Origin: an uncultured virus (IMG/VR IMGVR_UViG_3300032820_000002)
Taxonomy: Duplodnaviria > Heunggongvirae > Uroviricota > Caudoviricetes
DNA: 56,658 bases
Strand: one strand, 5' to 3'
Virus record (IMG/VR): IMGVR_UViG_3300032820_000002
Below are positions 1 to 56,658 of this stretch, piece after piece; positions within the stretch are counted from its first letter, which is position 1; each line of letters opens with the position of its first letter. The notes below the pieces were generated by a model. It did no database searches. It was not told where the DNA came from and saw only the letters and a program-made list of their open reading frames with translations. Made by a program: the position numbers and the translations under genes.

Positions 1-2
1 AT

Positions 3-158
3 GAAATAGTTCCTGAGACAGGAAACGTACTTATATTTCCTTCATTTTTACATCATGGTGTACCTCCTAATCCTACAAAACAGGATCGATATAGTTTAGC
101 ATTTAATACTTATATTAGAGGAGAAATAGGTCACGGACCTTCTTTATTAACATTATAG
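3..158 (+). CDS. C-terminal part of a 2OG-Fe(II) oxygenase (TIGR02466-like), truncated by the window edge
   Basis: Frame 3 reads EIVPETGNVLIFPSFLHHGVPPNPTKQDRYSLAFN...; IFPSxLxHxV...RxSxAFN is the typical distal His/Arg motif. Confidence 0.75.
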   Translation, partial: EIVPETGNVLIFPSFLHHGVPPNPTKQDRYSLAFNTYIRGEIGHGPSLLTL

Positions 159-167
159 GACTATAAT

Positions 168-776
168 ATGATTATTGGTATCTGTGGTTTAATCGGATCT
201 GGTAAAAACACTGTTGCTGATATTTTAATTCAAGAACATAATTTTCAAAAATTAAGTTTTGCAGACAGACTCAAAGATGCTGTAGCAGCTACATTTGGCT
301 GGGACCGAATGATGCTTGAAGGTACAACCGATGTTAGTCGAACTTGGCGCGAAAAACCTGATGAATTTTGGTCAAACGAAACTAATAGAACTATTACTCC
401 ACGATTAGTATTACAAGAATTTGGTACAGATTGTTTACGTGTTGGATTTTTTGATGGAATTTGGGTTAGTTTAGTTAAACAAACAATAATAGAAAATCCA
501 CATAATAATTATGTTATTACTGATGTGCGTTTCCAAAACGAAGTTAAAATGATGAAAAATATAGGTGGATTTGTATGGGAAATTAAAAGAGGACCTGATC
601 CCAAATGGCGAATAGAATATGAAAATAATAACATAGAACCTTCAGTACATGCTAGTGAATGGCACTGGATTAAAGGTCCTAAAGATGTATATATTGAAAA
701 TTCTGGAACAATAAGCGATCTTAAAAATCAGGTAAAAGATCTCCTTGCTTCCACTGAACACCATCCTTCTGCATAA
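168..776 (+). CDS. Deoxynucleoside monophosphate kinase (T4 gp1-like)
   Basis: GLIGSGKNT P-loop, SFADRLK, TPRLVLQEFGTD, VITDVRFQNE, HASE. Confidence 0.9.
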   Translation: MIIGICGLIGSGKNTVADILIQEHNFQKLSFADRLKDAVAATFGWDRMMLEGTTDVSRTWREKPDEFWSNETNRTITPRLVLQEFGTDCLRVGFFDGIWVSLVKQTIIENPHNNYVITDVRFQNEVKMMKNIGGFVWEIKRGPDPKWRIEYENNNIEPSVHASEWHWIKGPKDVYIENSGTISDLKNQVKDLLASTEHHPSA

Positions 777-1059
777 TACGTTGACAATTTGCACATATTG
801 TTTTTAAATTACTAAATTTACAATTAGCTAAACTTCCATCTATATGGAATACATTAAACTGTTCTTGATAACTACTTTTAAAATTACATTTTTCACAGTA
901 GTCTTTTTTATTATAACCTGACTGTTTCCATTTAGGAAAACCATAACCTGTACTTCCGTAACGAGTACAAGTCTCGCATTTCTTACGGAAATATGTTTTT
1001 CCATTCTTTTTATAATTTATAGCAGCAGGTTTTAACCCACAAATACATAAAGGTCTCAT
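721..1059 (-). CDS. Cys-rich HNH-like zinc-binding protein
   Basis: CxC, three CxxC pairs, FHIDG..N...NLKTICANC HNH-like motif; TAAATA 5 nt upstream. Confidence 0.7.
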   Translation of the reverse strand: MRPLCICGLKPAAINYKKNGKTYFRKKCETCTRYGSTGYGFPKWKQSGYNKKDYCEKCNFKSSYQEQFNVFHIDGSLANCKFSNLKTICANCQRIMQKDGVQWKQGDLLPDF

Positions 1060-1064
1060 ATAGA

Positions 1065-1135
1065 TATTTACCTACCCTTTATGGCCCCTTTTTACTAGAG
1101 TTTAATAACCTTTTTTATTCCGATAATGGTAAATA
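1065..1135. promoter_or_regulatory. Divergent pair of T4-like late promoters (TAAATA - strand 1065-1070; + strand 1130-1135)
   Basis: GGTAAATA on each strand upstream of the HNH-like gene and the sheath gene. Confidence 0.6.
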
Positions 1136-1182
1136 CAAGTAGATGATTTATCCCGAGAATTATACATTAGGAGAAAAATAAA

Positions 1183-4100
1183 ATGGCATTAGTATCACCA
1201 GGCGTACAGGTTAGCGTTATAGACGAAAGTTTCTATACTCCAGCTGAACCAGGTACAACCCCAATGATTTTCGTTGTAAGTGCTACAGGCAAGAAAAATG
1301 CTGCAGGTGATGGAACAGCACAAGGAACGACAAAAGCAAATGCAGGTAAACCATTTTTGCTTACATCTCAAAGAGATTTAGCTGATACGTTTGGTGATCC
1401 TGTATTTAAAACAGACAGTAATAATAATCCAGTACATGCTGGAGAATTAAACGAATACGGTTTACAAGCTGCATATTCATACTTAGGTATTAGTAATAGA
1501 GCTTGGGTAACCAGAGCAGATTTAGATTTAGACGAGCTTATAGGAACAGCAACAGCTCCAGCAGATAATCCAGCCGCAGGCGCATATTGGTTTGATACCT
1601 CAACTACAAAATTTGGTATTCAAGAATGGAATAGCGCAGCTATTACTGAAACTGGAGGACAAAGTTTTACAAATAAAATACCATTAGCAATTACAAGTAT
1701 TTCAGACGTTACTGGAACAGTAGAAAATCCAGGTGCGCCTAAAGCATCTGTAGGATCAATAGGCGAATATGCAATAGTTGCTATTACGACTCTTAACACA
1801 ATGTGGTATAAATCCCCAGGTAATGCACCTAGCGTAACAGCTGGTGCTTGGGTTGAAGTAGGAAGCGAAGCTTGGATTAAAAGTTGGCCAACTGCTAAAG
1901 GAACTAAAGCTAATCCTACATTTGTAGGAACTACAGCTATTACTTTAAATAGTGTTTCTGTAAGTATTACTTCGTCAGATGGTATTGCAGATGTTGCAAC
2001 TACTATTAACGGACTAGCAATTCCAGGAGTATCTGCTTATGTTGTAGATAGCAGACTAGAACTTTATAGTGATGGTTCATCTTCAGGCGCAGGCGACTCT
2101 ACATTAGGTGGTCCTATTGTAGTTGCTGGTGATGCCGCAACATTACTTTTAATTGGAATGGCTGCTGACACGTATTTGCCACCAGTACTACAAATTAGTA
2201 AACACACACAAGTACCAGAATTTAAAAGTACTGATACAAACGAACGTCCTACAGGGAGTCTTTGGATTAAAACAACAGATCCTAATTTAGGCGCAAAATG
2301 GAAAGTAAAAACATTTAATTCAGGAACATTGTTATTTGATACAATTTCTGCACCATTATATGCAACCAATGAAGAAGCATTATTTAACTTAGATCGAACT
2401 GGGGGTGGCGCAAATCTTGCAGCAGGTGATTTATATGTACAAACTAACGTTGCAGGAGATTCACAGCAATTAGGAACATTTAAAATATTCCGTCGAAATG
2501 CTGTAGGACCAACAACTGTTACAAGTGGCAAAATTATTGCAGGTTCACTTACAGTTGGCGCAGGACGTATTTTCCGTGTTCAAACAACAGATGCAGCTAC
2601 AGCAGCATTTGGCACAGCAGTTTCTGTTTCAGTTACAACTGACGGTACTACTGCTGACGCTGATACAATTGCAGGCGCTATTAACTCTGCAAGCATTGAA
2701 AACGTTACAGCATCAGTTGATACGCAAAATAGAGTAACAATTAGCCATTCACAAAGTGGTGAAATACGTTTTTATGATGACGTAAGTGTATTAACAGAAA
2801 TGGGTTTTGGTGCTTATGCAAGCTCAACTAGCGGAACTCCAAATCTATTTTATGCACCAGGAACAGACGGATCAACTACTCCACTTGCTTTACAAGCATC
2901 TAATTGGCATGTTCTAAGTTATACTGCTAGTGATGATGAAATTACATCACTAACAGCTCAAGATGCATTATGGTATAACTCAGTAGTAGACGAAGTAGAT
3001 ATTATGATACATAATGGTACTACTTGGGTAGGATATTTAGATTCAACAAGTCCATATTTTAACGCATCAGCTGCTGAGAAAACAGATCCAGCAGGACCAA
3101 TCGTAAGTGCATCAACACCAGTACTACAGAGTGACGGAACTGATCTTAAAAATGGTGACGTTTGGATTAGTACTGCTGATGTAGAAAATTATCCACAAAT
3201 TTATCGCTTTGATGCAAATCTACTAAACACACCTATTGCTAATAGATGGCAACTACTAGATAAGTCAGATCAAACTACTGAAAATGGAGTTTTATTTGCA
3301 GATGCTCGCTGGAGTTCAGCAGGCGCAGATTCAACACCAGAAGACATTGATGTATTACTAGATAGTAACTATTTAGATCCAGATGCACCAGACGGAGCAT
3401 TATATCCAAAAGGTATGCTATTATGGAATTTACGTAGAAGCGGTTTTAATGTTAAAAAATTCGAACGTGATTATATTAATGTTAATGACGAAAATATACG
3501 TTTTGGTGATGAAGAGATGGAACTTTATTATCCACATCGTTGGGTTACAGAATCTGGTAACCAAATAGATGGCGCAGGCAGTTTTGGACGGCATGCACAA
3601 CGTAAAGTTGTTGTACAAGCACTTCAAGCACTTGTTAATTCAAATGAAGACATTCGAGACGACGAAGCAAGACTATTTAATTTAGTAGCTGCACCAGGAT
3701 ATTCAGAACTAATTGGTGAACTAATTAGCTTAAATCATGATAGAGGATTGAGTGCATTTATTGTAGGAGATTCTCCAGCAAGACTTAAATCTAATGCAAC
3801 TGCATTAAATGATTGGGCTACTAATGTTAACATAGCAGTAGAAGACAACGATGAAGGACTTGTTAGTACTGACGAATATATGGGCATGTTTTACCCATGG
3901 GGCTTTACAAGTGATAACTTTGGTAACAATGTTGTTGTACCACCAAGTCATATGATGATGCGTACAATTGCGTTAAGTGACCAAGTTAGTTTTCCATGGT
4001 TTGCACCAGCAGGTATACGACGCGGTGGAATAACAAATGCAAGTTCAACAGGTTATATTGATGCTGAAGGCGAATTTGTATCAGTAGCACTTAATGAAGG

Positions 4101-4527
4101 ACAAAGAGATACATTATATGCACAAAATGTAAATCCAATAACTTTTATTACAGGTGCAGGACTTGTTGCTTATGGTCAAAAAACCCGTGCAAAGGGTGCA
4201 AGCGCACTAGATAGAATTAATGTTTCTAGGCTTGTAATTTACTTACGTAGTCAACTAAATCAACTTGCTAAACCTTATATCTTTGAACCTAATGATAAAA
4301 TTACACGTGATGAGATTAAAGGAGCAACAGAAAGTTTGATGCTTGAATTAGTTGGACAAAGAGCACTTTACGACTTCTTAGTTGTGTGTGATGAATCAAA
4401 CAACACACCTGCAAGAATTGATCGTAACGAATTATATTTAGATATTGCTATAGAACCAGTTAAGGCTGTTGAATTTATTTACATTCCACTAAGGTTGAAA
4501 AATACTGGTGAAATTGCAGGACTTTAA
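1183..4527 (+). CDS. Contractile tail sheath protein (gp18-like) with large inserted domains
   Basis: MALVSPGV start, FGDP, PPS..., WFAPAG..RG, RDTLY..NVNPI, GQKT, SALDRINVSRL, FEPND, CDESNNTP..ID.N, P.KAVEFI. Confidence 0.95.
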   Translation: MALVSPGVQVSVIDESFYTPAEPGTTPMIFVVSATGKKNAAGDGTAQGTTKANAGKPFLLTSQRDLADTFGDPVFKTDSNNNPVHAGELNEYGLQAAYSYLGISNRAWVTRADLDLDELIGTATAPADNPAAGAYWFDTSTTKFGIQEWNSAAITETGGQSFTNKIPLAITSISDVTGTVENPGAPKASVGSIGEYAIVAITTLNTMWYKSPGNAPSVTAGAWVEVGSEAWIKSWPTAKGTKANPTFVGTTAITLNSVSVSITSSDGIADVATTINGLAIPGVSAYVVDSRLELYSDGSSSGAGDSTLGGPIVVAGDAATLLLIGMAADTYLPPVLQISKHTQVPEFKSTDTNERPTGSLWIKTTDPNLGAKWKVKTFNSGTLLFDTISAPLYATNEEALFNLDRTGGGANLAAGDLYVQTNVAGDSQQLGTFKIFRRNAVGPTTVTSGKIIAGSLTVGAGRIFRVQTTDAATAAFGTAVSVSVTTDGTTADADTIAGAINSASIENVTASVDTQNRVTISHSQSGEIRFYDDVSVLTEMGFGAYASSTSGTPNLFYAPGTDGSTTPLALQASNWHVLSYTASDDEITSLTAQDALWYNSVVDEVDIMIHNGTTWVGYLDSTSPYFNASAAEKTDPAGPIVSASTPVLQSDGTDLKNGDVWISTADVENYPQIYRFDANLLNTPIANRWQLLDKSDQTTENGVLFADARWSSAGADSTPEDIDVLLDSNYLDPDAPDGALYPKGMLLWNLRRSGFNVKKFERDYINVNDENIRFGDEEMELYYPHRWVTESGNQIDGAGSFGRHAQRKVVVQALQALVNSNEDIRDDEARLFNLVAAPGYSELIGELISLNHDRGLSAFIVGDSPARLKSNATALNDWATNVNIAVEDNDEGLVSTDEYMGMFYPWGFTSDNFGNNVVVPPSHMMMRTIALSDQVSFPWFAPAGIRRGGITNASSTGYIDAEGEFVSVALNEGQRDTLYAQNVNPITFITGAGLVAYGQKTRAKGASALDRINVSRLVIYLRSQLNQLAKPYIFEPNDKITRDEIKGATESLMLELVGQRALYDFLVVCDESNNTPARIDRNELYLDIAIEPVKAVEFIYIPLRLKNTGEIAGL

Positions 4528-4561
4528 AATGATAAATACAATTATACTAGGAGCAAACTAA

Positions 4562-5188
4562 ATGTCAATTTCAACATTATCGAAAATTACAGTTCCATTA
4601 GCTAGCGGAGATTCTGCAAGTAACCAAGGACTGTTAATGCCCAAGTTGCAGTATCGCTTTAGGCTATCGTTAGAAAACTTTGGCGTAAGTACACCTACTA
4701 CTGAATTAACAAAACAAGTAGTTGATGTTACAAGGCCTACAGTTGCTTTCGAACCTATTGAGATTCCAGTTTATAACTCTAAGGCATACTTAGCAGGCAA
4801 ACATACTTGGAGTCCTATTACTATTAATTTACGTGAAGATGTTAATAATAACGTACAAAAAATAGTAGGTGAGCAGATCCAAAAACAATTTGACTTTTTT
4901 GAACAGTCAAGTGCAGCATCAGGACAAGATTACAAATTTACAACTAGAATTGAAATTTTAGATGGCGGTAACGGAGCAAATGCACCTACCACATTAGAAA
5001 CATTTGAGTTGTATGGTTGTTTTATTACAAATGCTAACTATAACGAATTGGCATATGCTAACAACGAACCTGTAAGAGTTACAATAGAAGTTCAATATGA
5101 TAACGCTATCCAAACACCACAAGGTAGTGGTATTGGTACAGCAGTAGGACGTACACTTAATACGTTAATAACTGGCGGCGGAACATAA
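4562..5188 (+). CDS. Tail tube protein (gp19-like)
   Basis: Follows sheath; PKLQYRFR, RP, YLAGKHTW.PI, ELYGCF, YDNA. Confidence 0.85.
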   Translation: MSISTLSKITVPLASGDSASNQGLLMPKLQYRFRLSLENFGVSTPTTELTKQVVDVTRPTVAFEPIEIPVYNSKAYLAGKHTWSPITINLREDVNNNVQKIVGEQIQKQFDFFEQSSAASGQDYKFTTRIEILDGGNGANAPTTLETFELYGCFITNANYNELAYANNEPVRVTIEVQYDNAIQTPQGSGIGTAVGRTLNTLITGGGT

Positions 5189-5206
5189 GACTTACTAACA
5201 ACTTTT

Positions 5207-5232
5207 ATAAAGGGGGCTTAGGCCCCCTTTAT
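5207..5232 (+). terminator. Intrinsic terminator hairpin
   Basis: ATAAAGGGGGC-TTAG-GCCCCCTTTAT after the tube gene. Confidence 0.8.
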
Positions 5233-5271
5233 TATTATATACGCATTTAATAGCTATAGATAAATATTATT

Positions 5272-6555
5272 ATGGCAACGTTCACAGGTTTTTTAAATAA
5301 TTTAGCAAATGGAGCACTAAGTCCTAAAGGCAATTTAGGAGACTATGCACATGCTAGTAGACTATTTGTAAATGAAAATCAACGTCTAGCACCTAAACAA
5401 AAATACCTATATCATTGTTTTTTTGAATTAGATAGAGTTGCTGCAAGTGTATTACCCGATTTACAATCAAAGCATAATTTAGAAATAGGATTGCTTGTTA
5501 AAAGTGCCCAATTACCTCAATATACTGCTGATGTAGAAGTAAAAAACAAATATAATAGAAAAAAAAATGTACAAACATCTATTCAATATCAACCTGTTGA
5601 AATAACGTTTCATGATGATAATTTTGGTGTAACTACTGCATTATTAGAAGCATATTATAGATATTATTTTGCAGATGGTAATTATAAAGGTCAGCCAGGA
5701 GCTTATAATAAAGCAGGTACAGGTGACAATACATATAGAGGCCCTGGTTTAAATTCTTTTAAGTACGGCTTAGATAATGATATTGGCACGCCATTCTTTA
5801 AAAGTATACAAATTTCTCAGATGGCGAGAAAATCTTATACAACATATACACTAGTAAATCCTATTATTACAAATTGGTCACATGACCAAGTAGATAGTGC
5901 TGATGGTACTGGTACTATGCAAAATTCAATAACTGTAGCGTACGAAGCTGTATTTTATAGCAGAGGGAATGTTTCAGCAGGAGTAAATGGTGATCCTACA
6001 GGATTTGGTGCACCTGATCATTATGATGTAACACCAAGCGGTTTAAACACAGGTGGATTAGGAGGAATATTAGGTACTGCATCGGATCTTTTCGGATTTA
6101 TTACAAACGGAACTGGATTTAATAATCCTTTACAAGCAGGGCTTGCTGCCGCTGGATTAATTCAAAATGTACGAAATTTATCTAAAGACGGTTTGCGCCA
6201 AGAAGGATTTAATTTATTAAAAGGTGCAATAGGTGCTGCTGGAGGAGTAGATGTAAGTGGTGTTTCAAATACATTTTTCCCAAAAAATGCAGGAACTGGG
6301 GGTGCAGGAAAAGATTTACTCTTAGGAACTGCTGCGGTAGTAGGTATTAGTGCATTATCTTCGCGGCTTAGTAATGCCCAACTCAAAACTAATCCAGCTG
6401 CTTTATCTTCAGCAAAAAAACAACAATTCCAAAAGAATTTTCAAGCAGCAGGAAATGCAGGAGGAGTCAATGAAGCTGTTGACGCTTTTGAATCTTTAGG
6501 AACTAATGATAGTGCAGCACTAGAATCTCAAGTATTAGGAGGCACTTTTACATAA
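5272..6555 (+). CDS. Tube-fold baseplate/tube initiator protein (gp48/gp54-like) with Gly-rich tail
   Basis: VKSAQLP, YQPVEITFHDD, LVNPIIT, ITVAYE tube-like pattern; position in tail block. Confidence 0.6.
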   Translation: MATFTGFLNNLANGALSPKGNLGDYAHASRLFVNENQRLAPKQKYLYHCFFELDRVAASVLPDLQSKHNLEIGLLVKSAQLPQYTADVEVKNKYNRKKNVQTSIQYQPVEITFHDDNFGVTTALLEAYYRYYFADGNYKGQPGAYNKAGTGDNTYRGPGLNSFKYGLDNDIGTPFFKSIQISQMARKSYTTYTLVNPIITNWSHDQVDSADGTGTMQNSITVAYEAVFYSRGNVSAGVNGDPTGFGAPDHYDVTPSGLNTGGLGGILGTASDLFGFITNGTGFNNPLQAGLAAAGLIQNVRNLSKDGLRQEGFNLLKGAIGAAGGVDVSGVSNTFFPKNAGTGGAGKDLLLGTAAVVGISALSSRLSNAQLKTNPAALSSAKKQQFQKNFQAAGNAGGVNEAVDAFESLGTNDSAALESQVLGGTFT

Positions 6556-6923
6556 TGTCAAGTTTACCTTCAAAAAATGTTAAAAAAGGAAGTGATAAAG
6601 AAGTTACACAATTCTTTGACAAATATTATACAGCATCTATTAGTTTTCCTACTAATGAAGTAGACGCTGTTATTGGTTTTTTTGAAAAGCATGGCTTTAA
6701 TCAAGACGCAGCAATATCTACGGCTACTGCTATATTAACCCAAGCAAAATTAGATGGTGTTAAGGTATTTGAAATTCTAGATACTTTAAAGGGATTGAAA
6801 GAAGTACAAATAAGTAATGTTGTTGCAGAAATATTAAATTATGAGAGAAATAGAACTAGTTCTATAGGGTATACTAATTTACACAATGTAGATAAAATTG
6901 AACGCAGAAATGTTGTGGTATAA
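6555..6923 (+). CDS. Hypothetical protein
   Basis: 122-aa ORF coupled by TAATG overlap. Confidence 0.75.
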   Translation: MSSLPSKNVKKGSDKEVTQFFDKYYTASISFPTNEVDAVIGFFEKHGFNQDAAISTATAILTQAKLDGVKVFEILDTLKGLKEVQISNVVAEILNYERNRTSSIGYTNLHNVDKIERRNVVV

Positions 6924-6926
6924 ACT

Positions 6927-7367
6927 ATGGCCAGGTTTGCTCAAGGGAAATATTCATTAAAATTTCCAGCAAAGTATATAGGAACTAAAACCCCCACATA
7001 TAGATCAAGTTGGGAATTTGCATTTATGCGATTCTGCGACGAGCACCCAAATGTTGAAACATGGGCTAGTGAAGCTGTAAAAATACCTTATAGAAATCCT
7101 CTAACAGGAAAATACACAATTTATGTACCTGATTTTTTTGTTACATATGCAGATAAAAGTGGTAAACAAAAAGTTGAACTTATAGAAGTTAAACCTGCAA
7201 ATCAATCTGTTAAAGAAAAACTAGGACGAAGTCGTTCTAATAAAGCACATTATATACTTAATCAAGCAAAATGGACAGCAGCTAGAGCATGGTGCAAGCA
7301 AAAAGGAATATTTTTTAGAGTTGTAAACGAAGGAGATATTTTCCATCAAGGGTCTAGACTAGGATAA
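6927..7367 (+). CDS. Head completion nuclease (T4 gp4-like, TnsA-type PD-(D/E)XK fold)
   Basis: KY.G...YRSSWE, WASE..IPY, YVPDF, IEVKP, N.AKW.AA. Confidence 0.85.
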   Translation: MARFAQGKYSLKFPAKYIGTKTPTYRSSWEFAFMRFCDEHPNVETWASEAVKIPYRNPLTGKYTIYVPDFFVTYADKSGKQKVELIEVKPANQSVKEKLGRSRSNKAHYILNQAKWTAARAWCKQKGIFFRVVNEGDIFHQGSRLG

Positions 7368-7400
7368 GTATTATTAACGCATTAAATAGGAGATAAAACA

Positions 7401-7607
7401 ATGTGGAGGAAAATCAAATTGTGGTTTACTCCGGAATATAAACTCATTGTACAACATATGGGCAAAGAGAAAATTCTACACGTAAAAAAATTTAAATCTA
7501 AAAATCCTAAAAAAATTAGTGGTGTTACATTAGATAATAAAGAATTTGAATTAAAAAGTGTAGAGCCTATGGAATGGCAACTAGAAGAATTAAAATATAA
7601 TGACTAA
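7401..7607 (+). CDS. Small hypothetical protein
   Basis: AGGAG RBS, 68 aa. Confidence 0.65.
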   Translation: MWRKIKLWFTPEYKLIVQHMGKEKILHVKKFKSKNPKKISGVTLDNKEFELKSVEPMEWQLEELKYND

Positions 7608-8097
7608 AAAACTTGAAGAACTCTTAAATTTACCAGATGCTAAAGAAATTATAGATGATGCTAAAAAAGAAGATAAAAAGCAAAAAAAAGAAGTAGCTCT
7701 TGTAGAACAATCAGAAACAATTCGTAATATAGCAGAACTTGATAAAATTACAAGTGCATTACCTGCGGTTAAAGGTTTAGGAGAAATGGCTGATACTGAA
7801 CTTAATGATGTTGCAGATAAAGCCATGTCTGCTTATGACGATTTAATGGATTTAGGTATGAACGTAGAAAGTCGTTATTCAGGTAGAGTTTTCGAAGTTG
7901 CAGGATCTATGCTTAAAACTGGGCTAGATGCTCGAGTTGCTAAATTAGATAAAAAACTAAAAATGGTTGAATTACAACTAAAAAAGGAAAAACTTGATCA
8001 TGAATCGATTGATAAAAATGATATTGTAGATGGTGAAGGCTATGTTGTAACAGATCGTAACAGTCTTTTAGAAAAACTTAAAATAATGGAAAAATGA
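7600..8097 (+). CDS. Helical/coiled-coil protein, possible small terminase subunit
   Basis: 165 aa, helical, in head block upstream of terL; function is a guess. Confidence 0.5.
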   Translation: MTKKLEELLNLPDAKEIIDDAKKEDKKQKKEVALVEQSETIRNIAELDKITSALPAVKGLGEMADTELNDVADKAMSAYDDLMDLGMNVESRYSGRVFEVAGSMLKTGLDARVAKLDKKLKMVELQLKKEKLDHESIDKNDIVDGEGYVVTDRNSLLEKLKIMEK

Positions 8098-8105
8098 TAT
8101 AAATA
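8098..8105 (+). promoter_or_regulatory. T4 late promoter consensus TATAAATA
   Basis: Exact match upstream of ORF 8134. Confidence 0.65.
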
Positions 8106-8133
8106 ACATATAATAAATTAGGATTATACCGTA

Positions 8134-8691
8134 ATGAAATCTTTTAAAGAATATTTAACAGAAGCTAAAAAAACGTATAAGTTTAAAGTTCGTGTTGCAG
8201 GTGACTTACCTGAAGGGTTTGCAGATACATTAGAAACAGTATTACAAAAATACGATGTTTTAAATATTACCGCAGGCAAAAAATCACCAATACAAGAAAC
8301 TCCTTTAGACTTCCCTCAATTACAAAACCTTGAAGTTACCCATTACGAAGTAGAATTAAATTATCCTGCAACTAGTCATGTATTAGAACGTTATCTAGTA
8401 GAAGCATGCAATATTAATCACAGTTATATTGTTGTGCGAGGAGAACATGATCCTATTGACGAACTACAAAAACCTGAAGATGAAAAACCCTATGAATCAT
8501 TATTAAACACAGAGGATATGGGCGGAGACGGCGCACAAAAAGATGTAGGCGGCGAGCGAATAATGGATTTGCTTAAAGAATTAGAAACTGCACGTAAAGA
8601 AAGGGAAGTTGATCCTATAGCCGGTGTTCATCAAGGTAATGGTAAAGACATTGAAAATGTTGAAAATGCAAAAAGCGTAATAGGAGCATAG
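8134..8691 (+). CDS. Putative internal head protein
   Basis: N-terminus MKSFKEYLTEA resembles the T4 capsid-targeting sequence; late promoter. Confidence 0.6.
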   Translation: MKSFKEYLTEAKKTYKFKVRVAGDLPEGFADTLETVLQKYDVLNITAGKKSPIQETPLDFPQLQNLEVTHYEVELNYPATSHVLERYLVEACNINHSYIVVRGEHDPIDELQKPEDEKPYESLLNTEDMGGDGAQKDVGGERIMDLLKELETARKEREVDPIAGVHQGNGKDIENVENAKSVIGA

Positions 8692-8692
8692 C

Positions 8693-10900
8693 ATGAGCGA
8701 ATATAAAGATTATAATGACAACTTAAAAGATTTTAAAGAACTTATTAAAGTTGCTGATGTTTATGGCAAAGAAGCTAGGGACATCCAAGAAGGTTGGTTT
8801 GATGACGCATTAGATTGGGTTAAACAAACATTAGGAATTGGAGACGCTGAAGCAAAACCTATTGCAGATGCAGCAGCCAAGGCAGCAGAAAAAGCAAAAG
8901 CTGTTGATAAAAAAACTGGAGAACCAACTGGTGCAACCGATGCTGAAAGGGATGCAGGCGCAGGCGGATATGTGGCGCCGGATCAACAGCAAGGTGATCC
9001 AGCATACGTTGATGACTTTAGTGGTATGGGTGCAGCTGATGCAGCAAGAAAAGATAGAGATGCAGCTGCCAATGTAGATGATTTTAGTGGTATGCCAGAC
9101 GCAGATCAAGGCGTAGCACCAGGTACAGGTGCAAGTGGTCCTCCAGGTAGAGACTATGACCAAGGCGTAGCACCAGGTACAGGTGCAAGTGGTCCTCCAG
9201 GTAGAGACTATGACCAAGATTCAGGTGTAGCAGCTGGTACAGGTGCAAGTGGTCCTCCAGGTAGAGACTATGACCAAGATTCAGGTGTAGCAGCTGGTAC
9301 AGGTGCAAGTGGTCCTCCAGGACGTGATTATGATCAAGCACCAAGTGGTCCAAATACAGGTCCTCCAGGTAGAGATAATCAACCAGCAGAACCTTCAGGT
9401 CCAAATACAGGTCCTCCAGGTAGAGATAGTCAACCAGCAGCAGCTCCAAGTGGTCCAACTGGTGGTCCTCCAGGTAGAGATAGTCAACCAGCAGCAGCTC
9501 CAAGTGGTCCAACTGGTGGTCCTCCAGGTAGAGATAATCAACCAGCAGCAGCTCCAAGTGGTCCAACAGCAGCAGGAAAACTTGCTGGTGGTCCTCCAGG
9601 TAGAGATAATCAACCTCAAGATAGCGGTGGTAGTGTAGCATTAGATACAAAAACACCTAATTTAATGAAGGCTTATAACGATGGCGGGCAAAAGGCTTTG
9701 CCAGCTGTTAAAAATATGCAAGCTGCATTAACAAAATTAGGTCATAAAGCAGCACCAGACGGCAAGTATGGTAAAGGTACGTTTGCTGCTGTACAAGCAT
9801 TCCAAAAAGCAAATGGTTTAAAAGTTGACGGACAAGCCGGGCCAGACACAATGCAAGCAATTAAAAAAGCACTTGCAGGTGGTAGTACCGTTGGAAAACA
9901 TGTACCGTACAAAGATTTTCGACCACCAGAAGGTGGTCCTGAATCAGGTGATGGTGGTACTGGTGGCAAAGAGATACCGTACCGAGATCATCGACCACCA
10001 GAACGTGGTCCTGAATCAGGTGGTGGTGGTACTGGTGGCAAAAAGATGAAGACTTATGTTGGACCTGATAAGGATGGTGGTAGAGAGTCTATTAACTTTG
10101 GTGATTCTAATCAAATTAGTGAATCAGTATTGACACTTATGCCAGTTGCAATTGCTGCAATTGCTAAGTTTTTTGGAACACATGGTTTTAGTAAAGAAGA
10201 AGCTCAAAAAGTATTATCAGGAGCACAAAGTAAATTTGAAAAAGCACTTGCAGATGGTAGTACTGTTGGAAAACATGTACCGTACAAAGATTTTCGACCA
10301 CCAGAAGGTGGTCCTGAATCAGGTGATGGTGGTACTGGTGGCAAAGAGATACCGTACCGAGATCATCGACCACCAGAACGTGGTCCTGAATCAGGTGGTG
10401 GTGGTACTGGTGGCAAGCCGATGAAGACTTATGTTGGACCTGATAAGGATGGTGGTAGAGAGTCTGCTAATTTTAATAATTCTAATCAAGTTGATGAAGC
10501 TTCTATGAATATTTCAATGAATGGTGCAAGCGCACATGAAGTAAAAGAATTAATTGGAATTTTAAAGAATGCAGGAATGGATGATGCTGAACCAGTAGCA
10601 ATGAAGCACATAACTCCATTAGGTCCTCCCAGGGGTGCGATGGCGGCAATAGGTCCTAAATCTTCTCCTTGTGGAGGTTTAAGTGATGATTCTGCATATG
10701 AAGCTGATGAACCAGGTGAGTGGGATAATTCACCAGATGAAGAATATAAAGATGACGACTTTATGGTTCATGATCTAGCTGGCGGTCTTAATCGACCTAA
10801 GAAAGCATATGCTGCTACAGCAGGTGCTGATAACCCAATGAAAGTAGAATCTATTAAATCTCAATTGCTAAAAGCCTTAGGTAAAAAGAAAGCTTCTTAA
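8693..10900 (+). CDS. Repeat-rich low-complexity protein with a peptidoglycan-binding (PG_binding_1) domain
   Basis: VKNMQAALTKLG...DGKYGKGT..AV.AFQ..NGL.VDG.AGP.T signature; G/P-rich repeats. Confidence 0.8.
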   Translation: MSEYKDYNDNLKDFKELIKVADVYGKEARDIQEGWFDDALDWVKQTLGIGDAEAKPIADAAAKAAEKAKAVDKKTGEPTGATDAERDAGAGGYVAPDQQQGDPAYVDDFSGMGAADAARKDRDAAANVDDFSGMPDADQGVAPGTGASGPPGRDYDQGVAPGTGASGPPGRDYDQDSGVAAGTGASGPPGRDYDQDSGVAAGTGASGPPGRDYDQAPSGPNTGPPGRDNQPAEPSGPNTGPPGRDSQPAAAPSGPTGGPPGRDSQPAAAPSGPTGGPPGRDNQPAAAPSGPTAAGKLAGGPPGRDNQPQDSGGSVALDTKTPNLMKAYNDGGQKALPAVKNMQAALTKLGHKAAPDGKYGKGTFAAVQAFQKANGLKVDGQAGPDTMQAIKKALAGGSTVGKHVPYKDFRPPEGGPESGDGGTGGKEIPYRDHRPPERGPESGGGGTGGKKMKTYVGPDKDGGRESINFGDSNQISESVLTLMPVAIAAIAKFFGTHGFSKEEAQKVLSGAQSKFEKALADGSTVGKHVPYKDFRPPEGGPESGDGGTGGKEIPYRDHRPPERGPESGGGGTGGKPMKTYVGPDKDGGRESANFNNSNQVDEASMNISMNGASAHEVKELIGILKNAGMDDAEPVAMKHITPLGPPRGAMAAIGPKSSPCGGLSDDSAYEADEPGEWDNSPDEEYKDDDFMVHDLAGGLNRPKKAYAATAGADNPMKVESIKSQLLKALGKKKAS
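9104..9617 (+). repeat. In-frame tandem repeats (~51-63 bp units) encoding GPPGRD-containing peptides, 9 core copies
   Basis: Recurring GGTCCTCCAGG(T/A)(A/C)G core; units GTGASGPPGRDYDQ then PSGP.(T/G)GPPGRD.QP. Confidence 0.95.
9864..10465 (+). repeat. ~227-bp near-identical direct duplication (9864-10090 and 10239-10465)
   Basis: Both encode KAL..GSTVGKHVPYKDFRPPE...GPDKDGGRES; offset 375 bp; few substitutions. Confidence 0.95.
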
Positions 10901-10912
10901 TTTAAATACTAT

Positions 10913-11185
10913 ATGTTTTATCTTTTCGTAGCACTTTTTATAGTCAATGATGGTTTTGCAATGTTGCGGCATTATTGGGAATCTGCCGCATCATTACGTG
11001 AAACGTTAATTGATAAATTGGGGAAAACAAAATATCAAGTAATTCATAGCATTATAGATCTTATTGCAGTTATAGGTATGTTAGTATACTTTGACTATAC
11101 AAAACATATATGGATAGTTGGTTGTATTGTAGGCGTTATGATACTATGGTATATACCCATTGGATTAAGAAAGTGGCTTAAATAA
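10913..11185 (+). CDS. Small membrane protein
   Basis: About three hydrophobic segments in 90 aa. Confidence 0.65.
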   Translation: MFYLFVALFIVNDGFAMLRHYWESAASLRETLIDKLGKTKYQVIHSIIDLIAVIGMLVYFDYTKHIWIVGCIVGVMILWYIPIGLRKWLK

Positions 11186-11200
11186 TAATTAAGCATAATC

Positions 11201-11228
11201 AAATAGCGTCTTTGGACGCTATTTTTTT
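11201..11228 (+). terminator. Intrinsic terminator
   Basis: AAATAGCGTC-TTTG-GACGCTATTT followed by T run. Confidence 0.85.
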
Positions 11229-11242
11229 GAGTAAATAACAAC

Positions 11243-12823
11243 ATGTCAAAGATATTAGATGGTGTCATTACTAAAAAAGCACATCAAAGAGAAACTTTTA
11301 CTGAAGATCAAATTAAACATCTTGCTAGTTGTATGGATCCTGAATTTGGTTATTTGTATTTTTCTAAAAATTTTGCATACATTCAACACCCTATTAAAGG
11401 CAAATTATTATTTTTACCATATGAATATCAAGAAGAATTAATGCATCGACTGCATACTTACCGCTTTAATATTAATATGCTTCCTAGACAAACAGGTAAA
11501 ACCACTTGTGCCGCAGTATATTTGACTTGGTATGCAATGTTTCATCCAGATCAAACTATATTAATTGCTGCTCACAAATATATTGGTTCTCAAGAAATTA
11601 TGCAACGCATTCGTTATGTTTATGAATGTTGTCCTGACTATATACGTGCTGGTGTTATTAACTATAATAAAGGAAGTATAGAATTTGAAAATGGGTCAAG
11701 AATTGTAAGTGCTACAACAACTGGAAATACAGGACGAGGTATGAGTATATCATTATTATACTGTGATGAGTTTGCATTTGTTGCACCTAATATTGCAGAT
11801 GAATTTTGGACTTCTATTTCACCCACTCTTGCTACAGGTGGTCGTGCTATTATAACTTCTACTCCTAATTCTGATGAGGATACATTTGCTACTATTTGGA
11901 AACAAGCAGAACAAAAATATGATAGTCACGGTAATGAACAAGATATAGGTATAAACGGATTTCATTCTTTTACAGTAGGCTGGGAAGAACATCCTGATAG
12001 AGACGAAGACTGGGCAACTGAAGAAATTAAAAGAATTGGTGAGGAAAGATTTCGACGAGAGTATGGATGCGAATTTCTAGTTTATGATGAAACATTAATT
12101 AATGCTATCTACTTATCAAGTATGGAGGGAACATCACCTATTATTAATATGGGTCAAACAAAATGGTATAAAAAACCCACATCTGAACATAGTTATGTTG
12201 TTTCTTTAGATCCTAGCATGGGCACAGGTGGCGACTCTTCTGCAATACAAGTTTATGAATTACCTACATATGATCAAGTAGCAGAATGGCAACACAATAC
12301 AACACCTATACCAGGACAAATTAGAGTACTTGCAGACATTTGTAAATATATAGAATCTGAAATAAAAACAACAAATTCTATTTACTGGTCGGTTGAAAAC
12401 AACGGTATAGGAGAAGCAGCCCTTATTGTAATAAATGATTTTTTAGAAGAAAATATACCAGGATTGTTTATAAGCGAACCTATGCGTAAAGGGCATGTTA
12501 GAAAATTTAGAAAAGGATTTAATACAACACATTCTACAAAAATTTCAGCTTGCAGTCGATTAAAAACAATGATAGAAACTGATAGAATGAAAATAAATTC
12601 AAAACCTTTAATTAGTGAATTAAAAAGTTTTGTGGCTACAGGATCTAGTTATAGAGCAAAATCAGGGCAAACTGATGATTTAATTTCATCTACTCTTTTA
12701 GCAATACGAATGATGACAGTTCTAAAAGACTGGGATCCTAAAGTTTATAATACTTTTAATTTAACAGAAGTTACTGAAGATTATGAACCACCAATGCCTA
12801 TCTTCATTAGCAGCAACTATTGA
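11243..12823 (+). CDS. terL: Terminase large subunit (T4 gp17-like)
   Basis: PRQTGKTT Walker A, LLYCDEFAF Walker B, TSTPN, F.REY.CEF, nuclease SLDPS..G.D and DDL. Confidence 0.95.
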   Translation: MSKILDGVITKKAHQRETFTEDQIKHLASCMDPEFGYLYFSKNFAYIQHPIKGKLLFLPYEYQEELMHRLHTYRFNINMLPRQTGKTTCAAVYLTWYAMFHPDQTILIAAHKYIGSQEIMQRIRYVYECCPDYIRAGVINYNKGSIEFENGSRIVSATTTGNTGRGMSISLLYCDEFAFVAPNIADEFWTSISPTLATGGRAIITSTPNSDEDTFATIWKQAEQKYDSHGNEQDIGINGFHSFTVGWEEHPDRDEDWATEEIKRIGEERFRREYGCEFLVYDETLINAIYLSSMEGTSPIINMGQTKWYKKPTSEHSYVVSLDPSMGTGGDSSAIQVYELPTYDQVAEWQHNTTPIPGQIRVLADICKYIESEIKTTNSIYWSVENNGIGEAALIVINDFLEENIPGLFISEPMRKGHVRKFRKGFNTTHSTKISACSRLKTMIETDRMKINSKPLISELKSFVATGSSYRAKSGQTDDLISSTLLAIRMMTVLKDWDPKVYNTFNLTEVTEDYEPPMPIFISSNY

Positions 12824-12837
12824 TAAATACTAGTACC

Positions 12838-14319
12838 ATGAAAAACCTAAATTTTATAGCAGAAGAACTATTTAATAAGATTAGAGGGCGTTTCCCTTCA
12901 ATTACTATTGGTAATGAAAAGGGAGAGGTAACAAATGAGCCGAAAGAAGCTCGATTTTTTGATTTTGGCTTTAAAGAAGGTGAAAGGGAGTTAGGAAAAG
13001 TTAGTATTACGTTATCTAATGAAAGCGTTTCTATTATGTATAATAATGATTTTGTTACAAACGAAGATAGCCTTACTAAAAATTCATGGTATAGTTTTTT
13101 GAAGGAAATACGGGTATTTGCGAAGAAAAGAATGCTTAATTTTGACACAAGAGACATAACCAAAAATAATCTAGATAAAAGAGATTATAAATTTTTAGCT
13201 ACAAACCGCCCCGAGGATATTACAATGGAATCTAAGATGTATGGAACAACTAGAACTAGTTATCAAAATATAGGAAACGCTCGCATAGCAATACGACATT
13301 CTCAACCTGTTAATCAAGAATTAGCAGCAGGAAGAACACAAAACGTAAATGCTTTGTATATTGAAAGTAAAGAAGGCGAAAGATTTAAATATCCATATAA
13401 ACATTTGAATGGTGCAAGAGCAATGGCTATGCATGTGTCTGAAGGCGGCAAACCATTTGATGAGTTTGGCGAGCATATTGTTTCTTTGTCAGAAGAATTA
13501 TCTAACTTAAAGAAATTTAAACGATATATGAATCGAAATGCTGTAATGGCAGAAAGTCTTGCTGAATATGTAGGAATTGTAAATGAGCGTATACAAACTG
13601 TAAAGAAAACAATAGAAGGTCTCCAAAAAGAAGCAGTCTATAAAACAATGTCTGAAAACTTTGAAAAGGTAACCTTAGAAGAAGTACCTGAAGATGTAGC
13701 AGAAAATTGGATCGATCAATTAACAATACGTCAATTTAATGAGGAATTAAAAGATGTATTTCCCTACATTTATAGATTAATTGCAGAGCACACTAAAGCT
13801 GAAGAACTTAATTTTGAAGATTTAGTAAACCCAGAATTAGATACAGATTCTCAAACAAAAACAGAAAAAGTAAATAGGGCTGAAGAATCTTTTGCAAGCG
13901 AACTAGAAAAAATGATGGGGCAATTTAGCGAAGAACCGACTGACGATGTAGTAATGAAAAAGTCAGAACTTCCGTTCACAGAAGTTATTTTATCTCACTA
14001 TGATAGAGAAACAGGTAGTTTTCCAAAAGGCGAAACCGCTGTATTAACTACAATTGAAAAAGATTTTGGTGACAAATATATTGTACCTTCTAAGCAATTT
14101 ATAGAAAGATTAAACCAAACATTTGAAAATTTTAATTCATTTAATGATTTGGAAGACGAAGTAGATTTAACTCAAGAATTTCCTACATATGACCAAGTAA
14201 TGGGCGAGTTTAATTCCGAAGTAGAATATAATCAAATAGTAGATGGATTTAATCAAGACACAGAATTTGATAGAATACGTGAATTAGCAGGCTTAGATTC
14301 TAAAAAAAAAACATCATAA
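12838..14319 (+). CDS. Hypothetical late/virion protein (start refined to ATG 12838)
   Basis: Long ORF behind TAAATA (12824-12829); acidic C-terminal half ending RIRELAGL... Confidence 0.7.
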   Translation: MKNLNFIAEELFNKIRGRFPSITIGNEKGEVTNEPKEARFFDFGFKEGERELGKVSITLSNESVSIMYNNDFVTNEDSLTKNSWYSFLKEIRVFAKKRMLNFDTRDITKNNLDKRDYKFLATNRPEDITMESKMYGTTRTSYQNIGNARIAIRHSQPVNQELAAGRTQNVNALYIESKEGERFKYPYKHLNGARAMAMHVSEGGKPFDEFGEHIVSLSEELSNLKKFKRYMNRNAVMAESLAEYVGIVNERIQTVKKTIEGLQKEAVYKTMSENFEKVTLEEVPEDVAENWIDQLTIRQFNEELKDVFPYIYRLIAEHTKAEELNFEDLVNPELDTDSQTKTEKVNRAEESFASELEKMMGQFSEEPTDDVVMKKSELPFTEVILSHYDRETGSFPKGETAVLTTIEKDFGDKYIVPSKQFIERLNQTFENFNSFNDLEDEVDLTQEFPTYDQVMGEFNSEVEYNQIVDGFNQDTEFDRIRELAGLDSKKKTS

Positions 14320-14345
14320 CTGAAATTAGTCAAGATATTCAGTAT

Positions 14346-14555
14346 ATGGATAGCGACGGCAATATATCGCCCGTTAAAGTTAATCCAGACGATACTCCAG
14401 TACAACCAACTCTCAATCGACACACAGGTAAATGGACAGGAAGTTGGAGAAGGGTTGACCTCGATGCAGTGGGTACTTTAGACGGTCCAAGATATCGCTT
14501 GCCATCCGGACATATGACTAGTTACAAATCAAAATATGATAGAGCGACAAAGTAA
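14346..14555 (+). CDS. Small ORF, possibly a frameshift extension of the upstream gene
   Basis: No RBS; frame is open back to the A10 run at 14302-14311. Confidence 0.45.
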   Translation: MDSDGNISPVKVNPDDTPVQPTLNRHTGKWTGSWRRVDLDAVGTLDGPRYRLPSGHMTSYKSKYDRATK

Positions 14556-14589
14556 TTTCGTAAATTTCACTTTTTTTTAAAAAAAACAC

Positions 14590-14618
14590 TTGACATACTA
14601 AATACAAGACAGTATAAT
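14590..14618 (+). promoter_or_regulatory. Consensus sigma70 promoter with TAAATA nested in the spacer
   Basis: TTGACA-17nt-TATAAT; TAAATA at 14599-14604. Confidence 0.85.
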
Positions 14619-14674
14619 TATTATACTGTGCAAACTAGGCATAGGCACATAGGCAACATAAAGGAGGCATAACT

Positions 14675-15649
14675 ATGGCAACATTAGCAGAAATTCGAGC
14701 GAAGCTCAAAGAACAAGAATCCCGCTCAGGTGGTAATTTAACAGGCGGCGACAACGCAATTTACCCATTTTGGAATATTAAAGAAGGCGAATCAGCAACG
14801 CTTCGTTTTCTTCCTGATGGCGATGAAGAAAATACATTCTTTTGGAAAGAGCGTTTAATGATTAAATTACCCTTCCAAGGTATAAAAAACGAAACAGATT
14901 CTCGTCCAGTACAAGTTCAAGTTCCTTGTATGGAAATGTATGGAGAGTCTTGTTCAATCCTTGCTGAAGTTAGAGGTTGGTTTAAGGACTCTAACTTAGA
15001 AGACATGGGACGTAAGTATTGGAAAAAGCGTTCTTATATTTTTCAAGGATTTGTTACAAATAATCCCTTAGCAGAAGACACTACACCGGAAAATCCAATT
15101 CGTAGATTTATTATTGGTCCGCAAATTTTTCAAATTATTAAAGCGGCATTAATGGATCCTGATATGGAAGAACTTCCAACAGATTATACATCTGGTGTGG
15201 ATTTTCGACTTAATAAAACATCTAAAGGCGGATATGCTGATTATTCTACATCAAATTGGGCTCGTAGAGAGCGTCCATTAGATGATTCAGAAATGAATGC
15301 AATAAACTCTAATAATTTGTTTACTTTATCTGATTTCTTACCTAAGAAGCCAGACGAAGTATCAATTAAAGCGATGCAAGAAATGTTTGAAGCATCGGTT
15401 GATGGAGAAGCATATGATGCAGATCGTTGGAGTCAATATTATCGTCCGGCTGGTGTATCAGCACGTACAGGTGATCCTAACAAACCCGCATCAACTGTTC
15501 GACCTGTAACTGAATCAGTTGCAGAATCTAAACCTGCAGAATCTAAACCTGCAGAAGAAACTTCAACAACTACTCCTGCAGAAGAGCCGGCAAACGGCAG
15601 TAATGCACAAGACATTCTTGCAATGATTCGTGCAAGACAGTCTAATTAA
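14675..15649 (+). CDS. Single-stranded DNA-binding protein (T4 gp32-like)
   Basis: LRFLPD, CMEMYGESC, YWKKRSY, G.DF.L.K..KGGYADYSTS; precedes UvsX. Confidence 0.85.
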   Translation: MATLAEIRAKLKEQESRSGGNLTGGDNAIYPFWNIKEGESATLRFLPDGDEENTFFWKERLMIKLPFQGIKNETDSRPVQVQVPCMEMYGESCSILAEVRGWFKDSNLEDMGRKYWKKRSYIFQGFVTNNPLAEDTTPENPIRRFIIGPQIFQIIKAALMDPDMEELPTDYTSGVDFRLNKTSKGGYADYSTSNWARRERPLDDSEMNAINSNNLFTLSDFLPKKPDEVSIKAMQEMFEASVDGEAYDADRWSQYYRPAGVSARTGDPNKPASTVRPVTESVAESKPAESKPAEETSTTTPAEEPANGSNAQDILAMIRARQSN

Positions 15650-15656
15650 AAAAATA

Positions 15657-15683
15657 ATAATGGGGGATTTATTCCCCCATTAT
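15657..15683 (+). terminator. Hairpin/terminator after SSB
   Basis: ATAATGGGGGA-TTTAT-TCCCCCATTAT. Confidence 0.7.
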
Positions 15684-15702
15684 AACTTATTAAGGAGTAA
15701 TT

Positions 15703-16770
15703 ATGGCCAAACCATTTGATGTAAGCAAGTTTCGTAGAGACTTAACAAAATCTATTACAGGTATGAGTGCAGGATTTAATGATCCTACTGATTGGATTAG
15801 TACAGGGTCCTATGCACTAAATCATCTTATTAGTGGAGACTTTCATAAAGGTGTACCACTAGGTAAAGTTACTGTATTTGCAGGTGAGTCGGGTGCAGGG
15901 AAAAGTTATTTTTGTGCAGGTAACATTGTAAAACATGCACAAGATCAAGGTATATTTGTTGTACTAATTGATTCAGAAAACGCCTTAGATGAAACTTGGT
16001 TAAAAGCACTTAATGTAGATACTAGTGAAGAAAAATTACTTAAATTAAATATGAGCATGGTTGATGATGTTGCAAAAACAGTATCAACTTTTATGATCGA
16101 CTACAGGGACATGCCAGAAGACGACCGTCCTAAAGTATTATTTGTAGTAGATAGTTTGGGTATGTTACTAACACCTACTGACGTAGATCAATTTAATAAG
16201 GGTGACATGAAAGGTGACATGGGGCGTAAACCTAAAGCACTAACTGCTTTAGTTAGGAATTCTTCTAACTTATTAGGTTCTCATAATGTGGGTCTAGTGT
16301 GTACCAATCATACATATGCATCGCAAGACATGTTTGACCCAGATGATAAAATATCAGGGGGACAAGGTTTTATCTATGCTAGTTCTATTGTAGTAGCAAT
16401 GAAGAAACTTAAATTAAAAGTAGATGCTGATGGAAATAAAACTTCACAAGTACACGGTATTAGAGCGGCATGTAAAGTAATGAAAACTAGATTTGCTAAA
16501 CCGTTTGAAGGTGTACAAGTTGAGATTCCTTATGAAACAGGAATGGATCCTTATTCAGGATTAGTTGATTTATTTGAAAAGAAAAGTATATTAACTAAAC
16601 AAGGTAATCGATTAAAATATGTAGATTCTACAGGTAAAGAACATTTAGAATATAGAAAAAATTGGACAGGTGAACTACTTAATCTAGTTATGAAAGATTA
16701 TGAAAATCTTTCATCTGAGGTAAATATCCCAAATGAGGTAAATACCCCTGTTGACGAACAGGTAAACTAA
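15703..16770 (+). CDS. uvsX: UvsX/RecA-like recombinase
   Basis: ISTGS..LN..ISG, GESGAGKS, IDSENA, VVDSLG, NHTY, SGG.G..YASS. Confidence 0.92.
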   Translation: MAKPFDVSKFRRDLTKSITGMSAGFNDPTDWISTGSYALNHLISGDFHKGVPLGKVTVFAGESGAGKSYFCAGNIVKHAQDQGIFVVLIDSENALDETWLKALNVDTSEEKLLKLNMSMVDDVAKTVSTFMIDYRDMPEDDRPKVLFVVDSLGMLLTPTDVDQFNKGDMKGDMGRKPKALTALVRNSSNLLGSHNVGLVCTNHTYASQDMFDPDDKISGGQGFIYASSIVVAMKKLKLKVDADGNKTSQVHGIRAACKVMKTRFAKPFEGVQVEIPYETGMDPYSGLVDLFEKKSILTKQGNRLKYVDSTGKEHLEYRKNWTGELLNLVMKDYENLSSEVNIPNEVNTPVDEQVN

Positions 16771-16787
16771 ATTAAGGGAGTTTATAT

Positions 16788-17024
16788 ATGGATTCATTAG
16801 ACGAACGCCAAGTAATAGATATTTGGACCGTATTTAAAGAATATTTAGATAAAAAATATGTTGAAACTGCTGCCGAACGATATGTAGATTTATTAGCAGA
16901 TTTTGGTGTAATAGATGAAACTTTTCGAGAATCATTAGGTTCTGATACTGATTTAGATAATGCTATAGGTTATTATTTAGATATAGATAGTGAATTTAAT
17001 GATGAAGACGAATGGGATAACTAA
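16788..17024 (+). CDS. Small acidic hypothetical protein
   Basis: AGGGAG RBS; between uvsX and uvsY. Confidence 0.75.
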   Translation: MDSLDERQVIDIWTVFKEYLDKKYVETAAERYVDLLADFGVIDETFRESLGSDTDLDNAIGYYLDIDSEFNDEDEWDN

Positions 17025-17479
17025 TGGGATGGTATTCTGAAATAGCAAGAGATGTTTCAAAGATTTCTGATGCAATAGACTTTTTTGAAAAAGAAATAAT
17101 TGAAGCAAGACAAGAAATAAAATTAAAAGGTAATGTTGAAAAAGCGTCTGCTGAATTACCTGGAATAGTAGAACAACGATTTAGTCAATTACAAGAAATT
17201 GAAGCTATTTTAAATTATATGAATATAGAACTACGTAGGTTGCGTAGTTCTTATTTTAAAAAATATCTTGAAAATTATCAACGTGCATTGTCTAGTAGAG
17301 ATGTTGAAAAATATGTAGACGGTGAATCAGATGTAGTTGACTATGAAAAAATTATTAACGAATTTGCACTATTACGTAATAAATGGTTAGGAATCTTAAA
17401 AGGGATCGATCAGAAACAATGGCAGATAACTAATATAGTAAAGCTACGTGTAGCAGGTATGGAAGATGCTACTCTTTAA
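17024..17479 (+). CDS. uvsY: UvsY-like recombination mediator
   Basis: Helical 151 aa, EKYVDGE, K.W.I.NI.KLR.AG; uvsX synteny. Confidence 0.7.
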   Translation: MGWYSEIARDVSKISDAIDFFEKEIIEARQEIKLKGNVEKASAELPGIVEQRFSQLQEIEAILNYMNIELRRLRSSYFKKYLENYQRALSSRDVEKYVDGESDVVDYEKIINEFALLRNKWLGILKGIDQKQWQITNIVKLRVAGMEDATL

Positions 17480-17487
17480 GGAACACT

Positions 17488-18045
17488 ATGGCATATTCAA
17501 AAGAATATTTAGAACAATTAGAACTACTACACAAAAAGAAAAAAGTATTTGGCATATCTAAAAAAATACTAAAACCTGTAAAAGAACTAATTGAAGAAAA
17601 TACAATTACAAGTATTTTAGATTTTGGTGCCGGAAAGGGTTTAACTAGTCAATCTTTTAAAGAAGCATATCCTGAAATAACCATTTATACATATGACCCT
17701 GCAACCTTTCCCATAGAATTACCCGAAGAAGTAGATTTAATTTATAGTAATGATGTTTTAGAACATATAGAACCATTACTAATTGACGAAACATTACAAG
17801 ACCTTTCTAATAGAGCAACAAAATTTCAATTTCATTTAATTGCATGCCATCCTTCAAAGAAGGCGTTAAGTGATGGAAGAAATGCCCACTTAATTATTGA
17901 AAAACCTGAATGGTGGAAACAAAGGATCAAAGCACTTTCTGGTTGGAAAGTTGTTTATGAAGAAATAAAAGAATATATTGCTCATGTTAAAAAAGGGCCA
18001 CCAATTGATGTTGTTAAGTATGTTGTAATATTAAAAAAAGAATGA
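17488..18045 (+). CDS. Class I SAM-dependent methyltransferase
   Basis: ILDFGAGKG, YDP, DVLEHIEP. Confidence 0.85.
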   Translation: MAYSKEYLEQLELLHKKKKVFGISKKILKPVKELIEENTITSILDFGAGKGLTSQSFKEAYPEITIYTYDPATFPIELPEEVDLIYSNDVLEHIEPLLIDETLQDLSNRATKFQFHLIACHPSKKALSDGRNAHLIIEKPEWWKQRIKALSGWKVVYEEIKEYIAHVKKGPPIDVVKYVVILKKE

Positions 18046-18668
18046 AAAAAGTATACGACTATTGGTTGCCTGATTCAGACAATCATTTTGAAAGATTAAT
18101 AACTAAAAGAGTAAACAACGGAGGGCCACCTCAATATCAAGACGATGTAAGAGATGCTGCTTATCCATTTGTGAAAAATTTTAAGATTGCAGTTGATGTT
18201 GGTGCTAATGTAGGATTTTGGGCACGACCTCTTGCAAAGAAATTTGATCATGTTATTGCATTTGAACCAATAGACCACGTATATAAATGTTTAGAATTAA
18301 ATGTAGAAGGCCTTCCTGTTACTATTAATAAGCATGCATTGGGTAGTATTAATAGTACTGTTAATATGGTTTTTAATAATGAAAATACTGGTGCTAGTCA
18401 TGTAGACGAGTCGACCATGGGTACTGGAAGTATAGAAATAAAACGTTTAGATGATTTAGATTTACCACAATTTGATTTATTAAAAATCGACTGTGAAAGA
18501 TACGACCTTGAAGTACTTAAAGGTAGTATAGAAACAATATTAGATTATAAACCTATTATAGTTGTAGAACAGCATCCCGATACAAATCTTTGTGCTGGAA
18601 GTTTCTTAAAAGAGCACGGTGCATTACAATTATGTAATGTTCGAAAAGATTATATTTTTGGTTGGTAA
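18042..18668 (+). CDS. FkbM-family methyltransferase
   Basis: VDVGANVG, AFEP, ALG, RLDD, LKIDCE....VL.G. Confidence 0.9.
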   Translation: MKKVYDYWLPDSDNHFERLITKRVNNGGPPQYQDDVRDAAYPFVKNFKIAVDVGANVGFWARPLAKKFDHVIAFEPIDHVYKCLELNVEGLPVTINKHALGSINSTVNMVFNNENTGASHVDESTMGTGSIEIKRLDDLDLPQFDLLKIDCERYDLEVLKGSIETILDYKPIIVVEQHPDTNLCAGSFLKEHGALQLCNVRKDYIFGW

Positions 18669-18690
18669 AGCAGCAGTAATAAATATCTAT

Positions 18691-19461
18691 GTGAATAAAA
18701 TAGTATTAGTAACTGGCGGGTTTGATCCCATTCATTCTGGTCATATAGAATATTTTAAAGCTGCTCGAAAGTTAGGAGACGAGCTGTGGGTAGGTATTAA
18801 TTCAGATGCTTGGTTAATACGTAAAAAAGGTCGGGCCTTTATGCCCTTTAATGAACGTATAGAAATAATTAAAAACCTTAAAATGGTTGACAAAGTTATT
18901 GATGTTGTTAATGACGATAAAAATAACGATGCAGGAGGAGCAATTTTTAAAGCATTTTCTATAGGTGCAACAAACGTTATTTTTGCTAATGGAGGAGATA
19001 GAACTAAAGAAAATATTCCTGAAATGAAACAATGGGGTAATAACCCTAATGTAGAATTTATTTTTGGTGTAGGAGGAGACAACAAAAAGAATTCTAGTAG
19101 TTGGATATTAGATGAATGGAAATCACCAAAAACAATTAGAAATTGGGGATGGTATAGAGTATTAGACAATAAACCAGGTTATAAAGTTAAAGAACTAGTA
19201 ATAGAACCTGGGAAAAGTTTAAGTATGCAAAGACATTTTTATCGTTCCGAACACTGGTATGTTTTAAAAGGAACTTGCATAATTAAAACTGAAGGAGCAG
19301 CAGGAATACAATCCCTGGAACTTGAAGAACTTTCTAGAGGATATTGTATTGATGCCAACACATGGCATCAAGGAATTAATGAAAGTAATACTTTTTGTCA
19401 TATTTTAGAAGTACAATATGGTGAGAAATGTGTGGAGGAAGATATTGAGCGAAAAATATAA
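18691..19461 (+). CDS. Cytidylyltransferase-like (HxGH) domain fused to a type II mannose-6-P isomerase cupin (start refined to GTG 18691)
   Basis: GGFDPIHSGH, INSD.WL.RKKG, NGGDR, NSSS; then R.WGWY, LSMQRH..RSEHW, EVQYG....EEDI.R. Confidence 0.88.
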   Translation: MNKIVLVTGGFDPIHSGHIEYFKAARKLGDELWVGINSDAWLIRKKGRAFMPFNERIEIIKNLKMVDKVIDVVNDDKNNDAGGAIFKAFSIGATNVIFANGGDRTKENIPEMKQWGNNPNVEFIFGVGGDNKKNSSSWILDEWKSPKTIRNWGWYRVLDNKPGYKVKELVIEPGKSLSMQRHFYRSEHWYVLKGTCIIKTEGAAGIQSLELEELSRGYCIDANTWHQGINESNTFCHILEVQYGEKCVEEDIERKI

Positions 19462-20173
19462 AATATTTGTCGGTTATGATCCTAGAGAAGATATTACTTT
19501 TCAAGTATGTGAACATAGCATACTAAGACAATATCCTAGAGATATTGCTGATGTAGTACCTTTAGTTCAAGCAGATTTGCGTAAAGAAAATTTTTACTGG
19601 CGCGATGTTGATAAATTGAGCTCAACAGAATTTACATTTACAAGATTTTTAGTACCAGCATTAATGGATTATAAAGGTTGGGCATTATTTTGTGATAGTG
19701 ATATTGTATTTTTAGAAAGTATTACTAACTTATTTCAACTTGCTGATGACAAGTATGCTGTAATGTGTGTTCAACACGAACATACACCTCAAGTAGGATT
19801 AAAAATGGATGGGCAACAACAATTACAATACCCAAGAAAAAACTGGAGTTCAGTAGTATTATGGAATTGTGGACATCCTAGTAACCAAAAAATTACAATT
19901 GATTTAATTAATGATAAAGAAACAACAGGAAAATATTTACATAGATTTGCCTGGTTACAAGACGAAGAAATAGGATCACTTCCACATGAGTGGAACTGGT
20001 TAGTTGGTTGGTACAAAGAACCTCAAAATGGTAAACCTAAAGCATTACATTATACAGAAGGTGGGCCTTGGTTTAAAAATTATCGTAATTGTGAATATAA
20101 TAAAGAATGGAAAAAAGCATTATACGAAATGATGACCGGAGAATGGGATGGACTACAAAGAATTCTTAGATAA
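19445..20173 (+). CDS. GT-A glycosyltransferase (GT8-like; start likely TTG 19445)
   Basis: IFVGYD.RE, STEFTFTRFLVP, FCDSD (DxD), YPRKNWSS, WNWLVG, HYTEGGPW. Confidence 0.85.
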   Translation: MSEKYKIFVGYDPREDITFQVCEHSILRQYPRDIADVVPLVQADLRKENFYWRDVDKLSSTEFTFTRFLVPALMDYKGWALFCDSDIVFLESITNLFQLADDKYAVMCVQHEHTPQVGLKMDGQQQLQYPRKNWSSVVLWNCGHPSNQKITIDLINDKETTGKYLHRFAWLQDEEIGSLPHEWNWLVGWYKEPQNGKPKALHYTEGGPWFKNYRNCEYNKEWKKALYEMMTGEWDGLQRILR

Positions 20174-20816
20174 AAAGTTTTTAGACGATGTTACTAATAA
20201 AGAAAATAAAATAAAAGTAACAGAAATTGATGATTTTATTGGTGTTTTTGATAATGCTGCATCAAAAGAATATTGTAAACTCCTTATAGATTATTTTAAT
20301 AGAATGCAAGATATAGGTCGTACAGTTGATAGAAAAATTAATGAAAACGCTATAGCTACTAAAAAAGACAATTCTTTATATTTTTTTATGAGTGAGTCTG
20401 ATCCTTTGTGGTTAGGCGAACAAACATATCTTACAGTTCCTTTTATTAAAGCAATTGAAGATGCTTATAAATTATATGTAGAAAAATATGGAACTTTAGA
20501 AACAATTGGCAGGCATATGTTAAATCATGATATAAAATTACAAAAAACTCTACCAGGAGAAGGTTATCATGCATGGCACTGTGAAGCTGCTGATATGTCT
20601 TCATCTAAAAGAGTACTATTATGTATGTTATATTTAAATGATGTAGAAGAAGGTGGAGAAACAGAATTTTTAAATCAACATAAAAGAATAAATTCTGTAG
20701 AAGGGCGAGTAGTATTATGTCCAACTGCTTTCACACATGCTCATAGGGGGAATCCTCCATTAAAAACAACAAAATATATGATAAATGGTTGGATAGAATT
20801 TACGTCTTATGATTAA
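20148..20816 (+). CDS. 2OG-Fe(II) oxygenase
   Basis: YHAWHCE, YLNDVEEGGETEF, THAHRGNPP, KY. Confidence 0.9.
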   Translation: MDYKEFLDKKFLDDVTNKENKIKVTEIDDFIGVFDNAASKEYCKLLIDYFNRMQDIGRTVDRKINENAIATKKDNSLYFFMSESDPLWLGEQTYLTVPFIKAIEDAYKLYVEKYGTLETIGRHMLNHDIKLQKTLPGEGYHAWHCEAADMSSSKRVLLCMLYLNDVEEGGETEFLNQHKRINSVEGRVVLCPTAFTHAHRGNPPLKTTKYMINGWIEFTSYD

Positions 20817-22533
20817 AGATAAAATATTAAAAGACACTACTAATAAACCAAATGCCTACAATCAGTTGGTTGAACCGTTAATAGTTTTTATAGGCTATGA
20901 TGAAGAAAAAGAAACTAATTATCACTTAGCTAAACAAAGTATTCTTGAAACTGCTTCAGAACCAGTTGCTATTTTTCCATTAAAACAACATGATCTTAGA
21001 AACGAACAGCTATATTGGCGTACAGAACTTGTCGAAGGTGACGAGTTTGTTATTAGTCAATTTACATTTACAAAATTCTTAATACCACATTTAATGAATT
21101 ACGAAAATTGGGCATTATATTTAGATTGTGATTTTATTTTTAAAAATGACATTGTTTCTCTTTTTTATAGAAAAGATAAGAATTTTGCTGTTTCTTGTGT
21201 TCAACACAAACAGAAACATGGCACGGATCATCCACGAAAAGAATGGGCTAGTATGATGCTATTTAATTGTGCTCATAAACAAAATAAAAAACTAACTTTA
21301 GAACTTATTAATGATCCCGATACAACAGGAGCATATTTACATGAATTTAAATGGTTAAAAAATCACGAATTAGGAATATTGCCGCATCAGTGGAATTGGA
21401 TAATAGGTTTATATGATGATCCTAAAGATGGAAAACCTTCTGCTATTCATTATACCCCCGAATGGTTAGAAAATCCTACAAATAATAGTGAATATATTTT
21501 AGACTGGTATAAAGTAGAAAATGCATACCTACAAAGTCAGGTTGAAAAAACTCAAAAACAATTACAACGAGAGAAAGAAAGAGTTATAGAAATTAACGAT
21601 CTAACTTTAAGTCCTGCTGTAAAAAAAGTCTTAAATAATGTAATAATTAAAAGAATTGATCCAAACCAAAAATTCTATAAATTAGAAAAGGAGGAACCTA
21701 TGGGAAAAGTTGTTGCAATTGCCCCTGATGAAGAAGGCTTCAAAAATAAAGGGCTTAAATATGATCCTTATTGCGAAGATTTTGTAAAAGGTGCTGGAGG
21801 AACAATCTCGACCTGGAATTTACAAAAAGGTACAAAATGGCCTTTAGTTATAAGAGGCTTGGGCGGCACTAGTCGAAAAGCAATAACATACTGTAAAGAA
21901 AACAATAGAGAATTTTATGCAATAGATACAGGATATATGGGCAATGAAAAAACAAAAATATATCATAGAATAACCAGAAACGCAGTTCAAAATACTGGAC
22001 CAGTTATAGACCGTCCAACAGATCGATTAGAAAAAATAGGTTGGCATACAAGAGGAACTATTCCTTATGAACCGCCAGAAAAAAAGAGCAAGCGGACAAA
22101 TATTTTAATTTGTCCTCCTAGTAAAAAAGTAATGGTATTTTATGGTGAAGATTTAGATACCTGGATGAAAAGGACCGTTTCCGAAATAAAAAAATATACT
22201 GATAGAAATATTGTTATGCGGCTTAAACCTCCTAGAGGTGAAAGAGTAACAACTAATACTATTCAACACGCATTTGATTCAGCATATTGTGTTGTAACAT
22301 TTAATAGTATTGCAGCTACAGAAGCATTATTATATGGACTTCCTGCTATAGCATTGGCTCCAAATAATTCTGCTCGAATATTATGCAACACTTCAATACA
22401 TGAAATAGAAAATTTAAATCGTCCTACTATAGACGAAATTACTGCTTTTGCTGCACATCTTTCTTATTGCCAATTTACATCACAAGAAATGAAGAACGGT
22501 TTTGCATGGGAAATTCTTAATGAGAGTAATTAG
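20809..22533 (+). CDS. Fusion of GT8-like glycosyltransferase and capsule-biosynthesis-like (GT-B) domain
   Basis: N-half paralogous to 19445 (IFIGYD, LDCD, PRKEWAS, WNW); C-half IDTGY, ILICPPS, VTFNSIAATEALLYGLP. Confidence 0.75.
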   Translation: MIKDKILKDTTNKPNAYNQLVEPLIVFIGYDEEKETNYHLAKQSILETASEPVAIFPLKQHDLRNEQLYWRTELVEGDEFVISQFTFTKFLIPHLMNYENWALYLDCDFIFKNDIVSLFYRKDKNFAVSCVQHKQKHGTDHPRKEWASMMLFNCAHKQNKKLTLELINDPDTTGAYLHEFKWLKNHELGILPHQWNWIIGLYDDPKDGKPSAIHYTPEWLENPTNNSEYILDWYKVENAYLQSQVEKTQKQLQREKERVIEINDLTLSPAVKKVLNNVIIKRIDPNQKFYKLEKEEPMGKVVAIAPDEEGFKNKGLKYDPYCEDFVKGAGGTISTWNLQKGTKWPLVIRGLGGTSRKAITYCKENNREFYAIDTGYMGNEKTKIYHRITRNAVQNTGPVIDRPTDRLEKIGWHTRGTIPYEPPEKKSKRTNILICPPSKKVMVFYGEDLDTWMKRTVSEIKKYTDRNIVMRLKPPRGERVTTNTIQHAFDSAYCVVTFNSIAATEALLYGLPAIALAPNNSARILCNTSIHEIENLNRPTIDEITAFAAHLSYCQFTSQEMKNGFAWEILNESN

Positions 22534-23452
22534 TTATCTTAATTCTGTACCGAGGATTAATAATAATCCTCAAAAAACTCAATTGTTACACGACTTTATT
22601 ACTGGTGTAAAAGTAATAGGAGACGAAGGTATACTTCATTCGGGTGATAATTTATTAACATGCGATGTATCAGTAATTCAAGGATGGGTGTATAGTCAAA
22701 TTACAACTCCTCATTTACGCCTTCGAAACGCTATAATACAATCACAAAAAACATACAATAAACATACTGTAGTTGCTGATGGGAGCTTATTTTTATATAA
22801 AGATAAAGTAAACCCGCACGGTTATTTACGATACAGTTTTAATGGTATTTTTCCTACTACAGGAGAATATTGTGATAGTAAAATAGATCCAGGAAGATGG
22901 AAAAGTATTTCAAAAATATTAGGTATAACAATTGAAGATTATAAGCGGCAAGGGTCTCATATACTTTTAATGTGTCAACGTCAAGGTGGCTGGAGTATGA
23001 AAGGGTATGATGTTGTTGAATGGATTAAAAACACTGTAGAAAGTATTCAACAATATACTGATAAAAAAATAATTATAAGAAGTCATCCAGGAGATAAACG
23101 GGCAGTATCTTATTTAAAAAAACGAAAAGGTCATCCCTTATTAACTTTACAAAATGTAGAAATAAGTCCGTCAGGCCGTCCTTTAGAACATGATTTACAC
23201 AATGCTTGGGCAGTAGTTAATCATAATAGTAGTGCAGCCGTTGGTCCTATTATCAAAGGGTATCATTGTTTTTTAACAGATCCAAAAGATAGTCAATGTA
23301 GCGAAGTTAGTAATAAAGATTTTAGAAATATAGAAACCCCTAAAGAATTTAATAGAGAAGATTGGCTTAAAAGAATAAGTATGTGCCATTGGTCATTCCA
23401 TGAACTAAAAACTGGTGCTTGCTGGAAACATATGAGAGAATTTGTACAATGA
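22520..23452 (+). CDS. Capsule polysaccharide biosynthesis-like (KpsC/KpsS-type) protein
   Basis: ILLMCQ, IRSHPGD, AWAVVNHNSS; paralog of neighbours. Confidence 0.55.
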   Translation: MRVISYLNSVPRINNNPQKTQLLHDFITGVKVIGDEGILHSGDNLLTCDVSVIQGWVYSQITTPHLRLRNAIIQSQKTYNKHTVVADGSLFLYKDKVNPHGYLRYSFNGIFPTTGEYCDSKIDPGRWKSISKILGITIEDYKRQGSHILLMCQRQGGWSMKGYDVVEWIKNTVESIQQYTDKKIIIRSHPGDKRAVSYLKKRKGHPLLTLQNVEISPSGRPLEHDLHNAWAVVNHNSSAAVGPIIKGYHCFLTDPKDSQCSEVSNKDFRNIETPKEFNREDWLKRISMCHWSFHELKTGACWKHMREFVQ

Positions 23453-24303
23453 CTATAGAAACAAATATTACAATGGTGACAACTTTTCATAAAGAAGGTC
23501 TTGACTTATATGGTCAACGTTTTTTACACAGCTTTGAAAAACATGTTGATAAAAAAGTAGACTTGTTGGTATATGCTGAAGATTGTCAACCCGAAGTAGA
23601 CGATCCAGTTCAAATCCACATTCTTGATGCTAAACAAGAATTGCCTAAATTAAACAGATTTAAAGATAAATGGAAAGACGTTCCTAAAGCAAATGGACAG
23701 TGCCCCTTTCCAGAACGTCGACCCAAAGACTATCATAAAGAATTTAAATGGCATGCTATTCGATTTGCTAATAAAGTATATGCAGTATTTGATGCGTGTG
23801 AACGTAATGCTGGTTGGTGTATTTGGATAGATGCAGATACATACGTACATAGTAATTGGAAGTTTGAACAATTACAAGAACTATTACCAAACGATAAATG
23901 GATCACATATGTAGGTAGAGGAAAAGGATCACAAACTTGGCCCGAATGTGGATTTTACGGACTAAATTTAAATAATCAAACCTGCAAAGATTTTTTAAAA
24001 GAATTTGAAAGATATTATGAAGATGCCAATAATGGGATTTTCACATTAGAAGAATGGCATGACTCTTATGTTTTTGGTACTATACTTGATAAATTTAAAA
24101 AAAATAATCCTAATGTTTTAGATTATAGTGAAGGCATATATAACAAAACAGCTAAAACAGGAGGTGGAGGTCATCCTTTAATTAATAGTAAATTAGGACG
24201 GTACATTGATCATATGAAGGGCGGTCGAAAACAAATAGGTAAAAGTTTAACAAAAGATTTATTAGTACCGAGACAGGAATCTTATTGGAATAATGAAGTT
24301 TAG
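23449..24303 (+). CDS. Nucleotide-diphospho-sugar transferase (GT-A)
   Basis: A.RFANKV.A, IWIDADT DxD, ECGF, EWHDS.VF, DH.KG.RK. Confidence 0.75.
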   Translation: MTIETNITMVTTFHKEGLDLYGQRFLHSFEKHVDKKVDLLVYAEDCQPEVDDPVQIHILDAKQELPKLNRFKDKWKDVPKANGQCPFPERRPKDYHKEFKWHAIRFANKVYAVFDACERNAGWCIWIDADTYVHSNWKFEQLQELLPNDKWITYVGRGKGSQTWPECGFYGLNLNNQTCKDFLKEFERYYEDANNGIFTLEEWHDSYVFGTILDKFKKNNPNVLDYSEGIYNKTAKTGGGGHPLINSKLGRYIDHMKGGRKQIGKSLTKDLLVPRQESYWNNEV

Positions 24304-25138
24304 CTTATGGACACACAACGGTGCAAAAAATAGCAGACCTGTTTTTGATAGTTTCGCTCACAGCATTTTTAATGCTGGTGGGGATGTTGTCTACAATGAT
24401 ATTAATTCTGACGTGGCTGTTATTTGGAGTGTTCTTTGGTATGGCCGAATGTCTTCAAATAAAAAAGTATGGGACTTATTTCGTTCGCAAAATAAACCAG
24501 TAATAGTATTAGAAGTAGGTGGCATTAAAAGAGGAACTACTTGGAAAGTAGGAATTAACGGTATTAATAGGGAAGCAATTTTTGGCCCTAAAAATAATGG
24601 ATCAGAACGAGCAGAACTATTTAATTTGAAATTAAAACCGTGGCGGGTAGATGGTGAATATATTATTATTTGTGGACAACATGACAAAAGTCATCAATGG
24701 CGTAATCAACCTCCGATGTCAAATTGGATACTTGATACTATTTCTACAATACGTGAACACACAGAAAAAACTATAATTATTAGGCCTCATCCACGAAGTC
24801 CTTTACCTTTAATTGAATATGAATTTAAAGGCGTACAACGACAAGATCCTCAAAAACTTGATGGCACATATGACGATTTTGATTTTAATTATCAAAATGC
24901 TTGGGCTGTAGTTAATTGGTCAAGTAATCCTGCTACCCAAGCAGTTATTGATGGAATTCCAGTATTTGTCGGACCAGACAGTTTAGCATGGAATGTTGGA
25001 AATAATTCACTAACAAATATTAATGATCCTTACATGCCCAATAGACAACAATGGCTTAATGATCTTGCATATACAGAATGGACAATCAACGAAATAGCAA
25101 GTGGTTTGCCCCTTAAACTCTTGACACATTACCTATAA
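24293..25138 (+). CDS. Capsule polysaccharide biosynthesis-like (KpsC/KpsS-type) protein
   Basis: VLEVG, IICGQ, IRPHPR, AWAVVNWSSN....A...GIPVF. Confidence 0.6.
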   Translation: MKFSLWTHNGAKNSRPVFDSFAHSIFNAGGDVVYNDINSDVAVIWSVLWYGRMSSNKKVWDLFRSQNKPVIVLEVGGIKRGTTWKVGINGINREAIFGPKNNGSERAELFNLKLKPWRVDGEYIIICGQHDKSHQWRNQPPMSNWILDTISTIREHTEKTIIIRPHPRSPLPLIEYEFKGVQRQDPQKLDGTYDDFDFNYQNAWAVVNWSSNPATQAVIDGIPVFVGPDSLAWNVGNNSLTNINDPYMPNRQQWLNDLAYTEWTINEIASGLPLKLLTHYL

Positions 25139-25149
25139 TATGTTATATT
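25121..25149 (+). promoter_or_regulatory. sigma70 promoter, probably leaderless
   Basis: TTGACA-17-TATATT with TG extension; ATG 6 nt downstream. Confidence 0.7.
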
Positions 25150-25155
25150 ATAAAC

Positions 25156-26403
25156 ATGACTGTAGAAGATTGTTTAGAAATATTAATCGGTTTACAGGAA
25201 AGCCCTAAAGATTCTTTTAAAGTAGAAACAGTTGATTATAAGATATTAACTAGTATTGGTAAGCAAGTATTTACAGGCATTCCTTTAACAGATCGACAAC
25301 ACGAATTGATTAAAACAAAACTTAAATCTTATGAAGATCAATTTATTGCTGCAGGTTATAATTTAGATAACTGTTTGGATAACTTGCGTATGCCTTTAAG
25401 AGAACTAGATCGAACTCGATATATTAAGATAATTGAGAAAGATGACGAAGAAGTAATCGCTATTCGTTTTATTTTTAATAAAAAGTTAATAAGTAGAATG
25501 GAAAAAATAAAACATAGTATGCCTCATTTGTATGATGACACAGATAAAATACATTATTTTCCTTTTAATGAACGCAACGCATTTATTATTATTGAACAAT
25601 TTAAAGATTCGAATTTTGAAATAGAGCCTATGCTTTTAGATTATTATTCTAAAATCAAAGAAATAGATAATAATCAAAACAAATACGTACCCGGAATTTA
25701 TTCTTTTAAATTAGAAAACTTATCTAAAAACGCTGTGGATTACATGATATCATCTATAGGCGAACCTAGTGAAGATAATTTAGCTATTTACAATGATCGT
25801 AAAGAGATATTTGGTCTACATTATTTTGAACAACAAGAATTAGAAAAAAGTTTAAGTGCATTAACAATTCTAAGTAAAAAAATTGTAGTTAGAGAAGCTT
25901 TTCATATATTAATAGATCCTCAACAATATACGCTTAATCGAGTTCTAGAAAGTTTATTAGAATTAAATAGATTTCCGTTAATAGTTCTTTTGCCAGAAGA
26001 AAATCCGTTAACAGGACTTTTAGCTATCTATAACGGGCTTAATGGAATATTTTTTAAAGAAGATTTTAGTGTACTGTTTAGATTAGATAATAATGAAGAT
26101 GATGGTAAAGAATTTAATCAATATATTAAAAATCACAACTTAAATAATACTCTTACAGAAAAGACAAAGGTGGCGTTTATTGGTATTAATAAATTACCTA
26201 AGCCTTTACTTAAAAATAAATGGAATCCTAGCTCTGCACTATTAGTAGAAAGTCATAGATTAAATAGTAAAGTAAGCGCATTTATAGATACATTAGATTT
26301 AATTATACATTATGATACAGAACCTAGCCCTTTTTTTAAATCAAAAAGAAAACTGGCTGGTCCTCCAAGACTAACTCCAGGAGGTAGAATACAAAAAATA
26401 TAA
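25156..26403 (+). CDS. Hypothetical protein upstream of UvsW
   Basis: 415-aa ORF coupled to helicase by TAATG. Confidence 0.75.
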   Translation: MTVEDCLEILIGLQESPKDSFKVETVDYKILTSIGKQVFTGIPLTDRQHELIKTKLKSYEDQFIAAGYNLDNCLDNLRMPLRELDRTRYIKIIEKDDEEVIAIRFIFNKKLISRMEKIKHSMPHLYDDTDKIHYFPFNERNAFIIIEQFKDSNFEIEPMLLDYYSKIKEIDNNQNKYVPGIYSFKLENLSKNAVDYMISSIGEPSEDNLAIYNDRKEIFGLHYFEQQELEKSLSALTILSKKIVVREAFHILIDPQQYTLNRVLESLLELNRFPLIVLLPEENPLTGLLAIYNGLNGIFFKEDFSVLFRLDNNEDDGKEFNQYIKNHNLNNTLTEKTKVAFIGINKLPKPLLKNKWNPSSALLVESHRLNSKVSAFIDTLDLIIHYDTEPSPFFKSKRKLAGPPRLTPGGRIQKI

Positions 26404-27860
26404 TGGCCAGTTGTAAACTAATAGTAGAAGACGAAGTTAATATAAAATTAGAAGGACTTGAAGTGGGAATTAGACGTAAAATATCTAATGCACTCAAGTT
26501 TGAAATTCCATATGCACGTTATATGCCCCAATATAAATTAGGACGCTGGGATGGAAAAATAGCCTTTTTTAGTATAGGAGGAACAGGCTACGTTAATCAT
26601 TTAGATACAATTATAAACATTTTACATAAAAATGCAGTTGAAATAGTTAATATAGACGACAAGCGGCACCAAATAGAATTAAATTTTGATAAAATTACAA
26701 AAGACTTTTGGGGTAATACTTGTTGGCCTAAAGGGCATATTGCAGAAGGTCAAAAAATTGTATTAAGGGATTATCAAGTAGAAGTTATTAATAGTTTTCT
26801 AAAGAACCCCCAGTCTCTTCAAGAAGTAGCTACTGGTGCAGGTAAAACTATTGTTACAGCAACTTTAAGTAAATTAACAGAACCGTATGGACGTAGTATA
26901 GTAGTTGTACCAAATAAAAACTTAGTAACACAAACAGAAGAAGATTATATTAATTGTGGGTTAGACGTAGGTGTATATTTTGGTGATAGAAAAGAACTAG
27001 GTAAGACTCATACTATTTGTACTTGGCAAAGTTTAAACATACTTAATAAAAAAAATATTAATGGCACTACAGCTTTAAGTTTAGCAGAATTTCTTGAAGG
27101 TGTAAATACAATAATAGTAGACGAAGTTCACCAAGCAAAGGCTGAAATATTAAAAAATTTACTAACACGAAATTTACGCAACGCACCAATACGCTGGGGA
27201 CTAACAGGCACAATACCGAAAGAAAAATTTGAATTTGAGGCAATACATGCAAGTTTAGGCCCTGTAATTGGAAACATTAGTGCAAAAGAATTACAAGATA
27301 AAGGAATTTTATCAAATTGTCATGTTAATATAGTACAATTAATAGATACACAAGTTCACCGAACTTATCAAGAAGAACTAAAATATCTTGTTACTAACCA
27401 AGATCGAATTAATTATATAGGAAAAATGATAACCTCTATTAAAGAGTCTGGGAACACATTAATATTAATAGATAGAATCTCGGCTGGAGAACTACTTCAA
27501 GAAATAATTCCTAACTCTGTTTTTATTAAAGGAGATGTTAAATTAAAAGATAGACAAGAACACTATGATGAAATAAAAAACGCTTCAGATAAAGTTATTA
27601 TTGCTACATATGGCGTTGCTTCAGTAGGTATTAATATACCTCGTATCTTTAACCTTATATTAATTGAGCCTGGTAAATCTTTTGTTAGAGTAATTCAATC
27701 CATAGGTCGAGGTGTACGTAAGGCAAAAGACAAAGACTTTGTACAAATATGGGATCTTACATCAACGTGTAAATTTGCAAAGCGACATTTAACACAACGT
27801 AAGAAATTTTACAAAGAAGCAGAATATCCCTTTACTATAGAAAAAATAGAATGGGACTAA
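26403..27860 (+). CDS. uvsW: UvsW-like SF2 helicase
   Basis: LRDYQ, ATGAGKT, VDEVH, GLTGT, GINIP, QSIGRG.R. Confidence 0.9.
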   Translation: MASCKLIVEDEVNIKLEGLEVGIRRKISNALKFEIPYARYMPQYKLGRWDGKIAFFSIGGTGYVNHLDTIINILHKNAVEIVNIDDKRHQIELNFDKITKDFWGNTCWPKGHIAEGQKIVLRDYQVEVINSFLKNPQSLQEVATGAGKTIVTATLSKLTEPYGRSIVVVPNKNLVTQTEEDYINCGLDVGVYFGDRKELGKTHTICTWQSLNILNKKNINGTTALSLAEFLEGVNTIIVDEVHQAKAEILKNLLTRNLRNAPIRWGLTGTIPKEKFEFEAIHASLGPVIGNISAKELQDKGILSNCHVNIVQLIDTQVHRTYQEELKYLVTNQDRINYIGKMITSIKESGNTLILIDRISAGELLQEIIPNSVFIKGDVKLKDRQEHYDEIKNASDKVIIATYGVASVGINIPRIFNLILIEPGKSFVRVIQSIGRGVRKAKDKDFVQIWDLTSTCKFAKRHLTQRKKFYKEAEYPFTIEKIEWD

Positions 27861-27873
27861 ATGGGAACAATAT

Positions 27874-28380
27874 ATGAGAATTTTAACACTTGATAATGAA
27901 TGTTTTTCTTTAAAAAATTTACCTAATGAATTAGAAGACGATGTAAGGTTTTGTGTTTTAGATAATTCAAATCCTAAAGATCCAGATTTCTTTTTTATTC
28001 CTTTAATTTTTTTAGAAAGTTTTAACTCGCCTGCAATGGTTTTAGAAATAGCAGGCAACGAAGTTGTAATGCCTATTGATTGGTCAATTGCTGTAGGTGA
28101 CAGTCAAACAGGAAATGATTTAGAAGTACTACCTTTAACTAGTATTAATGATAGAGGATTTGAAGCATTTATATATAATCCGTTAAGTAGTTATAAAATA
28201 GATTATGGGTCAATTAAAATTGTAAATTTCTATAATGATGTTAAATGGTATTTTCCTAAAATAAAGAATGCTCAATTGCTAAGTATTCCTATTACAGAAG
28301 GTAAAAAACCTCTATGTGCATATTTTATTAAAGAAATTTCTCGTCAATCAGAAATGATAGATTATGGTAAATTATTATAA
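27874..28380 (+). CDS. Hypothetical beta-rich protein
   Basis: 168-aa ORF in replication operon. Confidence 0.75.
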   Translation: MRILTLDNECFSLKNLPNELEDDVRFCVLDNSNPKDPDFFFIPLIFLESFNSPAMVLEIAGNEVVMPIDWSIAVGDSQTGNDLEVLPLTSINDRGFEAFIYNPLSSYKIDYGSIKIVNFYNDVKWYFPKIKNAQLLSIPITEGKKPLCAYFIKEISRQSEMIDYGKLL

Positions 28381-28395
28381 GTTAGGAGATTAAAA

Positions 28396-28758
28396 ATGAC
28401 AGTTAAAGCAGGAAAAGTATGGGGACAAACAGAATTAATTCATGCTAATGGTGTATTAGAATTTCATCGGATTGAATTTAAAGCAGGTTATAAATGTTCA
28501 GAACACGCACATGAATATAAATGGAACGGATTCTTTGTTGAACAAGGTGAAATGATTGTACGTGTTTGGCAAAGTAACGATCAAGAAGGATTAATTGACG
28601 AAACTATTCTTACTTCGGGAGATTTTACAGTAGTTAAACCAGGTATGGTTCATCAATTTGAAGGAATTGAAGATGGAGTGGCCTTTGAACTTTATTGGGC
28701 AGAATTTGATCATAATGACATTGTCCGCCGATCGGTGGGTTCTGCCATAAATGACTAG
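28396..28758 (+). CDS. Cupin-domain protein
   Basis: K.WG, CSEHAH..K.N.F.V..G, PG..HQF, FELY. Confidence 0.85.
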   Translation: MTVKAGKVWGQTELIHANGVLEFHRIEFKAGYKCSEHAHEYKWNGFFVEQGEMIVRVWQSNDQEGLIDETILTSGDFTVVKPGMVHQFEGIEDGVAFELYWAEFDHNDIVRRSVGSAIND

Positions 28759-29029
28759 CAAACTTGTTCCAGGACAAGCATTAATATATGAACGTGCTGG
28801 AGGAGTAGTATATGCTCGTTATAGAGACCCACCTCACAATAAAACTCCTCGATGGATTATTGGAGGCGATGCTACAGCAGTTGCTAAAGCACAAGGAGAG
28901 CTTTTAGATTACATGGAATGGCAACATTTATGTACATTAAGTTCTACTAATGTAACATTAAAAAAACAACTTGACAAATTGATAACAACGTATTATATTA
29001 TAAAGAATGGCCACAAAACTTCTAGTTAA
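28751..29029 (+). CDS. Hypothetical protein
   Basis: Coupled 92-aa ORF. Confidence 0.7.
   Translation: MTSKLVPGQALIYERAGGVVYARYRDPPHNKTPRWIIGGDATAVAKAQGELLDYMEWQHLCTLSSTNVTLKKQLDKLITTYYIIKNGHKTSS
28971..28999 (+). promoter_or_regulatory. sigma70 promoter inside upstream CDS
   Basis: TTGACA-17-TATATT; ATG 7 nt downstream. Confidence 0.65.
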
Positions 29030-29456
29030 AGATATACTTGCTGCTATAGATTTGAATGCTAAAAATGTTTGGCGAGAACTATCTGATGACGAGCGAAAAC
29101 AAGTTTCTTTTTGGTTATTAAACAGGTATGCTAGTTCTGTAAAGGGATCAAGAGAAAAAGCTGAACTAGCTTTATTTAAAACTAATGAATATTATAATAA
29201 AAATTGGAATGTATTAGGCGGAACAAAACATAATAATTTACAATGGCAGCTTTTATGTGTCAGCGGTAATACAGGAAAAATAGAATATCACGAATGGATA
29301 GGGTTAAAACAAAAAAATAACCCAAATAACAAAGAAATTAAATTATTACAAAAATTATATCCTAATATGAAATTAGACGAAATAGAACTTCTTGCTAATA
29401 TTTCGACAAAAAAAGAAATAAAACAATTAGTTGAAGATCATGGAATCAATGAATAG
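29007..29456 (+). CDS. Possible clamp-loader small subunit (gp62-like)
   Basis: F.LLNRY.S, N..Y N, Q..LL, W......, L...Y pattern recalled from T4-like gp62 proteins. Confidence 0.45.
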   Translation: MATKLLVKDILAAIDLNAKNVWRELSDDERKQVSFWLLNRYASSVKGSREKAELALFKTNEYYNKNWNVLGGTKHNNLQWQLLCVSGNTGKIEYHEWIGLKQKNNPNNKEIKLLQKLYPNMKLDEIELLANISTKKEIKQLVEDHGINE

Positions 29457-30132
29457 TAAACCGCATGTATGTAAGTATTGTGGAACAGGCTACACACGAG
29501 AAAAAACGCTTGCTGTTCATATGTGCGAAAAAAAACGTCGGCATTTACAAAAAGATGAAAAGCGAGTACAACTAGGATATTTAACATTTAATCGATTTTA
29601 TCAATTATGTCAAAAATTTGAAGGAAATAAAACTTACGAAGAATTTTGTAAAAGTCCTTATTATAATGCCTTTGTTAAATTTGGTAGCTTTGTTAATAAT
29701 GTTAGACCTTTATATCCTGACAAATATATAGACTATGTAGTAAAAAGTGGAGTTAAATTAGATCATTGGACAAAAGAAGAATTATATGAAAAATATGCTC
29801 TAGAATTAATACTTAAAGAAGGAGTAGAAACTGCATTAGAACGATCAATAATAACTATGATGGAATGGGCAGAAGAAAATAATTCAGTATGGAATCATTA
29901 TTTTAATTATATTAATTTAAATAGAGCAATATGGCACATAAAGGACGGAAAAATATCTCCTTGGCTTATATTAAATTGTGCTAGTGGAAAAGAAATGGTA
30001 AGTAAATTTAATGACGAACAATTAGAAATTGTTTATCTTATTATGAATCCAGAACATTGGACTATGCGCTTCAAGCGACAATCCAATGATGTTCAACTTG
30101 TTAAAGAAATTGTAAAAGAGAGTAAACTATGA
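29449..30132 (+). CDS. Zinc-finger (CxxC...H.C) hypothetical protein
   Basis: HVCKYCGTGYTREKTLAVHMC. Confidence 0.7.
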   Translation: MNSKPHVCKYCGTGYTREKTLAVHMCEKKRRHLQKDEKRVQLGYLTFNRFYQLCQKFEGNKTYEEFCKSPYYNAFVKFGSFVNNVRPLYPDKYIDYVVKSGVKLDHWTKEELYEKYALELILKEGVETALERSIITMMEWAEENNSVWNHYFNYINLNRAIWHIKDGKISPWLILNCASGKEMVSKFNDEQLEIVYLIMNPEHWTMRFKRQSNDVQLVKEIVKESKL

Positions 30133-30623
30133 ACTTGATATATTATCCTCATAAATTCCTTAATAAAAAAGTTTCTGATGTAAATATTGAAGATCCAGGA
30201 TTTAATCTTCACGAAGTAAAAGAACACATGACAGATATAATGCTATCTAATAGAGGCATAGGATTATCTGCTAATCAAGTTGAACTAGACTATCAGTTAT
30301 TCATTATGGGTTCTGAAACTGATAATACAATTATGTGTATCAATCCTGTAATACTACAGCATACAGAAGAAACAACAACTGACTTAGAAGGATGTTTAAG
30401 TTTTCCAAATATATATGTAAACATTCCACGACCTAAAGAAATACTTGCGAAATGGTATGATGAAAATCTAGTAGAAAGATGTCAAAAAATAGAAAACTAT
30501 ACAACTAAATGTTTTTTACATGAATGGGATCATTTACAAGGTGTTAACATTATTGACAGAGTATCAAAATTAAAATGGAATATGGCTAAAAAGAAAGCTA
30601 GAAAGTTAACAAAAAATGCCTGA
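30129..30623 (+). CDS. def: Peptide deformylase
   Basis: GIGLSANQV, INP, EGCLSFP, HEWDHLQG. Confidence 0.95.
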   Translation: MNLIYYPHKFLNKKVSDVNIEDPGFNLHEVKEHMTDIMLSNRGIGLSANQVELDYQLFIMGSETDNTIMCINPVILQHTEETTTDLEGCLSFPNIYVNIPRPKEILAKWYDENLVERCQKIENYTTKCFLHEWDHLQGVNIIDRVSKLKWNMAKKKARKLTKNA

Positions 30624-31176
30624 TATTGATATAGATTTTAGTAATAGAGATGAATTACTTGACAAACTCAAACACAGGGTTGCAAAATTAGATTCAGGTA
30701 AAAAACATAATACAGGTATATATGTTACAGAAATACCCCACAATCCTATAAATAATTTGTCAACAATAGATTATAAAAAAGCAGAAGATAGAGGCTATTT
30801 TAAATTAGATATTCTTAATGTAAACATATATAAAGATATTAAAGACGAAGCACATCTTATTAAATTAATAAACAAGGAACCGTTATGGGATTTACTACAA
30901 GAAAACCAGTTCGTCGATCTGTTATTTCACTTGAACGGGCATGGCGGGGTACTGAAGAAAACTTGTCCGACTTCGGTGGAACAATTAGCTGCCGTTCTTG
31001 CGATGATACGCCCCGCGAAACGCTATTTGATTGGGAAGCCATGGACTTTGGTGATGAAGAACGTTTGGAAGAAACCGGAGAATGACGAGTACTTTTTTAA
31101 AAAAGCACATGCATTTGCATATGCAATTAGTGTAATAGTTCATATGAATCTATTATGCGAACAAGCTAATACTTAA
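30616..31176 (+). CDS. Miniature DnaE-like (family C polymerase) palm/fingers protein
   Basis: MPDIDIDF, KH.TG.Y, GYFKLDIL, LA..LA.IRP, FKKAHA.AYA. Confidence 0.85.
   Translation: MPDIDIDFSNRDELLDKLKHRVAKLDSGKKHNTGIYVTEIPHNPINNLSTIDYKKAEDRGYFKLDILNVNIYKDIKDEAHLIKLINKEPLWDLLQENQFVDLLFHLNGHGGVLKKTCPTSVEQLAAVLAMIRPAKRYLIGKPWTLVMKNVWKKPENDEYFFKKAHAFAYAISVIVHMNLLCEQANT
30885..31085 (+). CDS. Candidate overprinted 66-aa gene nested in mini-dnaE
   Basis: AAGGA RBS 6 nt before ATG; dnaE third positions turn G/C-rich only across this interval. Confidence 0.5.
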   Translation: MGFTTRKPVRRSVISLERAWRGTEENLSDFGGTISCRSCDDTPRETLFDWEAMDFGDEERLEETGE

Positions 31177-31548
31177 TTATTTTTTATTTCGTCTAACTAG
31201 CTGAACTGACTTTCTTTTTACACGCTTAATCGATAAGTTATTTAAATTTACAACAGGCCCTATAGTTACTTTAACATCTTTAGAATTCATTGTCATTAGT
31301 GCATATCTAAACTTTTCAAATTCTTTTCTTAAAAATATATTAATGGGGATCATTCTATTTGATTCCCACCACCATATATTTCCTAATTCTAAAAATTTTT
31401 CTCTTTCTTTTTGTGTAGCTAAGGATGAATAAACATACATAGAAGTTACGTGTTGGTCCTGATTGGTAATAATTCCTACATATTCTTTGCCGCCATACGT
31501 TGCGACACTAATGAATGGGAAGTTTGTTTCTATATCCTTTAATAGCAT
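31177..31548 (-). CDS. Hypothetical protein (start refined to ATG 31548)
   Basis: MLLKDIETNFPFIS..., WWWESNR.IPINIFL; refined start removes overlap with divergent gene. Confidence 0.7.
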   Translation of the reverse strand: MLLKDIETNFPFISVATYGGKEYVGIITNQDQHVTSMYVYSSLATQKEREKFLELGNIWWWESNRMIPINIFLRKEFEKFRYALMTMNSKDVKVTIGPVVNLNNLSIKRVKRKSVQLVRRNKK

Positions 31549-31570
31549 TTTCTCGATAAATAGTATTATT

Positions 31571-32359
31571 ATGCAAATACTGCCTAGATATTTAGTCAAT
31601 AACCAAATTACCATTATTGCTAATGAAGCGGGACTCATTACGGAGTACAGACCCATGTATCAAAGAAATATACAAGTATATAGAAATATAGATAATGTTT
31701 TACAATTTAGATTATTAAACTCAGATCAAAAACCACTAGATGTAAGTGTTTATACTCCTAAATTTGTAGCATTTGATGAAAACAACACACTTATTATAGA
31801 GCACAACGGTGTTGTGCTTCCTGGGGACGATTCTTCTCCAACTAGGGGATTATTTTCTGTAACAGTTACAGAAAATGATTTATTAAATATTAAACAGCAA
31901 TTTTTAAGTTATAATGTTTATCTAGTAGATGCAGATAATAATAAAGTATTAACATATACTGATACACAATTTAGTAACGCTGGAGTTATATATGTTAATT
32001 CAGAAGCATTTCCTGGACCTTCTCCAACATATAGTGTTACTCAATTCCAACAATATAACTTTTCAAGTGAAGAGTATATAAGTGAATCTTTATCAGCAGA
32101 GCCTGCTATTAATGGAAATGAAGCATTACATACAGCCGCAGTATATACTAGTTCATATATCGGAAACATTATTGTACAAGCTACTTTAGAAAATAGTGTA
32201 ACAGAATCAACTGCCTGGGCAGATGTTCAAACAGTTGCGTTTTCTGGTGCAGAAACTCAACCTACACCAATTAATTTTAATGGAGTTTTTAACCATTTAA
32301 GATTTAAAACAGATGCTAATCCTACTGATAAAATAAGTAAAATTCTCGTTAGAAACTGA
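31571..32359 (+). CDS. Probable virion structural (beta-rich) protein (start refined to ATG 31571)
   Basis: TAAATA at 31557-31562; N..QF.L.N.DQKP, QATL, F.GVF..LRF. Confidence 0.6.
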   Translation: MQILPRYLVNNQITIIANEAGLITEYRPMYQRNIQVYRNIDNVLQFRLLNSDQKPLDVSVYTPKFVAFDENNTLIIEHNGVVLPGDDSSPTRGLFSVTVTENDLLNIKQQFLSYNVYLVDADNNKVLTYTDTQFSNAGVIYVNSEAFPGPSPTYSVTQFQQYNFSSEEYISESLSAEPAINGNEALHTAAVYTSSYIGNIIVQATLENSVTESTAWADVQTVAFSGAETQPTPINFNGVFNHLRFKTDANPTDKISKILVRN

Positions 32360-32388
32360 TTGACATTTAACTAAGTCTGCACTATAAT
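32360..32388 (+). promoter_or_regulatory. Consensus sigma70 promoter, probably leaderless
   Basis: TTGACA-17-TATAAT; ATG 6 nt downstream. Confidence 0.85.
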
Positions 32389-32394
32389 ATTACT

Positions 32395-33378
32395 ATGAGT
32401 GTAGTCACTGATACAGTTCTGACATATCTACCACCTAAGCGTAAGGTAACGCCAAGTGGTTGGACTTCATTCAATGCCCCCTGTTGTCACCATAATGGTA
32501 CTACATCTGATACACGTCAGCGTGGTGGATTAATTACTAATCCGGACGGGGGGATTTCTTTTCATTGTTTTAATTGTGGATTTAAATCTTCTTGGCAACC
32601 GGGGCGTAATCTTTCTTATAAAATGCGCAAACTGTTACAATGGATGCATGCTCCTGATGATGTAATTAATAAACTAGCTCTTACTATTATTCAAGAAAAC
32701 GAAGGATTAGTTATACATAAACAATTAATTGAATTACCAAAATTTCATACAGTTCCATTACCTGATGATGCTATAGATATTTCTAAAATTACTGAACCCA
32801 CAAAGTCTTTAGAACCAATATTAAAATATATGAGATCACGAGGTTTATATTTAGAAGATTTTAATTTTTACTGGAGTCCTAGTTTAGGTTATAGAGATAG
32901 GTTAATTATACCTTTTATGTATGAAGGTAATGTAGTTGGTTGGACAGCTCGCACTATCCAAAAGGATAGTAAATTTAAATATATGAGTGAGCAACAACCT
33001 GGTTATGTATTTAATTTAGACGAACAAAGACCTCAAAAGATCTTTACTATTGTGTGTGAAGGCCCAATTGATGCTATACATGTAGAAGGAGTAGCATTAC
33101 TAGGTAGTGAAATCAAAAAACAACAAGAATTACTGATTAATCGTTTAAATAAAGAAGTAATAGTTATTCCAGATAGAGATGAAGCAGGTAGTAAGTTAGT
33201 AGAAAGGTCTATTGAATTAAACTGGGGAGTTAGCATGCCTCCCTGGGATAATAGCATAAGAGACGTTAACGATGCTGTATTAAAATATGGAAAATTATTT
33301 ACATTACATAGTATTGTAAGTGCTGTTGAACATACATCATTAAAAATTAAATTAGGGGCAAAAAAATGGTTTGGTTAA
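32395..33378 (+). CDS. DNA primase (T4 gp61-like)
   Basis: Zn site PCC...HCFNCG, RLIIPF, GWTAR, TOPRIM CEGPIDA and PDRD.AG, DVND. Confidence 0.9.
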   Translation: MSVVTDTVLTYLPPKRKVTPSGWTSFNAPCCHHNGTTSDTRQRGGLITNPDGGISFHCFNCGFKSSWQPGRNLSYKMRKLLQWMHAPDDVINKLALTIIQENEGLVIHKQLIELPKFHTVPLPDDAIDISKITEPTKSLEPILKYMRSRGLYLEDFNFYWSPSLGYRDRLIIPFMYEGNVVGWTARTIQKDSKFKYMSEQQPGYVFNLDEQRPQKIFTIVCEGPIDAIHVEGVALLGSEIKKQQELLINRLNKEVIVIPDRDEAGSKLVERSIELNWGVSMPPWDNSIRDVNDAVLKYGKLFTLHSIVSAVEHTSLKIKLGAKKWFG

Positions 33379-33500
33379 AAAAATTATTAAAAAAGTTAAA
33401 AGATTTTATTTTGTGGCCGTATACTGCTTGGAAGGAACATAAAGAATTTAAAAAAAAGATGGAAGAATTACGGAAGAGAGATCCGTTTATATATAGATGA
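33366..33500 (+). CDS. 44-aa basic peptide coupled to carbamoyltransferase
   Basis: MVWLKKLL...ELRKRDPFIYR; stop overlaps next start (ATGA). Confidence 0.65.
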   Translation: MVWLKKLLKKLKDFILWPYTAWKEHKEFKKKMEELRKRDPFIYR

Positions 33501-35026
33501 TAGTTTGGGGGATATCAGCTAACAGTCATGACGCTGCTTTAGCTGTATTTAAATGTAAACATCTTACAGAATGGATGGAGTTTTTTCCTTATTATTGGGC
33601 AAGTGCTAAAGCTATCCAGGACCTAGAAATTAAATTTGCTAGTCATTCTGAGCGGTTTAGTAAAATAAAAAACGATCCACATCTACATAAAGACTTAATA
33701 AAATATGCTTTACAATGGGGTTATCCTCAAAAAATAATTTGGTACGAAAACCCTTACAAAAAAACGTTAAGACAATTAATAGCAGGACAAGGATGGAATT
33801 ATAAAGAAAATAATATTAAAACTTATTTGCGGAAGTACAACATTAATGCTCCTATTAGTTATAGGAATCATCATAGTTGCCATGCTGCCGGTGGCTATTT
33901 TACTAGTCGGTTTAATAACGCTACTATCGTATGCCTTGACGCAATTGGAGAATTTGAAACTTTAACTATATGGAAGGCAAAAGGTTCTTCCATAAAACGA
34001 ATTTATTCTCAGCGGTATCCTCATAGTGTAGGATTGTGGTATTCAGCTATGACTCAGCGCATAGGATTAAACCCTAATGAAGATGAATACATTTTGATGG
34101 GAATGGCTGCATTTGGAGACCCTCATAGATTACATTCAGAAATAATATATGATTTTATAGAGCAATTTCCTGTAGCATCAAATCCTAAAATAAAATTTAA
34201 ACGTAATTTACATAGAGGATTGCGTGATTGGCGACCTGATTTAAAAACAAAACAAGACATATATGATATAGCTGCTGCTACTCAATATATATACGAACAA
34301 ATTTTAAATAATATATTAGAGTGGGCTAAAGATAATTCTTCAAGTAAAAACTTAGTCATTATGGGAGGGTGTGCATTAAACTGTTCAGCTAACAGTATAG
34401 CATATCGATATTTTGATAATGTTTGGATAATGCCTAATCCAAACGATGCAGGATCTGCTATGGGAGCAGTATTAGACTATTATAAGCAACACATAAAATG
34501 GAAGGGAGCATACCTTGGTTATGATATACATCAACCTTACCCTATAAAAAAATTAATAAACGATCTTATATCTATAGGAATAGTAGGTGTTGCAAATGGT
34601 AAAGCAGAATTTGGCCCTCGAGCTTTAGGCAATCGAAGTTTATTAGCAGACCCGCGTGATGCAAAAATTAAAGATAAAGTTAATGAAATTAAGCGTAGAC
34701 AAAAATTTAGACCATTTGCACCAGTTATACTTGCCGAACATGCAAAAGATATATTTGAAGGTAAAGTGGGCCCTTATATGCAATTTACTGCAATCTGTAA
34801 ATATCCTGAACTTTATCCTGCTATAGTACATGTTGATAATACTTCAAGAGTACAAGCTGTTCCTAATAATGGGAGTGGAATACGCCAATTATTAGAAAAT
34901 TGGTTTGAAGAAACAGGTTGTCCGATGTTATTAAATACTAGTTTAAATATTAAAGGAAAACCGATGGTTAATACTTTAGATGATGCAAAGGAATTTATGG
35001 ATCTTTATGGAGTAAATGTATATTGA
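33497..35026 (+). CDS. Carbamoyltransferase (NodU/CmcH family)
   Basis: HDAA, ERFS..K, HH..HAA, DAIGE, EY.LMGMA..G, GGCALNC, EFGPRALGNRS, FRPFAP, HVD.TSRVQ, LLNTSLN. Confidence 0.95.
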   Translation: MIVWGISANSHDAALAVFKCKHLTEWMEFFPYYWASAKAIQDLEIKFASHSERFSKIKNDPHLHKDLIKYALQWGYPQKIIWYENPYKKTLRQLIAGQGWNYKENNIKTYLRKYNINAPISYRNHHSCHAAGGYFTSRFNNATIVCLDAIGEFETLTIWKAKGSSIKRIYSQRYPHSVGLWYSAMTQRIGLNPNEDEYILMGMAAFGDPHRLHSEIIYDFIEQFPVASNPKIKFKRNLHRGLRDWRPDLKTKQDIYDIAAATQYIYEQILNNILEWAKDNSSSKNLVIMGGCALNCSANSIAYRYFDNVWIMPNPNDAGSAMGAVLDYYKQHIKWKGAYLGYDIHQPYPIKKLINDLISIGIVGVANGKAEFGPRALGNRSLLADPRDAKIKDKVNEIKRRQKFRPFAPVILAEHAKDIFEGKVGPYMQFTAICKYPELYPAIVHVDNTSRVQAVPNNGSGIRQLLENWFEETGCPMLLNTSLNIKGKPMVNTLDDAKEFMDLYGVNVY

Positions 35027-35051
35027 CAAATATTGATAGAGAGCGTATAAT
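35023..35051 (+). promoter_or_regulatory. Consensus sigma70 promoter, probably leaderless
   Basis: TTGACA (overlapping upstream TGA stop)-17-TATAAT; ATG 6 nt downstream. Confidence 0.85.
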
Positions 35052-35057
35052 AAAATA

Positions 35058-36482
35058 ATGTCTACTAGACAAAATACTGATTATGGTTACGATATACAAA
35101 AAGTATATCTTGAAATGATGTTGACTGATGCTGAGAGTTTTATTAGATGTCAGACTGTATTTAATACAAACTTTTTTGATAGACGTTTACAAGATGCGGC
35201 TAAATTTCTTAGTGATTATGTAAGTGAGCATAATGGATTACCTACATTTGAAATGGTAAATGCAGCAACTAAAGCAGAATTACTTCATCCAGGAGAATTA
35301 AGAGAAAGTCATTATGATTGGTTATTAGATGAATTTGAAACTTTTAGTAGGCATAAAGCATTAGAAGCTGCAATTCTTAAAGGTGCAGATTTATTAGAAA
35401 AAGGCGAATATGGCCCTGTAGAAGACTTAGTTAAAAAGGCTGTACAAATAGGTTTACAAAAAGATTTAGGTACAGACTATTTTGGAGACCCTCGTGGAAG
35501 ATTAGAAGCAATAAAGGGTGCAAATGGTCAAGTAAGTACAGGCTGGGAAAGTTTAGATAAAAAATTATTTGGAGGATTTAATAGAGGCGAACTTAATATA
35601 TTTGCAGGTGGCTCTGGAGCAGGTAAAAGTTTATTTCTTACTAATATCGGAGTTAACTTTGCAGAAAAGGGAATGAATGTATTATACATAACTTTTGAAC
35701 TTAGTGAAAACTTAGTTAGTATGCGTGTAGATAGTATGCTTACAGGTATCGGCACACGAGATATTTTTAAAAATATTGATAATGTTGAAATGAAAGTTAA
35801 AATGATAGGTAAGAAAAGTGGAGCATTTCAAGTTAAGTATATGCCGAGTGGTAAGACTCCAAACGATGTACGTAGTTATATAAAAGAATATGAAATTAAA
35901 ACAGAAAAGAAAGTTGACGTATTATTACTTGATTATTTAGATTTACTAATGCCTAATGGTGCAAAAGTAAGTGCAGAAAATTTATACATTAAAGATAAAT
36001 TTGTAAGTGAAGAATTACGTAATTTAGCAATGGAACTTAATACAATATTTGTTACAGCGGCACAATTAAATCGTGGTGCCGTAGAAGAAATTGAATTTGA
36101 TCATAGTCATATTTCAGGAGGTCTTAGTAAGATTCAAACAGCAGACAATGTATTTGGTATTTTTACTAGTCGTGCTATGAGAGAGCGAGGACGCTATCAA
36201 ATACAATTAATGAAAACACGTAGTTCAAGTGGTGTTGGTTCTAAAATTGATTTAGGATTTGATGTTGATAGTTTACGTATTATTGACCTTCATGAAGACG
36301 ATACCGATTATCCTACACCTAGTAGTAGCATTATTAATTCTCTTAAACGTTCTACAGCATCACAAACTGCATCGCCAGAATTTAATGAAGACCCCAATGA
36401 AGGAGCTCCGGTAGGAAGAATTCGAGCAAAAACTGATAGCACTAAATTAAGAGAATTTTTAAATAATCTAGGGAACGAATAA
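35058..36482 (+). CDS. Replicative helicase (T4 gp41/DnaB-like)
   Basis: GGSGAGKS, YITFEL, LDYLDL, TAAQLNR, TAD, MKTR. Confidence 0.93.
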   Translation: MSTRQNTDYGYDIQKVYLEMMLTDAESFIRCQTVFNTNFFDRRLQDAAKFLSDYVSEHNGLPTFEMVNAATKAELLHPGELRESHYDWLLDEFETFSRHKALEAAILKGADLLEKGEYGPVEDLVKKAVQIGLQKDLGTDYFGDPRGRLEAIKGANGQVSTGWESLDKKLFGGFNRGELNIFAGGSGAGKSLFLTNIGVNFAEKGMNVLYITFELSENLVSMRVDSMLTGIGTRDIFKNIDNVEMKVKMIGKKSGAFQVKYMPSGKTPNDVRSYIKEYEIKTEKKVDVLLLDYLDLLMPNGAKVSAENLYIKDKFVSEELRNLAMELNTIFVTAAQLNRGAVEEIEFDHSHISGGLSKIQTADNVFGIFTSRAMRERGRYQIQLMKTRSSSGVGSKIDLGFDVDSLRIIDLHEDDTDYPTPSSSIINSLKRSTASQTASPEFNEDPNEGAPVGRIRAKTDSTKLREFLNNLGNE

Positions 36483-36490
36483 ATTTAATA

Positions 36491-37093
36491 ATGGCCGGAA
36501 TAGTAGTTTTATTATCAGGAAATGGAAGTAACTTGCAGGCAATAATAGATGCAGGTATTCCTGTAAAATATGTTTTATCTGATAATCCTGATGCTTACGG
36601 TTTAATAAGAGCAAGGAATGCAGGTATTCCTATACAAGCAGTTCCGAGTCTTAAACAACTAGAAAACTTTACAACAAAAGTATGTGAATTATATGAGATA
36701 AAATTAATAGTACTTGCTGGGTTTATGCGTATCTTAAGCCCTAAATTTGTGCAACGTTGGAAATCACAAATAATTAATATTCATCCATCTTTGCTTCCTG
36801 ACTTTAAAGGAACGAGTGCTATAGAAGAAGCATTTGATGCTGGTGTAAATACAACTGGAGTTACAATACATTATGTAGATGAAGGCATGGATACTGGTGA
36901 TATTATAGAACAATATCCTTTAACTATTTTAACAAAAGAAGAAGTAATACCACTTTCATCAAATTTTGAAGGTACAAATTTTGCAAAGCATAATGCAATA
37001 GATACATTAGAACAACTATCTCTAAGAATTCATAAAATAGAACATGAACACTATCCTAAAGTTATTAAAAAATTGTTAAAGGAAGAAATATGA
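36491..37093 (+). CDS. purN: Phosphoribosylglycinamide formyltransferase
   Basis: SGNGSNLQA, LAGFMRIL, NIHPSLLP.F.G, TGVTIHYVDEG.D.G. Confidence 0.95.
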   Translation: MAGIVVLLSGNGSNLQAIIDAGIPVKYVLSDNPDAYGLIRARNAGIPIQAVPSLKQLENFTTKVCELYEIKLIVLAGFMRILSPKFVQRWKSQIINIHPSLLPDFKGTSAIEEAFDAGVNTTGVTIHYVDEGMDTGDIIEQYPLTILTKEEVIPLSSNFEGTNFAKHNAIDTLEQLSLRIHKIEHEHYPKVIKKLLKEEI

Positions 37094-37395
37094 TAGACAA
37101 ACAATTAATCATAGAAAATTTGAAAGAAGTATATGATCCAGAAATGGAAGGTATCAACGTATACGATCTAGGATTAATATACGATATCAAGATTAATGCA
37201 AAAGATCAATGGGTAGAGATTACACATACATTGACTAGTGCTTTTTGTCCATTCGCAGAGCAAATGGTTGCAGATATAACGAAAGCAGGATATGTGTCCG
37301 AAGTACTCAACGTAGAAGTGATTACCACATTTGATCCACCATTTACTATGGACATGGTTCCAGAAGAAACAAAAATGATGATGGGATGGTTTTAA
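37090..37395 (+). CDS. Fe-S assembly SufT/DUF59-family protein
   Basis: VYDPE...[20 protein letters not shown]. Confidence 0.9.
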
Positions 37396-37568
37396 TGGAA
37401 TATAAAAAATGGCAATGTATGGCTTGTGATTATATCTATGACGAAGAACTAGGCGACAAAGAAGAAGGATTCGCACCTGGTACTAGATGGGAAGATATAC
37501 CCGATGATTGGTATTGCCCTGACTGTGGTGCAATGAAAGATATGTTTATGGAAATGAATGATCTATGA
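37395..37568 (+). CDS. Rubredoxin
   Basis: [13 protein letters not shown]....[17 protein letters not shown]. Confidence 0.95.
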
Positions 37569-37789
37569 TAGACATGATTTCAAATTTAGATAAACAACAA
37601 TATGCAAATATAGCACAGTTTTTTATAGAATGGCTAGATGAGCATCCGTTTCCTGAAATGGATGATGATATTCATAGAACAATACGAATGAGTGCTAAAA
37701 CATATCTTAGTTTATATGAAAATTTTTTAGAACTTTATACATATGTTTCTAATAACGAATACTCTACTACTAGTAAAAAGATCCACTAA
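37565..37789 (+). CDS. Hypothetical protein
   Basis: 74 aa, coupled on both sides. Confidence 0.65.
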
Positions 37790-38823
37790 TGACAAAAAGA
37801 ATTTTAAAAGCATTAAAAAAGGAAGACGTTGACAGACCACCATTTTGGTTTATGCGTCAAGCAGGACGTTATTTGCCAGAATATCGAGAGATACGAAAAA
37901 AGCAAAATAACTTTTTAGACTTTTGTTTTAATTCTGAAAAAGCTGCCGAAGTATCTATGCAACCAATTAGACGTTATAAAATGGATGCTGCTATAGTATT
38001 TTCAGATATTCTTGTTGTTCCACATGCCCTTGGACAATCAGTTAAATTTGTTAAAGGAGTAGGTCCTATACTAGAACCTGTTAATGAAGAAAACATTTTA
38101 TCTTCTTTGTCATTAGAAAATATTAATAATAAATTTGACCCTGTATATAATACTTTAACTAGAATTCAAAATGAACTAGATGCTAATACAGCACTTATAG
38201 GATTTGCCGGTGCTCCGTGGACTGTAGCTTTATATATGGTTGAAGGTAAAGGCGGAACTAATGCTGACAAATTACGTACTTTAACAAAAAATAATCCTTC
38301 TGCATTACAAGACTTAATTGAACTTTTGTGTAATGCAACTATAACTTATATTTTAGGACAAATAAAAGCTGGAGCAGAAATTATTCAATTATTTGATAGT
38401 TGGGCTGGTTTACTTTCAAACGAAGGTGATGAAGATTTATTTTTAGATTTAATAATTGAACCTACTAAAAAAATTATAGAAGAAGTAAAAACCGTTTATC
38501 CTAATATACCTATAATAGGTTTTCCTAAAAATGCTAATTTAATGTATAAGACATTTGCAGAAAGAACCGAAGTTGATGGATTAAGTATAGATCACGAAGT
38601 ATCTTTAGACTGGGTTGCAAACGAACTTCAACCTATTTGTACTATTCAAGGTAATTTGGATAATCGGTTAGCAGTAACAGGGGGAGATGAAATGGACTTA
38701 GCTGTAAAGAAAATTTTAGGAACATTAGGTAAAAAGCCTTTTATTTTTAATTTAGGTCATGGTATATTACCTACAACTCCTCCAGAAAACATTGGTCGGA
38801 TATCTAACTTGATAATAAATTAA
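37789..38823 (+). CDS. hemE: Uroporphyrinogen decarboxylase
   Basis: P.WFMRQAGRYLPEY, DAAIVFSDIL, LIGFAGAPWT..LY, QLFDSWAG, QGNLD, FNLGHG. Confidence 0.97.
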   Translation: MTKRILKALKKEDVDRPPFWFMRQAGRYLPEYREIRKKQNNFLDFCFNSEKAAEVSMQPIRRYKMDAAIVFSDILVVPHALGQSVKFVKGVGPILEPVNEENILSSLSLENINNKFDPVYNTLTRIQNELDANTALIGFAGAPWTVALYMVEGKGGTNADKLRTLTKNNPSALQDLIELLCNATITYILGQIKAGAEIIQLFDSWAGLLSNEGDEDLFLDLIIEPTKKIIEEVKTVYPNIPIIGFPKNANLMYKTFAERTEVDGLSIDHEVSLDWVANELQPICTIQGNLDNRLAVTGGDEMDLAVKKILGTLGKKPFIFNLGHGILPTTPPENIGRISNLIIN

Positions 38824-40173
38824 ATGTGCGGAATATTTGGAATATTTGGAAATTTAGATGCAGCTGCCAACACGGCGTTAGGACTTCATGCCCTTCAACA
38901 TAGAGGACAAGAAGGTGCAGGAATTGCGTCTTGGAATTATGGATTACATAGTTATCATGATACTGGAAGAATAGGAGAAATATTTGGGGATGAAAATATT
39001 ATATCTCAACTTCCAGGAAATACTGCTATCGGACATGTACGCTATTCTACTACAGGAGGACCTGGCCAATCAAACGTACAACCACTTAAAGCGAATTTAA
39101 ATTTTGGTGAATTCGCATTAGTCCATAACGGAGATATAACAAATTTTACACAACTAAAAGACGATCTTGTTAATAAAGGATCTTTATTTCAAACAACAGG
39201 TGATACAGAAGTTATACTTCATTTAATGGCAATGCAATCCGGATCTGCATTTGATAAATTTCAAAAAGCATTAAAACAACTAGAAGGTGCTTTTAGTATT
39301 ATTGCAATATACAATAATAAAATGGTTGTTGTAAGAGATCCTTATGGTTTCAGACCATTAGTAATGGGTAAATTAGATGATAGTTATGTTTTTGCATCAG
39401 AAACTTGTGCATTAGATATTATAGGTGCAGACTATGTACGAGAAGTAAATCCTGGAGAATTAATAATAGTTAGTGAAGAAGCAACAGCTTCATCATATCC
39501 TTTCAAAGAAAAAACAAAAAAATTCTGTGTATTTGAACATATATATTTTTCTCGTCCTGATTCTATATATGATGATGAAGTAGTATATGATGTAAGAAAA
39601 CGCATTGGTGCAGAACTTGCAAAAGAAAGTGCAGTAGAAACAGATATTGTTATTCCTGTACCCGATTCGGGCGTGCCTTCAGCGTTAGGTTATTCTCACG
39701 AATCAGGTATTCCTTTTGAAATGGGGATTACACGAAGCCATTATAGAGGTCGTACATTTATTCAACCTGAACAAAAGATACGAGACTTGGGTGTTAAATT
39801 AAAACATAATGCATTAAAAAGTATGAAGGGCAAAACTGTTACAGTAATAGATGATTCAATTGTACGAGGAACAACCGCTAAAAAGATTATTAAGATGCTA
39901 AACAAAGTAGGAGTAGAAGAAATACATGTTAGAATAGCATCTCCTGCTGTAAAATATTCATGCTATTATGGGTTAGACACTCCTACAAAAAAAGAATTAA
40001 TTGCATCACAATATACAGAGCAAGAAGTATGTGATTATATAGGTGCCACATCTTTACGTCACATTAGTATGAAAGCATTATATAAAGCAGTAGGTTCACA
40101 AAAACATTGTGATGCATGCTTTACTGGAAATTACCCAGTAAGCAAGGAGACAAGTTATGGATTTAAGTCCTGA
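38824..40173 (+). CDS. purF: Amidophosphoribosyltransferase (Fe-S type)
   Basis: MCGI, LQHRGQE, GHVRYST, HNG, CVFE.IYFSRPDS, VPDSG, IDDSIVRGTT, CYYG, CDACF. Confidence 0.97.
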   Translation: MCGIFGIFGNLDAAANTALGLHALQHRGQEGAGIASWNYGLHSYHDTGRIGEIFGDENIISQLPGNTAIGHVRYSTTGGPGQSNVQPLKANLNFGEFALVHNGDITNFTQLKDDLVNKGSLFQTTGDTEVILHLMAMQSGSAFDKFQKALKQLEGAFSIIAIYNNKMVVVRDPYGFRPLVMGKLDDSYVFASETCALDIIGADYVREVNPGELIIVSEEATASSYPFKEKTKKFCVFEHIYFSRPDSIYDDEVVYDVRKRIGAELAKESAVETDIVIPVPDSGVPSALGYSHESGIPFEMGITRSHYRGRTFIQPEQKIRDLGVKLKHNALKSMKGKTVTVIDDSIVRGTTAKKIIKMLNKVGVEEIHVRIASPAVKYSCYYGLDTPTKKELIASQYTEQEVCDYIGATSLRHISMKALYKAVGSQKHCDACFTGNYPVSKETSYGFKS

Positions 40174-40498
40174 TTTTGGAAAAATGAAAGATATAGAACT
40201 ATTAGGTTTAGTTGCTTATTGCGAGAAATGGAAGCCTGAAAAAGTATATAATATTGCACATGCAGAAGTTTTTCCTGAACACCAATTAAAAGAAGCAAGA
40301 ATGCCATTTGATAGATGGTTCGAAAAAACTGATCAAACGTTACCCCCAATAGTTCGACAAGAATTAATTCGAGCAGCAGAAATTAATCTTAAAGCAGGAA
40401 GAATGTCTAAATTAGAAGCTGCATATATGAGTACATCTATTTTTCGTAATTGGTATTTTTGGTTTTTTATACTTTCAATTATATGGTGGTGGTTATAA
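40157..40498 (+). CDS. Hypothetical protein with C-terminal membrane anchor
   Basis: AAGGAG RBS; WYFWFFILSIIWWWL end. Confidence 0.7.
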   Translation: MDLSPDFGKMKDIELLGLVAYCEKWKPEKVYNIAHAEVFPEHQLKEARMPFDRWFEKTDQTLPPIVRQELIRAAEINLKAGRMSKLEAAYMSTSIFRNWYFWFFILSIIWWWL

Positions 40499-40502
40499 TA
40501 AA

Positions 40503-41333
40503 ATGACATTATGGATTTTAGGTGATAGTTTTTGTGTAGATTCGGAATTAATAAATCCTGCACCTGTTATATGGCAATGGCACAGGGTCTTAACTAACAA
40601 CTTAAAAATAAAAAATATAAAAGTAATAGCAGAGTTTGGCTCTAGTAATGAGTATATAATAATGTGTTTAATCAACGTTATGAAAGAAGCAAAAGAAAAT
40701 GATATTATAATTGTTCAAACTACAGAGTCTCATCGATATTGGTTTTTAGAAAACCATCCTTGGTATTCAAATATTTATGGAATGATTGATAAAGATAAAA
40801 CATTTAATGGATTAATTAATAAAAATGAAGTTAAAGCTGTAGAATTATATTATAAACATATCCAAAACGAAGAAAAAGATAAGTTAAGACTAGATAGTTA
40901 TTATGCATTATTAAATGAATTTAATAAAAATCTTGCAAAAAGAAATATTAAAATGTATGTTTTACCTGGATTTCAAATGCCTCATTACTTTACTATAAAT
41001 GGATATAATGTTAAAGGAACATTAAATGATATAAGTGTTTCAGAGTTTACTTCAGATAAAGAAGGAGAAGAATGGTTTATTAAAAACCAAGAACCTGATC
41101 GACGTTTAAATCATATGACAAAAGACAATCATATAATATTAGCTGATAAGTTATATGAAACAATTAAATATAAAAAAGATTTAGATTTAACAAGTGGCTT
41201 TAGACAACGATTTCTTAATTTATTAACAGGAAATATGTTTAAAGGTCAATTAAATCCAACTCCAATAGGAAAAGTTTCAGCAGCTGGTACTGGTATGCAA
41301 CACAGGATTAAAGATGAAAACAATTATTTGTGA
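40503..41333 (+). CDS. SGNH/GDSL-like protein
   Basis: ILGDSF, G.SN, T...R, R.NH. Confidence 0.6.
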   Translation: MTLWILGDSFCVDSELINPAPVIWQWHRVLTNNLKIKNIKVIAEFGSSNEYIIMCLINVMKEAKENDIIIVQTTESHRYWFLENHPWYSNIYGMIDKDKTFNGLINKNEVKAVELYYKHIQNEEKDKLRLDSYYALLNEFNKNLAKRNIKMYVLPGFQMPHYFTINGYNVKGTLNDISVSEFTSDKEGEEWFIKNQEPDRRLNHMTKDNHIILADKLYETIKYKKDLDLTSGFRQRFLNLLTGNMFKGQLNPTPIGKVSAAGTGMQHRIKDENNYL

Positions 41334-41694
41334 TATCGACGGTACAATAGTAAAATACATGGGTGGTGAAGGTCACACTGCTGTAGCTCATAAAGAACAC
41401 GAAGCGTTGCCTGGAGTTGTACATAGAATAAGAGAGTGGGAGAAGAAAGGACATAGAATTATTTTAATAACTGGTAGACGTGAAAGTGTTAGAAAAAGAA
41501 CTGAAGAAGAATTAGTTAGATTAGGTATACCATTTGATATTTTATTAATGGGGTATGCTGACGCCGGAAGAATACTTATTAATGATAAAGGATCGGGTGG
41601 AAAAATAAAGGCTCATGCTGTTGTTTTAGAACGCGACGAAGGATGGGAGAAAATAGACTGGGACGCAGTAGGACTAGGGGACATAACTTACTAG
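41314..41694 (+). CDS. HAD-family phosphatase (PNKP 3'-phosphatase-like)
   Basis: CDIDGT, ITGR, INDK. Confidence 0.85.
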   Translation: MKTIICDIDGTIVKYMGGEGHTAVAHKEHEALPGVVHRIREWEKKGHRIILITGRRESVRKRTEEELVRLGIPFDILLMGYADAGRILINDKGSGGKIKAHAVVLERDEGWEKIDWDAVGLGDITY

Positions 41695-41710
41695 AAACAA
41701 AGGAGGTCCG

Positions 41711-41779
41711 ATGATGGAAAATAAAAATAGAGACAAACCTAAAAAAGAAAAAAAGAAACCTAAAAAAGAAAAAAAATAA
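41711..41779 (+). CDS. 22-aa Lys-rich micropeptide
   Basis: AAGGAGGT RBS; MMENKNRDKPKKEKKKPKKEKK. Confidence 0.5.
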   Translation: MMENKNRDKPKKEKKKPKKEKK

Positions 41780-41801
41780 TCCACAGTAGCTCAGGGGCAG
41801 A
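41780..41801 (+). pseudogene. tRNA 5' remnant (Asn-like)
   Basis: TCCACAGTAGCTCAGGGGCAGA matches acceptor 5' strand plus D-arm start; no anticodon or T arm follows. Confidence 0.5.
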
Positions 41802-42881
41802 ATGGAAAATCAAATAACAATAGTAGGTGGAGGGATAATCGGTTCTGCAACTGCATATTTTCTCTCTTTAGAAAAAAATATATCTGTTAAAGTATTAGAA
41901 CGTGATCCTACATATACTAATGCATCTTTTGCAAGATCGTGTGGAGGCTTTAGACATCAATTTGTTACTAAAGAAAATATTTTATTAGGAAAGTTTGGAA
42001 GTGAATTTGTAAAAAAATTTAATACAGATGTACAATGGACACCTAATGGTTACTTACTATTATTTAATGAAGAACAAGCAGACCAACAACGACTAGCTAT
42101 TGAAGAACAATGGAGACACGATGCACCTTCAATATTATTAACAGGTGATAAATTAACAGAAGTTTTTCCTTGGTTAAATTCGGATGGCATAGCTGTTGCA
42201 TCTTATACAGATACAAAAGTAGAAGGTTGGCTAGATCCACATAGTTTACAAAAAGCATTTAAGCAAGAAGCAATTAATAATGGTGTAAACTTTATTAAAG
42301 AAGATGTAAAAAATCTCGATAATTTATCTGATATTATTGTTGTTACAGCAGGATGTTGGACTAAAGAATTATTACCAGATATGCCCGTTGTTCCTCAAAA
42401 ACATACAGTGTTTAATGTAAAAACTCCAACACATATTCCCCAAATGCCTCTTGTGGGCGATTTCACATCAGAAATATATTGGCGCCCTGAAGGAGATGGG
42501 TATATTGTTGCTTCGCCTGTTGGGAGATTTGACCAAACAGATTTAGAACCCGATTGGAATGATTTTGAAAACCTTATATGGGAGAAACTAGCAATGAGAG
42601 CTCCTTTATTTGAAGAAGTTAAAGTAACTAGTGCTTGGGCAGGATATTATGATACTAATCAAACTGATAACAATGCTATTATAGGAAAACACCCTAAGCT
42701 AGACAACGTATATCTAGCATCTGGATTTACTGGACGAGGAGTAATGCAAGCACCGGGTGTAGGAAGAGGATTAACTGAATTAATTACTACAGGTCAATAC
42801 CAAACTATAGATTTGTCATGTTTTGATCCGCAAAGACTAGTTGTCTATGACCGTAACTTCTACGAGCCATATGTGTTATAA
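41802..42881 (+). CDS. FAD-dependent oxidoreductase (DAO/FOXRED1-like)
   Basis: IVGGGIIG, ERDP.Y...S..RS.GG.R.QF, EGW.DP, WAGYYD....D.NAIIG.HP, GF.G.G..QAP.VG. Confidence 0.88.
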   Translation: MENQITIVGGGIIGSATAYFLSLEKNISVKVLERDPTYTNASFARSCGGFRHQFVTKENILLGKFGSEFVKKFNTDVQWTPNGYLLLFNEEQADQQRLAIEEQWRHDAPSILLTGDKLTEVFPWLNSDGIAVASYTDTKVEGWLDPHSLQKAFKQEAINNGVNFIKEDVKNLDNLSDIIVVTAGCWTKELLPDMPVVPQKHTVFNVKTPTHIPQMPLVGDFTSEIYWRPEGDGYIVASPVGRFDQTDLEPDWNDFENLIWEKLAMRAPLFEEVKVTSAWAGYYDTNQTDNNAIIGKHPKLDNVYLASGFTGRGVMQAPGVGRGLTELITTGQYQTIDLSCFDPQRLVVYDRNFYEPYVL

Positions 42882-42900
42882 TAACTAGGTAAATACGTAT

Positions 42901-44088
42901 ATGAAAGCGGCAGAATTCATTACAGAAGATAAAGAAACTGTAAATACTGAAGAATTTAAACAAATTTTATCAACAGGTGTACTAACACTTGGAAAATTAT
43001 TTAATAAAAATCATTTTGAATTACGAATAGTAGGTGGTGCAGTTCGTGACCTATTACTTAATAACTTGCCCAAAGATATCGATCTAGCATCTGATGCAAC
43101 ACCAAACGAAATGATTGAAATATTTGAAAAAAATAAAATTAAGTATATACCTACTGGCTTAGAACACGGAACAGTAACAGTAGTTATAAAAGGCGAACAA
43201 CTAGAAATTACAACGCTACGAGCCGATACAGAACACACTGGCAGACATGCTACTGTTAATTTTATTCGTAATTGGAAAGAAGATGCTAGACGTCGAGACT
43301 TAACATATAATGCTATGTCTTTAGATTTTAATGGGACGCTATATGATTATTTTGATGGAGTTAAAGACTTACAAAATAAAGTAAGTAAATTTGTAGGTGA
43401 TCCTGAAAAACGTATTCAAGAGGACTATTTAAGAATTTTACGTTACTTTAGATTCCAAGGTAGAATGGATACTCCTACTTGGGATAAAGAAACATTAACC
43501 TCTATAAAAGATAATGCAAGTGGCTTAAAACAAATTTCAGGTGAGCGTGTATGGATGGAACTACAAAAAATACTTTTAGGAAAAAACGTAAAAGAAGTAT
43601 TATCATATTTAGAAAAAACAGGAGTATCTAATTATATAAACCTACCAATGGCTAACATTGCTCTAGCTGAAAAATTGAGTACTATGAACAGTCCTATTAT
43701 TCCTTTAGCAAGTTTGATGAATAATGTAAACGATGCAGAGAAAGTTATTGCTGCTTGGAAATTATCAAATGCAGAAAAGCTATTCTTAGTTTTTCTTACT
43801 ACAAATAAAGATACTGAATTAACTCAAGATACTGCTGAAAATTTTGTAGTAGATGGTGATCATCCTTATTTTGTGTATTCATTAGCAATGTTACAAAACA
43901 AAGAAGATATTGCAAGTAAAATTAAAAACTTTCAAAAACCTGAATTCCCAGTTGCTGGTCAAGATTTAGTAGACAAAGGAATGAAGCCCGGACCCGAAAT
44001 TGGACAAACCCTAGAAAAATTACGGGATATTTGGAAATTAGAAAAATATAAACTAGGGAAGGAAGATTTATTAAATAAGATTAGCTAA
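42901..44088 (+). CDS. cca: tRNA nucleotidyltransferase (CCA-adding enzyme, class II)
   Basis: [47 protein letters not shown]. Confidence 0.93.
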
Positions 44089-44108
44089 ACTGTATCAGGA
44101 GAATTACA

Positions 44109-44369
44109 ATGACAACTAGTATAGAAGATAGAGTAAAAAAAATTATCGTAAAACAACTAGATGTACAAAAAGAACAAATTACAGAAGATTTAGAATTTGT
44201 TATGGATTTAGGAGCTGATTCGCTCGATACAGTAGAATTAGTAATAAATATTGAAGAAGAGTTTAATATAGAGATTTCGGACAATGAAGCTGAAAAAATT
44301 ATTACAGTTAAAGACGCTATTACATTTGTTAACAAATATTTAGATAGAAAAAACGAGGTATTAAAATAA
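44109..44369 (+). CDS. acpP: Acyl carrier protein
   Basis: [13 protein letters not shown]...EEEF.IEI.D..AEKI.TV.DA. Confidence 0.95.
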
Positions 44370-45532
44370 TGGTCAAAATAAAATATATTTTAGGAGTTGT
44401 TATAGTATTAGGACTACTATTACCTTCTACAGCAATAAGAGCAACAAGTAATGTAACTGAGGTTCCTTATGCTGTAACTTCTGATACATATATTGATTTA
44501 TATAAAAATGTAATAGACTCTGTTGTAACAATTATTGTAGAAGCAGAGGGAGAACGCATTGGTGGCATTTTAAAAGACTTACCTCCCAATTCTCCGTTTA
44601 ATCAATTATTTAAAGATAAAACAGAACCACTTGTTCCTCGATCAATTGGTAAGGGGAGTGGATTTATAATTTCAAGTGAAGGATTAATATACACTAATCA
44701 TCATGTTATATTTGGAGGTAAAGACCGAGATCCAAAAATGAAACTTTCTGATATTATAGTTGTTTGGCATGATCAGAAATATCGAAAAGCAACACTTGTT
44801 GCTTCTGACAAAATGGCAGATATAGCAATTTTACAAATTGAGAGAGAAGGCGACGAAACATTTAAAGCACTGCCATTAGGGGATAGTTCTAAAGTTAAAC
44901 CAGGGACAATGGTTGCGTCAATTGGGTCTCCTTTAGACCATCCATTTAGTATTACATCAGGAATTATTAGTGGTATAGATCGATCTGTTGGAAAAGGCGT
45001 ATGGGTTACAATGTTACAAACAGATGCTGTTATTAACAAAGGCAATAGTGGTGGACCTCTTTTTAATTTAAAGGGTGAAGTTATAGGAATGAATACACAA
45101 ATTATTTCCCCTTCCGGATTTTTTATTGGTATAGGATATGCGCTTCCTTCTAATGTTATTCAAAAAGTTGCTAACAAACTTTTAAACGAGGGTGAAGTAA
45201 TTCGTCCATGGATCGGGGTACAACTTTCTGATTTAAATGACGAGTCTAAAGAAAAGTTTGATATAGATGCTGAAACAAAAGTAATTGTATTTTTAAGTCT
45301 TGCTCCAAGCGGTCCTGCAGGTAAAGCAGGATTTCAACCATATGATATGATCCTTAAAGTAAATGGTGTAGAAATAGATACTGAAACGTTAGTAAATATA
45401 ATTGCAGATAGTAAACCAGGTGATGAAATTAAATGTTTAGTTAGACGAGTAACTGATTTTGAAAAAGGAACTTATGAAGATATTGAAATAATTCTAACTG
45501 TTGGTAAAATGGCTGACGGAGATATGGGATAA
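44369..45532 (+). CDS. DegP/HtrA serine protease with one PDZ domain and N-terminal signal/TM
   Basis: GSGFII, TNHHV, DIAIL, QTDA.IN.GNSGGPL, GPA.KAG. Confidence 0.93.
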   Translation: MVKIKYILGVVIVLGLLLPSTAIRATSNVTEVPYAVTSDTYIDLYKNVIDSVVTIIVEAEGERIGGILKDLPPNSPFNQLFKDKTEPLVPRSIGKGSGFIISSEGLIYTNHHVIFGGKDRDPKMKLSDIIVVWHDQKYRKATLVASDKMADIAILQIEREGDETFKALPLGDSSKVKPGTMVASIGSPLDHPFSITSGIISGIDRSVGKGVWVTMLQTDAVINKGNSGGPLFNLKGEVIGMNTQIISPSGFFIGIGYALPSNVIQKVANKLLNEGEVIRPWIGVQLSDLNDESKEKFDIDAETKVIVFLSLAPSGPAGKAGFQPYDMILKVNGVEIDTETLVNIIADSKPGDEIKCLVRRVTDFEKGTYEDIEIILTVGKMADGDMG

Positions 45533-45826
45533 TTAATCTAAATATTCTACTGTATAATCTTTTGAGTCGGAAAGTAATATCATAGCATATGTTCGATCAC
45601 GTTCTGAATTTAATACTATAGTATCATCATCAACTTGATTACAATCTATATTACGCAAAAATAATTCTATACAAGCACTAGCTGTTATATTATCTTTCTT
45701 TGTGCTTATAATATGTTCTAGCTCGTCCATAATTTTAAGCCCCTTCCAATACTTAGCTACTGCTTTTTCATTATATTTTTTATATTGTTCAGAATAATTT
45801 AATAAAATAGAATAGGAATTTGACAT
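45533..45826 (-). CDS. Hypothetical protein
   Basis: 97 aa, abuts both neighbours. Confidence 0.65.
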   Translation of the reverse strand: MSNSYSILLNYSEQYKKYNEKAVAKYWKGLKIMDELEHIISTKKDNITASACIELFLRNIDCNQVDDDTIVLNSERDRTYAMILLSDSKDYTVEYLD

Positions 45827-46432
45827 TTAGGGTTTTGGATAATAAGACTCTATAGCATCCCATCGGTTACGAGTAGGATTATCTTTTACTGCTAATTCTA
45901 ACATTTTCTCTGCATCCCAGCCTGCAGGTTTTCCAAACTTACCTACACTTCCACTATTTCCAATAGCCATTATTATAGCATAATCTCGTTTGGTATTAAA
46001 TTCTCCATAGCGCCTGGCTCTTGATATCTTTTTACTAAAAGTAGCAGTTAATGCTTCATCTTGTATAGGTATACTATATTCTGAACGAAGGAAATCGTAC
46101 ATACCTTTCCTCCAAGCTGTGTGACTGTATTCATTCTCGGCAGTGTGTTTTCCAATATCTTTTAAATGTTGTATTGTTGTAATACTACCACCCCAATATT
46201 TACTAACCATATTATCTGTCATTCGATTATATATTTCGGCTTTTTTATATTTAGGAGTCCAATGAAGTATTCCAATTGCTGTTTTTCCAACAGAATCGAC
46301 AAACATATCTACATATCTTTTAGACGGTTTGGACGCCCAAGTTCTAGCAATAACATTATGACAAATTTCTACAAGAACACCTTGTGATGTTGGCACTACT
46401 ACTTGTTCATTTATTTCTCTGACAGATACCAT
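45827..46432 (-). CDS. Hypothetical protein (weak lysozyme-like hint)
   Basis: 201 aa; AIGILHWT; N-terminus MVSVREINE. Confidence 0.65.
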   Translation of the reverse strand: MVSVREINEQVVVPTSQGVLVEICHNVIARTWASKPSKRYVDMFVDSVGKTAIGILHWTPKYKKAEIYNRMTDNMVSKYWGGSITTIQHLKDIGKHTAENEYSHTAWRKGMYDFLRSEYSIPIQDEALTATFSKKISRARRYGEFNTKRDYAIIMAIGNSGSVGKFGKPAGWDAEKMLELAVKDNPTRNRWDAIESYYPKP

Positions 46433-46956
46433 ATTGTATATCCTATACCCGTACCAACTCCAGCTAAAATCAACACATTAAAAGTTTCCTTAAATATCCT
46501 TTTCCGTCTTTTTGCACTAGCTTTTGCTTTTTCTTTTGCAAGTGTTTTTGCTTTATCCCTTCTTTTCTCTAATTCTTTTATTCTTTGATTACGCATTATA
46601 ATAATATCGTTCCAAGTATTACGCCCAAATTTTTTATTAACAACCATCCTCATTTGGGCTATTTCTCTTTCAACTTGCTTTTTTTCAATTACTTCTGCGG
46701 CTACCTCTTGTAATGATGTACCATCACCTGTTTCTTTGACACTCGAAAATCTTAAACGTAAAAAGTTTTGCCACTGGCCCGCTCGACCTTTTTTCTGAAC
46801 AACCGTTGCTTTTTTTTCTACTTGTTCTGCACCTGTTAACAGGTCATCTATGCTTCCAGCAATATCTTTTATATCTTTTGCAGTATCTATAGACTTTTTA
46901 ATTCCCTTTACTGCACTACTAACAAGAGCTATGCCTGCTAATACTTCTGCTACCAT
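46411..46956 (-). CDS. Hypothetical membrane-associated coiled-coil protein
   Basis: AAGGAG RBS; hydrophobic N- and C-termini. Confidence 0.75.
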   Translation of the reverse strand: MVAEVLAGIALVSSAVKGIKKSIDTAKDIKDIAGSIDDLLTGAEQVEKKATVVQKKGRAGQWQNFLRLRFSSVKETGDGTSLQEVAAEVIEKKQVEREIAQMRMVVNKKFGRNTWNDIIIMRNQRIKELEKRRDKAKTLAKEKAKASAKRRKRIFKETFNVLILAGVGTGIGYTIWYLSEK

Positions 46957-46972
46957 GCTCCTTTCCTTCTAC

Positions 46973-48238
46973 TTATGAATCTCTTTTCATCATTTTAGAT
47001 GCCATTGCTTGAGTTATTTCTTTACCTTTATAATGTACAGTGGCGCTTGGCGCAATTCCTCGTCTACCTTTTTTTGCACTAACTGTATGGTCACCTGATC
47101 TAACATTTGCAGTTGTTAAATCATTTATATTATCAACATTATCCCCAGGGCCAGTTAAATCATAATGTACCATATCTCCATCTTCAGGATCGCGATGTTT
47201 ACCTTTATATGATGTAGAACTATCTGTTTGTTTGCCTGAACTAGGATCAAAATTTCTAGTTATCTGTAACCCACCTATTCTTGGAGTCTTGTGTTGAGTT
47301 TTGTGTCCTTGCCTATTTGTAGTAGTAGTTCCTCCACCACCTATAGTTTTAGTCTGTCCTGTAATTTGGCTACTTGAGACGCTTCGTCCATCATCATCTC
47401 TTCCTTTCGAAATTACACTACCCCTTCCATACTCATAAGTACGTACTTCTTTTTTTACAGATTTTTTATGATCTAAATATGCATGTATCATTTCATCATC
47501 CATATCATGCAACCGTTTCCAGTTTGGGTCATCAACCCACTTAATACCTTCTTCACGATCAGCTTTCATATCTCCTTCAGTAGTTGGTTGATTATTGCCA
47601 GCTTCGGCTTCGGCTCTAGCTATTTTCTTTGCAGCTATCTGGGCAGCACGTGACTTGGCTGCATTAGGATATTGTTTATTATAGTCGACTGCTATCTGTC
47701 CCATGGGAAGCGGCTTTTGGTCCTTTCTCCATGGGCGAGGCATTGGTTTGGTTAGTATCCAAGGTTTGGGATCATCTGCTGTTGGTGTTGCTTGAATAGG
47801 TCTAGGCCCAGGTGGACCTAACTTATCACCGTCCATCGTTCCTCCAGATGCTTTTACTTTATCTTTATAGGCTTGGGTTCTAGCTTTAGTTACTGCATTT
47901 ATTTTTAATTCTTGAGCCTTTATAGCATCAGGATGATGTTGCTCTGGTGGCATTACCATAGAAATAACATTTGATCCAGGAACCTTTTCCCATTTCCCAT
48001 TAGGATTGTCTCTCCAGTATTTTTCATCTGCTGCCTTAGCTACTGCATCTTGTTTTTTCGCTATGCTTGCAAAGTAAGCCCTAGTGTCTGCAGAACCATC
48101 GGGTCTTACAAAGCCAGCAGCAATAGCCTTTTCTCGATTAGCGACCCCACGTGCTGCCCGTTCTTCCCCAGCTCTACCTGTAAAATCATCTAGGTCTTTT
48201 TCTATAACAGGCTTTGATATAAATTCTCGTAAGAACAT
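46973..48238 (-). CDS. Hypothetical low-complexity protein, putative internal head protein
   Basis: 421 aa; N-terminus MFLREFISKPVIE. Confidence 0.7.
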   Translation of the reverse strand: MFLREFISKPVIEKDLDDFTGRAGEERAARGVANREKAIAAGFVRPDGSADTRAYFASIAKKQDAVAKAADEKYWRDNPNGKWEKVPGSNVISMVMPPEQHHPDAIKAQELKINAVTKARTQAYKDKVKASGGTMDGDKLGPPGPRPIQATPTADDPKPWILTKPMPRPWRKDQKPLPMGQIAVDYNKQYPNAAKSRAAQIAAKKIARAEAEAGNNQPTTEGDMKADREEGIKWVDDPNWKRLHDMDDEMIHAYLDHKKSVKKEVRTYEYGRGSVISKGRDDDGRSVSSSQITGQTKTIGGGGTTTTNRQGHKTQHKTPRIGGLQITRNFDPSSGKQTDSSTSYKGKHRDPEDGDMVHYDLTGPGDNVDNINDLTTANVRSGDHTVSAKKGRRGIAPSATVHYKGKEITQAMASKMMKRDS

Positions 48239-48241
48239 TAA

Positions 48242-49006
48242 TTATACCTCTTTTACGCGATTAAGAACAGTTTGCTTTGTGCCTTGATATTCGTCGTGCT
48301 TTTTAACAGTACCCACAAAAGTTTTAGTATCACCTTTTGTTACTTGTGTTTTCCAATTACCACCAAACACTGTTAGCAAGTTACCTTCAGGAGTAACAAA
48401 TTTAGTAATATAACTGCTACCCCAATTACTAGTAAAAGGTTTAATAAATAAAACTTCTCCTGTAAACTGTTGGCGTTTTGAAACTTCTCCCACCCATTCA
48501 CTATTATCACCCGGTTGTGGTTCTTTTGGTGCATTCGGATCTACTACAAGATGTGAAGTATCTAATCCTTCCGGGCGCGACCATAACAGTTCTGTTTTTG
48601 ATGGGTCTGGAGCTGTGCCATCTCTCATATTACCTTTGTATTTTAGTTTATATTTTCTAACTATGCCATATTCATCAATAACAAAATACCAAGTAACAGG
48701 GCGTACTCCTCTAGCGCCATAGTTAGAAAATACAGCAGTGCCATCAACGCTCACTGCCTTCTCTCCCATTTTTACATCTATATTAAAAAACTTTTTAAGA
48801 TTTTCAGTATCATCTCTTAAATCCCAAGGATTTCTTTCTGACTTAAATAAAAAATTTGCTTGCTTTGCACTTTTAAATAAACCATTATTATACTTGACCA
48901 TACTGTTTAATTGACGTGCAGTATCATTATCCCACTCGGTATTCCAATCAAACGACTCATTAATTAGAAGTTTTTTAACATTTATCCCTAGTTCTTTAAT
49001 TAGCAT
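48242..49006 (-). CDS. Hypothetical protein with C-terminal OB-fold-like segment
   Basis: S.WVGEV..R..F.G.V.......WG.S......EGN.L......GD...F.GTVK.H.EY.G.KQT.L.R; TAAATA-N5-ATG. Confidence 0.7.
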   Translation of the reverse strand: MLIKELGINVKKLLINESFDWNTEWDNDTARQLNSMVKYNNGLFKSAKQANFLFKSERNPWDLRDDTENLKKFFNIDVKMGEKAVSVDGTAVFSNYGARGVRPVTWYFVIDEYGIVRKYKLKYKGNMRDGTAPDPSKTELLWSRPEGLDTSHLVVDPNAPKEPQPGDNSEWVGEVSKRQQFTGEVLFIKPFTSNWGSSYITKFVTPEGNLLTVFGGNWKTQVTKGDTKTFVGTVKKHDEYQGTKQTVLNRVKEV

Positions 49007-49011
49007 GTTTT

Positions 49012-49062
49012 TATTTACCTGTATTCAAGACTCGTCTATACTAACTATATTTACCTTAAATA
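49012..49062. promoter_or_regulatory. Cluster of late-promoter motifs (two TAAATA on -, one on +)
   Basis: TATTTACCT at 49012 and 49048; TAAATA at 49057-49062. Confidence 0.65.
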
Positions 49063-49067
49063 ACTGC

Positions 49068-49661
49068 ATGACAGACCCTGAAGTATTAGATCGAATAGGA
49101 ACTTCCAACGCGGAAGTTATTACCCAACTTAAAAACCCTTGCACACAAGATTACGATGAATTTAAGAATTATATTCATGGTCCTGAAATGACTTGGTCAT
49201 ATCATAATCCAATGAATTTCCCTGGCGATACACGCGAACTTGAACTTCCTTATTATCATCATATGATTATGAAAAGACCTACAGAAGATGAAGCATATTC
49301 TACAATAACATCTAATTTATTTGAACCTGCTTACAGTGTAATAGACGAAATTCTTCATTTTAATGATATTAAACTTTCTACATTATATCGAATACACATT
49401 AATTCAACTTTTAATAGTGAAAATAAAAAAGGACCCTGGCATACTGATTTACCGTTCGCTTACAAAAATTTAATAGTATATATGAGCAGATTTGAAGGTG
49501 GGGCTACTTGGGTTAAATACGGGCCACCCGGTGATGAAGACGAACTTCGATTTCTTCCAAAAGAAGATAATGCAATTATATTTAATGGGAAATTAGAACA
49601 CTGTCAGGAAGTACCTGATGATTATGGACGTCGGATTATATTAGTAGTAAATTATCTATGA
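49068..49661 (+). CDS. 2OG-Fe(II) oxygenase-like protein (start refined to ATG 49068)
   Basis: WHTD, IVY...GG.T, FNG...H, R..LV.NY. Confidence 0.75.
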   Translation: MTDPEVLDRIGTSNAEVITQLKNPCTQDYDEFKNYIHGPEMTWSYHNPMNFPGDTRELELPYYHHMIMKRPTEDEAYSTITSNLFEPAYSVIDEILHFNDIKLSTLYRIHINSTFNSENKKGPWHTDLPFAYKNLIVYMSRFEGGATWVKYGPPGDEDELRFLPKEDNAIIFNGKLEHCQEVPDDYGRRIILVVNYL

Positions 49662-51100
49662 CAAAAATAAACGCAGCCGATCTTAAAATTGAGGAATGTG
49701 TGAAAGAAAATACCATGTGTATGTATCCATTCACACATTTACATATATGGCCTGATGGACGAGTTTGGCCTTGCTGTTCTACAGATTATATGAAGTATTC
49801 TTTAGGTAATCTAAACAGAGACGATGTAAAAGATATATGGAATAGTGAACAACTAAAAAGCATAAGAAAAGCATTAGTAGAAGGAGAACGACATTCTTCA
49901 TGTAGTAAGTGTTTCCATCAAGAAGATGGTGGTCTTAAAAGTTTAAGGTCTAATCCCAATAATCAACAAATGTTAGAAAACCATCGTGACATTGTACAAA
50001 AAGCAATAGATAATAACTATGAAGTAGAAGATTTTAATTTATATTACTGGGACTTTAGATTTAGTAATTTATGTAATATGAAATGTAGAACTTGTGGTCC
50101 TGAATTAAGTAGTTTATGGGTAGCCGATTGGAAGACAATATCAGAACCTTTACTAGAAGACCAAGACTTAAAGAATAAATTAGTTCTTAATAAACCTCGA
50201 ATACAACGACATTTAGCAGAAAGGCTTGATAGCATCAAAGATGCAGATAAGCACGGTGTAATAGAACTAAAAAATAAAAGTAAACAACAATTAGATGAAA
50301 TAATCGAGCGCGATATAAACAATGTTGAACATATATACTTCGCAGGCGGAGAGCCTATGATTAGTGAACAGCATTATCATATTTTAGATAAATTAATTGA
50401 ACATGAAAGATTTGATGTAACTCTTTGGTATAATACTAATCTTCTTATTTTAAATTATAAAAAATTTAATAAAGAATATGATATGGTAGATATATGGAAA
50501 AAATTTAATAAATGCACAAATCAAACTTGCGGTCCGCAAGTAGCTATATCAGCAAGTATTGATGCAATAGGTAAACGAGCAGAATATATTAGGCACGGTA
50601 CTGACTGGCCTACAATAGAAAAACATTTAAAAATAATGAACCATTTGCATGGGCATCATGAAAATATTTTTTTTAAAGTAACACCTGTTATTAGTATTTT
50701 TAATGTTTTACATATGCCAGATTATTTTGAATACTTAATTGAAAAAATAGGATTTCAAGGTCAGCAGCTTATGGGACATAATATGCTAGAACAACCTATG
50801 ACGTTTAGAATAGATCAGTTACCTGATAATTTAAAAACTCAAATTAAAGAATCTTATGCAAAGTTTTTAAATGATAAATCAGGAATATATGATGATGAAA
50901 CGTTAGGATGTGTAGAAGTAATGTTTAATGGTATAATACATTATTTAGATACTAATACGTATGTTGCAGAATATGATGATTATGCTTTACGACATCCAAG
51001 ATTTAAATATGTAACAAACTCTTTAGATAATGTTAGGAATGAAAACTTTAGAGAAACTTTTCCTGAATTAAAAGACTATTGGGACTCTATAGAATATTAA
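49658..51100 (+). CDS. Radical SAM protein with N-terminal SPASM/twitch-like domain
   Basis: C..PF.......G.V.PCC, C..C; CNMKCRTC; FAGGEP; SID....EYIR.G..W. Confidence 0.9.
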   Translation: MTKINAADLKIEECVKENTMCMYPFTHLHIWPDGRVWPCCSTDYMKYSLGNLNRDDVKDIWNSEQLKSIRKALVEGERHSSCSKCFHQEDGGLKSLRSNPNNQQMLENHRDIVQKAIDNNYEVEDFNLYYWDFRFSNLCNMKCRTCGPELSSLWVADWKTISEPLLEDQDLKNKLVLNKPRIQRHLAERLDSIKDADKHGVIELKNKSKQQLDEIIERDINNVEHIYFAGGEPMISEQHYHILDKLIEHERFDVTLWYNTNLLILNYKKFNKEYDMVDIWKKFNKCTNQTCGPQVAISASIDAIGKRAEYIRHGTDWPTIEKHLKIMNHLHGHHENIFFKVTPVISIFNVLHMPDYFEYLIEKIGFQGQQLMGHNMLEQPMTFRIDQLPDNLKTQIKESYAKFLNDKSGIYDDETLGCVEVMFNGIIHYLDTNTYVAEYDDYALRHPRFKYVTNSLDNVRNENFRETFPELKDYWDSIEY

Positions 51101-51281
51101 TGTAGTCTATATCGCCATCATGTGGCTCTTTGCCGAGAGCATTTTCTTCTTTTTCTATTTTACTAAGATAATGTTTAAAAGGACGTTTGCACGATCGACA
51201 CTCCCATGAACCTTCTTCGATCCAGTTTAATGACCCAGTTTTACATGAAGGACATTGTATCAGGGTTCCGTGCTTTACCAT
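51087..51281 (-). CDS. Small zinc-ribbon protein
   Basis: CPSC...WECRSC; GAGG RBS. Confidence 0.7.
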   Translation of the reverse strand: MVKHGTLIQCPSCKTGSLNWIEEGSWECRSCKRPFKHYLSKIEKEENALGKEPHDGDIDYINIL

Positions 51282-51306
51282 TTGGTCCTCAATTGTTATG
51301 CACTAT

Positions 51307-51621
51307 TTAATTCAATTCGTACTCTGGCATGGTATACCCATTAGCTAAAGTAGCTGACCGTGCATGCCAATGTAAATGATCTGGTACTGCTCGTTGCTGC
51401 CTATCAATATAATAATTGTGTTTGCCAAACTTCTTGTCTGCAACCGTTCGCAAGGCAATCTCCATCTCTGCCCAGTCCCTTGGTGGTATAGACATAGTAT
51501 GGGATTGTCTCCAAACGATCATTGGTACTAAACACGACATGCAATCAATTATAATAAAGCGCGGGTCAGAATCATCATACAAATGTACAATTGTATCTAA
51601 ATTACACAATTCGCAACTCAT
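51307..51621 (-). CDS. HIT-like protein
   Basis: N-terminal CELC and HLHWH triad. Confidence 0.7.
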   Translation of the reverse strand: MSCELCNLDTIVHLYDDSDPRFIIIDCMSCLVPMIVWRQSHTMSIPPRDWAEMEIALRTVADKKFGKHNYYIDRQQRAVPDHLHWHARSATLANGYTMPEYELN

Positions 51622-51637
51622 TTAATTTCTTTATCCT

Positions 51638-51817
51638 CTAACTGTCGTCTTGTCGCCTATTAGGTACTTGATTATGAAAACTAAAAAGTACTTTTGTTTT
51701 CTCTTCTAAAACGCGGATCCTAGTATGCATTTGTGCTAACACAATGACTAACATAATAAACCCTATGAGCATTGGCCACATTTTATTAAGAATTTCTAAT
51801 ATTACTAATTCATCCAT
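51638..51817 (-). CDS. 59-aa single-TM protein (not in ORF track)
   Basis: MDELVILEILNKMWPMLIGFIMLVIVLAQMHTRIRVLEEKTKVLF... Confidence 0.65.
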   Translation of the reverse strand: MDELVILEILNKMWPMLIGFIMLVIVLAQMHTRIRVLEEKTKVLFSFHNQVPNRRQDDS

Positions 51818-51829
51818 CTTTTAATAAAG

Positions 51830-52117
51830 TTAGAACCTCATTTTATCTAAAATAGTTCCCTCTAATTTAGACATAATACGTACACCAGAATATCCGCAAA
51901 CAAATGCAATTGCAAGTGCTACTTCTGTTCCAAAACCAAAATGTACCATTAATGCAGGAATAAAAAACTCTGCTGCTATCCAACCTATAATACCCGAAAG
52001 TAAAATATCTCTAACTGGTGTTTTCCTACGGACAACTGCATTGCATACTCCGCCTGTTCCTGCTGCTGCTATGCAACAAAATTTTGCCCCAAACATTGCT
52101 ACTAATTCTGCTATCAT
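51830..52117 (-). CDS. Holin-like membrane protein
   Basis: 95 aa, ~3 TM segments, AF.CGY.G motif, GGAGG RBS, TAAATA at 52137-52142 (-). Confidence 0.6.
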   Translation of the reverse strand: MIAELVAMFGAKFCCIAAAGTGGVCNAVVRRKTPVRDILLSGIIGWIAAEFFIPALMVHFGFGTEVALAIAFVCGYSGVRIMSKLEGTILDKMRF

Positions 52118-52151
52118 GTTGTTCTAAGCCTCCCTCTATTTACAACTTTAA

Positions 52152-52367
52152 TATTATTATTTAAGGACTCTATCTAAAATATTAAATAGCGAGTTATTAG
52201 AACAATATGATAATAATATATGGGATGTTAACAACTTTGAAAAAGCAATGTCTATAACAAAATCTTTAGATAAAATAAGAAAAGAAAATGTAACTAAAAC
52301 GTTTCCTGAACTATTCAGTGATCCACGCGGTGGGCCTAAGGGCGCATTGCGCCGGTCACTAATATAA
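52152..52367 (+). pseudogene. Start-less C-terminal remnant of a radical SAM paralog
   Basis: TKSLDKIRKENVTKTFPEL vs TNSLDNVRNENFRETFPEL in 49658-51100; in-frame TAA at 52149. Confidence 0.65.
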
Positions 52368-53564
52368 ATCGCTAGGCAATCTATCACGTAAACAGTGAAA
52401 GGAATATCTACTTTTTGTATATCGTTTTAACCACTTTAATTGCCTTTTCGTAAAAGGAAAGTAGTTTGGTATATCAATTATTCCATTCTGTTTATCTTCG
52501 CTTAATAACGTTAATATCATATTAGCAAAATACTTATTATATTCACTTCCAAAATGATTACTACGTTTTTTATCTGTATAACCTGCAGTTGATAACCTTA
52601 CTATATCTTCTTCGTCCCAGTGTTCACCTATTAGTTTATTACAATATTTTTCTCCTAGCCCCGTTGACATTAGTTCATGCATACTTAATAGAAGTAAAGG
52701 CATGTTGGCTACTGGACCACTTTTAGGATGAAACCGCGATTCCTTATCTATTTCACCATACGGAACATACGGATCATCATAGACTATACTATTATCATCA
52801 TCTATAACAATACCACTGCTACCAAAACATGGGAACCAAAAACACTTTTTATTTTTCTTTAATAATAATTCATCTATTTGCATTAGTACACCTTTATGTA
52901 CTATTTTCATTAAGTCAGGATCCCATAAACTTTCATAGTACTTGTTTAAACTATCAAGTATCTTTACACCTTGTTTTTCCGGAATTCCATATTCGTCTAC
53001 CCACCATCTAATCATGCTATCTATACCTACTGATTTACTTTTAGACTGTTCTTTACTTTTATTCCATTGATCAAAGAACCAAGGTGCATGCGTTAAAAAT
53101 TTAGATATTATACTTTCTTTTTTTCGACTTGTTATACCTATATTTAAAGGGAGACCATATCTATTTGGTACTCTATTAGGTTCTGTAACACATACTATAA
53201 CAACATCTGCTTCGTCTACTACAGCTATTAAATCCTCATATGAATGCGTCATTGCAGCACCAGAACGTCCTAAAGATATAATTGAAGCATTTAAATTTTC
53301 TGCAACTATATAAGGCCAAGTTTTATATGGTGTTTTATACACATCAGCACAATAACTATCACCTATTAACGCTAGCTTTAAACTATTTTTAGTTTTAGTA
53401 GCATAGTTATCATGTATTTTTCTGTTAAGCCTTTCATAAGTTAGTTCAGGCTTCCGTGCCCATCTATTTTGCCATAATAAAGCTGTATATTTCCAATCTA
53501 GTTTTCCATCAGGATCGCCCCTTATAGGAATATATTCATGATCATCATAGATTTTACTTTTCAT
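52359..53564 (-). CDS. SGNH/GDSL-like protein, paralog of 40503
   Basis: LIGDSYC, GRSG, VTEPNR, RSNHF; TATAAATA-N5-ATG. Confidence 0.65.
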   Translation of the reverse strand: MKSKIYDDHEYIPIRGDPDGKLDWKYTALLWQNRWARKPELTYERLNRKIHDNYATKTKNSLKLALIGDSYCADVYKTPYKTWPYIVAENLNASIISLGRSGAAMTHSYEDLIAVVDEADVVIVCVTEPNRVPNRYGLPLNIGITSRKKESIISKFLTHAPWFFDQWNKSKEQSKSKSVGIDSMIRWWVDEYGIPEKQGVKILDSLNKYYESLWDPDLMKIVHKGVLMQIDELLLKKNKKCFWFPCFGSSGIVIDDDNSIVYDDPYVPYGEIDKESRFHPKSGPVANMPLLLLSMHELMSTGLGEKYCNKLIGEHWDEEDIVRLSTAGYTDKKRSNHFGSEYNKYFANMILTLLSEDKQNGIIDIPNYFPFTKRQLKWLKRYTKSRYSFHCLRDRLPSDLY

Positions 53565-53569
53565 AATAA

Positions 53570-53603
53570 TATTTATACCCCTTCATAAAGCCCTTCATAA
53601 ATA
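53570..53603. promoter_or_regulatory. Back-to-back late promoters flanking a CCCTTCATAAA direct repeat
   Basis: TATAAATA (-) 53570-53577; TAAATA (+) 53598-53603. Confidence 0.65.
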
Positions 53604-53610
53604 TATTATC

Positions 53611-54660
53611 ATGATGTCATCAGAGAAGAACATACATTTTAACACTGAAAAATGGTCTGAGTATTACTCGACTGTACAAAAGTTAAAAGTAATATGCATG
53701 TGTCATGGGGCAGGAAAGTCTACTCTTGCAGTAAAATATCCACATCATTTTTTTGATTTTGATATAGGTGCATCTTGGGTGCTTGGTGTCTGTCTTCGTA
53801 AGGTTCCGGCCGATCATCCTCTTAGACCAGGTAAAATTTTTGGAATAGTATATAAAGACGGCCCAGGTGGCCCTTTTCCAGATGAATTAAACATAGGTGA
53901 AGGTGTTAGAAAATATAAAATTCCTAATAATTTTACAAAAAATCGTGAAGATATTATATACTGGGGACTACCAATAGACGAACCTATTTTTTGGCGCGGC
54001 TCGATCGTTCAAACTTTAAATCGTAACTATATAGATAATGGATGGCTTCTTAAAGATAAAAATAAAGACGACGGTCTTAGACAATTCACTAATGTAATTA
54101 TTGATTTTAAAAAAGCTGGCATTGATACAGTTAATGCAGACGATTATATGGAGTATGGTGAATTTGATTTTTGGGATGAGTTTATAAAAGCGAACATTCA
54201 TGCATTTATAAAACAAGAGAAAATACTATTATGGAACCATCTCGAGCGCACCATGGGCGGTCAGTACAACCATCGGAATGGAGTTCATGTAGGACGTACT
54301 GACCTGTGGATGAATGAATTTCATCCACGCCCCAGTCTGATAGATATAATTAGACCAAACGAAACTATACATCTTAATAATATAAAAAATAGGAATAAAG
54401 ATCAGCGGACCATCGACGTTGCGACTTGGGTTCAATATGGTGATGATCATTATCGAACACTTAAAAGTGCAGCCACTGGCCGTCTTTTTCCCGTACCACC
54501 GTTAAATTTATTTGAATATAATAATTATAAAGAACTAGAAACTAAATGCTTACTACATTATATAAAACATTTTGGCGAAAAGAGACATATGAGTAATTGC
54601 GGTTTAGGACTAAGTCATATGGCTTGGCCCAACTGGCCCTTTCCTCCAGGTTTATTATAA
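53611..54660 (+). CDS. Hypothetical P-loop (kinase-like) protein
   Basis: GAGKSTLA followed by DFD. Confidence 0.6.
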   Translation: MMSSEKNIHFNTEKWSEYYSTVQKLKVICMCHGAGKSTLAVKYPHHFFDFDIGASWVLGVCLRKVPADHPLRPGKIFGIVYKDGPGGPFPDELNIGEGVRKYKIPNNFTKNREDIIYWGLPIDEPIFWRGSIVQTLNRNYIDNGWLLKDKNKDDGLRQFTNVIIDFKKAGIDTVNADDYMEYGEFDFWDEFIKANIHAFIKQEKILLWNHLERTMGGQYNHRNGVHVGRTDLWMNEFHPRPSLIDIIRPNETIHLNNIKNRNKDQRTIDVATWVQYGDDHYRTLKSAATGRLFPVPPLNLFEYNNYKELETKCLLHYIKHFGEKRHMSNCGLGLSHMAWPNWPFPPGLL

Positions 54661-54904
54661 GGTGGTAATCCAAAAAAGCCGCGAGCGGTTAAGCAGATTT
54701 TTTAGCTCGAAGAGTTTTCGCAGAAAATTTGTACGGTTCTCTGCTGGCCTGTAACTATGTAGCACTGCGCTACTTATAGTGCGTTTCACTGTAACCATGC
54801 TTTAAAAGCTATTACAAGCTGCTGTAGCACCCCTTAAACACATGGTTGCTATTATATGGCATTTAAATCTTATATCTGTAGATTAAGCTACGCTAATCTC
54901 ATGC

Positions 54905-55147
54905 TTATAGAGGAGGCTTATTAGGAGCATTATATCCTAAGTGTGTATCCAATTTACCATCTGGTAAAGGACAATCATAGAATATATGTTCTATATCAGT
55001 AAAACCCAAACCTTTTAATATATCAATCATTATACTATTTTGTCTTTTTAGTATACGTATTTCTTCTGTCATATCATCTACTAGCATTAAAGCTATTAAT
55101 GCCTTTTCATCGTCATCTATATCCATTGTGTTTAGCTTATGGTTCAT
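54905..55147 (-). CDS. Hypothetical protein
   Basis: ORF overlapping end of upstream ORF; start uncertain. Confidence 0.55.
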   Translation of the reverse strand: MNHKLNTMDIDDDEKALIALMLVDDMTEEIRILKRQNSIMIDILKGLGFTDIEHIFYDCPLPDGKLDTHLGYNAPNKPPL

Positions 55148-55463
55148 CAGTATTACCCAATTTAACACCAAACCTTCGTACTAAGCAAGCGTTATAAGCT
55201 AATGTAAATGCTTCTTCCATGTACTCAGTAGAGTAGTATTCAGAACCAAAGCTATATTTCCAAGATGATGGATCTTTAGCTTCTTCTAGTTTTATTAAAT
55301 ATTGAGCGCAAGCACACTCATGTAAGTCCGTACAGCACGGAATAAAGTCTTTAACCACAGTATATATTCCTTTACAAGAGAGAGTTATTTGTAATACAAT
55401 CAGTTTACAAGTAGTAGCATATACAGACGATACATAGTTTCTCCTTTTATATATAGCGTCCAT
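55137..55463 (-). CDS. Hypothetical Cys-rich protein
   Basis: ORF only; start uncertain. Confidence 0.45.
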   Translation of the reverse strand: MDAIYKRRNYVSSVYATTCKLIVLQITLSCKGIYTVVKDFIPCCTDLHECACAQYLIKLEEAKDPSSWKYSFGSEYYSTEYMEEAFTLAYNACLVRRFGVKLGNTDEP

Positions 55464-55596
55464 TAAGCATATACGTTATGCTCTAGGTTCGCATCGTAAT
55501 TGACAATGTTGCTAGAACTGTTACTACTGTATATACTACTGTTAATATTTAGTGGGAGAGTTTATAAAACTGCTTTAAATAGCCTTAAAACACGAG

Positions 55597-55803
55597 TTAC
55601 AAAGGAACCTTAACGCATATGCCTATATGACTTACACGAAAAACACCGTTACTAGGCTGTCCTCTATCTACTTCTATGTGGAATTGCGCTTTAGCACACT
55701 CATCAAAAGTAGTGTATTCAAACTTATTAACAAAGGTTTCTACTCTTTCGTTAGGGAATAACAAAGTAGTAACAACAACAAGTAGAAATAAAAACTGCTC
55801 CAA
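55597..55803 (-). CDS. Small protein with signal-like N-terminus
   Basis: TTG start, GGGGAG RBS, TAAATA at 55833-55838 (-), Cys pair. Confidence 0.6.
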   Translation of the reverse strand: MEQFLFLLVVVTTLLFPNERVETFVNKFEYTTFDECAKAQFHIEVDRGQPSNGVFRVSHIGICVKVPL

Positions 55804-56015
55804 GGATCCGCTCCCCTTCTTAATATTAATTATATTTACTCGAAATGGGTCCTGCAGGTCTAAAAATATGCTGCGCGAAAATTTCTAGGGAAGTACTTAT
55901 AGAAGTGAGGTGGTGATTCTAACTCACCCCATTTTTAAAAAAGTGAGACTAACCACGCTAACAGTTGTAACCAAATTTGTATATATAGCCCCGAGTACCC
56001 CTCCCGCCTCGAGAG

Positions 56016-56046
56016 AAAAAAAATTCTCTCCGAAGAAAGAATTTTT
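56016..56046 (-). terminator. Intrinsic terminator with cUUCGg tetraloop
   Basis: Minus strand AAAAAUUCUUUC-UUCG-GAGAGAAUUUUUUUU downstream of ORF 56072-56350. Confidence 0.75.
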
Positions 56047-56071
56047 AGTTTTTTTCTTTTTTTATTTTTTA

Positions 56072-56350
56072 TTATTCGTTAAGCACTACGTCTGCGAACG
56101 GTAGTACAAACTTCCAGCCCTTCTCTGTGTCCTCTACAGCGTACAGCTCCTGCTCCATGTCCATAGCAGTCAGTATGCCCTCACGCTCTAGTACACTATG
56201 CCTCACTATAGGTAAGTCAGCTAGGCTATGCATCCCACCTATGCGTCCGAACTCGTCCATAGGAAACGATTGCTTATACGTGCATGGATGGTCTTGTCGT
56301 ATCTGTGTGTTGTTCACAGGTGCGTCGATCGCATCAAATGGTTTACTCAT
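56072..56350 (-). CDS. Hypothetical protein (higher GC)
   Basis: GAGG RBS, ATGA overlap with upstream ORF. Confidence 0.7.
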   Translation of the reverse strand: MSKPFDAIDAPVNNTQIRQDHPCTYKQSFPMDEFGRIGGMHSLADLPIVRHSVLEREGILTAMDMEQELYAVEDTEKGWKFVLPFADVVLNE

Positions 56351-56658
56351 GTTACTATCCTCTCTCCAGTTATCACATTAACTAACTCAACACCTGCGCC
56401 ATGTGCTGCGCGAGCTTCATAGCGTTCCTCTGCTATCTGCTCGTCTGTTCTAAGTGCCTGTGCTTTGCGGTACACTGCTAAGAACTTATCCGTATCTACT
56501 ACGCGAGCCTTGTTGCTTGCTTCTACTGTAGCATCATCAATAAGCCCTAATGTTCTAAAGTCATTAAGCATATCGCTGAACGGTACGTTGTCGTTGCTAT
56601 TCCAGCGCACAACGTTTCCGATAACGGTAGCGGAGTTATAGTTCTCCGCTACCTTATC
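56347..56658 (-). CDS. Hypothetical protein, 5'-truncated by window edge
   Basis: Frame stays open from 56610 to 56658 (DKVAENYNSATVIGNVVRWNSND...). Confidence 0.7.
   Translation of the reverse strand, partial: DKVAENYNSATVIGNVVRWNSNDNVPFSDMLNDFRTLGLIDDATVEASNKARVVDTDKFLAVYRKAQALRTDEQIAEERYEARAAHGAGVELVNVITGERIVT

Follow-up and report, generated by a model that had tools for sequence, protein, structure and literature searches.

Reading frames embedded in another gene are familiar from phages with B in A and E in D in phiX174 and Rz1 in Rz in lambda, E and Rz1 being membrane or lipoprotein lysis factors. The phiX174 A/B overlap and the E lysis gene are also referenced in the main text of PMC8227390, according to which de novo overprinted viral frames have a restricted range, an accessory role and, in +2 frames, high disorder. 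The minimal DNA polymerase III (Pol III) alpha of the group 2.2 jumbo phages has been described as split across two distant genes and as lacking every accessory domain that the cellular enzyme has (main text of Iyer et al. 2021, PMC7824862). Passages of that paper leave the nested gene described here unmentioned, and its one use of 'overlapping' is unrelated. A literature search mostly outside subscription journals, with passages of PMC7824862, PMC9123017 and PMC8227390, brought up no published account of the nested gene; it appears to be new, its class, the overprinted phage accessory gene, being already known.

The polymerase half and its genomic setting

The DNA analysed is a stretch of 56,658 nt (the window), which from its gene content (tail sheath, tail tube, terminase, gp32-like SSB, RecA, UvsW-like helicase, primase and DnaB) is a portion of a T4-like jumbo phage genome. 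The gene that contains the nested frame (30616..31176, + strand, 186 aa) matched PHROG_11778 'DNA polymerase' (E 6e-60), and its family profile matched the Pol III alpha chains 5lew and 7pu7 (E 2-7e-5). Structure matches to its predicted fold (pLDDT 92.6) were all Pol III alpha or PolC chains at ranks 1-16, albeit weak ones (best E 3e-3, none at or below 1e-3). Residues D3, D5, D7 and D65 were invariant in 71 homologs, and the gene order was common to PA5oct, Atu_ph07, RaK2, Yen9-04, SCTP-2, Phosso and the window, these six cultured relatives having 39-50% identity to the polymerase half. The host gene thus resembles the split minimal enzyme of group 2.2 in PHROG family, aspartate motifs and gene neighbourhood, and on these comparisons the aspartate-bearing unit in the window is the C-terminal (metal- and template-binding) half of a split Pol III alpha. 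No second Pol III match that could represent the N-terminal NTP-binding unit was found among the scanned ORFs of the window. The 'mini-DnaE' of the original prediction is thus one half of a split enzyme (as described in the main text of PMC7824862) and not a complete one.

Several other features of the surroundings were noted. A peptide deformylase gene (30129-30623) is inserted immediately upstream of the polymerase half, an arrangement found at 30 of 186 homologous loci, many of which have only 600-nt flanks. Host-like metabolic genes are interspersed in the replication block at 33497-44088 and encode a carbamoyltransferase, a formyltransferase, a uroporphyrinogen decarboxylase, an amidophosphoribosyltransferase-like protein, an FAD oxidoreductase and a poly(A) polymerase/CCA-type enzyme. 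On the - strand a terminator-like hairpin with a T-run (31105-31124) lies within the 3' end of the polymerase gene, and the transcript of the convergent gene could stop there, just short of the nested ORF.

The nested frame and the constraint upon it

It had been predicted that the polymerase gene holds a 66-codon alternate-frame ORF with an AAGGA 6 nt upstream, and that the polymerase frame switches to G/C-ending codons across its span; both observations held. The nested ORF (30885..31085, + strand, 66 aa) is in the +2 frame and its predicted product is a hydrophilic, disordered orphan. Its ATG straddles two polymerase codons, taking its A from Leu90 (TTA) and its TG from Trp91 (TGG), and the internal Shine-Dalgarno (SD)-like AAGGA (30874..30878, + strand) falls in polymerase codons K87-E88, with a 6-nt spacer before the ATG. 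Host-frame GC3 was 38/68 codons within the nested span as against 18/119 elsewhere in the gene, the mean for the 61 ORFs of the window (17,451 codons) being 0.176, and the span holds the top 40-codon GC3 window (0.625) among those ORFs. It is also the sole ATG-started +2-frame ORF of at least 30 codons inside any of them. An open frame with an ATG arose in ~4% of synonymous resamplings of this genome alone, so that in a single genome the ORF is suggestive and homologs are needed. High-GC3 windows were seen in four other ORFs, 56072-56350 (- strand, 0.60), 51307-51621 (- strand, 0.53), 53611-54660 (+ strand, 0.48) and 46973-48238 (- strand, 0.43), which may be wrong-frame calls or additional overlaps.

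Homologs were taken from five scans and six GenBank regions (298 loci), and with nine dropped (8 partial, 1 without a match) and the window added there were 290, of which 208 were distinct and 186 remained at <90% nucleotide identity. Strict carriers, in which the corresponding position has an ATG and the ORF runs to 55 codons or more, made up 146 of these 186 non-redundant homologs, with ORF lengths of mostly 62-67 codons. A quick IQ-TREE phylogeny of the polymerase protein, built with the overlap columns, placed all 146 inside one clade of 174 (SH-aLRT 94, below the starred mark). None of the 12 outgroup rows had the nested ORF, and the six cultured split-Pol III phages among them, unlike the window phage, have stops within the frame; the distribution is accordingly narrower than that of the polymerase frame. 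The carrier label changed 18 times on the tree compared with a shuffled mean of 36.6, and the simplest reading of this pattern would be a single gain in the ancestor of the clade, then repeated losses (~17). Within the clade 28 of the 174 rows failed the strict test, and the nested gene is therefore dispensable or truncatable. Shortened ORFs of 49-57 codons (L068, L071, L207, L215, L284, L017 and L045) include some with CTG or TTG for ATG and several that retain the ATG, while L018 and L134 have full-length ORFs started by GTG; the shortened versions and those with GTG, CTG or TTG starts look like decay stages or alternative starts.

Tests of dual coding used all 174 ingroup rows, which were not selected for the ORF, with expectations that hold the polymerase protein fixed; because the rows are related, the counts overstate independence. 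There were 88 stops in the +2 frame of the overlap, where 812 were expected. The +1 frame was not depleted (1289 observed, 1202 expected) and the antisense frames were mildly below expectation (854/1041, 458/721 and 294/356, observed/expected). Third host positions where T would make a +2 stop carried T in 88 of 1949 cases inside, as against 1936 of 4583 in flanking codons; for the 12 outgroup rows the same sites gave 58/136 and 128/282. This depletion is not a dinucleotide effect, since T at non-stop sites inside with other A/G-starting neighbours stays at 742/2657. Codons 91-152 were open in 147 of the 174 sequences against 0.75 expected, and the same measure applied to four neighbouring genes gave no 20-codon window below 0.25.

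The start signals showed a similar pattern. An ATG was present at the equivalent position in 157 of the 174 ingroup rows and co-occurred with the open frame (150/7/5/12; Fisher p 2e-10, the rows not being independent). An SD core (AGGA, GGAG or GAGG, 4-17 nt upstream of the ATG) was found in 126 of the 146 carriers (33 expected), 8 of the 28 ingroup non-carriers and 0 of the 12 outgroup rows, and was made from differing host codons across the homologs (AAG GA, AGG A, CAG GAG and ATG GAG). Folding of the start region was 1.84 +/- 0.36 kcal/mol weaker than in local synonymous shuffles (a sample of up to 25 carriers, excluding gapped ones).

Synonymous mismatch inside relative to the flanks was 0.71 (95% CI 0.57-0.87) in 64 disjoint pairs with stop-forming sites excluded, the interval spanning 1 in two of three identity bins taken singly and the flank synonymous sites being heavily diverged in most pairs. 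The ORF-less control was underpowered, with ratios of 0.68 (CI 0-2.8) for 6 close pairs and 1.08 (CI 0.78-1.49) for 9 distant pairs. An OLGenie-like NN/NS contrast (1.1-1.5 inside, 1.7-2.1 outside in carriers) is uninformative because ORF-less pairs look similar. Dual-coding constraint had been proposed originally, to be checked in an alignment of homologs for a conserved ATG, for stops in the nested frame and for suppressed synonymous variation. All three came out in favour of a gene; dual coding is strongly supported by this comparative evidence, and the open frame across the homologs is far beyond chance.

The predicted peptide and its possible roles

The peptides of the 146 carriers are hydrophilic (mean GRAVY -1.06), and the product is predicted to be disordered (AlphaFold pLDDT 47.8). 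Compared with what the polymerase sequence alone would yield, the nested frame has an excess of Glu (2.09x), Asp (1.74x) and Gly (1.51x) and a deficit of Lys (0.52x) and Cys (0.35x), with Arg at expectation (1.03x). Among four-fold degenerate host sites at which a stop cannot arise, the base that yields Asp makes up 39% inside (n=587), compared with 6% outside the overlap (n=919) and 4% in relatives lacking the ORF (n=92); the base that yields Cys makes up 12% inside versus 51% outside. These codon comparisons show a composition selected toward Asp and Glu and away from Cys. Gly5, Ala19, Glu24, Glu46, Asp49, Glu51 and Asp56 were kept far oftener in carriers than in non-carriers; at host-free sites in these related rows the figures for carriers and ORF-less rows were 63/72 and 5/14 for Asp49, 68/82 and 2/20 for Glu46, 58/78 and 1/20 for Gly5, and 63/89 and 3/18 for Asp56.

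Otherwise the peptide varies widely. Nested-frame identity is 32% compared with 63% for the polymerase over the same stretch, Met1 is the only invariant residue and net charge ranges from -9 to +14. The basic N-half described originally is common (121 of 146 carriers, with an Arg-rich start), but Arg is no commoner than the polymerase frame forces. The acidic tail likewise applies to the window peptide, whose net charge is +2 over residues 1-30 and -9 from residue 41 on, and to 81 of the 146 carriers, being acidic-aromatic in many lineages, but not to the other 65. A DW[EDG] motif occurs in 50 of the 146. With charge and tail so variable, a single fixed binding mode fits poorly. The CxxC of the prediction, CRSC in the window peptide, is not a family feature, as it occurs in only 11 of the 146 carriers and Cys is at 0.35 of expectation; a zinc-binding CxxC microprotein was rejected on the same figures, conserved cysteines being absent.

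Scans of 61 peptides against Pfam and PHROG gave only single-member matches at E 0.015 or weaker, and no match was found in cultured phages. The ESM Atlas contains the window peptide letter for letter but yielded no feature match, its structure rows resting on a model of pLDDT 0.38. Gene callers have called the nested frame in ~150 clusters, which are predictions and not expression. The ten profile matches that were read, as protein records, comprised calls of the nested frame (45-76 aa), records with a frameshift or a chimeric join, and weak hits; a free-standing copy of the gene elsewhere is conceivable. Three marine RNA runs contained 6-8% of the words and four contigs of 151-250 nt touched the region, one of them, a marine RNA contig, covering 30976-31126; contigs as short as these bear on neither strand, start nor translation.

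The preferred reading, with a probability of about 0.7, is that of a real gene overprinted in the 3' half of the gene for the C-terminal unit of the split mini-Pol III, with a disordered accessory product. It accommodates the conserved start, SD, open frame, lowered synonymous change and acidic, Cys-poor composition shown by the comparisons. Overprinting would have occurred once, in the ancestor of a large uncultured aquatic jumbo phage clade, with repeated loss since, and ribosomes would most likely start internally at the unstructured SD-ATG on the same polycistronic message as the polymerase half. The product, an intrinsically disordered accessory protein of ~65 residues, might act as a charged unfolded binding peptide, its acidic or acidic-aromatic tail docking on the basic surface of a host or phage nucleic-acid-binding protein in the manner of acidic SSB tails and DNA-mimic inhibitors. 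Judged from the alignments, it is very probable that the nested frame is translated, and probable that the peptide itself matters beyond its translation. As to its target, host takeover or counter-defence is a tentative and unconditional guess, and the phage replisome another, held with somewhat less conviction.

No conserved internal promoter for the nested gene was found among the 146 carriers. There is a perfect TATAAATA at 30747-30754 in the polymerase gene, ~137 nt before the nested ATG, a motif depleted in the window (3 compared with 15 expected; ATAAATA 12 compared with 50). TAAATA was present within 270 nt before the nested ATG in just 19 of the 146 carriers, at scattered positions, while 121 of the 146 have it ahead of the virion gene downstream, and an internal late promoter was rejected as a family feature. 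The TAAATA at the 30747 position is common to only one further carrier, L141, and the TATAAATA is possibly a lineage-specific promoter. A sigma-70 scan found sites below chance (6, with 9.9 expected).

Elsewhere in the window copies of ATAAATA, whose likeness was judged by the T4 late promoter consensus, lie at 4532, 5260, 8099, 12823, 31556 and 53597 on the + strand and 53576 on the - strand. Several are 10-40 nt ahead of virion-gene starts and resemble T4-type late promoters with very short leaders. For the structural gene downstream of the polymerase half the start is likely at 31572 rather than 31463. The gap between divergent genes at 31549-31600 and its homologs carry TAAATA on both strands (+ in 121/146 carriers, - in ~116/146), suggesting a conserved back-to-back pair of late promoters.

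One form of the preferred reading, included in its probability and rather unlikely, has the peptide serve the split mini-polymerase as a subunit or regulator, with stoichiometry set through the shared mRNA. Co-location guarantees co-expression, and for an enzyme without accessory domains (main text of PMC7824862) a disordered peptide might conceivably act as a linker or in processivity. However, the 12 outgroup rows, with their six cultured phages, and up to 28 ingroup rows use the polymerase half without the peptide, and published de novo frames are mostly accessory and not core replication proteins (main text of PMC8227390). A polymerase role is unsupported because the enzyme half exists without the peptide in these cultured phages and in many ingroup lineages, and the original suggestion that the peptide might partner or regulate the polymerase fragment found no support past co-location. 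Complex prediction with the polymerase half and the peptide both given as alignments scored 0.00 in two runs, which is evidence neither way. It is distinctly unlikely that the de novo disordered protein is a third component or switch of the minimal polymerase or replisome in a cosmopolitan aquatic jumbo-phage clade; if it were, an overprinted acidic tail would replace the accessory domains that the enzyme lost and the polymerase gene would have given rise to its own regulator.

The main rival, itself unlikely, is that translation is what is selected and the peptide is a tolerated by-product, for example where translation tunes elongation or stability of the mRNA of the polymerase half or shields its 3' part, which faces the convergent gene. 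Low conservation (32% identity), the wide charge range, the variable stop position, the truncated forms of 49-57 codons that keep the ATG and the lack of a predicted fold would all suit such a role, and the acidic, Cys-poor composition would only show that by-products which are sticky or toxic are selected against. Against this, the residues Asp49, Glu46, Gly5 and Asp56 persist at specific positions where the host frame leaves freedom, and synonymous change is lowered at sites unable to form stops. Translational coupling, a related possibility, is without a target because there is no sense gene closely downstream, the next + strand gene beginning ~490 nt past the nested stop.

A programmed frameshift, either from the polymerase N-half into the +2 frame or from the +2 frame into the polymerase C-end, would provide an alternative tail, and a few database proteins (P0150, P0157, P0167, P0169 and P0171) do join the polymerase to the nested frame. 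Such records are, however, singletons that switch at different places, as assembly indels would, and P0137 and P0162 are clear chimeras; the alignment, judged by eye, has no common slippery run. Frameshift entry is excluded in 47 of the 146 carriers because a +2 stop lies just 3-4 codons ahead of the ATG, and with ATG and SD conserved this explanation is highly improbable. The view that there is no gene, and that RNA structure, a recombined segment, dinucleotide bias or the amino-acid needs of the polymerase account for the GC patch and the open frame, can point to the ~4% chance in this genome alone, to the somewhat reduced T at non-stop sites inside and to some stop-poor antisense frames, but it is equally improbable and largely refuted: the consensus fold of 24 sequences reaches -1.55 kcal/mol and none of its 6 pairs covaries, the stop depletion depends on frame, context and clade and is missing from four neighbouring genes, and GC3 of the overlap reverts from 0.475 in carriers to 0.32 in ORF-less relatives (flanks 0.27). 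Frequent stops, normal synonymous rates, RNA structure and a recombined patch had been named at the outset as what would speak against a gene, and the outcome of examining them favours one.

Comparison with known overprinted genes

In a widespread clade of aquatic jumbo phages ~84% of those sampled (146/174) keep the nested gene, which is largely invisible because standard annotation calls one of the two frames only. It places overprinting inside the core of a conserved replication enzyme, and the second frame distorts estimates of selection and codon statistics for the polymerase half. With its one gain, ~17 inferred losses and absence from cultured relatives, the gene offers a natural experiment on how genes arise de novo and decay, for which relatives in the ancestral state are obtainable at the bench.

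Acidic or acidic-aromatic tails and DNA mimics are known from the C-terminal tails of SSB, the tail of T7 gp2.5 and the proteins Ocr and Ugi. The likeness to these lies in the selected enrichment of Asp and Glu and in DW[EDG] in 50 of the 146 carriers; with homology undetectable and the tail not acidic in 65 of 146, it could serve as a lead only. In phiX174 B in A and E in D and in lambda Rz1 in Rz, a phage gene likewise lies wholly within another frame and has a ribosome-binding site of its own, and B lies in a replication gene as the nested ORF lies in a polymerase gene. A nested lysis or membrane gene of the kind of phiX174 E, MS2 L or Rz1 was rejected; no hydrophobic or membrane segment was seen among the 146 carrier peptides (maximum 17-residue hydropathy 1.0), Cys is depleted and the Pfam and PHROG scans gave no sequence link to E or Rz1.

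The nested gene also resembles the de novo overprinted viral genes of PMC8227390, as described in its main text, which also overlap internally on the same strand, have a narrow range set against a widespread ancestral frame, are without remote homologs, are disorder-prone and are dispensable in some lineages. Those sets are largely from RNA or small viruses and 75% of their overlaps are +1, whereas the nested gene is +2. Also unlike them, its host frame is the core of a DNA polymerase on contigs of up to 236-365 kb with little need of compaction, which is an unlikely driver because the genomes are several hundred kb. Four of five features of overprinted genes are seen in the sequence comparisons, namely an open frame, start signals, synonymous suppression and a narrow range.
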